Assembly: GCF_036365525.1 (NCBI RefSeq)
Contig: NC_090401.1
Location: forward strand, 24,181,839-24,245,838
Reading direction: 5' to 3'
Source: Heterodontus francisci
Taxonomy: Eukaryota
Length of the DNA: 64,000 nt
Numbering within the stretch: the first letter of the stretch is position 1; each line of letters starts with the position of its first letter. Below are positions 1 to 64,000 of the stretch, piece after piece. The notes below the pieces were generated by a model that had not been told where the DNA came from, did no database searches, and saw only the letters and a program-made list of their open reading frames with translations. Position numbers and translations under genes: made by a program.

Positions 1-116
1 CCTCTGTACTGTATATACTTGTCAGATGTTAATAAACCTGTTAGAGATCTTCAGCATAACTGGACTCCATGAATCTCATTTATGTTACATCAGACAACAT
101 AAAATAACTCATCACA
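1..116 (+). mobile_element. 3' part of short solo-LTR-like repeat (family B), cut by the window start
   Basis: AATAAACCTGTTAGAGATCTTCA...GGACTCCATG...CATCAGACAACA aligns by eye with copies at 33164-33412, 52655-52885 and 44513-45417 (minus). Confidence 0.6.
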
Positions 117-279
117 ATATGATGTGTCCTGAAGTTCCCACATGGCACAGGAATTGCAAGCAAAAGGTCTCAGCTGCCCGTCCATGACTAAAAAAAAAAT
201 CTGTTCCCTGTTTTATAATCTACTTATTACCTTGTATTTATCTCTCAACCAACATCAATCGGCAAGACAGATTAACTGG

Positions 280-1155
280 TGTCATGCAGACCCCCACCAG
301 CCAAGAATGAGGCATATTAATTTCATCAGTTGAACATTGATTTTAAACTGTTGCTGGAGTGAAGAAATGATTTGTTAAAGAGATCACCAGATCTTTTACT
401 GGAGGACATTTGCATACTAAGACGATGCTTGTGGAGACAAAGGATACTCCGCGGGCCAATTAACCGAAATGGTATTTTGATCACCAGACATTGAAGGTGT
501 AAGGAAGCGCATTCCAGGGACTGCTAAGATGATACAATCCACAAATGCAGTAGTGGTTAAGCTATTTAGCCACATGACTGACCTGCTGGCTAACTTGGAG
601 TTGAATTGTGCCACACAAAAAGGAACAGAAGGCAGTTTGCACCTGAAGCTGGAACAAGCAAGCCTCTCTGCTCGCTGGCTCTCCTAAGCCACTGGACCCA
701 CGGAAGACACGTAAACCTCAAGGGAGAAAAGACTCCTACATCGTAACAAGTTGAAGCGTGAACTTGGCCCCAATAAACAGCAGAATTACTGGCAACCAAA
801 GACACCACATTGAACTCAATAACTAACAGATATTGCCTCAAACTGTTCCCCTTTATTCTTTCTACTTTTTTTGTCTCTATCTGCGTGTGTGCTTATCGCA
901 TATGCATGTTAGCGTGGTCGTGTCGCATATTTGTAGTTGTTAACATGATTAGAGTTTAAGGTTAATAAATTTCCACCTTTCTTGTTTAAATCTAAGGAAA
1001 CTGTCTGATAGCTTTGCCTTACAATTGGAGCAATGAACAAGGATTCACTGAGGGGGAGTTAAAAACATGGTATTTCTAAAATTAAACCCTGTTATGGTTA
1101 AACCAGGCAAAGGCTGAGAGGAAACCCCTAGACCCCTTCTAACCTGGTCATAACA
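280..1155 (+). mobile_element. Solo LTR (family A, ~875 bp)
   Basis: TGTCATG...CATAACA termini, AATAAA near 964, 4-bp TSD CTGG/CTAG; related copy on the minus strand at 55459-56404. Confidence 0.75.
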
Positions 1156-1235
1156 CTAGACATTATCTTATTGTTCTTTGTGGGACTTTGTTGTTTCCCT
1201 ACATGATAACAGTGAATATACTCCAAAAGTATTTG

Positions 1236-1589
1236 TTTTTAGTTTTTTTAGTTTTCGAGATACAGCACTGAAACAGGCCCTTCGGCCCATCGAGTCTGTG
1301 CCGACCATCAACCACCCATGTTATACTAATCCTACACTAATTCCATATTCCTACCACATGCCCACCTGTCCCTATATTTCCCTACCACCTACCTATAGTA
1401 GGGACAATTTATAATGGCCAATTAACCTATCAACCAGCAAGTCTTTGGCATGTGGGAGGAAACCGGAGCACCCGGAGGAAACCCACACAGACACAGGGAG
1501 AACTTGCAAACTCCACACAGGCAGTACCCAGAATTGAACCCGGGTCGCTGGAGCTGTGAGGCTGCGGTGCTAACCACTGCGCCACTGTG
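1236..1589 (-). mobile_element. HE1-like V-SINE (tRNA-derived)
   Basis: Minus strand has A box TGGCGCAGTGG, B box GGTTCAATTC, V-domain GTGGGTTTCCTCCGGGTGCTCCGGTTTCCTCCCAC and a CR1-like tail; three closely similar copies in the window. Confidence 0.85.
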
Positions 1590-2640
1590 GCTGTAAAACA
1601 AAACATTTGCAGTGGCTTGAGGGCATGAAAGGTACAAGATAAATGCAAGTTCTTTCATTTGCTTAAGACAATGCAAACTGACAGAGAGAGGACATATCAA
1701 TCTAGGCAACTTGGGCTGAATTCAGACGAGGATCCAAGCAGTTAAGAGATAATGCACCAAACAACTGCACCACCCACTTTCTTGAGAATATGTGATTTCC
1801 ATTTTTAAAGATAGTGTGAGTCTAAAATAATTCATCCTGTATCCACTTTTCCTAATTTTATCTTTGCAAAATATTATTTGTTTGACATTCAACCCAATGT
1901 AGTAGGTTGCAGATGTAACGTGATTCTATTGGTACTTGGGTGGCCTGGCACTATATGAAACAGGTCATGTGCCTAAGCTGTAGTTCAAGAAATGGGACAT
2001 GGCTCAAAGGGTCTAAAAGAAGAGAAATGAGTCCAAATAGGATTAAAATAATGTTTGAGAATATAGGAATGGAAGCAGTATTTTTGTTCATGTTTAAATC
2101 TGTTTTAACATAGACATCAAATATTGCAGTTTAACCTCGAAGCAGTGCTAGTCAATCCAATTAATGAGGCAAACTTATTGAGATACTTTAGCTACACTCA
2201 AAATACATTGACAGGACAATCCTGCATAATTGAGCATGATATCAAAGGGATAGCTTATTTACATTAGTCCAAAAGGTGCTGATGTAACAAAACCCACAGC
2301 AATCCAGCATGGCAGCCCTGCTTACACAGGGCACGACATCTGATGCTTTTGAATAGAGTGAGTGTTCAAACAACAAGACAACTAAGCAATTTCTAAGAAC
2401 ATTATCAAATGGATAATTAATTATTTAACTGAATAAAATCTCAACTAATTCATTATGGCAGTACAGTATTGCTTTCTGAGTGAGAAGGGAACTGATTTCA
2501 AGTATTTTAAACAGGGTTCTTTCATGACCTTTAGCGACAATACTGAAAAGTGTGCATATAAACCTAGACACAGAAGCCAGGGTAGTAGATAGTTTGCAAG
2601 TAGTTGAAGGGAGACCATTTCATCATTTAAGAGTGAGTGA

Positions 2641-3093
2641 AGAAAGAGCTTGCATTTATATAGTGCCTTTCATAGCCTTAGACTATCCCAAATACATTAG
2701 CCAAGTTGGTTAGAGTGTTGGGCATGTTAATGCCAACAGTGTGGGTTCAATACCTGTACCAGCTGAGGCAGTTCTTGATGCCTGCTTCCTCGCCTTGCCC
2801 CATAATGATATCATGACATAAGCCATGATTAGCAAACCTCGGATAACTAGAATACTCCATCGAGAGATGATGTCCCAAAGTGCTTTGTAGCCAAGAAATA
2901 CTTTTGAAGTGCAGTCATGGTTGTAATGAAGGAAATGTGGCAGCCAATGTTTTCACACAGCAAGGTCCCACAAACGCCAATGTAATAATTACCAGATAAT
3001 CCATTTTAGAGATGTTGTTTGAGGGATAAATATTGGCCAGGACACCAAGGCAACATTCCTGCTCTCCTTCAAATGGCACTATAGGATCTTTTG
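2641..3093 (-). mobile_element. DeuSINE 3' half, interrupted by a short tRNA-Ile-derived element
   Basis: CTTGCATTTATATAGTGCCTTT...GTCCCAAAGTGCTTT...CACAGCAAGGTCCCACAAAC...GAGGGATAAATATTGGCCAGGACACC. Confidence 0.7.
2693..2872 (+). mobile_element. Short tRNA-Ile-like SINE or retroposed tRNA-derived element
   Basis: TTAGCCAAGTTGGTTAGAGTG...TAATGCCAA..GGGTTCAATACCTGTAC resembles tRNA-Ile(AAT); flanked by TSD TCCCAAA (2686-2692 / 2873-2879). Confidence 0.6.
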
Positions 3094-3311
3094 TGATGGA
3101 ATATAGGTATACTAGGCTGAATTAGGTAGCATTTAGAAATGGTTAATACATTATACCTTTTTAGAATTAAAGATTGAATAAATAGTCAGTTTTCAAAACT
3201 CACTGAAATTCCCCTTTAAGAAGGTAGAGTTAAATATTTCAAGGTCCCTGTTAGAATATAATTTCTGTTGCCAGGGAACTGGAAGATAAACACACACATT
3301 GAAATATCCTG

Positions 3312-3829
3312 TGTGACATCAGTAAGAGGTAGCAATAAACTTGATTAGCTTATGGGGTTGTTGATGCAGACAGATCGGCTGTGCAGGTTGCTTGAAGGTA
3401 CCATAAAAAAGGCAATTATGGATAATAAAACAATAAATCAAAATGGGCTTACAGGAACAAGAGGTCAAGTAAACACAATTATAAACATTTTGACCAGATA
3501 AAAGCTCACAACTTCGAAAAACAGGAGATTTCCAGGAAAACATTAAGTGGAGAGTTAGTTAATGATGCTTTCAAAATCCATATTTGGTAGTAAGAAAAGC
3601 ACACACAGAAAGGTAGCATCCATATGCTAAGAGGTCACATGACACCTTAGAAATAGTATAAACAGTTCCTCAAACAATACTTCTCATCCCCTGCCTTACT
3701 CAGGGGATTTAAAGTAAAAGTTTGCTTTAAATTTTGATGGATATTCTGGATATTCTAAGATAATTTTGCTGGAACATTAGCAAGGTTAAACTTTTGGATT
3801 CTAAGTTAGAAATAAGAATATGTGTTACA
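3312..3829. repeat. Possible old solo LTR
   Basis: TGTGACA...TGTTACA termini and the GTCACATGAC motif (3634) shared with other LTRs; no clear TSD or second copy. Confidence 0.3.
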
Positions 3830-4231
3830 TCTCTCAGTAATATTTGATATTGTGATATACTTATCCACTTAAGAAGTTTATTGCATGTTAAATTCTTTAA
3901 TAGATATATAAAAGTTTATAAATCGTCTCATGTAGTATTCAGTATATAACTACAAGAACCCCCTCTCTGTGTCTCTTTAAGTGGAGAGATACATATTGAA
4001 GAGAGTTTCCCAGACCCTTATAATATCTGGGATATTTATGGCCTAGCCATAACAAAAATAGGCTATCCGAAAGATGGTAACATTCTCTGTTGGTTTTCTT
4101 TTTTGAGGGAAAGCTAGTGCAATTCTTTGGACCCAAATAAGCGTCTGAGAATTTGTCTGGTTTGAACTTGATTAAAGGATGTAGGGATGTACTCCTGATT
4201 TGGTTTAGTCCCTATATATTCTGATATTCAA

Positions 4232-6876
4232 GGACGACATCAGGGCGGTGCTGAGAGATGATATAGGTTCTATGGAGAATGAGGTTGAATCCATTTGGGT
4301 GGAAATTAGAAACTCTAAGAAGAAAAAGTCATTGATAGGCGTAGTCTATAGGCCACCAAATAATAACATCACATTGGGGCGGGCAATAAACAAAGAAATA
4401 ACTAATGCCTGTAAAAATGGTATGGCAATTATCATGGGGGATTTTAATCTACATGTAGATTGGTCGAACCAGCTCAGTCAGGGTAGCCTTGAGGAGGAGT
4501 TCGTTGAGTGTATCCGTGATAGTTTTCTTGAACAGTATGTAATGGAACCGACGAGGGAGCAAGCTATCCTAGATCTAGTCCTGTGTAATGAGACAGGAAT
4601 AATTAATGACCTCATAGTTAGGGATCCTCTTGGAAGGAGTGATCACAGTATGGTTGAATTTAGAATACAGATGGAGAGTGTGAAGATAAAATCCAATACC
4701 AGGGTCCTGCGCTTGAACAAGGGGGACTACAATAGAATGAGGGAGGACTTGGCTAAAGTAGACTGGAAACAAAGATTTTATGGTGGGACAGTTGACGTGC
4801 AGTGGAGGACTTTCAAAGCAATTTTTCAAAGTGCTCAGCAAAAGTATATTCCAGTGAAAAGGAAGGACTGGAAGAAAAGGGGTAATCTGCCATGGGTGTC
4901 TAAGGAAATAAGGGAGGCTATCAAATTGAAAGAGAAGGCATACAAAGTGGCCAAAAACAGCATGAAACTAGAAGATTGGGAAAACTTTAAAGGTCAACAG
5001 AAAGCCACAAAAAGAGCTATAAAGAAAAGTAAGATAGAACATGAGAAAAAACTAGCACAGAATATAAAGACAGATAGCAAAAGTTTCCATAAATATATAA
5101 AACGAAAAAGAGTGGCTAAAGTAAAAGTTGGTCCTTTAGAGGATGAGAAGGGGAATTTAGTTATGGGATATGATGAAATGGCCGAGGCATTGAACAGGTA
5201 TTTTGTATCGGTCTTCACAGTGGAGGACATTAATAACATGCCAGTAATTGACAAAGAGACGAACATAGGTGAGGACCTGGAAACAATCATTATTACGGAA
5301 GAGTTAGTGTAGGGCAAGTTAATGGAGCTAAGGATTGATAAGTCTCCTGGCCCTGATGGAATGCATCCCAGGGTACTAAAAGAGATGGCGGGAGAAATAG
5401 CAGGTGCACTGGCGGTAATTTTCCAAAATTCGCTGGACTCTGGGGTAGTCCCAGCAGATTGGAAAACAGCAGATGTGACGCCACTGTTTAAAAAGGGAGG
5501 TAGACAAAAGATGGGGAATTATAGACCGGTTAGCTTAACCTCTGTAGTGGGGAAGATGCTTGAGTCTATTATCAAGGAAGAAATAGCAGGGCATCTCGAT
5601 AGAAATTGTCCCGTTGGGCAGACGCAGCATGGGATCATGAAGGGCAGGTCATGCTTGACAAATCTTTTGGAATTCTATGATGACATTACGAGCAAGGTGG
5701 ACAATGGGGACCCAGTGGATGTGGTGCACCTAGATTTCCAAAAGGCCTTCGAAAAGGCCGCACAAGAGGCTGCTGCATAAGATAAGGATACATGGCGTTA
5801 GGGGTAAAGTATTAGCATGGATAGAGGATTGGTTGACTAACAGGAAGCAGAGAGTGGGGATAAATGAGTGCTATTCTGGTTGGCAATCAGTCACTAGTGG
5901 TGTGCCTCAGGGATCGGTGTTGGGATCGCAATTATTTACAATTTATATAGATGATTTGGACCACGTGTAGGTTGTCAAAGTTTGCAGATGACACTAAGAT
6001 GAGTGGCAGAGCAAAGTGTGCAGATGACTGTGAAACTTTGCAGAGGAACATAGATACATTGAGTGAGTGGGCAGATGGAATACAATGTTAATAAATGTGA
6101 AGTCATTCATTTCGGTAGGAGTAACAGTAAAAAGGATTATTACTTGAATGGTAAAAAGTTGCAGCATGCTGCTATGCAGAGGGACCTGGGTGTCCCTGTG
6201 CATGAATCGCAGAAGGTTGGTCTGCAGGTACAGCAAGTAATTAGGAAGGCAAATGGAATTTTGTCCTTCATTGCTAAAGGGATTGAGTTTAAAAGCAGAG
6301 AGGTTATGTTGCAGCTGTATAAGGTACTGGTGAGGCCGCACCTGGAATACTGTGTGCAGTTTTGGTCTCCTTACTTGGTGCAGAGGAGGTTCACTAGGTT
6401 GATTCCAGAGTTGAGGGGGTTGGCTTATGAGGAGAGACTGAGTAGATTGGGATTATATTCATTGGAATTCAGAAGAATGAGGGGGGATCTTATAGAAACA
6501 TATAAAATTATGAAGGGAATAGATAAGATACAAGTAGAGAGGATGTTTCCACTGGCAGGTGAAGCTAGGACAAGATGGCATAGCCTCAAGATTAGAGGGA
6601 GCAGATTTAGGACTGAATTAAGAAGGAACTTCTTCACCCAGAGGGTTGTTAATCTATGGAATTCCTTGCCCAGTGAAGTAGTTGACGCTTCTTCAGTAAA
6701 TGTTTTTAAAGCTAAGGTAGATATCTTTTTGAACAATAAAGGAATTAAGGGATACGGTGAGAGCGCGGGTAAGTGGATCTGAGTCCACGAAAAGATCAGC
6801 CATGATCTTATTGAATGGCGGAGCAGGCTCGAGGGGCCGGACGGCCTACTCCTGCTCCTAGTTCTTATGATCTTAT
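4232..6876 (+). mobile_element. CR1-clade LINE, 5'-truncated, ORF2 disrupted
   Basis: ORFs 4248-5312 (GVVYRPP, MGDFN, LDLV, SDH endonuclease motifs), 5322-5780 (KSPGPDG, NYRPVSLTS, LDFQKAF), FADDTK near 5981, 6063-6782 (RPHLEYC..RRMRGDLIE); 3' UTR ending GTTCTTATGATCTTAT. Confidence 0.95.
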
Positions 6877-6899
6877 AAGGGGTTAAAGTCATAAATCAC

Positions 6900-7037
6900 T
6901 TTTATGCCCATCTGAGAACAGACAGTCCTCAATAATCTCATCCAAAAGATGGCAGCTCAGACAGTGTAACACTCCTTTGAAGTGTCAGCCTGCATTATGC
7001 TCTTTAAGTCTCTGTATGGGTCTTGGACTCATAACCC
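6900..7037 (-). mobile_element. DeuSINE 5'/central fragment
   Basis: CTCATCCAAAAGATGGCAGCTCAGACAGTGTAACACTCC..GTGTCAGCCT resembles the SacSINE1/AmnSINE1 central region. Confidence 0.45.
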
Positions 7038-7629
7038 TTTAAACATTTGTAGTAATGGAAGATATGGAGCTATGGTAAGACAGCAGGGCAGTGGAATTCC
7101 TTTTGAATTTCTCTAGCAGAGATCTAGCACTGTCACCATTGGCTGAATACCCTCCTTCTGTGCTGTACACATCAATGGTTCTATCTATCTAAATAAGCTC
7201 AGTCCAAAGTCAGGTTTGATTCACAGCCTGTCGGATGTTCATATCCAAACTAGGATGAGTTCATTCATCCTAGACTCAATGTTGATATGACTTTGAACTG
7301 AATTGCTATTTTTCGAGTGCATTGTCAAAATGCTTCAGATGACCTGGTTTTGGTGCTATGAGAAATAATGTTTAATGGATCTGTGACATTAACTGTGGGG
7401 TCTGAAAGTACAGCCATTAAAATGACTTGGATATTGGGCCAGTGAGAATGTGTTCAAATTTTCAGACAATGCTAAAATAGAAGGCAATTAGCATAATTCT
7501 GAGGCCCAAATGAAACTGTGAGGGGATATTGATAAGATGATGGAATTGGCAAAAGAGTGGCAGATAGATTTCAATGGCAGCAAATGTAAGGTGGAACATT
7601 TTGGTTAAAAAATAAAAGTCATAGTCTTG

Positions 7630-7727
7630 ACAAAAGCAAAATACTATGGATGCTGCAAATTTGAAATAAAAACAAAAAATGCTGGAAATACTCAGTAGGT
7701 CAGGAAACATCTGTGGAAAGTGAAACA
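7630..7727 (-). repeat. Penelope pseudo-LTR tail fragment
   Basis: AAAAGCAAAATACT..GGATGCTG..GAAATAAAAACA..TGCTGGAAATACTCAG..CATCTGTGGA is the reverse complement of 23230-23340. Confidence 0.65.
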
Positions 7728-7876
7728 ATAATAATCTGTACTTTGAATGGCAGCAGACTGGATGATGTGGAAGAAGAGAGGCATTTGGAAGTTTAGGTTC
7801 ATAAACAGCAATGAAATATTGGGTTTTATGGCAAGAGGTATGGACTATAAAAGTTCAGATGTAATGGTCATTATAT

Positions 7877-8849
7877 TGTTATGACCTCAGTTGAGATCTT
7901 TAACTTTAAAACCAGAGCTATGAACACCCCAGACCAATTTAAAATAGGTCAGAACAAGTTTTCATGTTTTAAGACTTTTACTTTAGTTAATGTTGTTTTT
8001 TAGTTTAGTAGTTAAACAGTACTTTGCAAGTAGCTAGTACACTAAATTGCAAAGAAAGGTATTTCCCCTTATCTTATTAAAACACTTGAAAACCCCACAC
8101 CATATTTATATGTTACATAGTGTCATCATTGAAGCAATATCTTGGCAGTTAAAAGTCACAAGCTCCTCCCAGTTGCAATGTGTTGGTTCTCATAGTCCTT
8201 CTCAATGTCAATGTCCTCTTCGCTCACTTCTTCCAAGCACTTTCGATCTGGATTTCCGTGAATAAGGCAATCTCTGTCGACCCTGTTGGTCTTTTTCCTT
8301 CACAAATCTCAGCTTTTGAATTCAGTTCAAGTCTTCACAGCCTTTCGCTGTATCAGTGTTCTGAGAGTAGTTGTTTTCTCTCTCTTTCTTCTGATGCTGC
8401 CACTCCTGGTCTTTGTGTCTTCTGGCCTTCCTTACAGCCTTCTGAAAGCCAGTTGAATATATCCAAAATCCAAATTCAATAGTCATTTGCCTTTTTCAAT
8501 ATGCAGAGTCCACAAGTCAGGCCACAGCAGAATCACTCGGGTCTTCTTTCCTTTCCTGGTGTTAAAAATTTCAACTGAAACTTACACCTTCAGAACCTTT
8601 TGGCTCCTTATTTATGATCTCAGAGTCTGCGAGAGTGAAACTCATTGTTTTTCAGCTGTTGCAACCTTGCATTCTGTTTTCAAAAGGGTTGTTGATCTGA
8701 GTTCTTTGTTTGCATGGTAACCAAGACCCCGACCTCTTTCTGAGCAGACTTGTGTGAGGTCACATGACTTCTCTAACTCCATTTTACACTGCATTAAAAA
8801 TCACAGTTTGAAAAACATAATCATATTACAAAGTCCAGCATTCAGAACA
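7877..8849. mobile_element. Solo LTR (family C, ~970 bp)
   Basis: TGTTATGA...TCAGAACA inverted termini; cleanly splits a CR1 fragment; contains GTCACATGAC at 8759. Confidence 0.6.
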
Positions 8850-11267
8850 TGATATAACATTTTTGTAACAACACAGTTATAGTACTGTGTGAAGTTTCAG
8901 GCCCCTGAATAATGAAAGGATGTTGTAGCAATAGAGAGGGTACAGCACAGGTTCACTATGATGCTGAGGAAATACAAATACGGTCAGGATGTTTGGTCAT
9001 CATTCTGCTCTTCTTGAGGAAGAGCTATTGAGGCCATTCAAATCTCCATTTCACAAAGGCCAATGCTGTCCAACCTGAGGTCCTGGGGCACAGAACATAC
9101 TGCTTTCAAAGCTCAGGCTACTGAAATATATTTGTGCTTATATTTCTTAATTGCTGGTTTTGCCCCTTTATTTTGAATGTTGTGAGCTTGAATTTTTGGA
9201 AATGGCTAAGTTTAGTGCTGTTTTCTCATCAGTGGATAAAATCTCATCAAAACACCAAATTCTGTTGGGATCAGCATCTGGAGATGTATGCAAACTAATG
9301 GATCTAAACTTTATGTGTGGGTTTGAGGCTCTGAGTCCTGTAAAAGCCAAAGCTTGGAGAACACTCAAATGCACCATTTACAATCCTCCTGCTTAATCAC
9401 CTGAGGAAGTACTTGGCCTCGAACCTCAATGAAATGGTTGGCTGCTGAAAGTAATAGAGCAAACCCTTCAGGATATTGATCTGACATTACAATCTACCAT
9501 TAATTGCAGGCTAGAAGCATTCTGTAGAAGCTCCAAAAAAACTAAAAGCTCAGGGGTACATTGAACATCGATTCACTTATGTGTGTGCTTCTCCCTGTAA
9601 CTTATAATCTTTTTATTTAATGGCATTTTTGCCAGAATTTTATAGGAATTAAAAGCTGAGTGGAAGAGAGGGAAGTGTTCTTGGTGAATGCATAGAGTCA
9701 TAGGCTCCTTAAAAATGAAGCACAATTGTTGTACCAGTTCCTGCTCTACAAACCAATTGCAGATTTCACAACTATACACATGAGGAGCTCATGGTCTCAT
9801 TCATCTGTGCGTGATGCAGTCAGGCAGGAAGGAGCAGAGCTCTGGCGATGCAAAATGTTGGATCTAAACAGATGGAAGGAGTTGCTGAGGTTTGATCTAC
9901 CCAGTGATACCTTTCAGCAAGAAAGGAAACCTTATGAGCAAAAGAATCAGGGGCCTAGAAAGAAGAGGAGTAATTGTTACAAGAAAAGCAAGATGGATCT
10001 TGGGATTAAAAAAGGAAAGAATTGTGAATTTCGGAAATCTAAAGACAGAAATGATCAGTAGACACTGGAAAAGGAAACTCAAGTTAACATTTCATGTGGG
10101 ATTCTTCATTAGTGCTGATATCATCAAAGGAAATACTGTGTAATAGGACAGACCACAATAGTTGTCAGGCTGAGTAGCATGTGTATCCATTGGGAGGATT
10201 GCATGGTGTAATGCCAATTCTGCTATTTCATCCCTAGATTTTCACATACCACATTGCATCTTTTGATTTCTTGATCCATTTTTGAAGCAACAATACTGAC
10301 CAATGTAAAAGCTGATCAGGAATATTTACAAGAAAATCTGCCCAGTTCTACTGACTTGATATTGAACTTTAATAGATGGTGAGGTCTGTTCAACATCTGA
10401 ATCTGTTGTTGAAGGTGTAGTAGAATGCTTTTGTCTTGCAGCTCAAAGAATCGCAGATTTTCAACTTGAGGGATTGGGTCAGCTGGAGCACAATTGAGTA
10501 GAAAATCTATCGAGCATGACTTCAACAACATATTTGTACAGTGTCTTTAATGTAGTAAAACATTCCAAGGTTGTTCTGTGTTCTTAAGTCTTCATTAAAT
10601 TATAACCACAGGTTTTATAGTGGGATTCAACACAAACACTATTTATTGTCTTACTTATCTACATTGTATGATCTCAGGTCCAGGTCTTTTCCTCACTGGT
10701 GTGTGCATGTTCTTTGCAAGCCATGTGTTGAGTGTGTCACAAAATGGTGTCTCCTTATATATGTATGATGATGCAATCAGTTATATCAGTGGTCTGGTCT
10801 CTTAAAGGTAACATTTCTTAAAGGCAAAGTCACTGCTACACATTAAATTACTTCCTTATTTTAGATTTAAATTTACACCCTTTTCTTTTAAAATTAACAG
10901 TTATTCTCTAGCTACTTAATAATGCAAAATTACATTGAACAAAACTCATTTGGACTGAAGTTTGAAAATTTGAAGGTGATAGGTTTCAGGCACATTACCC
11001 TCAATACTAAACTTTTTCCCGCCTGGCTTCCGTCATCATCGATGCATGTCTTTAAATCAGACACATAATCGATGAGGTCTCGATGATCTCTGTGGAGCTT
11101 GCAGTATCGATCTCTGCTGTGCTTGATTTGTCTGGGCTACGTCTTGAGTTGTTGCACATGTGAAGTCATTGAAATTTTCCTCATCACTTTCTTCTGGAAT
11201 TGTTTTAGCATTGACTCTTTTGAAGAAGGTTGCGTTTGTCTTCACAATGTAGTTTCCTCACTTTGCT

Positions 11268-11616
11268 ATGACAGGGTTGTTGCAGGAAGGATGTTCCCCC
11301 TGGCTGAAGGGTCTAGAACCAGGGGACACAGTCTCAGAATAACAGATAGGCAATTAAGACGGAGATCAGAAGGAATTTCTTCACTCAGAAGGTGGTGACT
11401 CTTTGTAATTCTCTACCCAAGAAGATTGTGGCGGCTCAGTCATTGAGTATGTTCAAGACAGAGATTGATAGATTTCTAGATATTAAAGATATCAAAGGAT
11501 ATGGAGAAAGTACAGGAAAATGGCATTGAGGCACAAAATCAGCCATGATCCAGTTGAATGGCGGAGCAGGCTCGAGGGGGCGAATGGCCTATTCCTCTTA
11601 TTTCCTAAGTTCCTAT
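11268..11616 (+). mobile_element. CR1 3' end fragment inserted in the Gypsy integrase remnant
   Basis: RMFPLAEGSRTRGHSLRI..; 3' UTR TCAGCCATGATC..GAATGGCGGAGCAGGCTCGAGGGG matches 6797-6870. Confidence 0.85.
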
Positions 11617-13154
11617 ATTTCCTTTTATCGAACTATCGTAAACACTTTCGGGTCAAATGGTAAACTAATTTTTGATGTTTTCTCTTGCCGAACTAGGACT
11701 ATATCTCATTCTCTTATCTTGTTATCTTTTGCATGCATCCATTGGTGTGAATGTGTCTCTATTCATTGTTTTTGACCCTTGCCTCTATCTCTCAAGCTTT
11801 CCATTGACTGAATGCAGGTTTGAGTAGGCGTGCATTGTGACAGTGGATATTCCTTCGGGATTTCTTCTTTAGTCAGGTGGTTCTGTCCTCTGACAGTGTT
11901 GATTGTGATCAGCTTCAATTTGCTGGCAGTTTTGAATCTTAGCAGATTTCCCCTGTTTGAGTCCAAAACATGGAACTCAGTCTGACATGTGACTCCATGG
12001 GAGGATTTGAGAGTAACATGGATGATCCCTAGGACCGTAGAGGGATATCTCATCTGTAGGAGAAGATTTTAAATATCGGCATGCTCAATTGCAGCTTCTG
12101 TTTTTCCTGTAACTTGTTGAATGTCAGGGCATCCATTATGTTGACCATTGCTCCTGAGTGAATTAGTGCAAAGATTGTCAAAATTGCCTATGAACACATC
12201 ACAGGTGGGCAGGCATCAGTACTAGTGGTTGTGAGCAACAAAAATCTTCTCTCTTGATGCTAATATGTAACCTTCCTCTGGCATTTAACTCTATTAATGT
12301 CTGCTGCAGGCTTGAATTGGCATACTCTTGTCAACTGCCCATTTTTACACAGGCTTTACACTTCTTCCTCTCACAGGACATATCCTTACAGTGACAATAT
12401 GCACCACCATGATTGCATGTTTGAATGTGATGGGATGATGATCTCTGTCTTGGTCTTCCTTGATGTGCTTGGGCCTTTCTCTGGGTTTCCTCTGTGCCCT
12501 TGTGTTTCTCTGGTGAAACTTCTCTTTTGTGGCATTTACAGATTATGTCAACAATCCTGACCCGTCCCCAAAGGATTCTCATCTGATGTTGTTGTACCCT
12601 TTCCCTTCTAAGACTTCGGCTTGTCTTTCTCTGGATTCCAGTGTTCTGCCAATCTCAAGTAACATTTGCAAATTTAACAATTTGCCCCTCGAAGAGTTTG
12701 CCTTCTTAGTCTCGGTGTTTGGCAGGTCAAAGTGATCTAGGTGATGATTTCTTTGTCCACGTCTGAGAAGTTGCAAATGTGGCTCAGACTTCTGAGTCTC
12801 AGCACATAGTGATCAAGGGTCTCGCACTAGTTTTGTTTTGCTTGCCTGAAGACATATATTTCATAATTAGGATTTTCCCTCAGTTGAAAATATCTTATTA
12901 GAGCAGTCTTTGCTGCCTCATAATCAACGTCAGTTCCGGTGTCTGTGATTGAAGATATCATTAACTTTTGGTCCATCATGGTGTAGGAAAAATGCTCTTT
13001 TTCTTTAGGGTAAATTGAAAATGAGTCCCACCATTAGGCATTAAAATATTGTTTAGTTTTAGTTTAGAGATACAGCACTGAAACAGGCCCTTCGGCCCAC
13101 CGAGTCTGTGCTGACCATCAACCACCCATTTATACTAATCCGACACTAATTCCA

Positions 13155-16100
13155 GCCCTTCGCTTTGCAAGCTGGAACGTCAGAACTATGTGTCCTGGCC
13201 TGTCGGAAGACCTTACACAAATCAACGATTCTCGGAAGACCGCCATCATTAACAACGAGCTCAGTAGATTCAATGTGGACATTGCAGCACTTCAGGAGAC
13301 TCGCCTCCCCGCGAGTGGCTCTCTAGCAGAGCAAGACTACACCTTCTTCTGGCAGGGCAGGGATCCTGAAGAACCAAGACAGCATGGAGTGGGCTTCGCC
13401 ATCAGAAACTCCTTGCTCAGCATGATAGAGCCTCCCTCAAATGGCTCGGAACGCATACTGTCCATCCGACTGCTCACCACCTCTGGTCCAGTACACCTAC
13501 TCAGCATCTGTGCTCCAACACTCTGCTCCGCACCTGAAGCTAAAGACCAGTTCTATGAACAACTCCATAACATCATTAGCAGCATCCCCAACACCGAACA
13601 CCTATTCCTGCTGGGGGACTTTAATGCCAGGGTTGGGGCCGACCATGACTCATGGCCCTCCTGCCTTGGGCGCTATGGCGTTGGAAGGATGAATGAGAAC
13701 GGGCAGAGACTGCTTGACTTGTGTACCTATCATAACCTCTGCATCACCAACTCGTTCTTTCACACTAAACCCTGTCACCAGGTTTCATGGAGGCACCCAA
13801 GATCACGTCGTTGGCACCAGCTAGACCTCATTGTCACAAGGCGAGCCGCCTTAAACAGTGTTCAAATCACACGCAGCTTCCACAGTGCGGACTGCGACAC
13901 CGACCACTCCCTGGTGTGCAGCAAGGTTAGACTCAGACCAAAGAAGTTGCATCATTCCAAGCAGAAGGGCCACCCGCGCATCAACACGAGCAGAATTTCT
14001 CACCCACAGCTGTTACAAAAATTTCTAAATTCACTTGTAACAGCCCTTCAAAACACTCCCACAGGGGATGCTGAGACCAAGTGGGCCCACATCAGAGACG
14101 CCATCTATGAGTCAGCTTTGACCACCTACGGCAAAAGTGCGAAGAGAAATGCAGACTGGTTTCAATCTCATAATGAAGAGCTGGAACCTGTCATAGCCGC
14201 TAAGCGCATTGCACTTTTGAACTACAAGAAAGCCCCCAGCGATTTAACATCCGCAGCACTTAAAGCAGCCAGAAGTACTGCACAAAGAACAGCTAGGCGT
14301 TGCGCAAACGACTACTGGCAACACCTATGCAGTCATATTCAGCTGGCCTCAGACACCGGAAACATCAGAGGAATGTATGATGGCATGAAGAGAGCTCTTG
14401 GGCCAACCATCAAGAAGATCACCCCCCTCAAATCTAAATCGGGGGACATAATCACTGACCAACGCAAACAGATGGACCGCTGGGTTGAGCACTACCTAGA
14501 ACTGTACTCCAGGGAGAATGCTGTCACTGAGACTGCCCTCAATGCAGCCCAGCCTCTACCAGTCATGGATGAGCTGGACATACAGCCAACCAAATCGGAA
14601 CTCAGTGATGCCATTGATTCCCTAGCCAGCGGAAAAGCCCCTGGAAAGGACAGCATTACCCCTGAAATAATCAAGAGTGCCAAGCCTGCTATACTCTCAG
14701 CACTACATGAACTGCTATGCCTGTGCTGGGACGAGGGAGCAGTACCCCAGGACATGCGCGATGCCAACATCATCACCCTCTATAAAAACAAAGGTGACCG
14801 CGGTGACTGCAACAACTACCGTGGAATCTCCCTGCTCAGCATAGTGGGGAAAGTCTTTGCTCGAGTCGCTCTGAACAGGCTCCAGAAGCTGGCCGAGCGC
14901 GTCTACCCTGAGGCACAGTGTGGCTTTCGTGCAGAGAGATCGACTATTGACATGCTGTTCTCCCTTCGTCAGATACAGGAGAAATGCCGTGAACAACAGA
15001 TGCCCCTCTACATTGCTTTCATTGATCTCACCAAAGCCATTGACCTCGTCAGCAGACGTGGTCTCTTCAGACTACTAGAAAAGATCGGATGTCCACCAAA
15101 GCTACTAAGTATCATCACCTCATTCCATGACAATATGAAAGGCACAATTCAACATGGTGGCTCCTCATCAGAGCCCTTTCCTATCCTGAGTGGTGTGAAA
15201 CAGGGCTGTGTTCTCGCACCCACACTTTTTGGGATTTTCTTCTCCCTGCTGCTTTCACATGCGTTCAAATCCTCTGAAGAAGGAATTTTCCTCCACACAA
15301 GATCAGGGGGCAGGTTGTTCAACCTTGCCCGTCTAAGAGCGAAGTCCAAAGTACGGAAAGTCCTCATCAGAGAACTCCTCTTTGCTGACGATGCTGCTTT
15401 AACATCTCACACTGAAGAATGCCTGCAGAGTCTCATCGACAGGTTTGCGTCTGCCTGCAATGAATTTGGCCTAACCATCAGCCTCAAGAAAACGAACATC
15501 ATGGGGCAGGATGTCAGAAATGCTCCATCCATCAATATTGGCGACCACGCTCTGGAAGTGGTTCAAGAGTTCACCTACCTAGGCTCAACTATCACCAGTA
15601 ACCTGTCTCTAGATGCAGAAATCAACAAGCGCATGGGTAAGGCTTCCACTGCTATGTCCAGACTGGCCAAGAGAGTGTGGGAAAATAGCGCACTGACACG
15701 GAACACAAAAGTCCGAGTGTATCAGGCCTGTGTCCTCAGTACCTTGCTCTACGGCAGCGAGGCCTGGACAACGTATGCCAGCCAAGAGCGACGTCTCAAT
15801 TCATTCCGTCTTCGCTGCCTTCGGAGAATACTTGGCATCAGGTGGCAGGACTATATCTCCAACACAGAAGTCCTTGAAGCGGCCAACACCCCCAGCTTAT
15901 ACACACTACTGAGTCAGCGGCGCTTGAGATGGCTTGGCCATGTGAGCCGCATGGAAGATGGCAGGATCCCCAAAGACACATCGTACAGCGAGCTCGCCAC
16001 TGGTATCAGACCCACCGGCCGTCCATGTCTCCGTTATAAAGACGTCTGCAAACGCGACATGAAATCGTGTGACATTGATCACAAGTCGTGGGAGTCAGTT

Positions 16101-16374
16101 GCCAGCATTCGCCAGAGCTGGCGGGCAGCCATAAAGACAGGGCTAAATTGTGGCGAGTCGAAGAGACTCAGTAGTTGGCAGGAAAAAAGACAGAGGCGCA
16201 AGGGGAGAGCCAACTGTGCAACAGCCCCAACAAACAAATTTCTCTGCAGCACCTGTGGAAGAGCCTGTCACTCCAGAATTGGCCTTTATAGCCACTCCAG
16301 GCGCTGCTTCACAAACCACTGACCACCTTCAGGCGCGTATCCATTGTCTCTCGAGATAAGGAGGCCCAAAAGAA
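13155..16374 (+). mobile_element. RTE-clade LINE, young, lacking its 5' UTR
   Basis: Perfect 12-bp TSD ACACTAATTCCA (13143-13154 / 16375-16386); single ORF; very short 3' UTR ending AAAAGAA. Confidence 0.93.
13188..16322 (+). CDS. RTE retrotransposon protein: APE endonuclease, reverse transcriptase and C-terminal zinc finger (1044 aa)
   Basis: ALQET, GVGF, GDFNARVG, LDLI, TDH (APE); KAPGKD, NYRGISLLS, QCGFR, GVKQGCVLAPTLF, LFADD, FTYLGS (RT); RLRWLGHV.RM (RTE-typical); CSTC..H..C finger; frame open from the element's first base (ALRFASWNVRTM). Confidence 0.92.
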   Translation: MCPGLSEDLTQINDSRKTAIINNELSRFNVDIAALQETRLPASGSLAEQDYTFFWQGRDPEEPRQHGVGFAIRNSLLSMIEPPSNGSERILSIRLLTTSGPVHLLSICAPTLCSAPEAKDQFYEQLHNIISSIPNTEHLFLLGDFNARVGADHDSWPSCLGRYGVGRMNENGQRLLDLCTYHNLCITNSFFHTKPCHQVSWRHPRSRRWHQLDLIVTRRAALNSVQITRSFHSADCDTDHSLVCSKVRLRPKKLHHSKQKGHPRINTSRISHPQLLQKFLNSLVTALQNTPTGDAETKWAHIRDAIYESALTTYGKSAKRNADWFQSHNEELEPVIAAKRIALLNYKKAPSDLTSAALKAARSTAQRTARRCANDYWQHLCSHIQLASDTGNIRGMYDGMKRALGPTIKKITPLKSKSGDIITDQRKQMDRWVEHYLELYSRENAVTETALNAAQPLPVMDELDIQPTKSELSDAIDSLASGKAPGKDSITPEIIKSAKPAILSALHELLCLCWDEGAVPQDMRDANIITLYKNKGDRGDCNNYRGISLLSIVGKVFARVALNRLQKLAERVYPEAQCGFRAERSTIDMLFSLRQIQEKCREQQMPLYIAFIDLTKAIDLVSRRGLFRLLEKIGCPPKLLSIITSFHDNMKGTIQHGGSSSEPFPILSGVKQGCVLAPTLFGIFFSLLLSHAFKSSEEGIFLHTRSGGRLFNLARLRAKSKVRKVLIRELLFADDAALTSHTEECLQSLIDRFASACNEFGLTISLKKTNIMGQDVRNAPSINIGDHALEVVQEFTYLGSTITSNLSLDAEINKRMGKASTAMSRLAKRVWENSALTRNTKVRVYQACVLSTLLYGSEAWTTYASQERRLNSFRLRCLRRILGIRWQDYISNTEVLEAANTPSLYTLLSQRRLRWLGHVSRMEDGRIPKDTSYSELATGIRPTGRPCLRYKDVCKRDMKSCDIDHKSWESVASIRQSWRAAIKTGLNCGESKRLSSWQEKRQRRKGRANCATAPTNKFLCSTCGRACHSRIGLYSHSRRCFTNH

Positions 16375-16926
16375 ACACTAATTCCATATTCCTACCACAT
16401 CCCCACCTGTCCCTATATTTCCCTGCCACCTACCTATACTAGGAGCAATTTATAATAGCCAATTAACCTATCAACCAGCAAGTCTTTGGCACGTGGGAGG
16501 AAACCAGAGCACCCGGAGGAAACCCACGCAGACACAGGGAGAACTTGCAAACTCCACACAGGCAGTACCCAGAATTGAACCCGGGTCGCTGGAGCTGTGA
16601 GGCTGCGGTGCTAACCACTGCGCCACTGTGCCGCCCATTGCTAATCATTTGCTCCACTCTGGCCCAGGGTTGCTGTCCATCTCTATAAAGGCTGGAAAGA
16701 CTGGCAGCTGTTGTGTATACAGGGTGATTGCTTTTGCTTAAATCTGGAGCAGAACCTTTTTTTTCTGTTCCAGCCCAGGTTTTTTACTGAACTCGAGTCC
16801 ATGTTTTCTCTCTAATCCAGTCCTAATTTTCTCTCGATTGTTTTTTGCCTTTGTTTTCTTTCTGCCCTTGGATCCTTCTGTGTCTCGTCTTTTCTTTTTC
16901 TCTTTTCTGTCTCATCATTGGAAAAA

Positions 16927-17345
16927 TGTAGTGTTGTGCAGTATTCTTAAGTTTTCATTAAATGATAACCACAGGCTTTATATTTGGATTCAACACAAAC
17001 ATTATTCATTGCCTTACTTATCTATATTGTATGATCTCAGGTCCAGGTCCTTTCCTCACTGGTGTGTGTTTGTTCTTTGCAAGCCATGTGTTGATAGTGT
17101 CTCTCAAAATGGTGCCTCCTCCTTATATACGTATGATGATGTCATCAGTTGCATCAGTGGTTTTGAGAGACACACACTCAAAACATGGCTTGCAATGTAC
17201 ATGCACACACCAATGAGGAAAAGACCTGGACTTGAGATCATACAATGTAGATAAGTAAGACAATAAATAGTGTTTGTATCGAATCCAAATATAAAGTCTG
17301 CAGTCATCATTTAATGAAGACTTAAGAACACAGCACAACACGACA
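16927..17345. repeat. Fold-back palindrome in the right Gypsy LTR (arms 16927-17109 and 17161-17345)
   Basis: CTTAAG..CATTAAATGAT..TTGTATGATCTCA..CCAGGTC..TTGCAAGCCATG..GTCTCTCAAAA is mirrored on the other side of a ~50-bp spacer. Confidence 0.9.
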
Positions 17346-18718
17346 CAAGGTGCTTCACAGCAGCATTATCAAAGATAATTTGACATTGAGTAACATAAGA
17401 AGATATTAAAACAAATGACCAAAAACTTGGTCAGAAGTAGGTTTTCAGGAGTATTTTAAAAGGGGAAAGGGAGGTAGAGGAGCAGAAAAGTTTAGGGAGG
17501 GAATTCAGAGCATAGAGCCTTGGCAGTTGAAGGCATGGGCACCAATGATGGAGCAATTAAAATTGGGGATGCTCAAGAGATCATAATTAGATGAGGATTG
17601 TTGTGCTGGAGAAGATTATAGAGATAGGAAGTGGTGGGGCCATGGAGGAATTTGAAAATAAGGATGAGAATTTTAAAATCAAGACTTTGCTTAAGCAGGA
17701 GTCAATGGAGGCCAGCAAGCACAGGAGTATGGGTGAACAGAACTTGGTGTGAGTTTTGGATGAGCTTAGGTTTATGAAGAGCAACTGGGAGTAGGAATAG
17801 TCACGTCTAGAGGTAGCCAAGGCATAGAAGATGGTTTCAGCAGCAAATGAGCTGAGGCAGGGCAGAGTCGGGCAATGCTATGGATGTGGAAATAGGTGGT
17901 CTTAGTGTTGGCACAGATATGTAGTCGGAAGCACATCTCAGCGTCCACTACAACACCAAGATTGTGGACAGTCTGATTCAGCCTCAGACAGTTGCAAAGC
18001 AGAGGGATGGAGTTGGTAACTAGAGAATGGAGTTTGTGGTGGAGACCAAGAACAATGGCGTCTGTCTTAGCATTTATTTGGAGGAAATTTCTGCTTATCC
18101 ATTGCTGGAGGCCAGACATGCAGTCTAAATTTTGGGATAGTGGAAGGTCAAGAGAGGTAGTGGTGAGGTGGAGCTGGGTTTTGTCAGTGTATACGTTAAA
18201 ACTGACACTGTCTTTCAGGTAATGTCACCAAGGGGCAGCGTGTAGATAAGAAATTAACTATCTGAGTTGTCAAAAACAGCCCTGATATCTCTCAATGGAA
18301 TGATTCCAGCTTTGACCATTTGATCCAGTAATATTGGATGTTCTTGGGAGTACAAATAACCATTGGAGACAAAAGAATGGGAAATGGATTAAATAATATG
18401 AGAGAAAAGGAACAGTTTTTAACAAGTCTGGATTTCATCACAAGGCCGAGGGATTCAGGTTTTCTTACACTATTGAATATATGCTCGCAATTTTTAAAGG
18501 TTTGCCATTTTGCTGAAATTGCAACACTTGTACTCTATCATTGAAAGTGTGTGTAGTGATGAATCACAGAATCATGGAGTTGTACAGTGCAGAAGGAGGC
18601 CATGAAGTGACATGCATACATCAGAACAAATGAAGGTGTTTGTAGTTGAGCTCCTGCTCTAGGTCTATTCTACAGATCCTGCAAACTCTTGGTCGGTGTT
18701 AAACACTTCAAAGAATAT

Positions 18719-20739
18719 GGGCTTGGTTTTCATTGTGGAGGCGGACAACAGGAACTGGGTCTGGTTTTGGGTCAGAAACCTGCCTCCTGTGGGAAGTTGA
18801 TTCAGATTGTAATTTTCAAATGGGTAAGCCCTTACTTGGTATGGAGATGGGTTTCCTGTCCATGTAGAGCCTGTTGGATTGAAAATGGCAGTGGCTCAGA
18901 TTACGTGTGGGGCTCATATAGACTACAACAGCAGCTTTCACTGAGGCTGCTGGTTGTCCTGAGGGAGAGATCTGCTTTTCACAGCACCAGAAGGAAGTGA
19001 GATGTCACATGGGAGCTGGAGGGATGGCACTAGGGGGCAGGGAAGACCCTTGATTCATCACTGCCGACCTGGATCTAATGCAGGAGGCTGTGAAGGAGAG
19101 GAGGGAGGTCATGTTCCCAGAGGGTGACAGGAGGAGGCCACCAGTGGCATCTCTCTGTTCAGTGTTATCCCATGCACTTCCTCTTCCTCCTCCTCCTCTC
19201 TTACCTCCTGCTCCTCCCTCGATGAGCTATCTCCTTTCAGAGCCTCACCTCTCTGGAGGGCCATGTTATGGAGAGCGAAGAAGACCCCCACAATGACCGA
19301 GACCTTTGCAGGAGGATATTGGAGGGTGGCACCTGACCGACCCAAGCACCAGAATCGCATCTTCACAAACCCGATAGTTTGCTTAATGGTTGGCCTGCTG
19401 AGCAGGTGGCATTGGTTCTTTTGCCTTTGTGCCTCTGTCTGGGGCTCCTGTAGAGGGGTCAGTAGCCATCTCTTCAAGGGATTTCCCTTGTCCTCTAAGA
19501 ACCAGCCATGCAACTTTGGGGGAATGGGATTAAGTGCTAAGGCAGCCTGGACTAGTGGAGGATGGAGGAGTCATGACAGCTGCCAGGAAAGCAAGTGCAC
19601 ATATGGAGGAAGCTCTTGTTATGGTTGGAGACCACTCAGGACACTGAGAGACTGGAAGCCCTTTCTGTTGATGAATCTCACTGGCCGGTTGCTGGTTGCC
19701 TTGATGACCACATGGACCATGCGATGATGCCCTGCACCTGGGGGAATCCAGCAATGGAGGCTGAACCTAATGCTCTCTGTGCCAGCGCAGGCCTATCTGT
19801 GTCAAAGTGCGTGTAGTTCCCTGCCCTCCTGTGAACGGCATCCGTAATCTGACTGATGGCCTAATGAGATGCCAATTACAAGATGTCACCTAGGTCTACA
19901 GCTGACCCCTGGAATGACCTTCTGGAATAGAAGTTCAGGGTGCTGGAGACCTTGATGGCTGCAGGTAAGGGACTGCCATGAGGGCCTTGAGGCCTCATAT
20001 GATTTTGGATTAGAGCACACAGGACCGAGGCCATCTGCCTGGATAGGTGCAGCTTCCTATGGCACTGACACTCTCTCATCTGCAGGTAGCTAACTCTTGG
20101 GCTGTGCAGCCAATGTTGTAATGGCTTGGGCTGCACCTTTGTCCCCTAGCAGTCCCCCACTGTGCTCCTTTGGCCTCCTGCTGTCCAGGAGATTGCATCT
20201 GCTGAAGCTCATCCCAGCTGCTCTGTCCAATGTCAGAATAGCCTGTTTCCATGTGAACTCCCTCAGCTGGGCTTTTTGCATTCACCAGGCCTTCCCCTGC
20301 CAACCCCAGTTGCCCCAGTGTGCCAGCGGACTCACGTCCCTCTTCAGATTCCTGCCACTTACCAACTGCACCAATAGCCACACTGAGACACATTTGAAGC
20401 AGCTGAGCTTTATTTTGTGCCTCTGCAGTCTTTTAATCAGCCCTTCCCATAGCCCTCATGGCCCTCCACATTGTTCACATCTTCATAATCCTGACATATT
20501 CCCCCCATGGCATCTTCCCCATTCCCAGCCTTCAATAATTGCTCACTGATACTGACAAGCCTGTTAAAGAGCTCTTTATTGAACTCAAAAAGCAATTAAA
20601 TAGAAGCGGGTGCCTGACATATTCCGGTGTCCTTTTAAAAATGCCATTGTGTTCCAGAGGTGGCATGCCCCAGTGCTGACCTCTGAGAATGCAATCTTCA
20701 AATCGTGCCCGCCTCCGTCAGGCTTTGAAAATCTGGCCC
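18719..20739. mobile_element. PIF/Harbinger transposon, deleted derivative (Myb-like start on +, transposase remnant on -)
   Basis: TIRs GGGCTTGGTTTTC / GAAAATCTGGCCC, TSD TAT; + strand EAVKERREVMFP.GDRRRP (19078); minus strand SFQGSAVDLG, DKGNPLKRWLLTP, IKQTIGFVKMRFWCL..LHNMAL. Confidence 0.88.
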
Positions 20740-21267
20740 TATTATTCCACAGTTTTCTCCTTTTACTTCCTCCCTCAGGTTGAAGCATAATCCTACATCA
20801 AACTGCATCTATCAAATAAAGTGTGTAACCTTTTGGCGTTGTTTTTGGATAGTTTGCAATACACATGTTTATTGTTCAGAGAGGGTGCTGTCCTCATTAC
20901 ATTCTGCCTGGCACTATCTGGTGCTTCATGGGGTGTGGAAATTATGTGATTCACCTTCGACCACAAGGCAAGAGTTGGAATTTCTGAGTGAAAGAGACAG
21001 CCGTCTTAATGTGTGATAACAGTAAAGAACCACCATAGAAATTGTAAAATAAGCATGGCTTTGTTCAGAGTCGGTCAACAGCGAAACTGCAAATTTCATT
21101 TGGGGATTAGCTGCCAGCAATTATTAAAGAATGTAAAAAGTAATAAAGCCTTGACAATAAATGGTCTATATAAGTTGGGAAGTGACCATGTTTTAATAAA
21201 AAGCACACTGTGGTAGAGGACAAAATAGATTTTAAAAAGACAATACCCATGGCATTTTTTACTTGCA

Positions 21268-21420
21268 ATTTTTTTTTTTTATTCTTCCATGGAATGTGAG
21301 CGTCACTGACAAGGCCAATATTTGTTGCCCAGCCCTAACTGCCCTTGAGAAGGCAGTGGTGAGCTGCCTTTTTGAACCATTGCAGTCCATCTGGTGTAGA
21401 TGCCACAGTGCCTTTTGAAG
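21268..21420 (-). mobile_element. 3' end of a CR1-group LINE sharing its tail with the SINE at 43062
   Basis: Minus strand encodes ..TPDGLQWFKKAAHH.LLKG, then GGGCAGTTAGGGCTGGGCAACAAAT..CACATTCC..GAATAAAAAA. Confidence 0.6.
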
Positions 21421-21604
21421 TGGTTTGAGTGGATGGAGGAAGTAAAGGGAAATTTTAAAAAGCTTTAAAATATGGAATGTAAGCAATGAAGCTTGCTTGT
21501 TGCTTCAAGACATGTAGAAACCAAAAATGAAAATCCACAATAATAAAACAGTAAGTGCTGGAAATACACAGCAGGTCTGGCAACATCTGTGGAGAGAGAA
21601 ACAG

Positions 21605-21641
21605 AGTTAATGTTTCAGGTCTGTGACCTTTCATCAGAACT
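21605..21641 (-). ncRNA. Minimal type I hammerhead ribozyme motif in the Penelope pLTR
   Basis: Minus strand AGTT-CTGATGA-A-AGGTC/ACA/GACCT-GAAA-CA-TT-AACT: stem I AGTT:AACT, conserved core, stem II; the palindromic stem III AACGTT is mutated to AACATT here and intact at 23230 and 59690. Confidence 0.7.
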
Positions 21642-22527
21642 GACATAGATTAGAAATGTAATACGTTTTGAGCAAGTGAAATGCGGGTGGCGGGTGTGTG
21701 TAGAAGAACAAAAGTGAAGGTCTGTGATAGAGTGGAGAGCAAGAGAGATTAAATGACAAAGATGTCATGGAACAAAAGGCAAAGGGAGTAATAATAGCCG
21801 CAGTAAAAGACAAAGCATTTGTACAGCGAGAGTGTTAATGGCAGAATAATGAACAGTTCTATCCAAAAGCAAAAATCTGATAAAAACAGTATAAGACTGG
21901 TACATGGTAAAAAAAAACAATCAAAATGACATTCATGTTCTGAAGTTGTTGAACTCAATATTGAGTCCAGAGGGCTGTAAAGTGCCTAATCAAAAGATAA
22001 GGTGCTATTCCTTGAGCTTACGTTGAGCTTCACTGGAACACTGCAGCAGGCCAAAGATAGAAATGTGGGCATAAGAGCAGGGTGATGAATTAAAATGGCT
22101 CAGGGTCATGCTTGCAGACTGAGCGGAGGTGTTCCACAAAGTGGCCACCCAATCTGCATTTGGTCTCCCCAGTGTAGAGGCAATCATATTGTGAGCAGCA
22201 AATACAGTATACTAAATTGAAAGAAGTACAAGTAAATCGTAGCTTCACTTGGAAGGAGTGTTTGGGGCCTTGGATGGTGAGAAGAGAAGAAATAAAAGGG
22301 TAGGTGTTACACCTCTTGCGGTTGCATATGAAGGTGCCATGGGAAGGGGATGAGGTGTCGGGGATGATAGAGGAATGGACCAAGGTGTCGTGGAGAAAAC
22401 AGTCCCTTTGGAATGCCGACAGGGGAGGGGAGGGGAAGACGTGTTTGGTGGTGGATGTGGAGGCTGGTGGGGTGGAAAGGGGAACCCTGCCATGGATCTG
22501 GGAGGGAGAGGAAGGGGTGAGGGCATA

Positions 22528-23108
22528 ACCATAAAACCATAGAAAAATTACAGCACAGGAGGAGGCCATTCAGCCCATCATGTCCATGCCAGCCAAAAAA
22601 ACTAGCTGCCCAATCTAATTCCACCTTCCAGTACCTGGTCCGTAGTCTTGCAGGTTACAGCACTTCAGATGCATGTCCAATCACCTTAAATCTGTGTCCC
22701 CTGGTAATTGACCTCCCCTCTAGGGTCCTTCCTGTCTACTCTGTCTAGGCCCCTCATAATTTTATACACCTCAATTAAGTCACCCCTCAGTCTCCTCTGT
22801 CCTAAGGAAAACAGCCCTAGCATATCCAATCTTTCTTAATAGTTGCAACTTTCAAGCCCTGGAAACATTCTTGTAAATCTCCTCTGTACTCTCTCAAGAG
22901 CAACTATGTCCTTCCTGTAATGTGGTGACCAGAACTGTACACAATACTCCAGCTGTGGCCTAACCAGCGTTTTATACAATTCCAGCATTACATCCCTGCT
23001 TTTGTATTCAATACTTCGGCCATTAAAGGAAAGCATTCCATATGCCTTCTTCACCACTTTATATACCTGTCTTGCTACCTTTAGGGACCTGTGGACATAC
23101 ATTCCAAG
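22528..23108 (-). mobile_element. CR1 3' fragment with internal deletion, inside the Penelope element
   Basis: ORF 22836-23150 VHRSLKVA..RPQLEYCVQFWSPHY..RFTRM; tail repeat (CTATGGTT-like) at 22528-22545. Confidence 0.85.
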
Positions 23109-23407
23109 AAGTGTGGAAAATGGGCTGAACATGGTCGATGGTCCTGTCAACCACAGTGGGAGGGAATCCTCAGTTGAGGAAAATGGAACACATATCAGAA
23201 GTGCTGTTGTGAAAGGTCACAGGCCTGAAACGTTAACTCTGTTTCTCTCTTCACAGATGCTGCCGGACCTGCTGTGTACTTCCAGCACTTTCTGTTTTTA
23301 TTTCAGATTTCCAGCATCTGTAGTATTTTGCTTTTATTTTAATGAAAATCCACAGCCATGGCTTGAATATTGAGAACCAATTAAGGTATTAATTAAGGTA
23401 TTAATTA

Positions 23408-25374
23408 ATGTTCCCGTGAGGAAGAAGGATAAGTTTGGCAAGTTTCGGGAACCTTGGATAACAAGGGATATTGTGAGCCTAGTCAAAAAGAAAAAGGAAG
23501 CATTCGTAAGGGCTAGAAGGCTGGGAACAGAAGAAGCCCTTGAGGAATATAAAGAAAGTAGGAAGGAACTTAAGCAAGGAGTCAGGAGGGCTAAAAGGGG
23601 TCATGAAATGTCATTGGCAAACAGGATTAAGGAGAATCCCAAGGCTTTTTATACGTATATAAAGAACAAGAGGGCAGCCAGGGAAAGAGTTGGCCCACTC
23701 GAGGACAGAGGAGTGAATCTATGCGTGGAGCCAGAGGAAATGGGCGGGGTACTAAATATGTACTTTGCATCAGTATTCACCAAAGAGAAGGACTTGGGAA
23801 AGCATTAAGGTAGATAAGGCCCTAGGGCCTGATGGGATCTACCCCAGAATACTGAGGGAGGCAAGGGAGGAAATTGCCGGGGCCTTGACAGAAATCTTTG
23901 TATCTTCATTGACTACAGGTGTGGTCCCAGAGAACTGGAGAATAGCCAATGTTGTTCCTTTGTTTAAGAAGGGTAGCAAGGATAATCCAGGAAATTATAG
24001 GCCGGTGAGCCTTACATCTGTGGTAGGGAAATTATTGGAGAGGATTCTTTGGGACAGGATTTACTCCCATTTGGAAACAAATGAACTTATTAGCGAGAGG
24101 CAGCATGGTTTTGTGAGGGGGAGGTCATGTCTCACTAACTTGATTGAGTTTTTTGAGGAAGTGATGAAGATGATTGATGAAGGAAGGGCAGTGGATGTTG
24201 TCTACATGGACTTCAGTAAAGCCTTTGACAAGGTCCCTCATAGCAGACTGGTACAAAAGGTGAAGTCACACAGGATCAGAGATGAGCTGGCAAGATGGAT
24301 ACAGAACTGGCTCGGTCATAGAAGACAGAGGGTAGCAGTGGAAGGGTGTTTTTCTGAATGGAGGGCTGTGACTAGTGGTGTTCCACAGGGATCAGTGCTG
24401 GGACCTTTGCTGTTTGTAGTATATATAAATGATTTGGAGGAAACTGTAGCTGGTCTGATTAGTCAGTTTGCGGACGACACAAAGGTTGGTGGAGTTGCGG
24501 ACAGTGATGAGGATTGTCAGAGGATACAGCAGGATACAGATCGGTTGGAGACTTGGGTAGAGAAATGGCAGATGGAGTTTAATCCAGACAAATGTGAGGT
24601 AATGCATTTTGGAAGGTCTAATACAGGTGGGACGTATACAGTAAATGGCAGAACCCTTCGGAGTATTGACAGGCAGAGAGATCTGGGCGTACAGGTCCAC
24701 AGATCACTGAAAGTGGCAACGCAGGTGAATAAGGTAGTCAAGAAGGCATACGGCATGCTTGCCTTCATCGGTCGGGGCATAGAGTATAAAAAATTGGCAA
24801 GTCATGCTGCAGCTGTACAGAACTTTAGTTTGGCCACACAGAATATTGCGTGCAATTCTGGTCGCCACACTATCAGAAGGATGTGGAGGCTTTGGAGAGG
24901 CTACAGAAGAGGTTTACCAGGATGTTTCCTGGTCTGGAGGGCATTAGCTATGAGGAGAGGTTGGAAAAACTCGGATTGTTTTCACTGGAACGACGGAGGT
25001 GGAGGGGCGACATGATAGAGGTTTACAAAGTTATGAGTGGCATGGACAGAGTGGATAGTCAGAAGCTTTTTCCCAGGGTGGAATTGTCAGTTACTAGGGG
25101 ACATAGGTTTAAGGTGAGAGGGGCAAAGTTTAGAGGGGATGTGCGAGGCAGGTTTTTTACACAGAGGGTGGTGAGTGCCTGGAACTTGCTTCCGGGGGAG
25201 GTGGTGGAAGCAGGTACGATAGTGACGTTTAAGAGGCATCTTGACAAATACATGAATAGGATGGGAATAGAGGGATATGGACCCCGGAAGTGCAGAAGGT
25301 TTTAGTTTAGACAGGCATCAAGCTTGGAGGGCTGAATGGCCTGTTCCTGTGCTGTACTGTTCTTTGTTCTTTGT
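23408..25374 (+). mobile_element. CR1-clade LINE, 5'-truncated, frameshifted ORF2
   Basis: ORFs 23416-23808, 23765-25015 ([42 protein letters not shown]) and 24850-25305; tail TGTTCTTTGTTCTTT. Confidence 0.95.
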
Positions 25375-26102
25375 ATTTGGATTTCATATTGACATGCGCA
25401 AATAGCGGATAAGATAAAAACCTAAACCATGCAGTTGTGATGCCTTATGTTTCATGATACACATAAATCTCATTCCTAAATGTGGAGCCATTTAATCTCC
25501 TGGAGAAGTAAAAGAAATAGATAAGATTCTAGTTGAATGAAGGTGGCAGGGGTCGGGGGGTGGAGAGGTGCGGATGGTGGGGTGGTGGTGAGGTCGGGGA
25601 GGTTGTGGTGCTACTGGAAAACTCCTCTTTAATAATTGAAATTATTTCAGGAGGTTGCATTGGCCCTCCAATTAAAGAAAGAGAGGTCCCGGTTTCCAAG
25701 ATTACTGTTTACTATTGGCACTTCCTCTGTTTCTTAAATTCCTTCCAGCCTGTTATTGTAGCTTAATTTCAAGCTTGTGTATACTTCTTGTTTCAGTCCA
25801 CTGTGGGCTTACCTCAGTGCCAAGCCTCAGGGTGCTGTGTGCTTTTTGCCTCTGACATGATATCCCTGGGCCTAGTCACAGCCTTAGCATATGCGCTCAA
25901 TTGTTCAATAATACCTACAGGGCACTTTAACAAACATGTCTGGGCTTTCACTCTGGCTTATGGGTCATTATCTAATCTATCCTCTCATTTAACTTTTGCT
26001 ATTTTTTCTGATCTTGAAGTATAATAGTGGCCTTACTCCAGTTGCTTTAATTTGGCTTGACTTCCTACCCTTAACCTTATTGCCCTAGCCATTAAACACT
26101 AG

Positions 26103-26916
26103 GGGCTGGATTTTACCAGACCCTCAATGGGTCCTGGCGGGAAGGCCCATAAAATGCTAGTGGGAGCAGCTTGCCATGACCCACGACGGCAAGAAGGCAC
26201 CACTGGATATTAGCAGCGGCATCGAAGCCTTGGTGCAGCCCCGTGGGGCCTTCATTAAAATATCCAAATGAGGGTAATAAGCATGCAAATGAACTTGCTG
26301 CTGCCGGATGTCTCACGCCGATTTTACGTCCGTCAGCCGCAACTCGCGTGCCTTTGGAACTCCGCATGGCATTCCGAGGCGAGACATTGGTGGGGAGGTC
26401 GGAGGAATCATATTATCAGGGCAGGAGGGGAGGAAGCAGGAAAAAGCTTTTTCATTGGGTGTGGGGATGGAGGGAAGGGGTTTAGGGTCAAAGGAAATAA
26501 AGTTCAGGGGCCAAAGGTCATTACTGATAACTAATTTTTTTGGGGGGTTAGGCCAAAAGCCTATCTACTTGTCCAATGGGGTGGGGGGGGGTGCGGTGTG
26601 GTGGCAGGTGGGAGAGGGGATTACAGGTGTGGACAAATCTTTATTTAAATTTTCATAGAACCGGCACCTTTAGAAAGTAAAATTTCTCCTGAATGGCTGG
26701 AAGCCCTGTAAAAATGGCACCGGCGCATGTATGGTGCACCGGACGCCATTGCCGTTGACGCGCCGGCCGCCCTGTCTACGTCATTGGGGGCAGCCGCTCT
26801 GTCCCTTCTATTTCAATGAGCCCCTGCGTAGGGGACTCTGCAGGGGCTCTGCAGCAGCACTTCCGTGTCAGAAGGCTGCCAACTTCACTAGGTGGCGCGT
26901 TGATAAAATTCAGCCC
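26103..26916. mobile_element. Harbinger-type MITE
   Basis: TIR GGGCTGGATTTTA / TAAAATTCAGCCC, perfect TSD TAG, GC/CpG-rich, non-coding. Confidence 0.85.
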
Positions 26917-27197
26917 TAGGTATAATTCCCCCCTTCCACTTCCTCTTTCCTGAAAACTTCTCTTGGTGAGAATAAGGTCTAAATGCCCAGTCAAGACTGT
27001 GCAGCTACTTCTCCTCCAGTGTAAGTGAGGTTCTGGTGATAGTCTGTACACTAGGCTGGGTCAAGGTGGGAGAAAAGGATACTGAATAACACTTAACAGC
27101 TGCTTTTAAACAGCCTTGACCATCAAACTGCTGTTTTTCGTGGTGTTTTCTGCAAGTTGGGGGGAGAAATGTAGAGGATTCACTGTTCAATAACTAT

Positions 27198-27824
27198 GGT
27201 CAGAATTTTATGCCACCCCAGCGAGCCGGATGGTGGCAGGTGCGTGGGTGGGTGGTGTAAAATGGAGTGGGAAGCTCTGGGAGGCCTTCTCGACCCACAC
27301 CTGCCTCCAGCCCACTTTAGATATGGCGGTGGGGGGCGAGAAATGGGCCGCCCACTCCAGGCCAATCAAGGCCCTTATGTTGCCAATTAACGGCCACTGA
27401 AGGGCCTTCGCCCGCCTCCATGGGTGTTTTACCCATGGCAAGCGGGCGTCCTGGAGCCGGGAAAGGCTGCACAGTGAAAGCTACCAGCTTCTCAGCACCC
27501 CGGGGGTGGACCCTGACAAACAGGCACAGGGTGCCCGATTGAGGGCTGCCCCTGCTTCCCCAACCAAACTCAGGACACAAGACACCACCCGTCCTCTACC
27601 AAACGGCCACCTTTGCCTCACCAGGGCCCGACCAATTACACCCAGCGAGGCAAAACAAAAAGTTACCAGCATGGCTCCATGTCCTTGGGTGGGCTGCAGT
27701 CCCAGCAGTGGCCACCACTCCCGAGTAAAATGCGGGACGGATCCCCAGGCTTGGTGGAAGCGGGTTCCCCACCGACTTTTACGTCGGTGGCCAGCTCCTG
27801 TCCACCTAACGTAAAATCCAGCCC
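27198..27824. mobile_element. Harbinger-type MITE
   Basis: TIR GGTCAGAATTTTA / TAAAATCCAGCCC, TSD TAT. Confidence 0.85.
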
Positions 27825-29365
27825 TATGGGACAGAGATCTCTACACCTCTCAACCGATTTCTGGAATATTTGTTTAAGAATTTGTGGGGAAAACATTTGC
27901 ACTGGCATACCTTTTCTGGGAGAACAATGTATTAGTGTATTTTCAGCATCCTGGATCTGTCCATTCAGTTCCAGTAAATAACAGGAGTGGAAGTAAAGAA
28001 AAGGCAAGCAGAGCCAAAAGAACACAAATAAGTTTCCCTTTTAAATCTAATTTATATACATATATGTGGATGTGTCTGTATATATATTATATGATGCTTT
28101 TGGAAGTTCGGAAATACAACTACAAACACCCTGCCATTCATTCCTATTGCACAGGATTGTATTTAAGTCAAAGTGCTGATCCTAACACAAATTCCTCTCC
28201 AATTTTCTTTTTTGAAATGCTCGGACCATTAAATCTGTTGCCAAGCTTCACTTGAAGACAGCAGCTGGTTTTCAAAGCCTGCTGACTTCCATGTAAAATA
28301 TCTTCGTTTGTTCAAAATTTTGTTTAAGAATGACTTGCTGAACAAATGATTCAATAGATCATGAGACAAAGACTTGAAAATTATGAACTCATTCGTCTTT
28401 TATATAAAATTCCACATACAAAGTATTTCCTTAGTTTCAATTGGTAAAACTAAAAATTAAGCTATTTTTATTCAGTGAAGCATCACAAATGATAAATTAT
28501 GGTAATATCTATTTAATACCATAATGTAACAGTTTTATACAGAGCATACACTTTCTCTGCTTACAGGAAAGTCACATCTCATTACTTGGTGTTATGCTTC
28601 AGTACTTCAGTATCATGGCTGTTTTGGGGTTTAATCTGCTAACGTTTATGGTTGACATACTTTTTATTTACCTTTTATAGTTCTCTCAACACTTGATATT
28701 TAATTTAATCTTGTGGCACTTCCACAAATTGTCACCCCCTTGACGTTGTTTTTCTTCCTTGGCACAGTGAGCTCCCATTCTTTCCCTTGCCTGGCCATAT
28801 CCTGCATCTGCCACCTAAACATTTTATCTCCAATTGCCATCCATGGCTCAAAAGTAATGTGGCCTCCCATTGACTGTCATGCTCTTCACCTCAAAATGCT
28901 TCATTTCACACTATCTGAGAATATGGTCTCTGATCCTAATCCCTTCCCGAATCATCTGGCAATATAAAAATGCAACCTCTGATTCTAAACACTGGCCCCA
29001 TCTCCCAACCACTACATGCAGCGCAAAACAAACTCGCCTCCCAAGCCAAAAGAACAGAAACCGCAAATGAAGCTAAAGAAGCAAATGAGACAGAGAATGG
29101 GGAAACCCATTGACTCCAGTTGGATTCCAGCCTAACTGCAACAGAATTAAGTCACAACGATTTTTGCCTGTCCTTTCCAGCCTGTGGATGACACTGGTAT
29201 GTTTGGGATCAAGGATTCTCGAGGGGTGTTGCAGCAGGGAACATGGAGAATGTCAGGGCAGGGGAGGCCCAAACTTTCCTTGTGGGGCCTGGGGGAGCAT
29301 AAAAAATGTTAATTAAAAAAAAACGTTAATGTCTTCTTTTGCTCCTAGTCTTTTTCTAACTTAAT

Positions 29366-29913
29366 GGGCTGGATTTTACCTTAAGCGGATGGGAATTTAC
29401 AACGACGTAAAAGTCAGTGGCGAACCCGCTTCCGCCTAGCCCGGTGATCCATCCTGCATTTTATGGATCCCTGGGCTTTAACTGTCTCGAGTTGGGACTT
29501 CCAACCACTTGAGGGAGGAGGTCCTGCCTCAGTGAGTGCTGGCAAATCAGCGGGCCGGCAGCTCTTAGTCCCAGCCCAGCCAATGCCATGGAGCCAGGAG
29601 TGAAGGTAAGTTGGGCATGCCTCACCAGGGGGATTGGTCATTCCCTAGTGTGCCCGACTGCCATGGCACCCCCACACCTGGCTCGCGGAAAGGCCAGCAG
29701 CTATCACTGGGCAGCCTTTCACGTCTCCAGCATGCCTGCTTGCCACGGCTAAAATACCTATGGAGGCAGGCGAGGGTCCTTAAGTGGCCGCTAAGCGCCA
29801 TAAAGTTGACTGGAGGCGAATTCGGGGTGAGTAGGCCTCTCAGAGCCTCCAGCTCAATTTACACTGCCCCCACGCCACCATCTGACCTGCTGGGGTGGCG
29901 TAAAATTCAGCCC
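29366..29913. mobile_element. Harbinger-type MITE related to 27198-27824, in opposite orientation
   Basis: TIR GGGCTGGATTTTA / TAAAATTCAGCCC, TSD AAT; CGACGTAAAAGTC..GAACCCGCTTCC..GATCC..GCATTTTA is the reverse complement of 27725-27790. Confidence 0.85.
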
Positions 29914-30254
29914 AATATCCCAGTGGAAAAGCCACTGCGGCTCCTGCACTCAGGCCAGAGTTAAAGTTAAAACAGAGATTTGGGCCTGATAACGTCTTTG
30001 GACCCTGGTCTGCATACTGAAAGAAGAACCCTGCTGATGATGCCTTTGCCACCTGCTCAGAAAAGTAGGTTAAAATCACAGACTTCAGCATCTAGGTGGG
30101 TCATCGGGTAAGTTAACTGATTAATTTTAACTGACTGCCAGTTCAGTTTCTGCCCAGAGAGAGAGAGAGAGCAGCAAAAGATGATTAAGGCAGAAGCAGA
30201 AATGAACACAAAGTGTGGTAGTAATCTATAAGAGAAAGATAGAATTTGTGTATC

Positions 30255-30486
30255 GATCTCCAGACATCCCAAAACACATTAAAGCCATTGAATAAATTTT
30301 GAAGTGTATGGAATGTTTCCAATGTAGGGAAACATAGCAACTAATTTGTCCCACACAAGATCCTACTGACAGCAATGAAAGCCAGATAATTTGTTTTAAT
30401 GATCTTGTTTGAAGAATAAATATTGGCCAGCATACTGGGAGGACTTTCCTGCTCTTCTTCAAATAGTGTTGTGGGATCTTTTAATA
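30255..30486 (-). mobile_element. DeuSINE fragment that continues at 32097-32140 after the CR1
   Basis: CATCCCAAA..CACAAGATCC..AAATATTGGCCAG..CCTGCTCTTCTTCAAATAG..GGGATCTTTT | TATCCACC. Confidence 0.6.
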
Positions 30487-32096
30487 AGATGCCACATCAA
30501 ATGTTACTACACAAGATAAGAGCACATGGTGTAAAGGGTAACATGTTAGCACAGATAAAGGATTATTAGCTAACAGGAAGCAGAGAGTAGGGATAAATGG
30601 GTCTTTTTCAGGTTGGCAGGATGTAACTAGTGGAGTGCCAGAGGGATCAGTGATGGGGCCTCAACTATTTACAATCTATATCAATGACTTGGATGAACGG
30701 ACCGAATATATGGTAGCTAAATTTGCCAATGACACCAAGATAGGAACAGAAGTAAGTTGTCAAGAGGAGGCAAAGAGTCTACAAAGGGATATAGATAGGT
30801 AAAGTGAGTGGGCAAAAATTTGGCAGATGGAGTATAATGTGGGAAAATGTGAACTTGTCCTCTTTGGCCAGAAGAAAAGCTGTAGACTATTTACATGGAG
30901 AGAGAATGCAGGTGGTATAGAGGGATCAGGGTGCCCTGATACATGAATCACAAAAAGTTAGTATGCAGTTACAGCAAGTGATTAGGAAGGCAAATGGAAC
31001 GTTGGCATTCAAGTATAAAAGTAGGGAAGTTTTACTGCAGCTGTACTCTTCATCCGAGGCAGAGCCTCAGGAAGGAGGATGACTTTCTTCCACTCCAAGG
31101 CTTTGGGTCCTTAGGTGACTGAATAGTCCAATTCTGAATCCACACACAATGCCAAAGGTGGGGCAGGTGTTGTTTGGTAAGGCGAGTGAATGGATGCTCG
31201 AATTTCTGAACGCTCCTTCCACTGTTTGTACTTGGTCACTGCCTGGGCATCTCGATGTTGTTGGAACTGGCTGGGACCTTCATGGATGATTCTTCTCCAT
31301 TTTGAGCGGTCTCGGGCAAGAGATTCCCACGAATTGGTGGAGATGTCACATTTTTTCAGGGAGGCTTTAAGGACATCCTTGTAGCGTTTCCTCTACCCTC
31401 CTGGTAGCCTGTTGCTCGGTGTAGAAAGCTTGAATTGGGAGACTTGTGTCAGGCATGCGGACGATGTGGCCCGCTCAATGTATCTAACTAGTCATGACTA
31501 GCTGCAGCTGTTCAGGGCCTTGGTGAGACCACATCTGGAGTACAGTGTACAGTTTTGCTCTCCTTATTTGAAAAAGGATATAATTGCATTAGAAATAGTT
31601 CAGAGAAGGCTCACTCGAATAATTCTGGGGATGAAGGTCTTATCTTATGAAGAAAGGTTGAACAGATTGGGCATATACCCATTGGAGTTTAGAAGAATGA
31701 GAGGTGATCTTATTGAAATATATAAGATCCTGAGGGGACTTGATAGAGTGGATACCGGGAGGATGTTTCCCCTCATGGGGGAGACTAGAACTAGGGGACA
31801 CAGTTTAAGAATAAAAGGTCTCCCTTTTAAGACAGAGATGAGGAGAATTTTTTTCTCTAAGGGTTGCTTGTGTGTGAAATTCTCTTCCCCAGAAAGCAGT
31901 GGAGGCTAGGTCAATGAATTTATTTAAGGCTAAGTTAGATAAATTTTTGATAGACAAGGGAGTCAAGGATTATGGGAGGCAGGCAGGAAAGTGGCATTGA
32001 GACAACAACCAGATCAGTCATGATCTTATTCAATGGCAGAGCAGGCTTGAAGGGCCAAATGGCCTACTCCTGCTCCTAAGTCCTATGTTCCTATGT
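30487..32096 (+). mobile_element. CR1 3' half, decayed, interrupted by an RTE fragment
   Basis: GVPEGSVMGPQLF..KFANDTK, RPHLEYSVQF..RRMRGDLIE; tail CCTATGTTCCTATGT; flanking TTAATA duplication. Confidence 0.9.
31045..31501 (-). mobile_element. Older RTE-clade LINE 3' fragment (a different family from 13155)
   Basis: Minus strand AGHIVRMPDTSLP..RKRYKDVLKASLKKCDISTNSWESLARDRSKWR; TSD CTGCAGCTGT (31035-44 / 31502-11). Confidence 0.82.
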
Positions 32097-33163
32097 TTAA
32101 TATCCACCTAAGAAAGCCTTGGTTTAATATCTTGTCCGAAGGGAGAGAGTTTGGCATGACAAGCAGCAGCATGAAAATAGATAAGGCAGAGACTGTATAG
32201 GGTCAATTTTAACCTGCTTTGATGAGCACAAACCAATCAGCAAGATTTACTGCCCTGTTTGCACATGTCTGATGTCTGTAGCCAATTTGTCTTCAGTTAG
32301 GACCCAGGCAGTCCAAGCGCCTGCCTACATCACGTAAAGTTCTGTAGATTTGGGGATTGCAGGATTCTAGCAGTACAGGATGGGGGTGGGGGAGAGGGTG
32401 GGGAGGTGGGGATGGGGGTGTTGGTGGGAGGGTGTGGCTAGTGGGATTTAACCAGCTTGTGAGGGAGAATGGGAACCACACTGCCACTCGCCCTTCTTAA
32501 AAATCAGTAGGCTGCCTCTCCCGATGTATTCCAGAATGTCAGATACCATCAGGTCACCCATCAGGCTGCTTTTGTCATGTTTGTGGCTCAGTGCATTTAA
32601 GCATAAATGTTCTGCTTGTTAACATAATGGACAAAAAAATAATTTGACTGACGATGCACGATTTTATGAAACTCTCTTGAACATGCAGGAGGAGTGAACT
32701 TTAATGAGTTTGCTTATACAGATTTTAATACATTTCCAAAATTAATCAAAAATTACCCATAAAATGCTTAAACTTCATTGTTTCTTCAGTTTCCAAGATT
32801 TTGTTGGGTCTCAAAAATGGGGCACGATGTTTTCAATTGTCGCTGCTTTCTTTTCTAGCCATCAATAAGGAATCTATAGCAGTATCTATTAATGTTCCCA
32901 CTATTGTCTTTCCCACAATAACAACTATTACTATGTTACTATTCCCCTATGCTGCCTCTATTTCTCTGAGAATATTTCATGCCTGACAGGCACAATTGTA
33001 AAATATTTATATCAATTCATTACTTATCTGAAATACAAGATTTGAGAGTTCAGCATTGAGTTTCTTTCAGTCTTTTCTGTTTGAAGCAGAAGTAAGGAAA
33101 ATCAAAGCTTGGCAGCATAAGAGTCCCTCTCCTACCTTTCCTGTCTTATTGATGCACAGATTG

Positions 33164-33412
33164 TGTTCTATGATTGCCTTTAAGAGTGATATCCCTTTAA
33201 GATCTTAGTATACTAATGAGCTAAGTACCAGGGCATTGTCATGTGACTCAAAGCCAGTGTCACTCTGCAACTGTAACACCCAGAGTAAGGTTCTGTAAAT
33301 AGTTTGTTCTGTATATAATAGTTAGCTGTAATAAACCTGTTTGAGATCTTCAACCAACTAGACTCCATGCATCTTATTCATGTTGCATCAGATAACAAAG
33401 AAAGCAAACTGC
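33164..33412 (+). mobile_element. Short solo-LTR-like repeat (family B)
   Basis: TGTT start, GTCATGTGAC (33238), AATAAA (33330); aligns with three other copies; right end approximate. Confidence 0.65.
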
Positions 33413-36234
33413 TATGCTCCGAATGCATAAGAAAGTGTTATTCCACCAGTGTTCTTGTTCATCTGCAAGTTTATTTGTCGAGGGCACTTTATTATTCAGG
33501 TTTTATTTTTTGGAAGGAGTGTTGACAAGATTGTTGTGTAATTTGGCTGAAGCACATCAGCTGGATCTGGAATATACACAACATACTTCTGTGTAATCCA
33601 TTTTTATCTCATTTACATGGCCCAAAAAGTAGAATAGGAATGATGATGAGACATTAAATCTTCCTTTTATTTTTTTCACTAATGGAGATGATTACCATTA
33701 TAAAGAGGTTGTTACTTCTGTTTCTGAACACATATATTCCTTTGGGGACTGTTTAAAAGACAAATACATTTTCTCTCTATATCTCTCTAACCATAATCGA
33801 ACACTTCGCATTATGAACTTTATAAATAGGGGACTACAATCAACTACAATATCTAGCAATCTGGAATAGCTACTTTAGGTTTTGTGATGTACAAGGTATT
33901 CTTGGATAAGGATAATTTACAGACAACTGAAATGGCAATTTCCTGACTTCGTAATTGCTTTGGCTGCAAGAACAACTGTTGATTCAAGTAAACACAATAA
34001 ATGACACTTTGCTTCATGAGCTGCAGTATGTCAAAAAATCCTTTATCAAAAGCTCTGGACCACCTTTATATAATGCATCCAGTAAAGATACCTCTCACTG
34101 AATTTCTGTAGTGAAATCTCTATTTTTTCAATGCCTTTTTCTGCATCTAAAGAAACCACTGAACCATTATTCTTTTGATATTCAAACATATTGAAATATC
34201 TTTTGTTGCTGGAATATCAATTTGTAAGTCCATTCTGGTCAAGATGGACTATTTTCAACTATAGTTCCAAAAGCCTTGCCTTTTTTTTAAAAAAAAAAGC
34301 TTCTATCTAATCATCTTAATCTACACAAAAGGAAACAAAAAGAGTGGGGAGAGTATTTTATCCTTGGTGGCAACTGAAAGGTAAAGATCACTTGAAAGGT
34401 CACCACCTCAGTACTATATATGTTGGTCACAAAACTAAACAATTTACCTGCATTGAAAAATATACATTTTACTCAGTTATTCCAATTTATACCACAACAA
34501 TTATTTTCTGGCTCTGCCATTTTAAATTATGAAGTAAAAATGTTTTATCATTTGGCTGCAGTTGAGTTCAGAAGCTCAACTACTCTGAGTATTGAGTCAC
34601 ATATAGCCATTTCATCTCTACGCAGTTGGCTTACAACCATCAACAGAGGCTTGAAGTCCAAGCAAATAATCCATTATGTGGAGCAATTTTGATTCAGGCA
34701 GACATCAGGAGGGGGTGGGGGGGGGGGAGGTGGTGTTGGGGGTGTGATCATATTCTCTGCCCAATGCTGCTGATGGAAGAAGCAGTCAGTTTTGGGGATG
34801 GAGCCTCATTATAGTAAAATCAGCAAGCCAAGAGAGTTACATGAGTGCTGACAGATGGTGGGATAGTTCTGATTGGCCTCTAGCAGGTCTCTTTTAAGGA
34901 TTGTTTATTTGGTGATTCTATGTTTGGTTCCCCAGTGGAATGTGTGCACTGGAGGATGAAAATTGAATTGGGGTCCAAATAGGTTCAAAGATCCCAATTT
35001 CAATATATGAATGATGCTGTTGGGGGCAGAGGCACTGACCAACTAATCGAGTGTTGGTTGTAAAAGGCATCAAGTAGCAAGTTGGCGGTAATTTTTTTTT
35101 TAGTTTTCATCTTGCTAACAGTTACACTGAAAAATGGGGCAGTATTTAGATGCAAATTGTGTCACAGTGCAATAAAATATTTCCACCTCAACATTGGTTG
35201 CATTTACAATGGCTGGTATTTTGCGGTCAGTGATGACAGAATGGTGCTTGCTGTTCACCTCACTGACTATTTCCCACAGAAATTTCTCAGACTTCTTCGT
35301 GTAGATTTGCACTAATCTGATGTCTGATTAAGTGCGTTGCCCTCAACAGGAGATCAGTAGCCTCTATGAGCAGGGCAAGAAACAGCGAAGCCCTTCAAAC
35401 AACTAGATTAAGAATCATCATTGAAACATACTGAATCTAAACAAAAACATATAAATTAGATTTAAATCATGTACAGAAAGCAAAATAAAGATTAGGAAAT
35501 ATAATGAGATTAAGAAAGAGAAATAAAATTTGCAGATAAGAAAAGTAATAAAAACTATTTTAATTTGTATTTTTTTAAAATCTCCAACACTAATTAACCT
35601 GTGAAGGAATGAAACTCCGCACTTGTAAAGTTTTCAGGGACTGAGTGGTTGTTTTTGCAGTATTTATCGCTCATTATGACATTAAAAATTAACATACTCC
35701 TAAATGCAATAGCCCTAACTTTTTTCTGGCATCTTTAGTGGGGAACTAGTGGGCAAGTAACCCAAATTCACGCCATTTCAATGTTCAGTCTATCGCCGGG
35801 ATACTTTTAATAGCACACCGTGGGTTTCTGGATTTCTCAATTTCCGTGTTTAACTGTGTTTAATTCCATGTTTAACATCTGCGTAAGCCAGATGTTGCTG
35901 TCACATTTTCTTCATTATAACAGTGAGCACTGTCAGCCTCACAGTTATTATTATTGCAACTTCTAGACCAATATTAAGTGAGCGCAACTCCAAATGCATG
36001 GCTTCACCCAGCCAAGTTTATTTTGAGGCAGAATGTCATAATAACCCAAAGTATGCTCTTAGAAAGGGCTAACTTGTGAGAGCACCAAGTTCTTCAGATA
36101 AGTGCCTTTTAACTATGCTTTGAAATTTTACTGCATTGTATCATATATAGCTCCAGATAATAGTGCCATCAAATTTCAAACAAATATGGGGCATGATTAT
36201 ATATAGAAGCATGTGTTTTAAAATGAAAAAAAAA

Positions 36235-36714
36235 ACTTGCAGTTATATAGTGCCTTTCATGACCTCAGGATGTCTACGTGCTTCACAGCTAATTAAGTAC
36301 TTCTGAACTAAACTCACTATTTTAACATAGGTAAACACGGCACTGAATTTGTGCACAGCAAAATCACAAACACCAATGCGATCAATGATCAGATACTCTT
36401 TTTTGGTGACATTGATTGAGGGGTAAATGTTCAGCAGGACACAACGACACATCTTGGGTGGATGTAAAAGATCCCAAGGAACTATTTGAAAAACAGGGAA
36501 GATCTGATCAATATTGATCGCTCACTCACTTCACAAAAACAGATTAACAGGTCATTGTTTCATTGCTGTTTTTGGGACCTTGCTGCATGCAAATGGGTTG
36601 CTGCATTTTCTGCATTACTAATATGACTACATTTCAAAAGTACTTCATTGGCTGTGAAGCATTTTGTAATCTCTTGAAGCCATGTAAGGCACAATATAAA
36701 TACAAGTTCTTCTT
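36235..36714. mobile_element. Two DeuSINE 3' halves head-to-head (36235-36445 minus, 36445-36714 plus)
   Basis: Both carry the ACAGAT..GGTCATT..TTGCT..CAAAAGTACTT.ATT.GCTGTGAAGCA..ATATAA tail, in opposite orientations. Confidence 0.65.
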
Positions 36715-36994
36715 TCATTTCATTCTTTTCAAATCTACAATGATCTTACTTCTGGATGCGTTGAATGGTGAAGTATATTTTGAAGATACTAAGATTTTTT
36801 ACAATACTAAGCTAAGGAACAATTATGTTCAATAATAAATGCCTAAACGTATGCATATACACCTTTCCTTCTGATGAAGACTGGCCTTCAAGAGATTAAA
36901 TGGGTTATTTCTGAGGTTTGCCAGGTGTTGATAATCAAATGAGGACCATTCATCCTATTTCTATTATCTATGATATCATGACAGAGCATATATC

Positions 36995-37765
36995 GGGCTG
37001 GATTTTATGCTTTCCCCCCCACCCCCTGTGGCGGGGGTGCCCATAGAAACACAACAGGGGGCGGGGAGCATGGAGGGTCTGTCGTCAAGTGATTTTCTCG
37101 GGGGCAGGATAGGCCAATGATGGCCTTCCTGCCCAGAGGCCAATTGGAGCCCTTAATTAGCCTTTTAACAGCCAATTAAGGGCCTCTTCCAACTACGGAT
37201 GTGATCTTACCAGCAGAGGGGGGGGGGGGGGTGCATTCACCACACAGGGAGGGTACCTTGTAAAATGTGGCAGCCTCCTTGTAGGCTTGGGGGTGTCCCT
37301 CCTTCATGGGCAATCTCTGGTCCACGGAGATCCCCCTACAGGAAGCCCTTTACTTCCTGGGACCCCCCCACCCCCGGACTGCATGACCACGCCCCCTCAT
37401 CCACCCTCGCCAGGGCCTTTCAGACTGGCCCCAGTGACCCCACCTCACTTACTTGAGTTCCAGGATTCCAGTGCTGGGCCTGGGTCTGAGGCCTCTGCAG
37501 TACTGGCACTGGCCACTGCTCCTGATGGCACTGCCGATACTGCTGAGCTGCTGGCCTTCTGATTGGCTGGCAGCTCTTGGAGGCAGGATCCCTATCTTTA
37601 AAGGGGCGGGGATCCTGGCTCCTGAAATTTAGAGGTTAAAAGACTGGAGGATGGTTCTGGGATGAGTGGGGTGGGGGGGTGGGGTTGCGAAAAAGCCGAG
37701 ACAGGGTTCCCCCCTCCTTTTCGGCTTGGCGCTGGGAGCCCCGCCTCCTCCACAAAATTCAGTTC
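36995..37765. mobile_element. Harbinger-type MITE
   Basis: GGGCTGGATTTTATG / CACAAAATTCAGTTC termini; GC-rich interior with GCCAATT..GCCCTTAA motif. Confidence 0.75.
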
Positions 37766-39481
37766 ATAATGTTTGGAGCACCACAAATGCCTTGGTTTGT
37801 TGAAGCATAATTGGGCTCTTAAGGCTGTTTCTGAGCGAACTTGAGCAGTAGCATTTAAAAATGACCAGAAAATCTTTGATGTAACTTAGTATTTGTATCA
37901 ACTTAGATTTCGGGGCCTCAGTTGTGTGGAAAACTTACTTTGGAACTTTTTTAGGCAAACAAATTTGATGATAAGGGCCCCAGGTAGATAGAAAAAAGTC
38001 TATCTAAAGTTAGTTTAGTGAGTCAAAAAAGCATGTTGAGCATCTGAGCTGCGTATATTGGTTGCAAATAAAATGGAACAACGAGGTGGCAGAGTAGATG
38101 GTGAACTGGCTTTTCACCTCTGGGATCATTTCTATCTGCTAACTTCAGGACAACTTTCAGTGATCCATGTTAAAAATACCTGCAGTACAGGTGAACAGCT
38201 TTGCTTTAAAGTCAATGAATGTGTTGCGCCTGGACATGCAGGAGAAAGATGGAACTGCTCATTTTTAGCAGTTCATTTCAAGGATATCTGTGAGAGGATT
38301 GCCTTTAATCTGCACTTTGGTCATCTCTCCTTGCAAGACTTCTTTCTATGATACAGATTACCACATTCACAAATACATCACCACCAATAACTCATTGTTT
38401 CAGTCACAATGATTGCATTCCACCTGTGTGTTTGAGCTCATCGCAAGTAAGGGTTTTACAGATGTTGCTTTGACAGGTGTGGAGGTAATGTTTGAGGATG
38501 CTGGCATGGTAATTTAACAGTCAATTCAGCCAGCCGATTAACTTAATGCATTAGAGAAATCAACCCACAATTTTTTGCTATATGTAGAACTCAGTGTTTA
38601 TTCATGTCTCTAATCATTGGATTTTAAGAGGTATAACATTTTCCATGTTGTTGTAATAATGTCTAAATCAAATAATTTACATGCACAGTTATTCTCTTGT
38701 GGCTGTGCATTTTTATGTGCCCATGTAACCGATGCCTTTAACAGGGTTGTTTCATTGCCCTGTCCTGCATTCTTCCGGCTTTATGTGGTGTCAGTATTGA
38801 ACACATGTGCCACTTGCACAAAAACATTCCAGCAAATGAGACAATCACAGTTGCAATTGTACATGGCACAGGGTTTGATAAAACTCCTTTTATTTCGAGG
38901 TACTGAAATTAATTTTTTGGGACAAGTCCCAAAACCAATGTGTACTTTTCACTCTCTTTTTTTTTCAAGTGCCCAACCTGTGTGCAGCAACAGCTGCTGT
39001 TATTGTTTTTTAAATGTTAACTGCTGATGCCTGTGTGCGTTCTGAGAATGTTGCCCGTCAAATCGTCGCCAGTTTACTTTAGAAAGGCCGTAGGTCATCA
39101 TTGAAAGTAGGAACCCATTTGTTTACCAGGTAACAGGTACTGTAATAGATTAGGGTTTTCCCATTATCAAAACTGATCTTCAGTCTAGTCGAGTGAATTT
39201 AGACATGAGTAAGTCTACCAGTATTAAAACCTGTGTGTCACGTGTGGATCAATGTCCCTGTTGACCTAAAGGAAGGTGTTTTATTCCTCAATTACAATAG
39301 TATAGAAATAAATAAATAAAAAAACCTTGGCCATGTCTACAAGTCCCTCCCTCCTTTGCAAGCCCCATTCTACCACTGACCTTTGGTCATCAAAACTTTG
39401 GCTGTCTTGACTCTATTCTGGATTGTCATCCTTTAACTCTCCCGCCTTGCTACTACCTGCGATAGCTCGCTCAAAACCTAT

Positions 39482-40179
39482 GGGCTGGATTCCGCCATGG
39501 AGGTGGAGACAGGTTTGAAGGCAGGCATGGCAGCAATGGTCTGCGCCATGTTCCTGCCTCTCGCCTATTTTTCAGGGAGACAACTTTTGGGGGGTGCCAG
39601 TGGCAGGTAGCCAATTTGGCCAATTAAAGTGCCAATTGAGGGCACTGTTCGCATGCCATCTGGATTTTCCAGATAGTGGAAAGGCCTCCCAATGAAGCTG
39701 CAGCCTGTGGCTGGAAGGCTGGCGGCCTCCTGGTGGCAGGCCATGGTGATGGGGGTGGGGGAGGGTATCGTGGCAGTGGGGCATCCTGCACAGCAGCCCA
39801 GCATGGATGTACTGGCTGCGAGGGCCACAGCCATGGCTGCAAGCCATCCTTTGAAGGGGGTTTCCCTTCCTCAATGGTAGCCTGGCAACTGTGGCCACAG
39901 ATTATTTTGTTGAACGTTCAATTCTTCAGAATGCGTCTCCATGTTGAGGCGCCCTGCTGGGCCCCGACCTGCCTCAGCAGCGCCCACCTCTCCCAGTGGG
40001 GCTGCCGAGGCTCCAGAGCTGCCAGCCCTCTGATTGGGCCCCCAGCATCGCGAGCCCACCAATTAGGAGGCTTCCTCCCACGAGATCGCTGACCTGGTCT
40101 CACTACTGGTAAACGTAGGCTCGGGACCTCTATTTGGTCACGACAACAGTGTCCAGGAGCTCGTGGGAGAATCTAGACC
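39482..40179. mobile_element. Harbinger-type MITE (degenerate)
   Basis: GGGCTGGATTC / GAATCTAGACC termini; GC-rich; sits in an old L2-like tail fragment. Confidence 0.6.
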
Positions 40180-40892
40180 GACACCTTTGAGCGTGCATTC
40201 AGTTACCTCTCCTAACTCAGAATGTTGGGAGAAGGAGAAATGGAATAATAAGATACAATGACTTGAAAGTGGTTACAGATTTTGTTTATGTGTTTGTTAT
40301 GTAGGGTTAATACAGTAATGTACTCCTCTAACATTTTATTCGCCATTTTAACAGAATTGCAAGGTTTTCTTTCAGCATCATCTTGTGAGCTGAAAACTTA
40401 ACTTGAAATTAAACATTTTTTTTTAAAGTCAGCCCAGAGATTCAAATTTCTTGAAACTGCCATCAGTCTGAAGGTGAATATATAACCGTACTGTTTACTT
40501 GATCATAAATTTTGCTATGAAATTATGTAACAAATCTGGTAAATGATTTTCTCATTATTTTATGAGCCAGTGAAAATAGTGCCTTTAGCCAGTGCACTTA
40601 ATTCAGTATGAAAATGTCTGTAGGTGCACATTGAGGCTGCTGTGTTCTGGCTCGATATCAATTGGCCTCAATCAGGGAGCACTAGTCAGGAACGATAAAG
40701 CAGTGTTTCAATTTTCGATATCATTGCTTTCCACAGTGACCCAGCAGGTGAGGTTGCTGCAAACCATTTTGTCCCCTTTTCGTTATTCTTTGATTTGGAT
40801 TTAGTCATTAATCTCAAGCAGGCTGCAGCAAGGCAGCCTTGACCTGCTAAGAAAGGCTGTTCTACAATTGTGGGAAACAAATGTATGAAAAA

Positions 40893-41116
40893 GAAAAGAC
40901 TTGCATTTATATCGCACCTTTCATGACCTCAGGACTCCCCAAAGCGGTTTACAGCCAATGAAGTGCTTTTGAATTGTAGTCACTTTAGTATTTGCACACT
41001 GCAAATTCCCACAAACAGCAACATAATAACGACCAGATAATCTGTTTTTAGTGATGTTAACTGAGGGTTAAATATTGGCTACGACATTGAGGAGAACATC
41101 CCTGATCATCTTTAAA
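40893..41116 (-). mobile_element. DeuSINE 3' half
   Basis: AAAGACTTGCATTTATATCGCACCTTTCATGACCTCAGGA..TACAGCCAATGAAGT..CCCACAAACAGCAA..GACCAGATAATCTGTTTT. Confidence 0.75.
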
Positions 41117-41334
41117 TGTTGAACTTCTCACACTGTTTCATAAAGAATCATAAGTGTTGGGCTTTACAGGAGTAAAATCCCATGGCAGCGTCGATTATAA
41201 AAGCAATTGGTCAATTAAAGTGAACCAGTTCTACGATTTTGAAGCAGGCTGATTCATACCTGCTGGGCCCTCAATGTCCTTTTACCTCTCAAACTTGTAT
41301 TTATGTATCACTTTTAATATAACACATCTCAAGT

Positions 41335-41905
41335 CTACGCAAATTGAAACAGACAAGATAACTGATGGAGACCTTTGGAGGGAGAGATTAGCAGGGGTGA
41401 CTCAGAGCCTGATCAAAAGGATTAGGATTTCAGAGAGCCTTCAGGAAAAGAGGTGTAGAGGTGAAGGAATTCAGGAAGGGAGTTCCAGAGATTGGGACCA
41501 AGGTGGCTGAAAACTATCACCGGTGGTTTGCCAAAGGGATTGGGAATGCGCTTAAAGTCGAAGTCAAAGGACAGGAAGTCAATGTAGGTCAGAGAGTACA
41601 GGGCTGATGTCCCAGCAGGACATAGCGTGAGATAGAACTTGGGCAGCAGCGTTTTAGGTAAATGGATTTTTGGGTGGATAAGAAGCCAGAATGCAGGGTA
41701 TTTCAAAAGTTGAGTCAAGATGAGAAAAGCATAGTTAAGAATTTCAGTACTAGAGGACTGAAGTCGTAACAGAAATGGGAAATATTGCACAGGTAGCAAT
41801 GGGCAGTCTTGGTGATGATGGGATGCAAGGTCTGAGGTGCAACTTGGGATCGAACAGGATGATGATTTTTTGTATTGTCAATTTAGCTTAAGTGAGTGGT
41901 TGGGT
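41335..41905 (-). mobile_element. Old L2 fragment
   Basis: Minus strand SHLGPNLWNSLP..; colinear with the L2 copies at 17348 and 63130. Confidence 0.55.
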
Positions 41906-43061
41906 GGAAAGGAAATGGGATCAGTAGCAAGGAGAAAAGTTTATTGAATTAGTGTAGGAGCTGAAAACTAAATTCATTGGTGCCTGAAACAAGAATTAAG
42001 GAAAATATTACCTGGTCCAAGTCTCTGGGCAACCGCACAATGTGGTAGGTCTAGTTCAAATCTGGTGTGTTCTGTACTGTTCATGCTGTTTCATTTAAGT
42101 CCCTTTCCTTATGGCTCTATTTTTCTTGCATTAGCCAAAACTTATCACTCACAGCCTGATTGTCTCCACTCTGTCTAACTTATAGAATTATTGAATCATC
42201 GAATGTTTACACTACAGAAGGAAGCCATTCCGCCCATTGTGTCCATGCCAGTTCTCTGCAAGAGTACCTCAGCAAGTCCCACTCCCCCACCCTTTCCCTG
42301 TAACCATGTAAAAGGTAGAGTTCCCTGTTAATAAGGGTCTGGGCTTTTAAAAAAAATTTACTCTTCCTCCCCCTTTCTCCTCCTTCCTTTTCCGAAGATG
42401 CTGGCTTCTGTTTGGCTAAGGTTCCATCAGGCCATTCACCATTTATTACATGACTGAAGAAGGTATTTAACTTTTGTGTCTGGGCACAGTGGAAGTAACT
42501 TTAATTTAAAAAAAACCTGTGTGCCAATGGACATATCATTTGCGTGCATTTTTCCATGAACTGATTTTTCCCATTGCTTCTGTTGTCATGGCATGTCAAA
42601 TCAGCACAGCAGTTTTCCGGAGTTTCTTCAGCAGTAAAATAATAAGTAAATCATAGCTGAATCGGGGGAGGCTGGGGGTGCACTGAGTCTCTCAGCACAG
42701 GTAATCAAGATGTTGATGATATAACAAATGAGTCACATCCAGGAAAACATTACAGGATTAAACAATGACTTTTTATTTAAATGGGTTATTAAAATGAACT
42801 GATTTCATTGGGAGTCATAATATTTATATATTGCACTTAATGTAATAAATGTTCCAATTCATTTCACAGGGTTTAAAAGAAAATTAGTTGGGAAATAACT
42901 GAATGGTCTATTTGTCAACTCCCACTTTATAAGATCACCACTGCTCTGCGTGATCATTTTTTCATTCCCTGTTCACAGGCATGTGGAATCAGCTTTTCCT
43001 TCTCTAGTTTTAATGAGTTATTAATGATAATACATGTAAAAATAAATTGTAGTTTGCAAAT

Positions 43062-43450
43062 TTTTTTATTCTTTCGGAGGATGTGGGCATTGCTGGCAGG
43101 CCAGCATTTGTTGCCCAGCCCTAATTGCCCATGAACTGAGTAGCTTGCTAGGCCATTTCAGAGGGCAGTTAGGAGTCAACCACATTGCTGTGGGTCTAGT
43201 GTCACATGTCGGCCAGACCAGGTAAGGATGGTAGATTTCCTTCCCTAAAGGACATTAATGAAGCAGATGGGTTTTTACAATTGATGACAATTTCATGGCG
43301 CCATTACTGAGGCTAGTTTTCAATGATTGATTAATTGAATTTAAATTCCACTAGCTGCCGTGGTGGGATTTGATCCCATGTCCCCAGGACATTGACCTGA
43401 GTCGCTGTATTACTAGTCCAGTGAAATTAGCACTATGCCACCATCTCCCC
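43062..43450 (-). mobile_element. Full-length tRNA-derived SINE (second family) with CR1-group LINE tail
   Basis: Minus strand GGAGATGGTGGCATAGTG (A box)..GGGATCAAATCCC (B box)..tail GGGCAATTAGGGCTGGGCAACAAATGCTGGCC..CACATCC..GAATAAAAAA. Confidence 0.8.
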
Positions 43451-44760
43451 TTACAGGGACTAAGAGGTGGAGCTGGATTTTGCTGATTGACTTGAGATCC
43501 CGACGGCAGTGTCATTTCCATGTCACGTGACTGCTAACACTGATGGTGGGTCTTCTGCAGGTATCTTGTGCAATGCAGCCAATTAATGGCAGGGCTGCGG
43601 GGAGCCAACTAATAATGGGTCGTGGGTGGGAGCTAGTGCTGGTAGCAAGCTTGAGGGTGCCATCTTTAAAGGCCATGCTGCAGCCTTCATCATATGGAGG
43701 CTGCACACAGAGAAGGCTGAAAAATGAGTGCAGCAGAAGGCAATGTGTGGAGGGATGGCTGGAGTGCAAAGAAAGGTCGGGCCACGTTTCAGTGATGGCT
43801 GCCTGGCGGTGCAGGAAAGGAGAGGTACTATTCCTGACGACTGGAGATGAAGGCCAGTCAACCTCACAAAGAAGGCCTGGCTGGAGGTGGCCGAAGAATT
43901 GAGCTGTCATGGGGTCATGGCACGAACATGGATGCAGTGCCTCAGTGACATCATGAGAAATGGCAAAGTGATTGGCATGCATGCTGACAAGGTGGCAGGC
44001 CTGGACGACCCGTGCACAGAGACTGAACAACGACAAATGAGTGCATCAAGACAGAGAGGAGTGTCACACCAGAGCACCATGGCCAATCATGGATGAACAC
44101 ACGCAAGAGGCTTCCAAGTGTCGCAGTGATGACCATTCAAAGTGGCACAGCTTCATGAGCATCACAGGAGCAGAAGAGTTGTGTCACACTCCTTTTCTGT
44201 GTTGTTGCAAGAGAAGGGAGCTCATAATACAAAAAAGCAGAGACAGATAAGTGGTGTGCCCTTCCTCCCAATGATCACCCAGCTGGAGGAGGAGGTGATG
44301 GAGATTGGCAGCAGGCTAGGTTGTCATGGAGGGCGAAGTGGGTGAGGAGCCCAGAGAGAGTGAGAGAAGCAATGGTTACAGAGATGAATCCAACTCAGTT
44401 GTCTTTTCAGTGCGCCTTTGTGCTGAACAATGACCATATGAAGCTCAGGTGCATGTACAGCCAGGAGGAAGGAGGTGCATAGGGACTTTGTTAACAGCAC
44501 TGTTATTTCTCCTAATATGAGTTCTTTGTGTTATCTTAAGCAACACTGATGCGGTACATGGATTCAAGTTTCTTGAAGATCTCTAGAAGGTTTCTTAACA
44601 GCTAAACTAGTATATACAATACAGAGAAAACTAAATAGAGAACCTTTGTTCAGGATGTTACAGTGCAGAGTGACTATGGCTTCTAGTCACATGGCTACAT
44701 CCAGGTACTTAGCTCATGAGCATACTGAATTCTTAAAGGCTGTGTTTGCTGACAACGCAA

Positions 44761-44776
44761 CCACCAGGTGGCGCTG
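44761..44776 (+). promoter_or_regulatory. CTCF-like core motif
   Basis: CCACCAGGTGGCGCTG fits the CCA(C/G)CAG(G/A)(G/T)GGCGC consensus; binding not shown. Confidence 0.45.
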
Positions 44777-44917
44777 CAGTGGCACATGAACAAATGCAGC
44801 CTGTGCCACTAAAACGTCACAGTCTGTGATGTCATGCAGCTGCCAGGACTAAAGATGGCGCTGCTCAAATAACCACACCAAGGCAACCTAATCCCATGGC
44901 AGCACACAATGGCCTGA

Positions 44918-45105
44918 GGGAGAGAGCGAGCGGGCCGGGGAGGGAGTGAGCGGGCCGGGGAGGGAGGGAGCAAGCAGGCTGAGGAGGGAGGGAGCGGGCC
45001 GGGGAGGGAGGGAACAGGCAAGCAGGCCGGGGAGGGAGGGAGCGGGCTGGGGAGTGGGTGAGCAGGCCGGCGAGGGAGCAAGCGGGCGGCGGGTGGGGGG
45101 AAAGT
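44918..45105 (+). repeat. G-rich degenerate minisatellite, ~20-bp unit GAGCGGGCCGGGGAGGGAGG
   Basis: Multiple consecutive imperfect units read directly from the sequence. Confidence 0.8.
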
Positions 45106-47439
45106 GGGCAGGCGGGGGGGAGGAGTAGAGCGCACCCGCCACCACCTAGGTCTTCGGCTGTGCTCTCCCCGCTCCCCCCACCGCTCCCACCCCCACCCCG
45201 CCCCACCCCCGCTCTCTGCTCACATTACGCAATGACTTCATCTGCACATGAACCAACCAGTCCTGGCAATGCGGAATGCAGCGCATGCGCAGAGAGTAGG
45301 AGCCAATCTGCTCATGTACGCAGATTGGCGCAGTCTGATGACGTCAGTTGCCGGCTGCGTTGTCAATAATCACTTTGGTTCTTAAATGGATATCACTCTT
45401 AAAGCGATCATACAACATCTCTCACAAGGCTGGTGGTGAAGGCGATGCAGCAGAGGGCACAGAACCAGCAGAGATCTCAGAGACGGAGGTACAATCTCAA
45501 GAGGTGCCGTCACATCAGTCCAACGCATTCTCCACCATCGCAGATACTTTCGCATCTGTGGGGCATGACGCACAGTTTCAACGGATGTACCAGCTAGTGA
45601 GCACGGCATACATGTGCAGGAGCAGGTGATGGAGGCAGTGATAACTGTGGCCAGTTCCCATTGGAGGAGTGAAGACAGGAGCAGCAATGCTTAGCTTTAC
45701 ACGGATGCTAAGTCTCGGGGGTTATCAACAAAGCAGGTGCTTATAGAGCAGCAGCGTGAAACATGTGGACTTCTGTCAGAGTTCCCAGAGTCTCGTGGAG
45801 AGCTACATACAGTAGGCTATGGAATGGATGGAGGAGGCTGCACCAACCTCCACAGTATGGCAGCAACCTTGAGCAATGTTGAGCGCTGGGTTAGCGATAT
45901 GGCTCAGAGATGCATTGTCAGGTGTCAGTCCTCTCCTGGTAAGCAGGCCATGAAAGGATCGAGGAATGGATGGCTGAAGGCGATGGGGGCTTTGCTTAAG
46001 TCATCCCCAGCTTGGGTGGTGGTTCCTTGGCCCCTCTGACAGTGACACAAATGCTGCAGCCAGTCCCGATAACCAAGGCTGCTCCTGCATAGATGCTCCT
46101 GCATAGGACCCTCAAGGGTCCTGCAACCCAGAAGTCATCTGCCACAGGCATCTAATGCAAAGGCGCAGCAACGCCAGCAGGCTGCCCCCATATCAGCTCC
46201 AGTCACATGGCAGGTGGGGTGATTTAATTCAGCATAAGTTGATATTTTGATTTCCCAACCTGGGGTTTTTGTTTTGTAATTAAGTCAGCGGTGTGTTTGC
46301 TGCAGTGTGGGGTTCACCTCATATGTGGCGGGTTGCAGCTTTCCCATTTGTCAGTCAGTGGCGCATGGGAATCTCAAGGGACCCGGTTCACATTTGTTTA
46401 AAGGTGGCATGCACCAGTCAGCTTAGTGCAGTTGTGTCTGAGGTCAGTGTTTTTTTTTTCTTGAGCTCCACGGCACAAGAAATGCCACCATTGGGATGGA
46501 TGTTTGGCTCCAGCCTTGGGACCAGCAAGGACAATTTGTTTGCGGGGATGGCAGGAAAGGCATAGTGGGGGAGAACACGGGGTGGGGGGTCTCAGGTGCC
46601 TGGAGGAGTAGGGGAGGGAATGTTGTGAACTGGGTGTTGATGTTGCAGTGGGGGCAGGGGTGTTGTTTTGAGCAGAAGATTAGAGTGATGGTCATGACCG
46701 GCCTAAAGGGCAGCTTGAGTGATGTCCACATCAGGGTGCTGTGGGGAGAACTCAGAGTACTGGCTGGTGGACAGAACAGTCACAGTCACAGGGGGCAGTT
46801 GGATTCTGTAGGGGGAAGGTCAAGACTCAGGGTTGGGTATTCAATATCATCATAGGGATGGGAACGGGACTCAGCAATGATTTCTAGTTTGATTTATGGA
46901 GGATCAAACATTAGAGTAGGAATTTTGATGGTCACAGGTGTAGGAATAGAGGGGAGGGATGGCATATATAAGTTTTTAGTTATGCAGTCCAAGGTATTGG
47001 GGGAAGGTTCAAGGGCTACACAGGGAAGGTGTAAGGTAATGCTGGCTGCGTTAAGGGTGATGGTTGCAGGCTGTAAGGTGGCAGGAGGAGGTTGAAAGGT
47101 CAGGAAATTCACCTCGATTGACTCACACACCATTTGGCCAAATGATATTGTAAACTATGTGCAATTCAAGGATTTCAAATTGATTGGGATGAGACCAATA
47201 ATGGATGGGTGGATTACAGGCTGGGTGGAATGTGAGTCGCCTACTAGCTACCTGCTCGTTAGTTCATGGTAGAGTTCCATGGCAAAACACAGCTGAATTT
47301 AACGCTGGTCTCATTTTAACAGTTGCAAAGTTGCAAAGACATGGGTCTCATGCACACAATTTTTCTCCTACCACGGGAAGAAGAGCAGAGGATGCGACTG
47401 AAGAGGGCTCTTGTAGCTCAACGCCAGCACAAGAGGGTG

Positions 47440-48512
47440 AGGCTGCTCAGAATGTTGCCATCCAGGGAAGGCATTACAGAAGGCTGGCGTTGGTGTGTCA
47501 GCGCATCCTCAGGACAATAACAAACTACCTTCAGGTGTCCGAGAGTCTATGCCAAAGAAGCCTGAGCATGTCACATGAGTTGGCCACTGAAATTTATGCA
47601 ATCATTCAGCATGACCTGTACCGTGGGATTCCCATGCCAGGTGGTCTCAAGATTACTGCTACACTCAAATTTTTGCAGTGGTTCCCAGGGCTCAGCAGCT
47701 GACATCTTACAGGCTGCTACTCATAGCTGCATCAAAGAGGTTACCAATGCCTATTCAGCTGTGCCAGTAATTTTATTTATTTCCCGGTAGACAAGGACAG
47801 CCAGGCAGCAAGGTCAGCAGCCTTCAGCGCCATCGTTCGTTTCCCTAGAGTACAAGGGGTGATTGACTGTAGTCATGTGGCCGTTACAGCTCCCTGGCAC
47901 CAGTCAGCTGCATGTGTGCATTGCAAAGGCGTTCACTCTTTGAGTGTTCAACTGGTTTGCGACCTCATGCAAAAGAATATGCAGGTCTGTGCTCACTTCT
48001 CAGGGAGCTGTCACAATTCATACATTTTAAGCAACTCACGGCTACCAGGCATTTTTAAAGCACCAGCCCATGTTGATGGCAGAATCCTGGGTGACAATGG
48101 TTACCCCCTTTGGACATGGTTAATGACATGAGTGCGTCGTCCCCAAAGTGCAGCTGAAGAGTGTTACAACGCTGCTCACTCACCCACCAGAGCCATCATC
48201 GAACACACCATAGGCTTGCTGAAAATGTGCTTCTGCTGCCTTGACTGGTCTGGAGGTGCTCTTCAGTACACGCCACAGAGGGTGTCATGAATAATTGTTG
48301 TCTGCTGTGCACTGCACAACCTGGCAATGCAACGTGGACATATTTTGCTTGCGGAGTAATAGGAGGAGCAGCACTCCTCCTCAGATGAGGATGAATACGA
48401 AGAGCCTGAGCAGGAGGGCAATAATATGATGGAGAATTTTATGAATGTTAGGGCCATTGGAGAGACCTGCAAGGGACATCAGGGAGAACCTTATCTTTGA
48501 ACGTTTCCACAA
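47440..48512 (+). pseudogene. Harbinger DDE transposase remnant (inner element)
   Basis: NYLQVSESLCQRSLSMS, GLKITATL.F, FPRVQGVIDCSHVAV, KGVHSLSVQLVCD, ILGDNGYPLWTWLMT, IEHTIGLLKM, LHNLAMQRG, acidic tail; stops and frameshifts. Confidence 0.88.
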
Positions 48513-49156
48513 AGATGGATGCACTTACCGAATTAAAGCTCAAATGAATGAAATTCAACCTCGCAAAATGTTCAAATACCCCTGCCATCTGTTTCATTGC
48601 TGTAATATAGAAGCTTGCCTCGCATAATATCAACAATTGCATCTGCAGTGGAGATGGGCTTAACGCTCATTCTGTTAAGAACTTTGTTGTGAACTACTTG
48701 CGTCTCCAAGGTAATAGTGTCTGGCTTTTCCGCGGAAGATGCTGAACAGTTACAGCACTTTGATACGACCAGCACATCAAGACCGATCCAGGTTGCAATG
48801 AAGCTGCACCAGCTACAGGGCTTGCAAGAGAGGGTCTAGAGAACTTGCATTGGAAGGCCTGCCACTAAGTAATACTGCAAAAATTTTCATGAAACAGGCA
48901 GCTGTCATTGATGACTGAAGGCACATATTTCAATAATAGCAACAAAATGGTGATTCTCTAAAATCATTAGAAAGCATAAATGCATGCCAGCCAAAAGGCA
49001 ACAATAATTATTCTCTTCAGATCGCTAACTTTAAATGATTGATGAGAATGTATGAAAAAGTAAATCAAATAAATGTATTTCACACTATTAGACTTCGCTT
49101 TGACACAATCATGAACCACCCGTGCTACCACCATGCTCACAATTCCTTTATTTTCC

Positions 49157-49481
49157 TTTTTTTATTTTTATTTAGAGATACAGCACTGAAAAAGGCCCTT
49201 CGGCCCACCGAGTCTGTGCCGGCCAACAACCACCCATTTATACTAACCCTACAGTAATCCCATATTCCCTACCACCTACCTACACTAGGGGCAATTTACA
49301 ACAGCCAATTTACCTATCACCTGCAAGTCTTTTGGATGTGGGAGGAAACCGGAGCACCCAGCGAAAACCCACGCTGACACAGGGAGAACTTGCAAACTCC
49401 GCACAGGCAGTACCCAGAATCAAACCCGGGTCTCTGGAGCTGTGAGGCTGCGGTGCTAACCACTGCGCCACTGTGCCGCCC
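49157..49481 (-). mobile_element. HE1-like V-SINE (shorter variant)
   Basis: Same head, V-domain and tail as 1236-1589 but lacks the internal CACATCCCCACCTGTCCCTATATTTCCC segment. Confidence 0.88.
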
Positions 49482-49519
49482 AACATCTGACACTACATCT
49501 AGGCGCTACCCCAACATTA

Positions 49520-51187
49520 GCAGCTGAAGTGGGGGCAGTCCGCTCATTGCATTGTTCTGTTGCCCTGGATGACCATAGAGGGTATACTCAGGAGGTATGG
49601 GGTCTTGAGGGTTCCATCCTAGTGGGGGGTCTTCAGCACTGAGTATTCCCCATGGGCTTGCCTGCCAGAGGTAAGGAGGTCAATGTTGGGGGGGGGGACA
49701 GGAGACACCGCTTACTCTGGGTCTGTCCTGACAGAAAGGCCCTGGGACAGCTAGCACGTACTCTTCCTCCATCTAGGTGCACATGGCACCTTCTTGTCTC
49801 CCTGAGGAGAAGGGGTACCCGGAGGGAGGTCAAGGTTCCTCGTCCTCCTTTTGCTTAGCCATTTCTGCATGCAGCCCATGGCCACAGTGCTGGAGTGCAG
49901 GTCAGACCGCATATGGGTAGAATGCTCAACCAGACTTGCCATGGAGCTCACCAAAATCTCCACTGAGGAAGCCATGCACTCTTATGCTTGGGACATGGCA
50001 GACATCATGGCTTGCATAGACTCCTCCATGGCATGCGCAAAGCCACACATGATTTCAAGTATTGCAAACATATTTTCCCCATGATTTCTCTGCACTTCCA
50101 GCAGATCTCTTGTAGCCTCAAACAGAGGATCATCATGAGCGTGGGGCTGAGCAGGGGGTTGGTTCCAAGCAGTCCTCCGATGGTCAAGGGACCCGGCTGT
50201 AATGTGCTCCCTCAGCTGCTGGGATATGCCTGTGTTGTGCACGCCAGATTGTGACCCTGATTCTAATCTGAAACCCCCTCTGTGGATCGTGCCGATGTAT
50301 CTACACTGGTGGAGGCGGAAGAAGAGGCAGGTGATGGTGACCCTCTGGGACATAGGCAGCGGCTTGTACTTCATGGTGTTCAGCTGGTCAAGAGCGGGCA
50401 CCTACAGTGGCAAAACAAATAGAGACACATTAAGTATCATTACATCATGAGGTTAACACTTTAACACACATTCCTCCTGTGATCACATATGGCTGCAACA
50501 GTAAATTTAAAACCTCATCCTTAGGCCTTGACGATCTTGCCTCGCTGTCAGCAATTGCTCTACCTCCTTGCTCTCCAGCCAGCTCTGCTGCCTCCTCCTC
50601 TGCTCATGTCAATATTCTTAAGTCAGGTACTCCTCCACCCGTTTTGGTGCGTTCATGCTGATTATGGGACAGTTTATCCTGCAGAAGATGCTGATTTAAT
50701 GAGAAGTCAAATGATGTTGCAGAAGCATTGTCCACATGCATCAGCATCCCTCATTCTGGACTGTCATTCACACGCTGCATCTAAGTGCAAACATATGCCA
50801 CACTTACACATTCTACACAATCATGTGGTATTTGACACCGAAGCTCATTGCACATTCGAACGCATGTTATGACTGCCCACTATCATAAACACATTCTCAC
50901 AGAGCCAAGGTGCAAAACACTTGTGCAGCTTTGGCAACATCACTTGCCCTCACAGATCTGAGCAAGGAATTGACACATTTCCGACACTGTTCTCAGGTTC
51001 TACATGTGACCCCATGGGTTGAGACCTCCTCCGCCACCTCCATCCAGGCTGTCTTAGTCAGGCAGGAGGGTCTTTTGAGTCCATTCCTTGGGAAAAGGAC
51101 TTTGTGCCTTTACCTGATAGCCTGGAGAAGAGCCTGCAAGGAGGCATCACTAAACCGTGGGGCCAGACGCAGCTTGCTGGCTGCCAT
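49520..51187 (-). pseudogene. Harbinger Myb/SANT-like gene remnant, three exons (inner element)
   Basis: MAASKLRLAPRFSDASLQALLQAIR..KTAWMEVAEEVS..TC.N.EQCRKCVN; CTGCAG|DKLSHNQHERTKTGGGVP; CTGTAG|exon 3 from ~50401; right TIR-like TAAAATACCGCCC ends at 51600. Confidence 0.82.
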
Positions 51188-51600
51188 GACAGTGCTGGTA
51201 TGGGTGGTGATGGTGAAAGGAGTCAAATATAATGGGGAGTTGGTGCTGGGTTGGGAGAAATTGTAAGAGATGAAAGAGTGAAAAAAAATACTTGATTTAA
51301 GCAAGATGAAAAAAGATGTCCTCAGTGAGATGAAAGACCGAGCAGGCTGCTTAACCTCCAGGCTTGCACTGCGGAATGATTTATGGCTGTGGTGTTAATG
51401 GTGCTTTGCAGATTGATGGCAGGATCCACCAATGAAAATCCATCCGTGCAGCATGATCGCATGTGTCTCCCGTGCCTGCAGCCGGCACTTAAATTTACAT
51501 ATGTGATCAGGTCGGAAACAGCAAAAAGGGCTGAAGTGGAAATGCTGCCAACTTCCAGTTTTGCCGTCTGAGATGCCATGGGATACATAAAATACCGCCC

Positions 51601-52060
51601 GTCATATCCTTTTGGGTGGTCGCACACAATCTGCACATTGGGGGAGTGGAACCCCTTCCTGTTGACAGAAGCTCTAGGCTGCTCTGAGGGAGACTTGATG
51701 GCCACATGTGTGTAGTCTGTGACACCTTGGGCCTGAGCGAATCCTTTCATGGTGCTGAATCTGATTGCACTCTCCGGATCCTTGTGTAATCCCCTGCTCT
51801 CGTGAACAAGTCATCCATCAACTTCCTTAAGCAATGATGGGCCACAGATTGGGAGAACCCACAAATGTCTCCAGCCAATCTCTGGAATTACCCTGTAGTG
51901 AAAACATTGAGTGCCATGGTTACCTTCAGCCCCACAGGCAATGGGTGACCCACCACTTCCCAGTGGTCTCAGCTCCTCCTCCAGCATTCTGCGTAGGTCA
52001 GCGACCACCTGTCTTGACAGACGCAGTCTTCAAAGACACTGGTACCTGCATCCAGCTCAC
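51601..52060 (-). pseudogene. Harbinger transposase N-terminal part (outer element), cut at 51600
   Basis: VADLRRMLEEELRP..; GFAQAQGVTDYTHVAIKSP..NRKGFHSPNVQIVCDH. Confidence 0.8.
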
Positions 52061-52654
52061 CTCCAGCCAGTGAGTTCCCATCCCAACTCCCACTCCCCAG
52101 TCTCCCACTATTTTCCCGCCACCTCACCCGCCCTCAACCTCGTTTCCATGGGGTTGGGAAAATTCAGCCCAGTGTGTCAAATCTAAGCTAAGCTGTGAAT
52201 GTCTACAAAATAGAAATGCCTCCTGTTATGAAGGAATCAATGCAAAATGAATATCACGTGAAGTGAAAAGAGTTGAGATTCCTTAAAATGTTGGATAAGA
52301 TTATCATTGATTAATTTAACAATTTACTGATTCATTTGCCAATATGCTGTAAAGATAGGACTCTAGCTTTGATAATGTAGTAATCTGAGTAAATTTTAAA
52401 GGTGCAGCAACTCAAGGTGGTTTTAGAAGAGCAGTCATTTTAAAATTAGACTGCAGGTTTGAACAGACCTCGTGTCAAAACAGGATAGGTTTAAGGAGAT
52501 GTTGGTGATTAATAACTGAAACTTGAGTGTCATCAGCAATTGCTATTGCCGGTAAAAGGTCTATAAAAATTGGAACAATGGCCGGTTGTTGGTTCAGTCC
52601 AAAGAGGAGCAGAGAAAAACAGAATGCCTTTACAAAATGCTGGATAGGAGCTGA

Positions 52655-52885
52655 TGTCCCTTTCAGAACTTAGTATGCTAATGAACCAAGTACCAGGATG
52701 TAGTCATGTGACTAGAAGCCATAGTCACTCTGCAACTGTAACACCCTAGATAAAGGTTCCGCATAAAGTTTGCTCTGTATTGTACCTACGAGTTAAGCTG
52801 TTAATAAACCTTTAAGAGATCTTCAAGGAACTGAAATCCAAGTACCTCATTGTGTTGCTTAAGATAACACAAAGAACACGTGACA
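52655..52885 (+). mobile_element. Family-B solo-LTR-like repeat (may extend leftwards)
   Basis: CTTAGTATGCTAATGA..GTCATGTGACT..GTCACTCTGCAACTGTAACACCC..AATAAACC..GAGATCTTCAA..GATAACACAAAGAAC. Confidence 0.65.
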
Positions 52886-52971
52886 GAATTGAGCTCAGGA
52901 TGCTTAAACCTGATGGGTAAGCAGGAAAACCAGAGTTTGAGCTGATGTGGCCAAAAATGATTAAAATTATT

Positions 52972-53625
52972 TGGCAAAATCTTATGCCCTTTAAGAATAA
53001 GCATGGGATCGGACCATTTCTTGGTCCCGATCCCGCTCTTGTCGGCAATGTGCCCACCAGTGCGATCTTCTGGGAGGCTGCATCCTAATTAGCCGCCTCC
53101 GTATCCACCATCCAATTAAGGACGGTGGACGAATTCCTGAGGCTGCAGGTCCAATCAGAAGGTCTGCAGTCTTGGAAGGATGCCAGCCCCACCGGCAGAG
53201 GGGTTGCAGGATGGGGACCACAAGAGTGCCTCCATCTTGAGCTGCCCTCTGTCGCGTTATTAACTTTTTCAAATTAAAATGTGCCCACAGCTGCCAGGTC
53301 ACACCTGTGGAGGGGCAACTCCTCCATAGGGTGGCCTCTGTGGCCTCCTGATCCTTGCATTTCCAGTGGTGGTGGGAGGAGTTGAAAGAGGCATTGTGAA
53401 CCCCCCCCCCCCACCCTGGTCAGTCACTGGCATGCCACCTCCAGGCACCTGGCAGGCTTTGGCCTTAGCTGGGTGGGGAGGGTTCCTGTCTGAATCCCAG
53501 CAACATCCCCAGTCTGCCCACAATTGGGCATATAGTTATTCAAATTGGTGCCGGGTAGTCCACTGCCATCAATGGTTTGCTATGATCAACTGGTATCATG
53601 GTTGCATCCCTTGAAATTCTTGCAC
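52972..53625. mobile_element. Degenerate Harbinger-type MITE
   Basis: GC-rich block with CCAATTAAGG / CCAATCAGAAGG motifs seen in other MITEs; termini only weakly TIR-like. Confidence 0.4.
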
Positions 53626-53639
53626 AAGCAAGAACTTGC

Positions 53640-54650
53640 TTCAGTTAAGGCAGTGAAGTTCTAAGGAGACCTTTGAAAAAGGGGAGAAGTAACAAGGTTG
53701 AGAGAGAATTCCAGAATTCAAGATGATGATATGTTTGTGTGGCCAAAGGTGGAGCAGACAGAGGCAAGATGCAAAGAAAGTCTGAGACAGAAGACTGGTG
53801 GGTGCAGGTAAGGCTGGGAGGGGGGGCGGTTGCCAAGATAGGGAGAAAGGGGCAGTAGAGGGACTTGTCATTGAGAACAAGAATTTTAAATGTATGTTGG
53901 TAAGCGCAAGGGTAGTGGAGGAGAGCGGCTTATTGTGGTGTAGGATGTACATGGCAGAGTTTCAAATGAATTACAATCTGTTTAGGAATGTGGGAAGCAG
54001 TGAGATTGTTTGAGTTGTTGAGCGTAGATTTGATAAGGATATTGTTAAGGATTTCAATTTGAGCTGAGATGGAGCTTGAAGTATTTATGCAAGTGGGCAT
54101 TCTTGGTTGTGGCTATAGTGTCATGTTAAAAGCTCAGTTCGGGGTAAAACAACACAATAAGGTTGCACACCATTGTGTTGAGGCTGAGCGGAAAAGGGGT
54201 GGAGTCAGGTAATAATGTTCAAATGTTTTGAGAGGGGATGATGGGATGACTTTATTCCTGCTGGTGTCAAGTTGGAGAATGTTCTTGCTCCCTCATATAT
54301 TATTCATGGTTAAGTGGTCAGACAGGATAGTTTTGGTCATGGGGTCAAAATGATCGCAGAGAAATAGAGTTTTGTAATCTTGGCATAAATATGAAAACTG
54401 ACCCTGTGTCTACAGATGGTGTATAGAGCAAAAGCGTACCCAGGAATGGAGCATTACAGGATAACTAAGGTGATTGTGACTGTGCTGCCATTGTAGGAGA
54501 TATGTTAGCTGTCTTTGGACAGGTTGGAGAGAACCAAGCGTGCCACAGAAATGGACCAGAGAGGGGAGATGATGGAGAAAAATGAAGGGAAAAGAGGGAT
54601 AGCATACCATGGTCCCAATCTCAGAGGATGTTTTTGACTTTAACCAGGGC
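53640..54650 (-). mobile_element. Old L2 fragment
   Basis: Colinear with other L2 copies (GAATTCCAG..; AGAATTTTAAA..; GGCATAAAT..; ACCCAGGAATGGAGC) but strongly decayed. Confidence 0.5.
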
Positions 54651-55458
54651 AGCCTTAGTGCTAAGGACAAGAAGGAAACAGGACTGTAGGGATTCACGCA
54701 TAGGAAAAGTGAACATGGAGCTTGGTAGTGAGGATTTGTGCAATGACAATTTATTTTAAGCATTTTCCATTGTAATAAATTCACTTAAGTAGGCCTTATT
54801 ATATCAAAAGGGCCTGTTACTGTCAGTGAATGTACCTTCAATTATTTGGCTAATAGAAATAGCTGGACATAGAGTGTGTCTTACTTCTGCTAGGGATATG
54901 ACCCCACTCTATGTGCCCAGCATAACAGCTCTAGCCAGAAAGACATCAAACTGGAAGTTGAGATCTTTCAGTTTAGAAACAACTGAATAACTCAAAACTC
55001 AGAAGTTTCTTTTGAAATAACAATTGTGAAGATGAAAAGAAAATACTTGAATAAATATAGATTAAAAAATCCTTGCAGTACATGAGGAGAATGTTAACTT
55101 GAACTCCTTGTCACATGCCTGAGGAGATGAAGATGTTGGCTTTCACTCAACTATGTGTATAATGATTAGAGGTGGTGAGTGGCAGGTCTAAAGGTACAAT
55201 TACATGCACCCTCTTCATTCTTGTAGTGACCTGAAGAGAAGATTGATTCTCTAACCAAGTGCTTCTCCCTACCATTGTATTCTGCTTCACTGCGTTTCTA
55301 AAATCAAAGGTATATTTATTTTGAAGAATCTTTGCTCTTTAGAGTGGTTTAGTGCAAACTCTAATCTAAGCAATCATACATTGTGGACGTCATGAATTCT
55401 CTTCCCAAGTTGCAACTTTGCCTTCCTCTTCAGTCAGTGAAATCTCACATCTGCATGG

Positions 55459-56404
55459 TGTTACGACCAGGTGGGAAGGGTGTCTAGGGGTTCCCTCTCA
55501 GCCTTCATCTGGTTTTACTGTAACAGGGTTTAATTTTAAACACACCGTGTTTTCAACTCCCCCTTGGTGAATCCTTGTTCACTGCTTCCCAATGATAAGG
55601 CAGAGAAATCAGCACAAACAGGCTTTCTTAGGTTTAAAGAAGAAAAGTTGAAATTTATTAAACTTGAACTTATCTCTAATTTGGTTAACGTCAACGGATA
55701 CACGACATGCCCACGCTAGCATGCATATGCGATACACACATGCAAATAGAGACAGAAAAGAGCAGAAGAAAAAAAAAGTGAAAAGTTTGAGGCAATATCT
55801 GAAGAGTTTTTGTTACGGTTCTTCAAGCTCACTGTAGAGTCCTTGATTGTAGGTAGATCTTGCTTTTAATTGGGGCCCAGTATTCTTCTTAAACCTTGTT
55901 TGCTGTAGGAGACTTTTGTCTCTTGGGGTTCATGTGTCTTCAGTGGATTCAGAGGCTTGTGAGAAAGAGATGGGAGCAGGCAGGAGAGGCTGTGGCGAGC
56001 CAGTCAGGAGAGATCTTCTCAGCCCAGGAGCATTCTGCATTCTGCCCAAACTGTTTGTACAAATTCAAAAAAAACTCAGGTTGCCCTGCAGGTTAGTCAT
56101 GTGACTAACTGGTTTGACCATGCCCGTTTGTGTATTCAGCCATCTTAGCAGTCAACCTGGAATACTAGTTCCCCCACCTTCAACATCTGGTGATCAAAAG
56201 TCCATTGTGGGTTGAATGTGTCAGGGAATGGTTGCTTAGTTCTTCCAAACACTGTCTGTTAATATGAAAACATCTTTCCAGCCAAGATCTGGCAATTGTT
56301 TTTAATAGCAAGTCATTTCTTCACATCAACAACAGTTTGAAATTTAATACCCATGTGGTGAAATTAATATGCCTCATGCTTGGCAGGTAGAGGCCTGCAT
56401 GACT
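55459..56404 (-). mobile_element. Solo LTR (family A)
   Basis: Ends TGTTACGACCAGG / GGCCTGCATGAC are reverse complements of the 280-1155 termini; TSD ATGG/GTGG. Confidence 0.78.
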
Positions 56405-57570
56405 GTGGCATTCTGAAAATTAAAGGCCTATCAAACCAACAATGCAACAGAAATTTGACTAAAGTTTAAAAGAAATGAATAACAGACAAAATCATTATTA
56501 CCAGCAAGTTCATAATAAACAAGGGTTACATCCTCCAGCACAGCTACAGTCAATGTTTCCTGTAATAATTCATTTCAGAGAAACAATAACTTGCATTGTG
56601 ATGTAAAATGATATTTTGTCATTGTGCCATGTTTTTTTTTCCATATGATGGAATCTGAATAGCCATGAAGCTTTGGAAATAACAGGATTTGTTACTATTT
56701 AGAAGAATAATCTGATTTGAATTATGAAAGTTATCAAATGTTCTAACAGTAACTTTGGAAGTTCACTCCAAAATTTATGAGTGGACTTGTTAACATCTTA
56801 TCATATTCAATTTAATGAGGCTAAGAGCCCATTAAATTAGTTTTGTTTTGAACTGCATGTTAGGATGGAGTGAAACTGTGGACTAGTTTTGCCTCAGATC
56901 ATTACCTCTCCATGGGATGATCTGATGCTAAGACCATTGATTCAGTGTTTGGACTTTAACTAGCCGCAGAACTCATTTCGCTGGTTGTACCTAAATGGAG
57001 TTGATGATCTTGGTTTCTTAAAACAACCAGATTATATCTCATCAATAGATCTATATTTAGTTTGTTTGCATGTATCTGATGCTTCGTCATTAAATTCTTT
57101 AGCATTGATTCATTGCAAAATTTCCCACCATTGAGCCAATGTATTAAAAGCTGGGCACTGTATCGATAGAACGCTGTTATTTATTTTTATGTTCCTTGAT
57201 AATTTGATTTTGAATTTTCTCTTTGCCTTCCTGATTTTTTTTAAACTTCTCTCCTAAGTTCTTTGTATTCCCTGTTGTCTTCCTCTCCTTCAGTATCTAA
57301 GTTGTTCATGAATGTCTCTTTCTTTCAATTCAATGTTTGCTTTATTTCTTCATTCATCCATAGTGCTCCTTAATTAGCTTCCTTGTTTTTGGCTTAACGG
57401 TGAAATACATTTCTCTTGAATTCTCTTGATTACCCTTTTAAAGATTTCACACTTTCTTCTCTTTGTCGTTTAAGATTTGCTCCTAGCAAATAAAGATTTT
57501 CTTTAGTTCCACCCTCATTTCCTCATAATTTGCTCTTTTCCACTGTATTATCTTAATCTTTGTCCTACTT

Positions 57571-57936
57571 TTGAGGGGTCTTGACAAGCTGGTTGTCGAA
57601 AGGATGTTTCCTCTTGTGGGAGATCCTAGAACTAGGGGTCACTGTTTAAAAATAAGGGATCGTCCATTTAAGACAGAGATGAGGAGAATTTTTTTTCTCT
57701 GAGGGTCGTGAATCTTTGGAACTCTCTTCCTCAAAAGGCAGTGGAAACAGAGTCTTTGAATATTTTTAAGGCAGGGATAGTTAAGCAAGGTGGGGGGGGG
57801 GGTGAAAGGTTATTAGTGGTATACAGGAATGTGAAGTTGAGGTTACAATCAAATCAGCCATGACAATGTTGAATGGTGCAGCAGACTCGAGGGGCCAATT
57901 GGCATACTCCTGCTTCTAATTCATATGTCCGTATGT
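57571..57936 (+). mobile_element. CR1 3' end fragment (adjacent to an older minus-strand CR1 remnant ~57170-57570)
   Basis: RMFPLVG..RTRGH..KI..FKTEMRR.FF..LWNSLP; CR1 3' UTR. Confidence 0.85.
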
Positions 57937-57975
57937 ACTTATGACACTATTGATCCTGATCCTGCTCTTGAACCT

Positions 57976-58049
57976 TGAAATAAAAACTGAAAATATTGGA
58001 AATACTTAGCAGGTCTGGCAGCCTCTGTGGAGAGAGAAACAGAGTTAAT
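57976..58049 (-). repeat. Penelope pLTR tail fragment abutting the Harbinger left end
   Basis: GGAAATACTTAGCAGGTCTGGCAGCCTCTGTGGAGAGAGAAACAGAGTTAAT. Confidence 0.75.
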
Positions 58050-58509
58050 GACCAGAATTTCACCATTGAAAAACGAGACCCCACCGAGGCGTCCGAGACG
58101 TAAAATGACGGTCGATAACGTCAGGTCGGGTCCCCAAAATCATTACCCACTAATGTCATTTTACGCAGGTCGGACGGCGGGCGAGATCGAGGCGCCACTC
58201 TCCTTCAGTCAATTAAAGATTAATTTAGCTTGTTAAAACACCAATTGACAGCAATTTTATGTTGGCTGTCAGATTTTACGGTTGTATAACAAGTTGAGGG
58301 GTGTGTCGGGAACCCGGCAGGTTTAAAAGAGCGGCAGGCAGAGTATCTGTGAGGGAGTTGGAGGTACTGTTTTGTCGGTTCTTTATTCGTTGTTATTTAT
58401 TTGCGTGACTTTACAGTTTGTGGTAGTTTCAGCTGGTTCAGCAGGGTTCATCTGAATGTTTCTCACTCCTGGTCGGGCTCCAGCAGGATTGATTTATTGG
58501 ATGAAGGGG

Positions 58510-60022
58510 ATGGGGCTGTGTATGCCTGTCCTTACAGCAAGCTGGTAATACCTGAAGTAATTGCATCTCTGGGACACAGCAGCAATGGGAATTGTGCATT
58601 CTAGAGGTGGCTCAAGGAGGGACAAGAGGACAACTGGTCGGGGAACACGCAACCTGCTGGCCTAGTGCAGCCTCGTAAAGGGGGAGGGGGGAGAAGGTGG
58701 CAGAGCGGCCTAGGTGGAACCAGCTGTGAGGAAACGAGCCTACCCAGCAGGCAGGGTCTACCACCTACGTTTGAGCTTCCTGCAACTGTCAGAACGCCAG
58801 TGCTGAAGAAGACTGCATCTGTCACGGGAGACTGTCACATCTCTGTGTGAGATGCTGGCAGTGGAGGTCGTTTCCAATTGCGTGGGTGGCCATCCAGTGC
58901 CAATCGCACTGATGCTAACAGTAGCACTAAATTTCTATGCATCAGGCCCGTTCCAGGCTTCATTGGCAGACATGTGCGGCGTCTCCCAAGCATCAACGCA
59001 TCACTGCATTAAGGTTGTGACTGATGCCATTTTCAGGCATGCCAACCATTTCATCAACTTCAAGATGGACACTGCCAGTCAGGCCGAGAGAGCCAGAGGA
59101 TTCAGCACCATTGCTGCGTTCCCAATGGTCCAGGCTGTTACAGACTGCACTCATGTGGCCATTAGAGCACCTGTAGGTCAGTCAGGGACCTTCATTAATC
59201 GCAAGGGGTTCCACTCAATGAACGTTCAGCTGGTCTGTGACCATTGTAAGGGAATCATGCAGGTGTGTACACGTTATCCTGGAAGCAGTCACGATGCTTT
59301 CATTCTGTGGAACTCCCAGGTGCCAGCACTATTCAGCCCTTCTGAACACCTGCAAGGATGGATACTTGGTGACAGGGGTTATCTGCTGAAGACATGGCTG
59401 ATGACACCGGTGAGGAACCCAAGCAATAATGCAGAGGAACATTACAATGAGAGCCATGTGACCACCAGAGTGACCATAGAACAGACTATAGGTCCTCTCC
59501 AAATGAGATTTAGGTGTCTCGATCAGTCAGGTGGAGCTCTGCAGTACTCACCAGCAAGGGTCTCTAGAATTATTACAACAAAAAGAGCTGGAAATACTAA
59601 GCAGGTCTGGCAGCATCTGTGGAGAGAGAAGCAAAGTTAACATTTCAGGTCAGTGACCTTTCATCAGATGAAAGGTCACAGACCTGAAACGTTAACTTTG
59701 CTTCTCTCTCCACAGATGCTGCCAGACCTGCTAAGTATTTCCAGCTCTATTTTTTTGTTTCAGATTTCCAGCATTTGCAGTATTTTGCTTTTATCTCTAG
59801 ATTTATTGTCGTCTGCTACACCTTATATAACCTGGCGATGGAGAGGGGAGAGGCCTTGGAGGATGATCAAGGTCAGCGCGAGGCTTCCTCAGAGGAGGAT
59901 GGTGATACGGATGAAGAAGAGGGGCCGAGGCACCTGAACGGCAGGGAGAGGAAGCTGAAGGCCAGGTGGAGTTGTGTGCAAGAGAGACCCGGGAGGCTCT
60001 AATACTCAGGTGTTTCTCCTGA
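58510..60022 (+). pseudogene. Harbinger (HARBI1-like) DDE transposase, best-preserved copy
   Basis: ORF 58852-59640 with TDCTHV, NRKGFHS.NVQLVCD, YPGSSHDA, LGDRGY, IEQTIG; in-frame TGA at 58804; interrupted at RVSRII|VVC by a Penelope insertion; acidic C-terminal tail. Confidence 0.9.
59575..59793. mobile_element. Penelope pLTR-only fold-back insertion with hammerhead motifs
   Basis: TSD TCTCTAGAATTATT / TCTCTAGATTTATT (59561-74 / 59794-807); near-perfect ~85-bp arms centred on 59666. Confidence 0.88.
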
Positions 60023-60411
60023 ACAGATCTCATCAACCATAAACTGACAAGGCAGTCTGAGATGAGGCATTAATAGGAGCTGGAAGGGCAGAGGCACTCA
60101 CCTTCAGGGGAAATCTGATCTGAACCAGGCCACCTTTCTATCAAACACCACCCAGCCCAAATATGTCACCTATCAAATAATCCTTCTCATGCAGAGCAAA
60201 CATATTGCCTACAACAGCAGCAATGACCTGTGACATGTAAAAATGCCAAGTGAAAAACTTAATAACTTTTAGTGCATTTATACATCAAATAAATGTTTAC
60301 AAATTACACCAGTGACCCCGGAGTGCTGTTAGTGTGAATTTTTGAAACATTTGTGAGTGCTCTCGATGGTGGACGATCCCTCACCGCCAGCTACACCACA
60401 GGCAGATGGCT

Positions 60412-62108
60412 AATCAGGCTGCCACGTTGCTTTGGATGACTTTGGCGGGCGTCCTCTGCCTGCCCGAGGCCGTGCGGGCTGCGGCATGTCAAGATGATCC
60501 TGAGAAGTCTCAGGAACACCCTCTGACACCCTGGGAGTATGTGGTGCTGATGTCACTGGCAGAGGGGACAAGGAGCTGCAGGATGCATCAGGAGCGCCCT
60601 GAGAAGAGCTCCCATATGAAATCAGCTGCTGCCCCTGTGCCCTCTTGAGGCTCAATTGGTCCTCTCTGCTAACCTCAGAGGAATGAGCAGCTTCCACATG
60701 TCGCCTGAGCATCAGAGTCAGATCTCTAATGCTCTGATCCATGGAGCCCACTCTCTCTCTGAGGTATACATGGCCTCCAGGATCGGGCCCTCCACTGCAG
60801 CCGCCAATCTGTCAATGCAGGAAGGCAGATGGACAGATGACAGAGAATGTGCAGGACTCAAGCCCTGGATGGACACCTCCGAAGTCTGAGTCATAGCACA
60901 CAAAGTCTCTGGTAACTCCGCCAGATCTCCATGCACCGCACGCTGCACTTGCAGCATCTCCCACAGAATGGATGTCAGCAGAGGCTGGTCATTAGCTTGT
61001 GACTCTACACTGGCCTGACCTCCCACAGTCCTGCAATTGTCAAAGGCTGGTACTTCCTCTGGCTGCTGAACTGTCAATTGTGTGGTGCTGTCACCAGGTT
61101 GTGACCACAAATCCGAGGAGACACGCATCCCAACCGATGTGAATGTCTCTGAGCTGGCGCTTGTTGTGGAGCAAGGATGTGACGTTGCACCCTGTGAGGT
61201 CCACTCCTCCTCCTCAGAGGTGGACGGAAGAGTCCTGGAGATGCTTCCTGGCCGCTGCTGTTTTTCACCTGCAGGGAAAATCAGAATGATCAGTTGTGAT
61301 CAGCACTCCTGACTGGAAGACATGTTATAGACTGCATTGTGGGCACATCTGTGTGATTTTAAGTTTGAGAGCACCCTTCAGTGCCTGAAACAATCCTCGC
61401 ACCAGATGTCCACCCACCACCCACCCCCCTCCCCTCAACCACACTCTAGGAAACTCACTCTCCTGGCCAGGTGTGCCGGCCTCGCCATCAGCTACAGCGC
61501 ATCCTCCATCCTCCCCTGATGGCATTGATTCATCCACTTCCAGTCTGGTCAAAAAGGCCAGGTTGGCCACGCCGCCACCGGTCCGGGACCTCTCACAGGC
61601 ATTATGTGCCCTCTTCTCCTGTGTATACACAAAGGAATTAGTTATCACTTGGAAGATCACCCACTCACCCCTTGGGCTGAGTGCTGCAACTCAAACCACT
61701 GCCAGTGAAGTGCACGGATAGAACACATCTGGACCACTGTGTGTCACAGATGTGCCCATTATACGGCCCAAGGCATGATTGCAGCCAATCACTGAACATG
61801 GATGGCTTTGAACTTGCAGCATCAGCACCCATTGACCCTCCCACGTCACATAAAAGATGAGATGACTGTGGAATGCCCCTTATCCTGGCAAAGTGCAGAA
61901 GGTCATTAACCCGCTTGCGGCATTGGAGCCGTGTCCTCCTAACTACTCCGCGGCTGGTGACCTTCTCCGCTACCTCCAACCACGCCTTCTTGGTAATCTG
62001 GGAAGGCCTCCTCCTTCCGTCGGATGGGAAGAGGACCTCCCGCCATGCCTCAGCCGCCTGCAGGACGACATGTAAGGAGTCCTCTGAGAAGCGAGGGGGG
62101 GCATGCAA
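60412..62108 (-). pseudogene. Harbinger Myb/SANT-like (NAIF1/MSANTD-like) gene, three exons (62108-~61885, 61618-61459, 61268-~60412)
   Basis: APPRFSEDSL..REVLFPSDG..KKAWLEVAEKV..RTRLQCRKRVNDL; ACAG|EKRAHN..TGGG..|GTGAGT; CTGCAG|exon 3; first donor reads ATAAGG (mutated). Confidence 0.85.
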
Positions 62109-62289
62109 CTACTTCTCCCTTCCATTGCTGCAAGCAGGTTGTGGTGAGGTTCTGATTTTTCTTGCTGGGCACTTTCAGTCCTCCTACAGTCTTTTCACCC
62201 TCAATTCCTTGTTTTTCCCTCACAGATGTGCAGTGTCTCCTCTCAACATCCGCCTTGCTTCAGATAAGCTTCTCAGAGCCACAGAGATT

Positions 62290-63125
62290 TTTGTTATTTC
62301 CTCCTGTTAGTTTATTTGTAGGTAGTTGAAATCTCTCTGTGCCCGCTAGTCACCTCATAGATTTGTCTACCCATTTCTTCCTTCAAATCCCTTTCATTAT
62401 TTGATGATCTATAGTATACTCCTATTAGGGTGATGAATCCTTTCTTGTCTTTTAACTCACTCCATATGGATTCTGTTTCTATACTGCTGTGGGTTCCATC
62501 CTTTCTTTTCACCACCATTATGTTAGCTTTAACTAGTACTACTACTGTTCCACCTCTCTTCCTTCCTTACCTTTCCTTCCGAAATGTGTTACATCTGGAA
62601 ATATTTAGTTCCTAATCCTGTTCTCCATGTTTCAGTCATCCCTACTACACCCGGATCCTTTTTACAAATTATTGCCTTCATTCATTCATTTTGTTTTGAA
62701 TACTATGGACATTGTTGCACCTTTAGTTTAAGTTGTTTTTATTTATTATTCCCCTTTTTTTGTGGTTATTTTAACTTTATGCTCTATGACTTTATCTGGT
62801 CTCTGACTTTTGGTGTTATCCTTATTCCTTCCTTTAGTTTGTTCTTTAAAAGAATCAGGAAAAGAAAGTATTCACTTTCTGTAATGTCTAGCAGATCCTT
62901 GTGTTACCAGTATAAAATCTTATTTACAGTCTTGGCTGTCCTTTTCCACCAGGGCCTTGACCTTAGCCTGGTTCAGATGCAACCCATCCCAATGGTATCC
63001 CACCTTCCTGTCCCAGTACTGGGTGCCAGTGACCCATGAAATGGAATCTGTCTTTCCCACATTACTGCTTTAGCCATGTGTTGACTTTCCTAATTTGTTT
63101 GTTCCTAAACCAATTTGCAAGCGGC
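62290..63125 (-). mobile_element. Old CR1 fragment spanning ORF1 esterase end and ORF2 endonuclease start
   Basis: Minus strand NTWLK..C..F.FMGHW..YW..DGLHLN (~62970-63085) and ESIWSELK..LIGVYYR (~62420). Confidence 0.7.
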
Positions 63126-63129
63126 TCTG

Positions 63130-63842
63130 ATAACACCTTGTATTTATATAGTGCATTTAACATTATAAAACGTCCCAAGGTGCTTCACAGGTGCATTATA
63201 AAACAACATTTGACACCAAGCCACATTAGGAGATATTCAGCCAGATGATCAAAAACTTGGTCAAAGAGGAAGGTTTTAAGGAATGTCTTAAGAGATGAAA
63301 GTGAGGTGGAGAGGTTTAGGGGAGAATTTCAGAGCTTGGAGCCTTGGCAGCTGAAGGTGTGTCCACCAATGGTGGAGTGATTAAAATCAGGGGTGCTCAA
63401 GAGGCCAGAATTAGAGGAGTGCAGATATCTTGGGTTGTGGGGCTGAAGGAGATTACAGAGATTAGGGAGGAGTGAGGCCACAGAGGGAATTTAAACTAGG
63501 ATGAAAATGTTTACATCAAGGTGTTGCTTAATCGGGAGTCAATGTAGGGTAGTGAACACATGGATGATGGGTGATTGGGACTTGGTGCGATTTAGGACAC
63601 AGGCAGCGGAGTTTTGGATGGCCTTAAGTTTACAGAGGGTAGAACATGGGATGCCAGCCAGGAGTGCATTGGAATAGTCAAGTCTTAAGGTAACAAATGC
63701 ATGGATAAGGATTTCAGCAGTATTTGAGCTGATGCAGGGGTAGAGTTGTGCGATGTTATAGAGGTGAAAATAGGCTGATGATACGAATATGTGGTCTGAA
63801 GCTCATCTTGGTGTCAAATATGATAACCAACAAGGTTGCAAA
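63130..63842 (-). mobile_element. L2 LINE 3' portion
   Basis: TTGTATTTATATAGTGCATTTAAC..AAACGTCCCAAGGTGCTTCACAGG tail; colinear with 17348-17960. Confidence 0.82.
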
Positions 63843-63959
63843 TAATCCTGAAATTATTACCCGCGAGGTCCTTCTTTCCAAAGTATCCCCTAATTCTAGT
63901 TACTCCCTTAGATGGAATCTTACCAGCTGTGTGGAAGTGGCTTTAGTGGTAGGCAGTGG

Positions 63960-64000
63960 GGGCGATTTTTAAGAATGGCGTTTTAGGTCGGCCATCTGAC
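63960..64000. mobile_element. Possible left end of another Harbinger-type element
   Basis: GGGCGATTTT TIR-like start followed by CpG-rich sequence at the window edge. Confidence 0.35.

What the first reader, a model, noticed from the sequence alone, without database searches (positions are those of the whole stretch)
59575..59793. Penelope pLTR hairpin whose axis lies inside the hammerhead catalytic core
Seen: a 219-bp insertion with a 14-bp TSD, made only of two inverted pLTR copies. The centre TCATC-A-GATGA (59666) reads CTGATGA-AAGGTCACTGACCT-GAAATGTT-AACT on the minus strand and CAGATGA-AAGGTCACAGACCT-GAAACGTT-AACT on the plus strand. Known: Penelope-like elements carry minimal type I hammerheads with a palindromic stem III that work as dimers, and often integrate with an inverted pLTR. 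Inference: the near self-complementary core (TCATCAG/CTGATGA) may have primed a snap-back during reverse transcription, giving a MITE-like, ORF-less product that would form long dsRNA if transcribed.
Basis: partly seen in the sequence, partly recalled or inferred. Interest (0 to 1): 0.7.

Follow-up and report, generated by a model that had tools for sequence, protein, structure and literature searches.

The report
Two-ended Penelope stub, not ribozyme snap-back
This 219-base hairpin is one of thousands of mirror-image stubs left by a known kind of jumping gene; its centre falls in the ribozyme core likely because both halves were copied up to the start of the element's RNA, which lies a few bases before the core, and were then joined there.

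Summary
Observation confirmed: 219-bp insertion, 14-bp TSD (13/14), 89-bp arms, a 35-nt tail on one arm, inside a decayed Harbinger ORF. It is the shortest form of the known Penelope-like (PLE) layout: pLTR, inverted pLTR, one-sided tail, TSD. The parent is a 3.3-kb RT + GIY-YIG element. G000 holds at least 8,138 such hairpins. Breakpoints do cluster, but at an edge 3-5 nt upstream of core C3, also in copies with no inverted arm, often with an extra G (cap-like). They do not cluster at the predicted cut site. The exact in-core axis is 1 of 50 sampled hairpins. Snap-back fits this copy badly: it needs a 1-nt loop, the faithful arm lacks the tail, and the axis base follows either arm (219:272). 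Best reading: two cDNAs primed at both target nicks run off the RNA 5' end and join by microhomology; the core's TC-N-GA supplies only that microhomology. Both hammerheads here lack helix I. RNA start, cleavage and small RNAs are untested. The scan noted the same thing before, in this and at least 26 genomes.

The parts
59561..59574 (+). Left target-site duplication, TCTCTAGAATTATT
59575..59668 (-). Inverted, tail-less pLTR arm; element positions about +92 down to -1 (core C3 = 0); template-faithful through the axis
59635..59667 (-). Hammerhead remnant, minus strand: CTGATGA, extra A, stem II AGGTC-ACT-GACCT, GAA, ATGT (decayed ACGT), T, AACT; 5' strand of helix I missing
59664..59668 (.). Junction: TC-A-GA quasi-palindrome centred on 59666; 2-nt microhomology (GA) between the arms
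59665..59697 (+). Hammerhead remnant, plus strand: core broken (CAGATGA), stem II AGGTC-ACA-GACCT, GAA-ACGT-T, AACT; 5' strand of helix I missing
59667..59793 (+). Direct, tail-bearing pLTR arm; element positions +2 to +128
59759..59793 (+). One-sided ~35-nt PLE tail (inferred to lie between two RT start sites)
   Evidence: PMC11167929 for the analogy
59794..59807 (+). Right target-site duplication, TCTCTAGATTTATT
58912..59574 (+). Host: decayed Harbinger/HARBI1-type DDE transposase ORF, interrupted near its end; frame resumes at 59808
21540..23341 (.). Comparison insertion of the same family: long inverted tail-less arm (reaching the endonuclease region, with nested LINE-like DNA) joined to a short tail arm that also starts in the hammerhead core; TSD AATGAAAATCCACA

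Best explanation
This is a Penelope-like retrotransposon insertion cut down to its two end pieces, likely made when both nicked strands of the target each primed a short cDNA that ran off the RNA's 5' end and the two cDNA ends were joined head to head by microhomology. SHOWN: TSD, inverted tail-less arm, tail arm, a parent element with RT + GIY-YIG in 3.3-kb tandems, thousands of hairpins with varied junctions, a breakpoint edge 3-5 nt upstream of core C3 that also appears without inversion, and both arms of an insertion sharing subfamily variants. INFERRED: (1) the endonuclease cuts both strands ~14 nt apart; (2) one nick primes near +130 (tail arm), the other near +96 (tail-less arm); (3) the template is uncut RNA whose capped 5' end is the first bases of hammerhead helix I (initiator-like TCAGTT), so priming on the 5' copy of the repeat gives 100-135-nt run-off cDNAs; (4) the two same-sense cDNA ends can pair only through quasi-palindromes near that end, here TCAGA against TCAGA with one central mismatch, repaired either way. 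The hammerhead core is a bystander that supplies 2 bp of microhomology. The product has no ORF and no complete ribozyme, and is likely a dead end.
For: Edge: in 99 tail-anchored loci (100 listed, one duplicate dropped), 30 of 64 arms still running at +5 end in -6..+5, hazard 0.039/nt against 0.003-0.005 on either side; 30 of 51 ends in -30..+29 fall in these 12 nt, p 1e-9. About 22 of the 30 have no adjacent inverted arm detected, and several abut their TSD (L063, L076, L082, L103, L106, L112). In the window's own subfamily 10 of 14 truncated arms among 30 fetched end at -3..-5. Cap-like G: among the first 100 rows of arms that stop matching after -4, 30 were long variants; of the other 70, 42 have sense G next, 26 A, 2 T (counted by eye; p 2e-8 against 0.28). 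The G lies outside the TSD in L282 and L325. Untemplated G marks capped LINE-1/SVA RNA (PMC4859970 passages). Two cDNAs: axis base follows the tail-less arm in 219 and the tail arm in 272 sites; the inverted arm reaches further 5' in 22 and the tail arm in 9 of 36 inversions, 5 equal; window copy 21540-23341 has a 1.5-kb inverted arm and a 125-nt tail arm. Two start sites: inverted arms begin at +89..+105 in 47 of 60. PAc cleaves and extends both strands from two internal RT starts, using uncut RNA (PMC11167929). De novo origin: 54 of 60 have their own 12-18-nt TSD, and the same axis recurs on several subfamily backgrounds.
Against: No RNA 5'-end data: the start site and cap are inferred from DNA alone. 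The edge is 2-3 nt wide and shifts between subfamilies (-4/-3 in the young, -5..-3 in the old). An extra C on the cDNA is also frequent after -3 (48 of 91), where many cases look like template re-annealing, so it may be general run-off tailing rather than a cap. In 8 of the G cases examined the TSD itself ends in G or GA, so the base is ambiguous. The sequence at the edge (TTCTAAT...CAG) also looks like a 3' splice site, and the D. virilis intron ends at helix I (PMC4209133). Arms are concordant (14 of 411 diagnostic sites differ against 27.6% for shuffled pairs), which fits self-copying as well as two primings on one RNA. The axis ratio deviates slightly from 50:50 toward the tail arm (p 0.019), and sites with two tails count in both classes. 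The commonest junction (GTCAGT/ACTGAC, 5 of 50) has a loop large enough for fold-back. Samples are the first rows of contig C1 and are biased to young copies by exact patterns; one locus was mis-merged (L040) and one inversion missed (L042).
Confidence: 0.65

Rival explanations
1. First reader's model (and the self-priming idea of PMC3846280): one strand folds back on the near-palindromic core and copies itself, giving the inverted arm.
For: The axis sits on a quasi-palindrome; arms share subfamily variants; 491 oriented matches to this axis class exist; self-priming, on an antisense template, is proposed in print.
Against: A 1-nt loop is required here. The faithful arm lacks the tail. The axis base follows either arm (219:272). 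Inverted arms outrun the tail arm in 22 of 36. The same edge occurs without inversion. The exact axis is 1 of 50.
Confidence: 0.08
2. Hybrid: both target strands prime cDNAs, one cDNA folds back on itself where a real loop is possible, and the new sense strand anneals along the other cDNA. This would give the same sequence as intermolecular joining for junctions with loops of 4 nt or more, but not for this copy.
For: The GTCAGT/ACTGAC junction is the commonest class (5 of 50) and occurs in both orientations; that pairing forms in the fold of an intact young copy.
Against: It cannot make the 1-nt-loop class (491 matches), so intermolecular pairing is needed anyway.
Confidence: 0.12
3. The edge is not a transcription start but an RNA end made by processing: the 3' splice site at -3/-2, ribozyme cleavage, or an RT stall at the hammerhead fold.
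For: A branch-point-like TTCTAAT and CAG precede helix I; the D. virilis intron ends at helix I; earlier scan notes report single copies starting at the cut site.
Against: No recurring exon sequence sits upstream of the edge, and TSDs abut it. Cleavage predicts ends at +29: about 14-19 of the first 100 rows of 2,262 are true ends there, against about 16 of 100 of 3,242 at +28 (some are Harbinger-like insertions), while 70 of 100 of 4,907 end at -4 in the young family alone; all counted by eye. A stall would be expected at the 3' side of a helix (inference).
Confidence: 0.1
4. A hairpin master element formed once and spread as a MITE- or SINE-like unit, or hairpins arose later by central deletion of longer inverted insertions.
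For: Thousands of similar-sized hairpins; identical copies on C41.
Against: Junctions are highly varied; outer ends vary; the same axis occurs on several subfamily backgrounds; the C41 copies share flanks, so they are segmental duplicates; the edge also occurs in non-inverted copies, which deletion would not explain.
Confidence: 0.05

Closest known systems
EN+ PLE insertion with inverted pLTR, one-sided tail and TSD (Adineta Pen2a_Av, PMC3846280, passages; Fig. 2 legend of PMC8557442, passages)
   Same: Head-to-head inverted pLTR shorter than the direct one, 30-40-nt tail on one end, TSD, palindrome at the junction.
   Different: No ORF between the repeats; junction inside the hammerhead core; thousands of copies allow breakpoint statistics. 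The papers' passages propose self-priming or nuclease resolution, not run-off at a mapped RNA start.
PAc (Poseidon of Anolis carolinensis) in vitro reaction (PMC11167929, parts 1-2 of 4 and passages)
   Same: Both target strands cut and extended; two internal RT start sites bracket the tail; ribozyme cleavage not needed for insertion.
   Different: The parent here has a Neptune/Nematis-type C-x4-C-x2-C linker and its ATG lies ~168 nt after C3, not in the core. The text read does not treat inverted arms or cDNA-cDNA joining.
Minimal type I hammerheads of metazoan PLEs (PMC4209133, parts 1-2 of 4)
   Same: Intact family copies have a 4-bp helix I, an extra A after A9, a 5-bp stem II and a palindromic ACGU stem III; that paper already notes pairs 100-700 bp apart on opposite strands.
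   Different: Here the two motifs overlap at the core and both lose helix I. The most abundant young subfamily has CCGAAGA in place of CUGANGA.
LINE-1 twin priming (PMC4859970, passage; mechanism details recalled)
   Same: The second target nick primes a cDNA that ends up inverted and is joined with small indels; untemplated G at run-off 5' ends.
   Different: In LINE-1 the two cDNAs cover different parts of the RNA (recalled); here they copy the same 90 nt, so a repeated template or re-priming is needed.

Membership tests
EN+ Penelope-like element insertion | Parent ORF with RT and C-terminal GIY-YIG endonuclease | tested here: met
   924-aa stop-to-stop ORF; RVT_1 E 1.2e-5 and GIY-YIG E 0.0019, both below Pfam's cut-offs; DKG and C-x2-C inside the GIY-YIG core seen in the translation
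EN+ Penelope-like element insertion | Tandem or partial-tandem units forming pLTRs that hold the hammerhead | tested here: met
   3,288-3,296-bp head-to-tail units in L208 and L210-L212, with this sequence at each boundary
EN+ Penelope-like element insertion | Inverted 5'-truncated copy, one-sided 30-40-nt tail, TSD | tested here: met
Neptune/Nematis clade | CX2-5CxxC linker between RT and endonuclease | tested here: met
   C-NRRR-C-NT-C; definition from PMC8557442
Neptune/Nematis clade | RT phylogeny with reference clades | not tested
   No reference PLE set was fetched
Minimal type I hammerhead (intact family copies) | CUGANGA core, extra nucleotide, GAAA, palindromic stem III, helix I of 4-5 bp | tested here: met
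   AGTT-CTGATGA-A-stem II-GAA-ACGT-T-AACT in older subfamilies; the young subfamily has CCGAAGA
Minimal type I hammerhead (intact family copies) | Stem II kept by compensatory change; G10.1-C11.1 pair | tested here: inconclusive
   The closing pair runs A-U, G-U, G-C across subfamilies (one covarying pair); the window's subfamily has A-U, not G-C
Minimal type I hammerhead (this copy) | Helix I and an intact core on one strand | tested here: not met
   Helix I 5' strand is TCAT on both strands; plus core CAGATGA; the hairpin dominates the fold
Minimal type I hammerhead | Self-cleavage as a dimer | not testable with these tools
   Needs an in vitro assay; no excess of arm ends at the predicted cut site
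MITE (definition recalled) | Fixed terminal inverted repeats and uniform copies moved as DNA | tested here: not met
   Ends asymmetric and variable, junctions varied, RT-encoding parent
Non-LTR retrozyme (bioRxiv 2026.07.22.740005, part 1 of 5 and passages) | Direct tandem repeats, each with a complete hammerhead | tested here: not met
   Repeats are inverted and both motifs incomplete

The most novel reading that the evidence does not exclude
In this PLE family the capped RNA begins at the first base of hammerhead helix I, and each insertion is built from two cDNAs, one primed at each target nick and each able to run off that 5' end. Inverted pLTRs and one-sided tails would then be the direct footprint of two-ended priming with cDNA-cDNA microhomology joining, using uncut RNA, and the thousands of hairpins would be a ready-made data set for the PLE insertion mechanism.
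Probability: 0.55. Interest if true: 0.6.

Novelty: new member of a known kind. Interest (0 to 1): 0.35.

Why it matters
The single hairpin is ordinary debris in a dead DNA transposon. The family statistics matter: how PLEs make inverted pLTRs and tails is still described as undefined (PMC8557442 passages) and was ascribed to self-priming (PMC3846280 passages). The breakpoints give specific predictions for the existing in vitro PLE assay: a capped start at helix I, two primed cDNAs, and no role for ribozyme cleavage in these products. If transcribed, thousands of ~90-bp near-perfect hairpins would be a source of dsRNA; that is untested.

Tried and rejected
Rfam: no hammerhead model hit; the miRNA hits are generic hairpin matches far below their thresholds. 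RNA evidence: no RNA holder listed; contigs of guessed-RNA runs cover the element but cannot show starts, strand or small RNAs, so they are used neither for nor against. Cut-site origin of arm ends: no excess at +29 over +28. Master-hairpin origin: rejected on junction and end diversity. Exon capture at the splice-like site: none seen. Monomer folds of intact motifs do not give the hammerhead as a significant structure (z -0.7 and -0.3), as expected for a minimal motif. Literature searches returned no paper that maps PLE breakpoints to a start at helix I or applies twin priming to PLEs; the library lacks most subscription papers and no supplements were read, so the supplementary figures of PMC11167929 and PMC4209133 may bear on this. 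Not done: empty-site search in other Harbinger copies, arm phylogeny, host-gene context.

Full report
Numbering: core C3 of the hammerhead = 0; the axis base 59666 is +1; the predicted cut gives a 5' end at +29; the tail ends near +129.

1. Observation. The insertion 59575-59793, its 14-bp TSD (13/14) and the 89-nt arms with a 1-nt centre are as described; the fold has z -21.6. It interrupts a decayed Harbinger-type DDE ORF whose frame is restored without it. The right arm is ~35 nt longer (the tail). Neither strand has a complete hammerhead: helix I's 5' strand is gone on both, the plus core is CAGATGA. The arms differ at 4 positions in +2..+85, so the insertion is not brand new. Rfam finds no hammerhead.

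2. What it is. The genome G000 (6.0 Gb; earlier notes call it shark-like, which I did not check) holds 18,760 exact matches to the 35-nt tail and 8,138 head-to-head pairs with 70-100 nt between anchors. The 30 loci most like the window copy represent 22 other distinct sites with varied junctions. The parent is a tandem unit of about 3.3 kb with a 924-aa RT + GIY-YIG frame and a C-x4-C-x2-C linker, i.e. an EN+ PLE of Neptune/Nematis type by motif (PMC8557442 passages; no tree built). Of 60 loci picked for this axis class, 54 have their own TSD of 12-18 nt, 47 have the inverted arm starting at +89..+105, and one is not a hairpin. A second insertion in the window (21540-23341) has a long inverted arm and a short tail arm that also starts in the core.

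3. Where the breakpoints lie. In 99 loci chosen only by the tail, 30 of 64 arms that reach +5 end within -6..+5 (0.039 per nt; 0.003-0.005 in +16..+95 and -30..-7; 0.015 in +6..+15). About 22 of these 30 have no adjacent inverted arm by BLAST, and several abut the TSD directly. In the young CCGAAGA subfamily 12 of 16 truncated arms among 30 fetched end at -4..0; in the window's subfamily 10 of 14 end at -3..-5. Arms that stop at -4 are followed by sense G in 42 of 70, A in 26, T in 2 (by eye, 30 long variants set aside; p 2e-8); the G is outside the TSD in L282 and L325 and ambiguous in 8 others. After -3 the same base occurs in 48 of 91, partly by re-annealing. Untemplated G is the accepted mark of capped LINE-1 and SVA RNA (PMC4859970 passages), and TCAGTT resembles an initiator (recalled). 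Ends at the predicted cut site are not enriched over the neighbouring base (by eye).

4. How the arms were joined. The exact 1-nt axis is 1 of 50 sampled hairpins; the GTCAGT/ACTGAC junction is 5 of 50; in 40 of 50 the further-reaching arm ends at -7..-2 (permissive matching, 5 rows mis-walked at indels). Read from the tail-less arm to the tail arm, the axis base follows the tail-less arm at 219 sites and the tail arm at 272. Fold-back of the tail-primed cDNA predicts only the second class, and a tail arm that always reaches further 5'; instead the inverted arm reaches further in 22 of 36 inversions and the tail arm in 9. For this copy fold-back needs a 1-nt loop, and the faithful arm has no tail to copy. 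Two cDNAs whose ends pair across TCAGA with one central mismatch explain all of this. Against: the two arms agree at diagnostic sites (14 of 411 differ, against 27.6% for shuffled pairs), which requires one template source and is equally what self-copying predicts; and fold-back remains possible for junctions with larger loops.

5. Mechanism. Shown: anatomy, parent, copy numbers, edge, G excess, arm symmetry, arm concordance. From the literature: PAc cuts and extends both strands, starts RT at two internal sites that bracket the tail, and uses uncut RNA (PMC11167929). Inferred: a capped RNA start at -5..-3, two run-off cDNAs, microhomology joining. Confidence in the whole chain 0.65; in 'de novo PLE insertion, not a MITE' about 0.95.

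6. Known or new. The layout is published (PMC3846280, PMC8557442, passages), as are opposite-strand hammerhead pairs (PMC4209133 parts 1-2) and the self-priming idea. In D. virilis the start lies 46 nt before a 75-nt intron (PMC2377424 passages) that ends at helix I, a different arrangement from the one inferred here. My searches found no paper placing PLE breakpoints at a start on helix I; coverage is partial and no supplements were read. The scan has noted these hairpins before in at least 26 genomes and in 79 notes on this genome, several with the same reading; these are unchecked AI notes, seen after I had stated my reading, and are not counted as support.

7. Verdict. Real, ordinary as an object, partly misread as to cause. 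New member of a known kind; interest 0.35, carried by the testable hint about PLE insertion.

Noticed in passing
L208 (G000:C1:104034500-104044499): The most abundant young subfamily (46,874 matches to a 20-nt anchor pattern) has the core CCGAAGA instead of CUGANGA, also in full-length tandem copies, so it spread with a non-canonical hammerhead core.
   Followed up: partly
rows, e.g. L265, L262, L254: Arms ending at -4/-3 are often followed by repeats of their own last 5-8 nt (TTCGGAAC up to three times), resembling reiterative copying at a template end.
   Followed up: no
L208, element positions +96..+168: Three acceptor-like sites (TTTCAG near +100, TTTTAG near +136, TTCCAG near +166) lie between the hammerhead and the first ATG; the first two coincide with the two arm start zones. 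A 5' UTR intron is possible.
   Followed up: no
window 57997-58048 and rows: Several PLE ends are interrupted at the TTAA of GTTAAC by another repeat beginning GGGC/GGCC...ATTTTA, likely a Harbinger-type element targeting TWA (label recalled).
   Followed up: no
window 22525-23110: Two LINE-like 3' fragments (CR1/L2-like by recall) on the minus strand are nested inside the long PLE insertion at 21540-23341.
   Followed up: no
L026-L030 (C41) and L087/L088: Hairpin or stub copies multiplied with their flanks by segmental or tandem duplication.
   Followed up: partly
window 7632-7728: An older, 79%-identical PLE end with tail, on the minus strand, truncated before the hammerhead.
   Followed up: no
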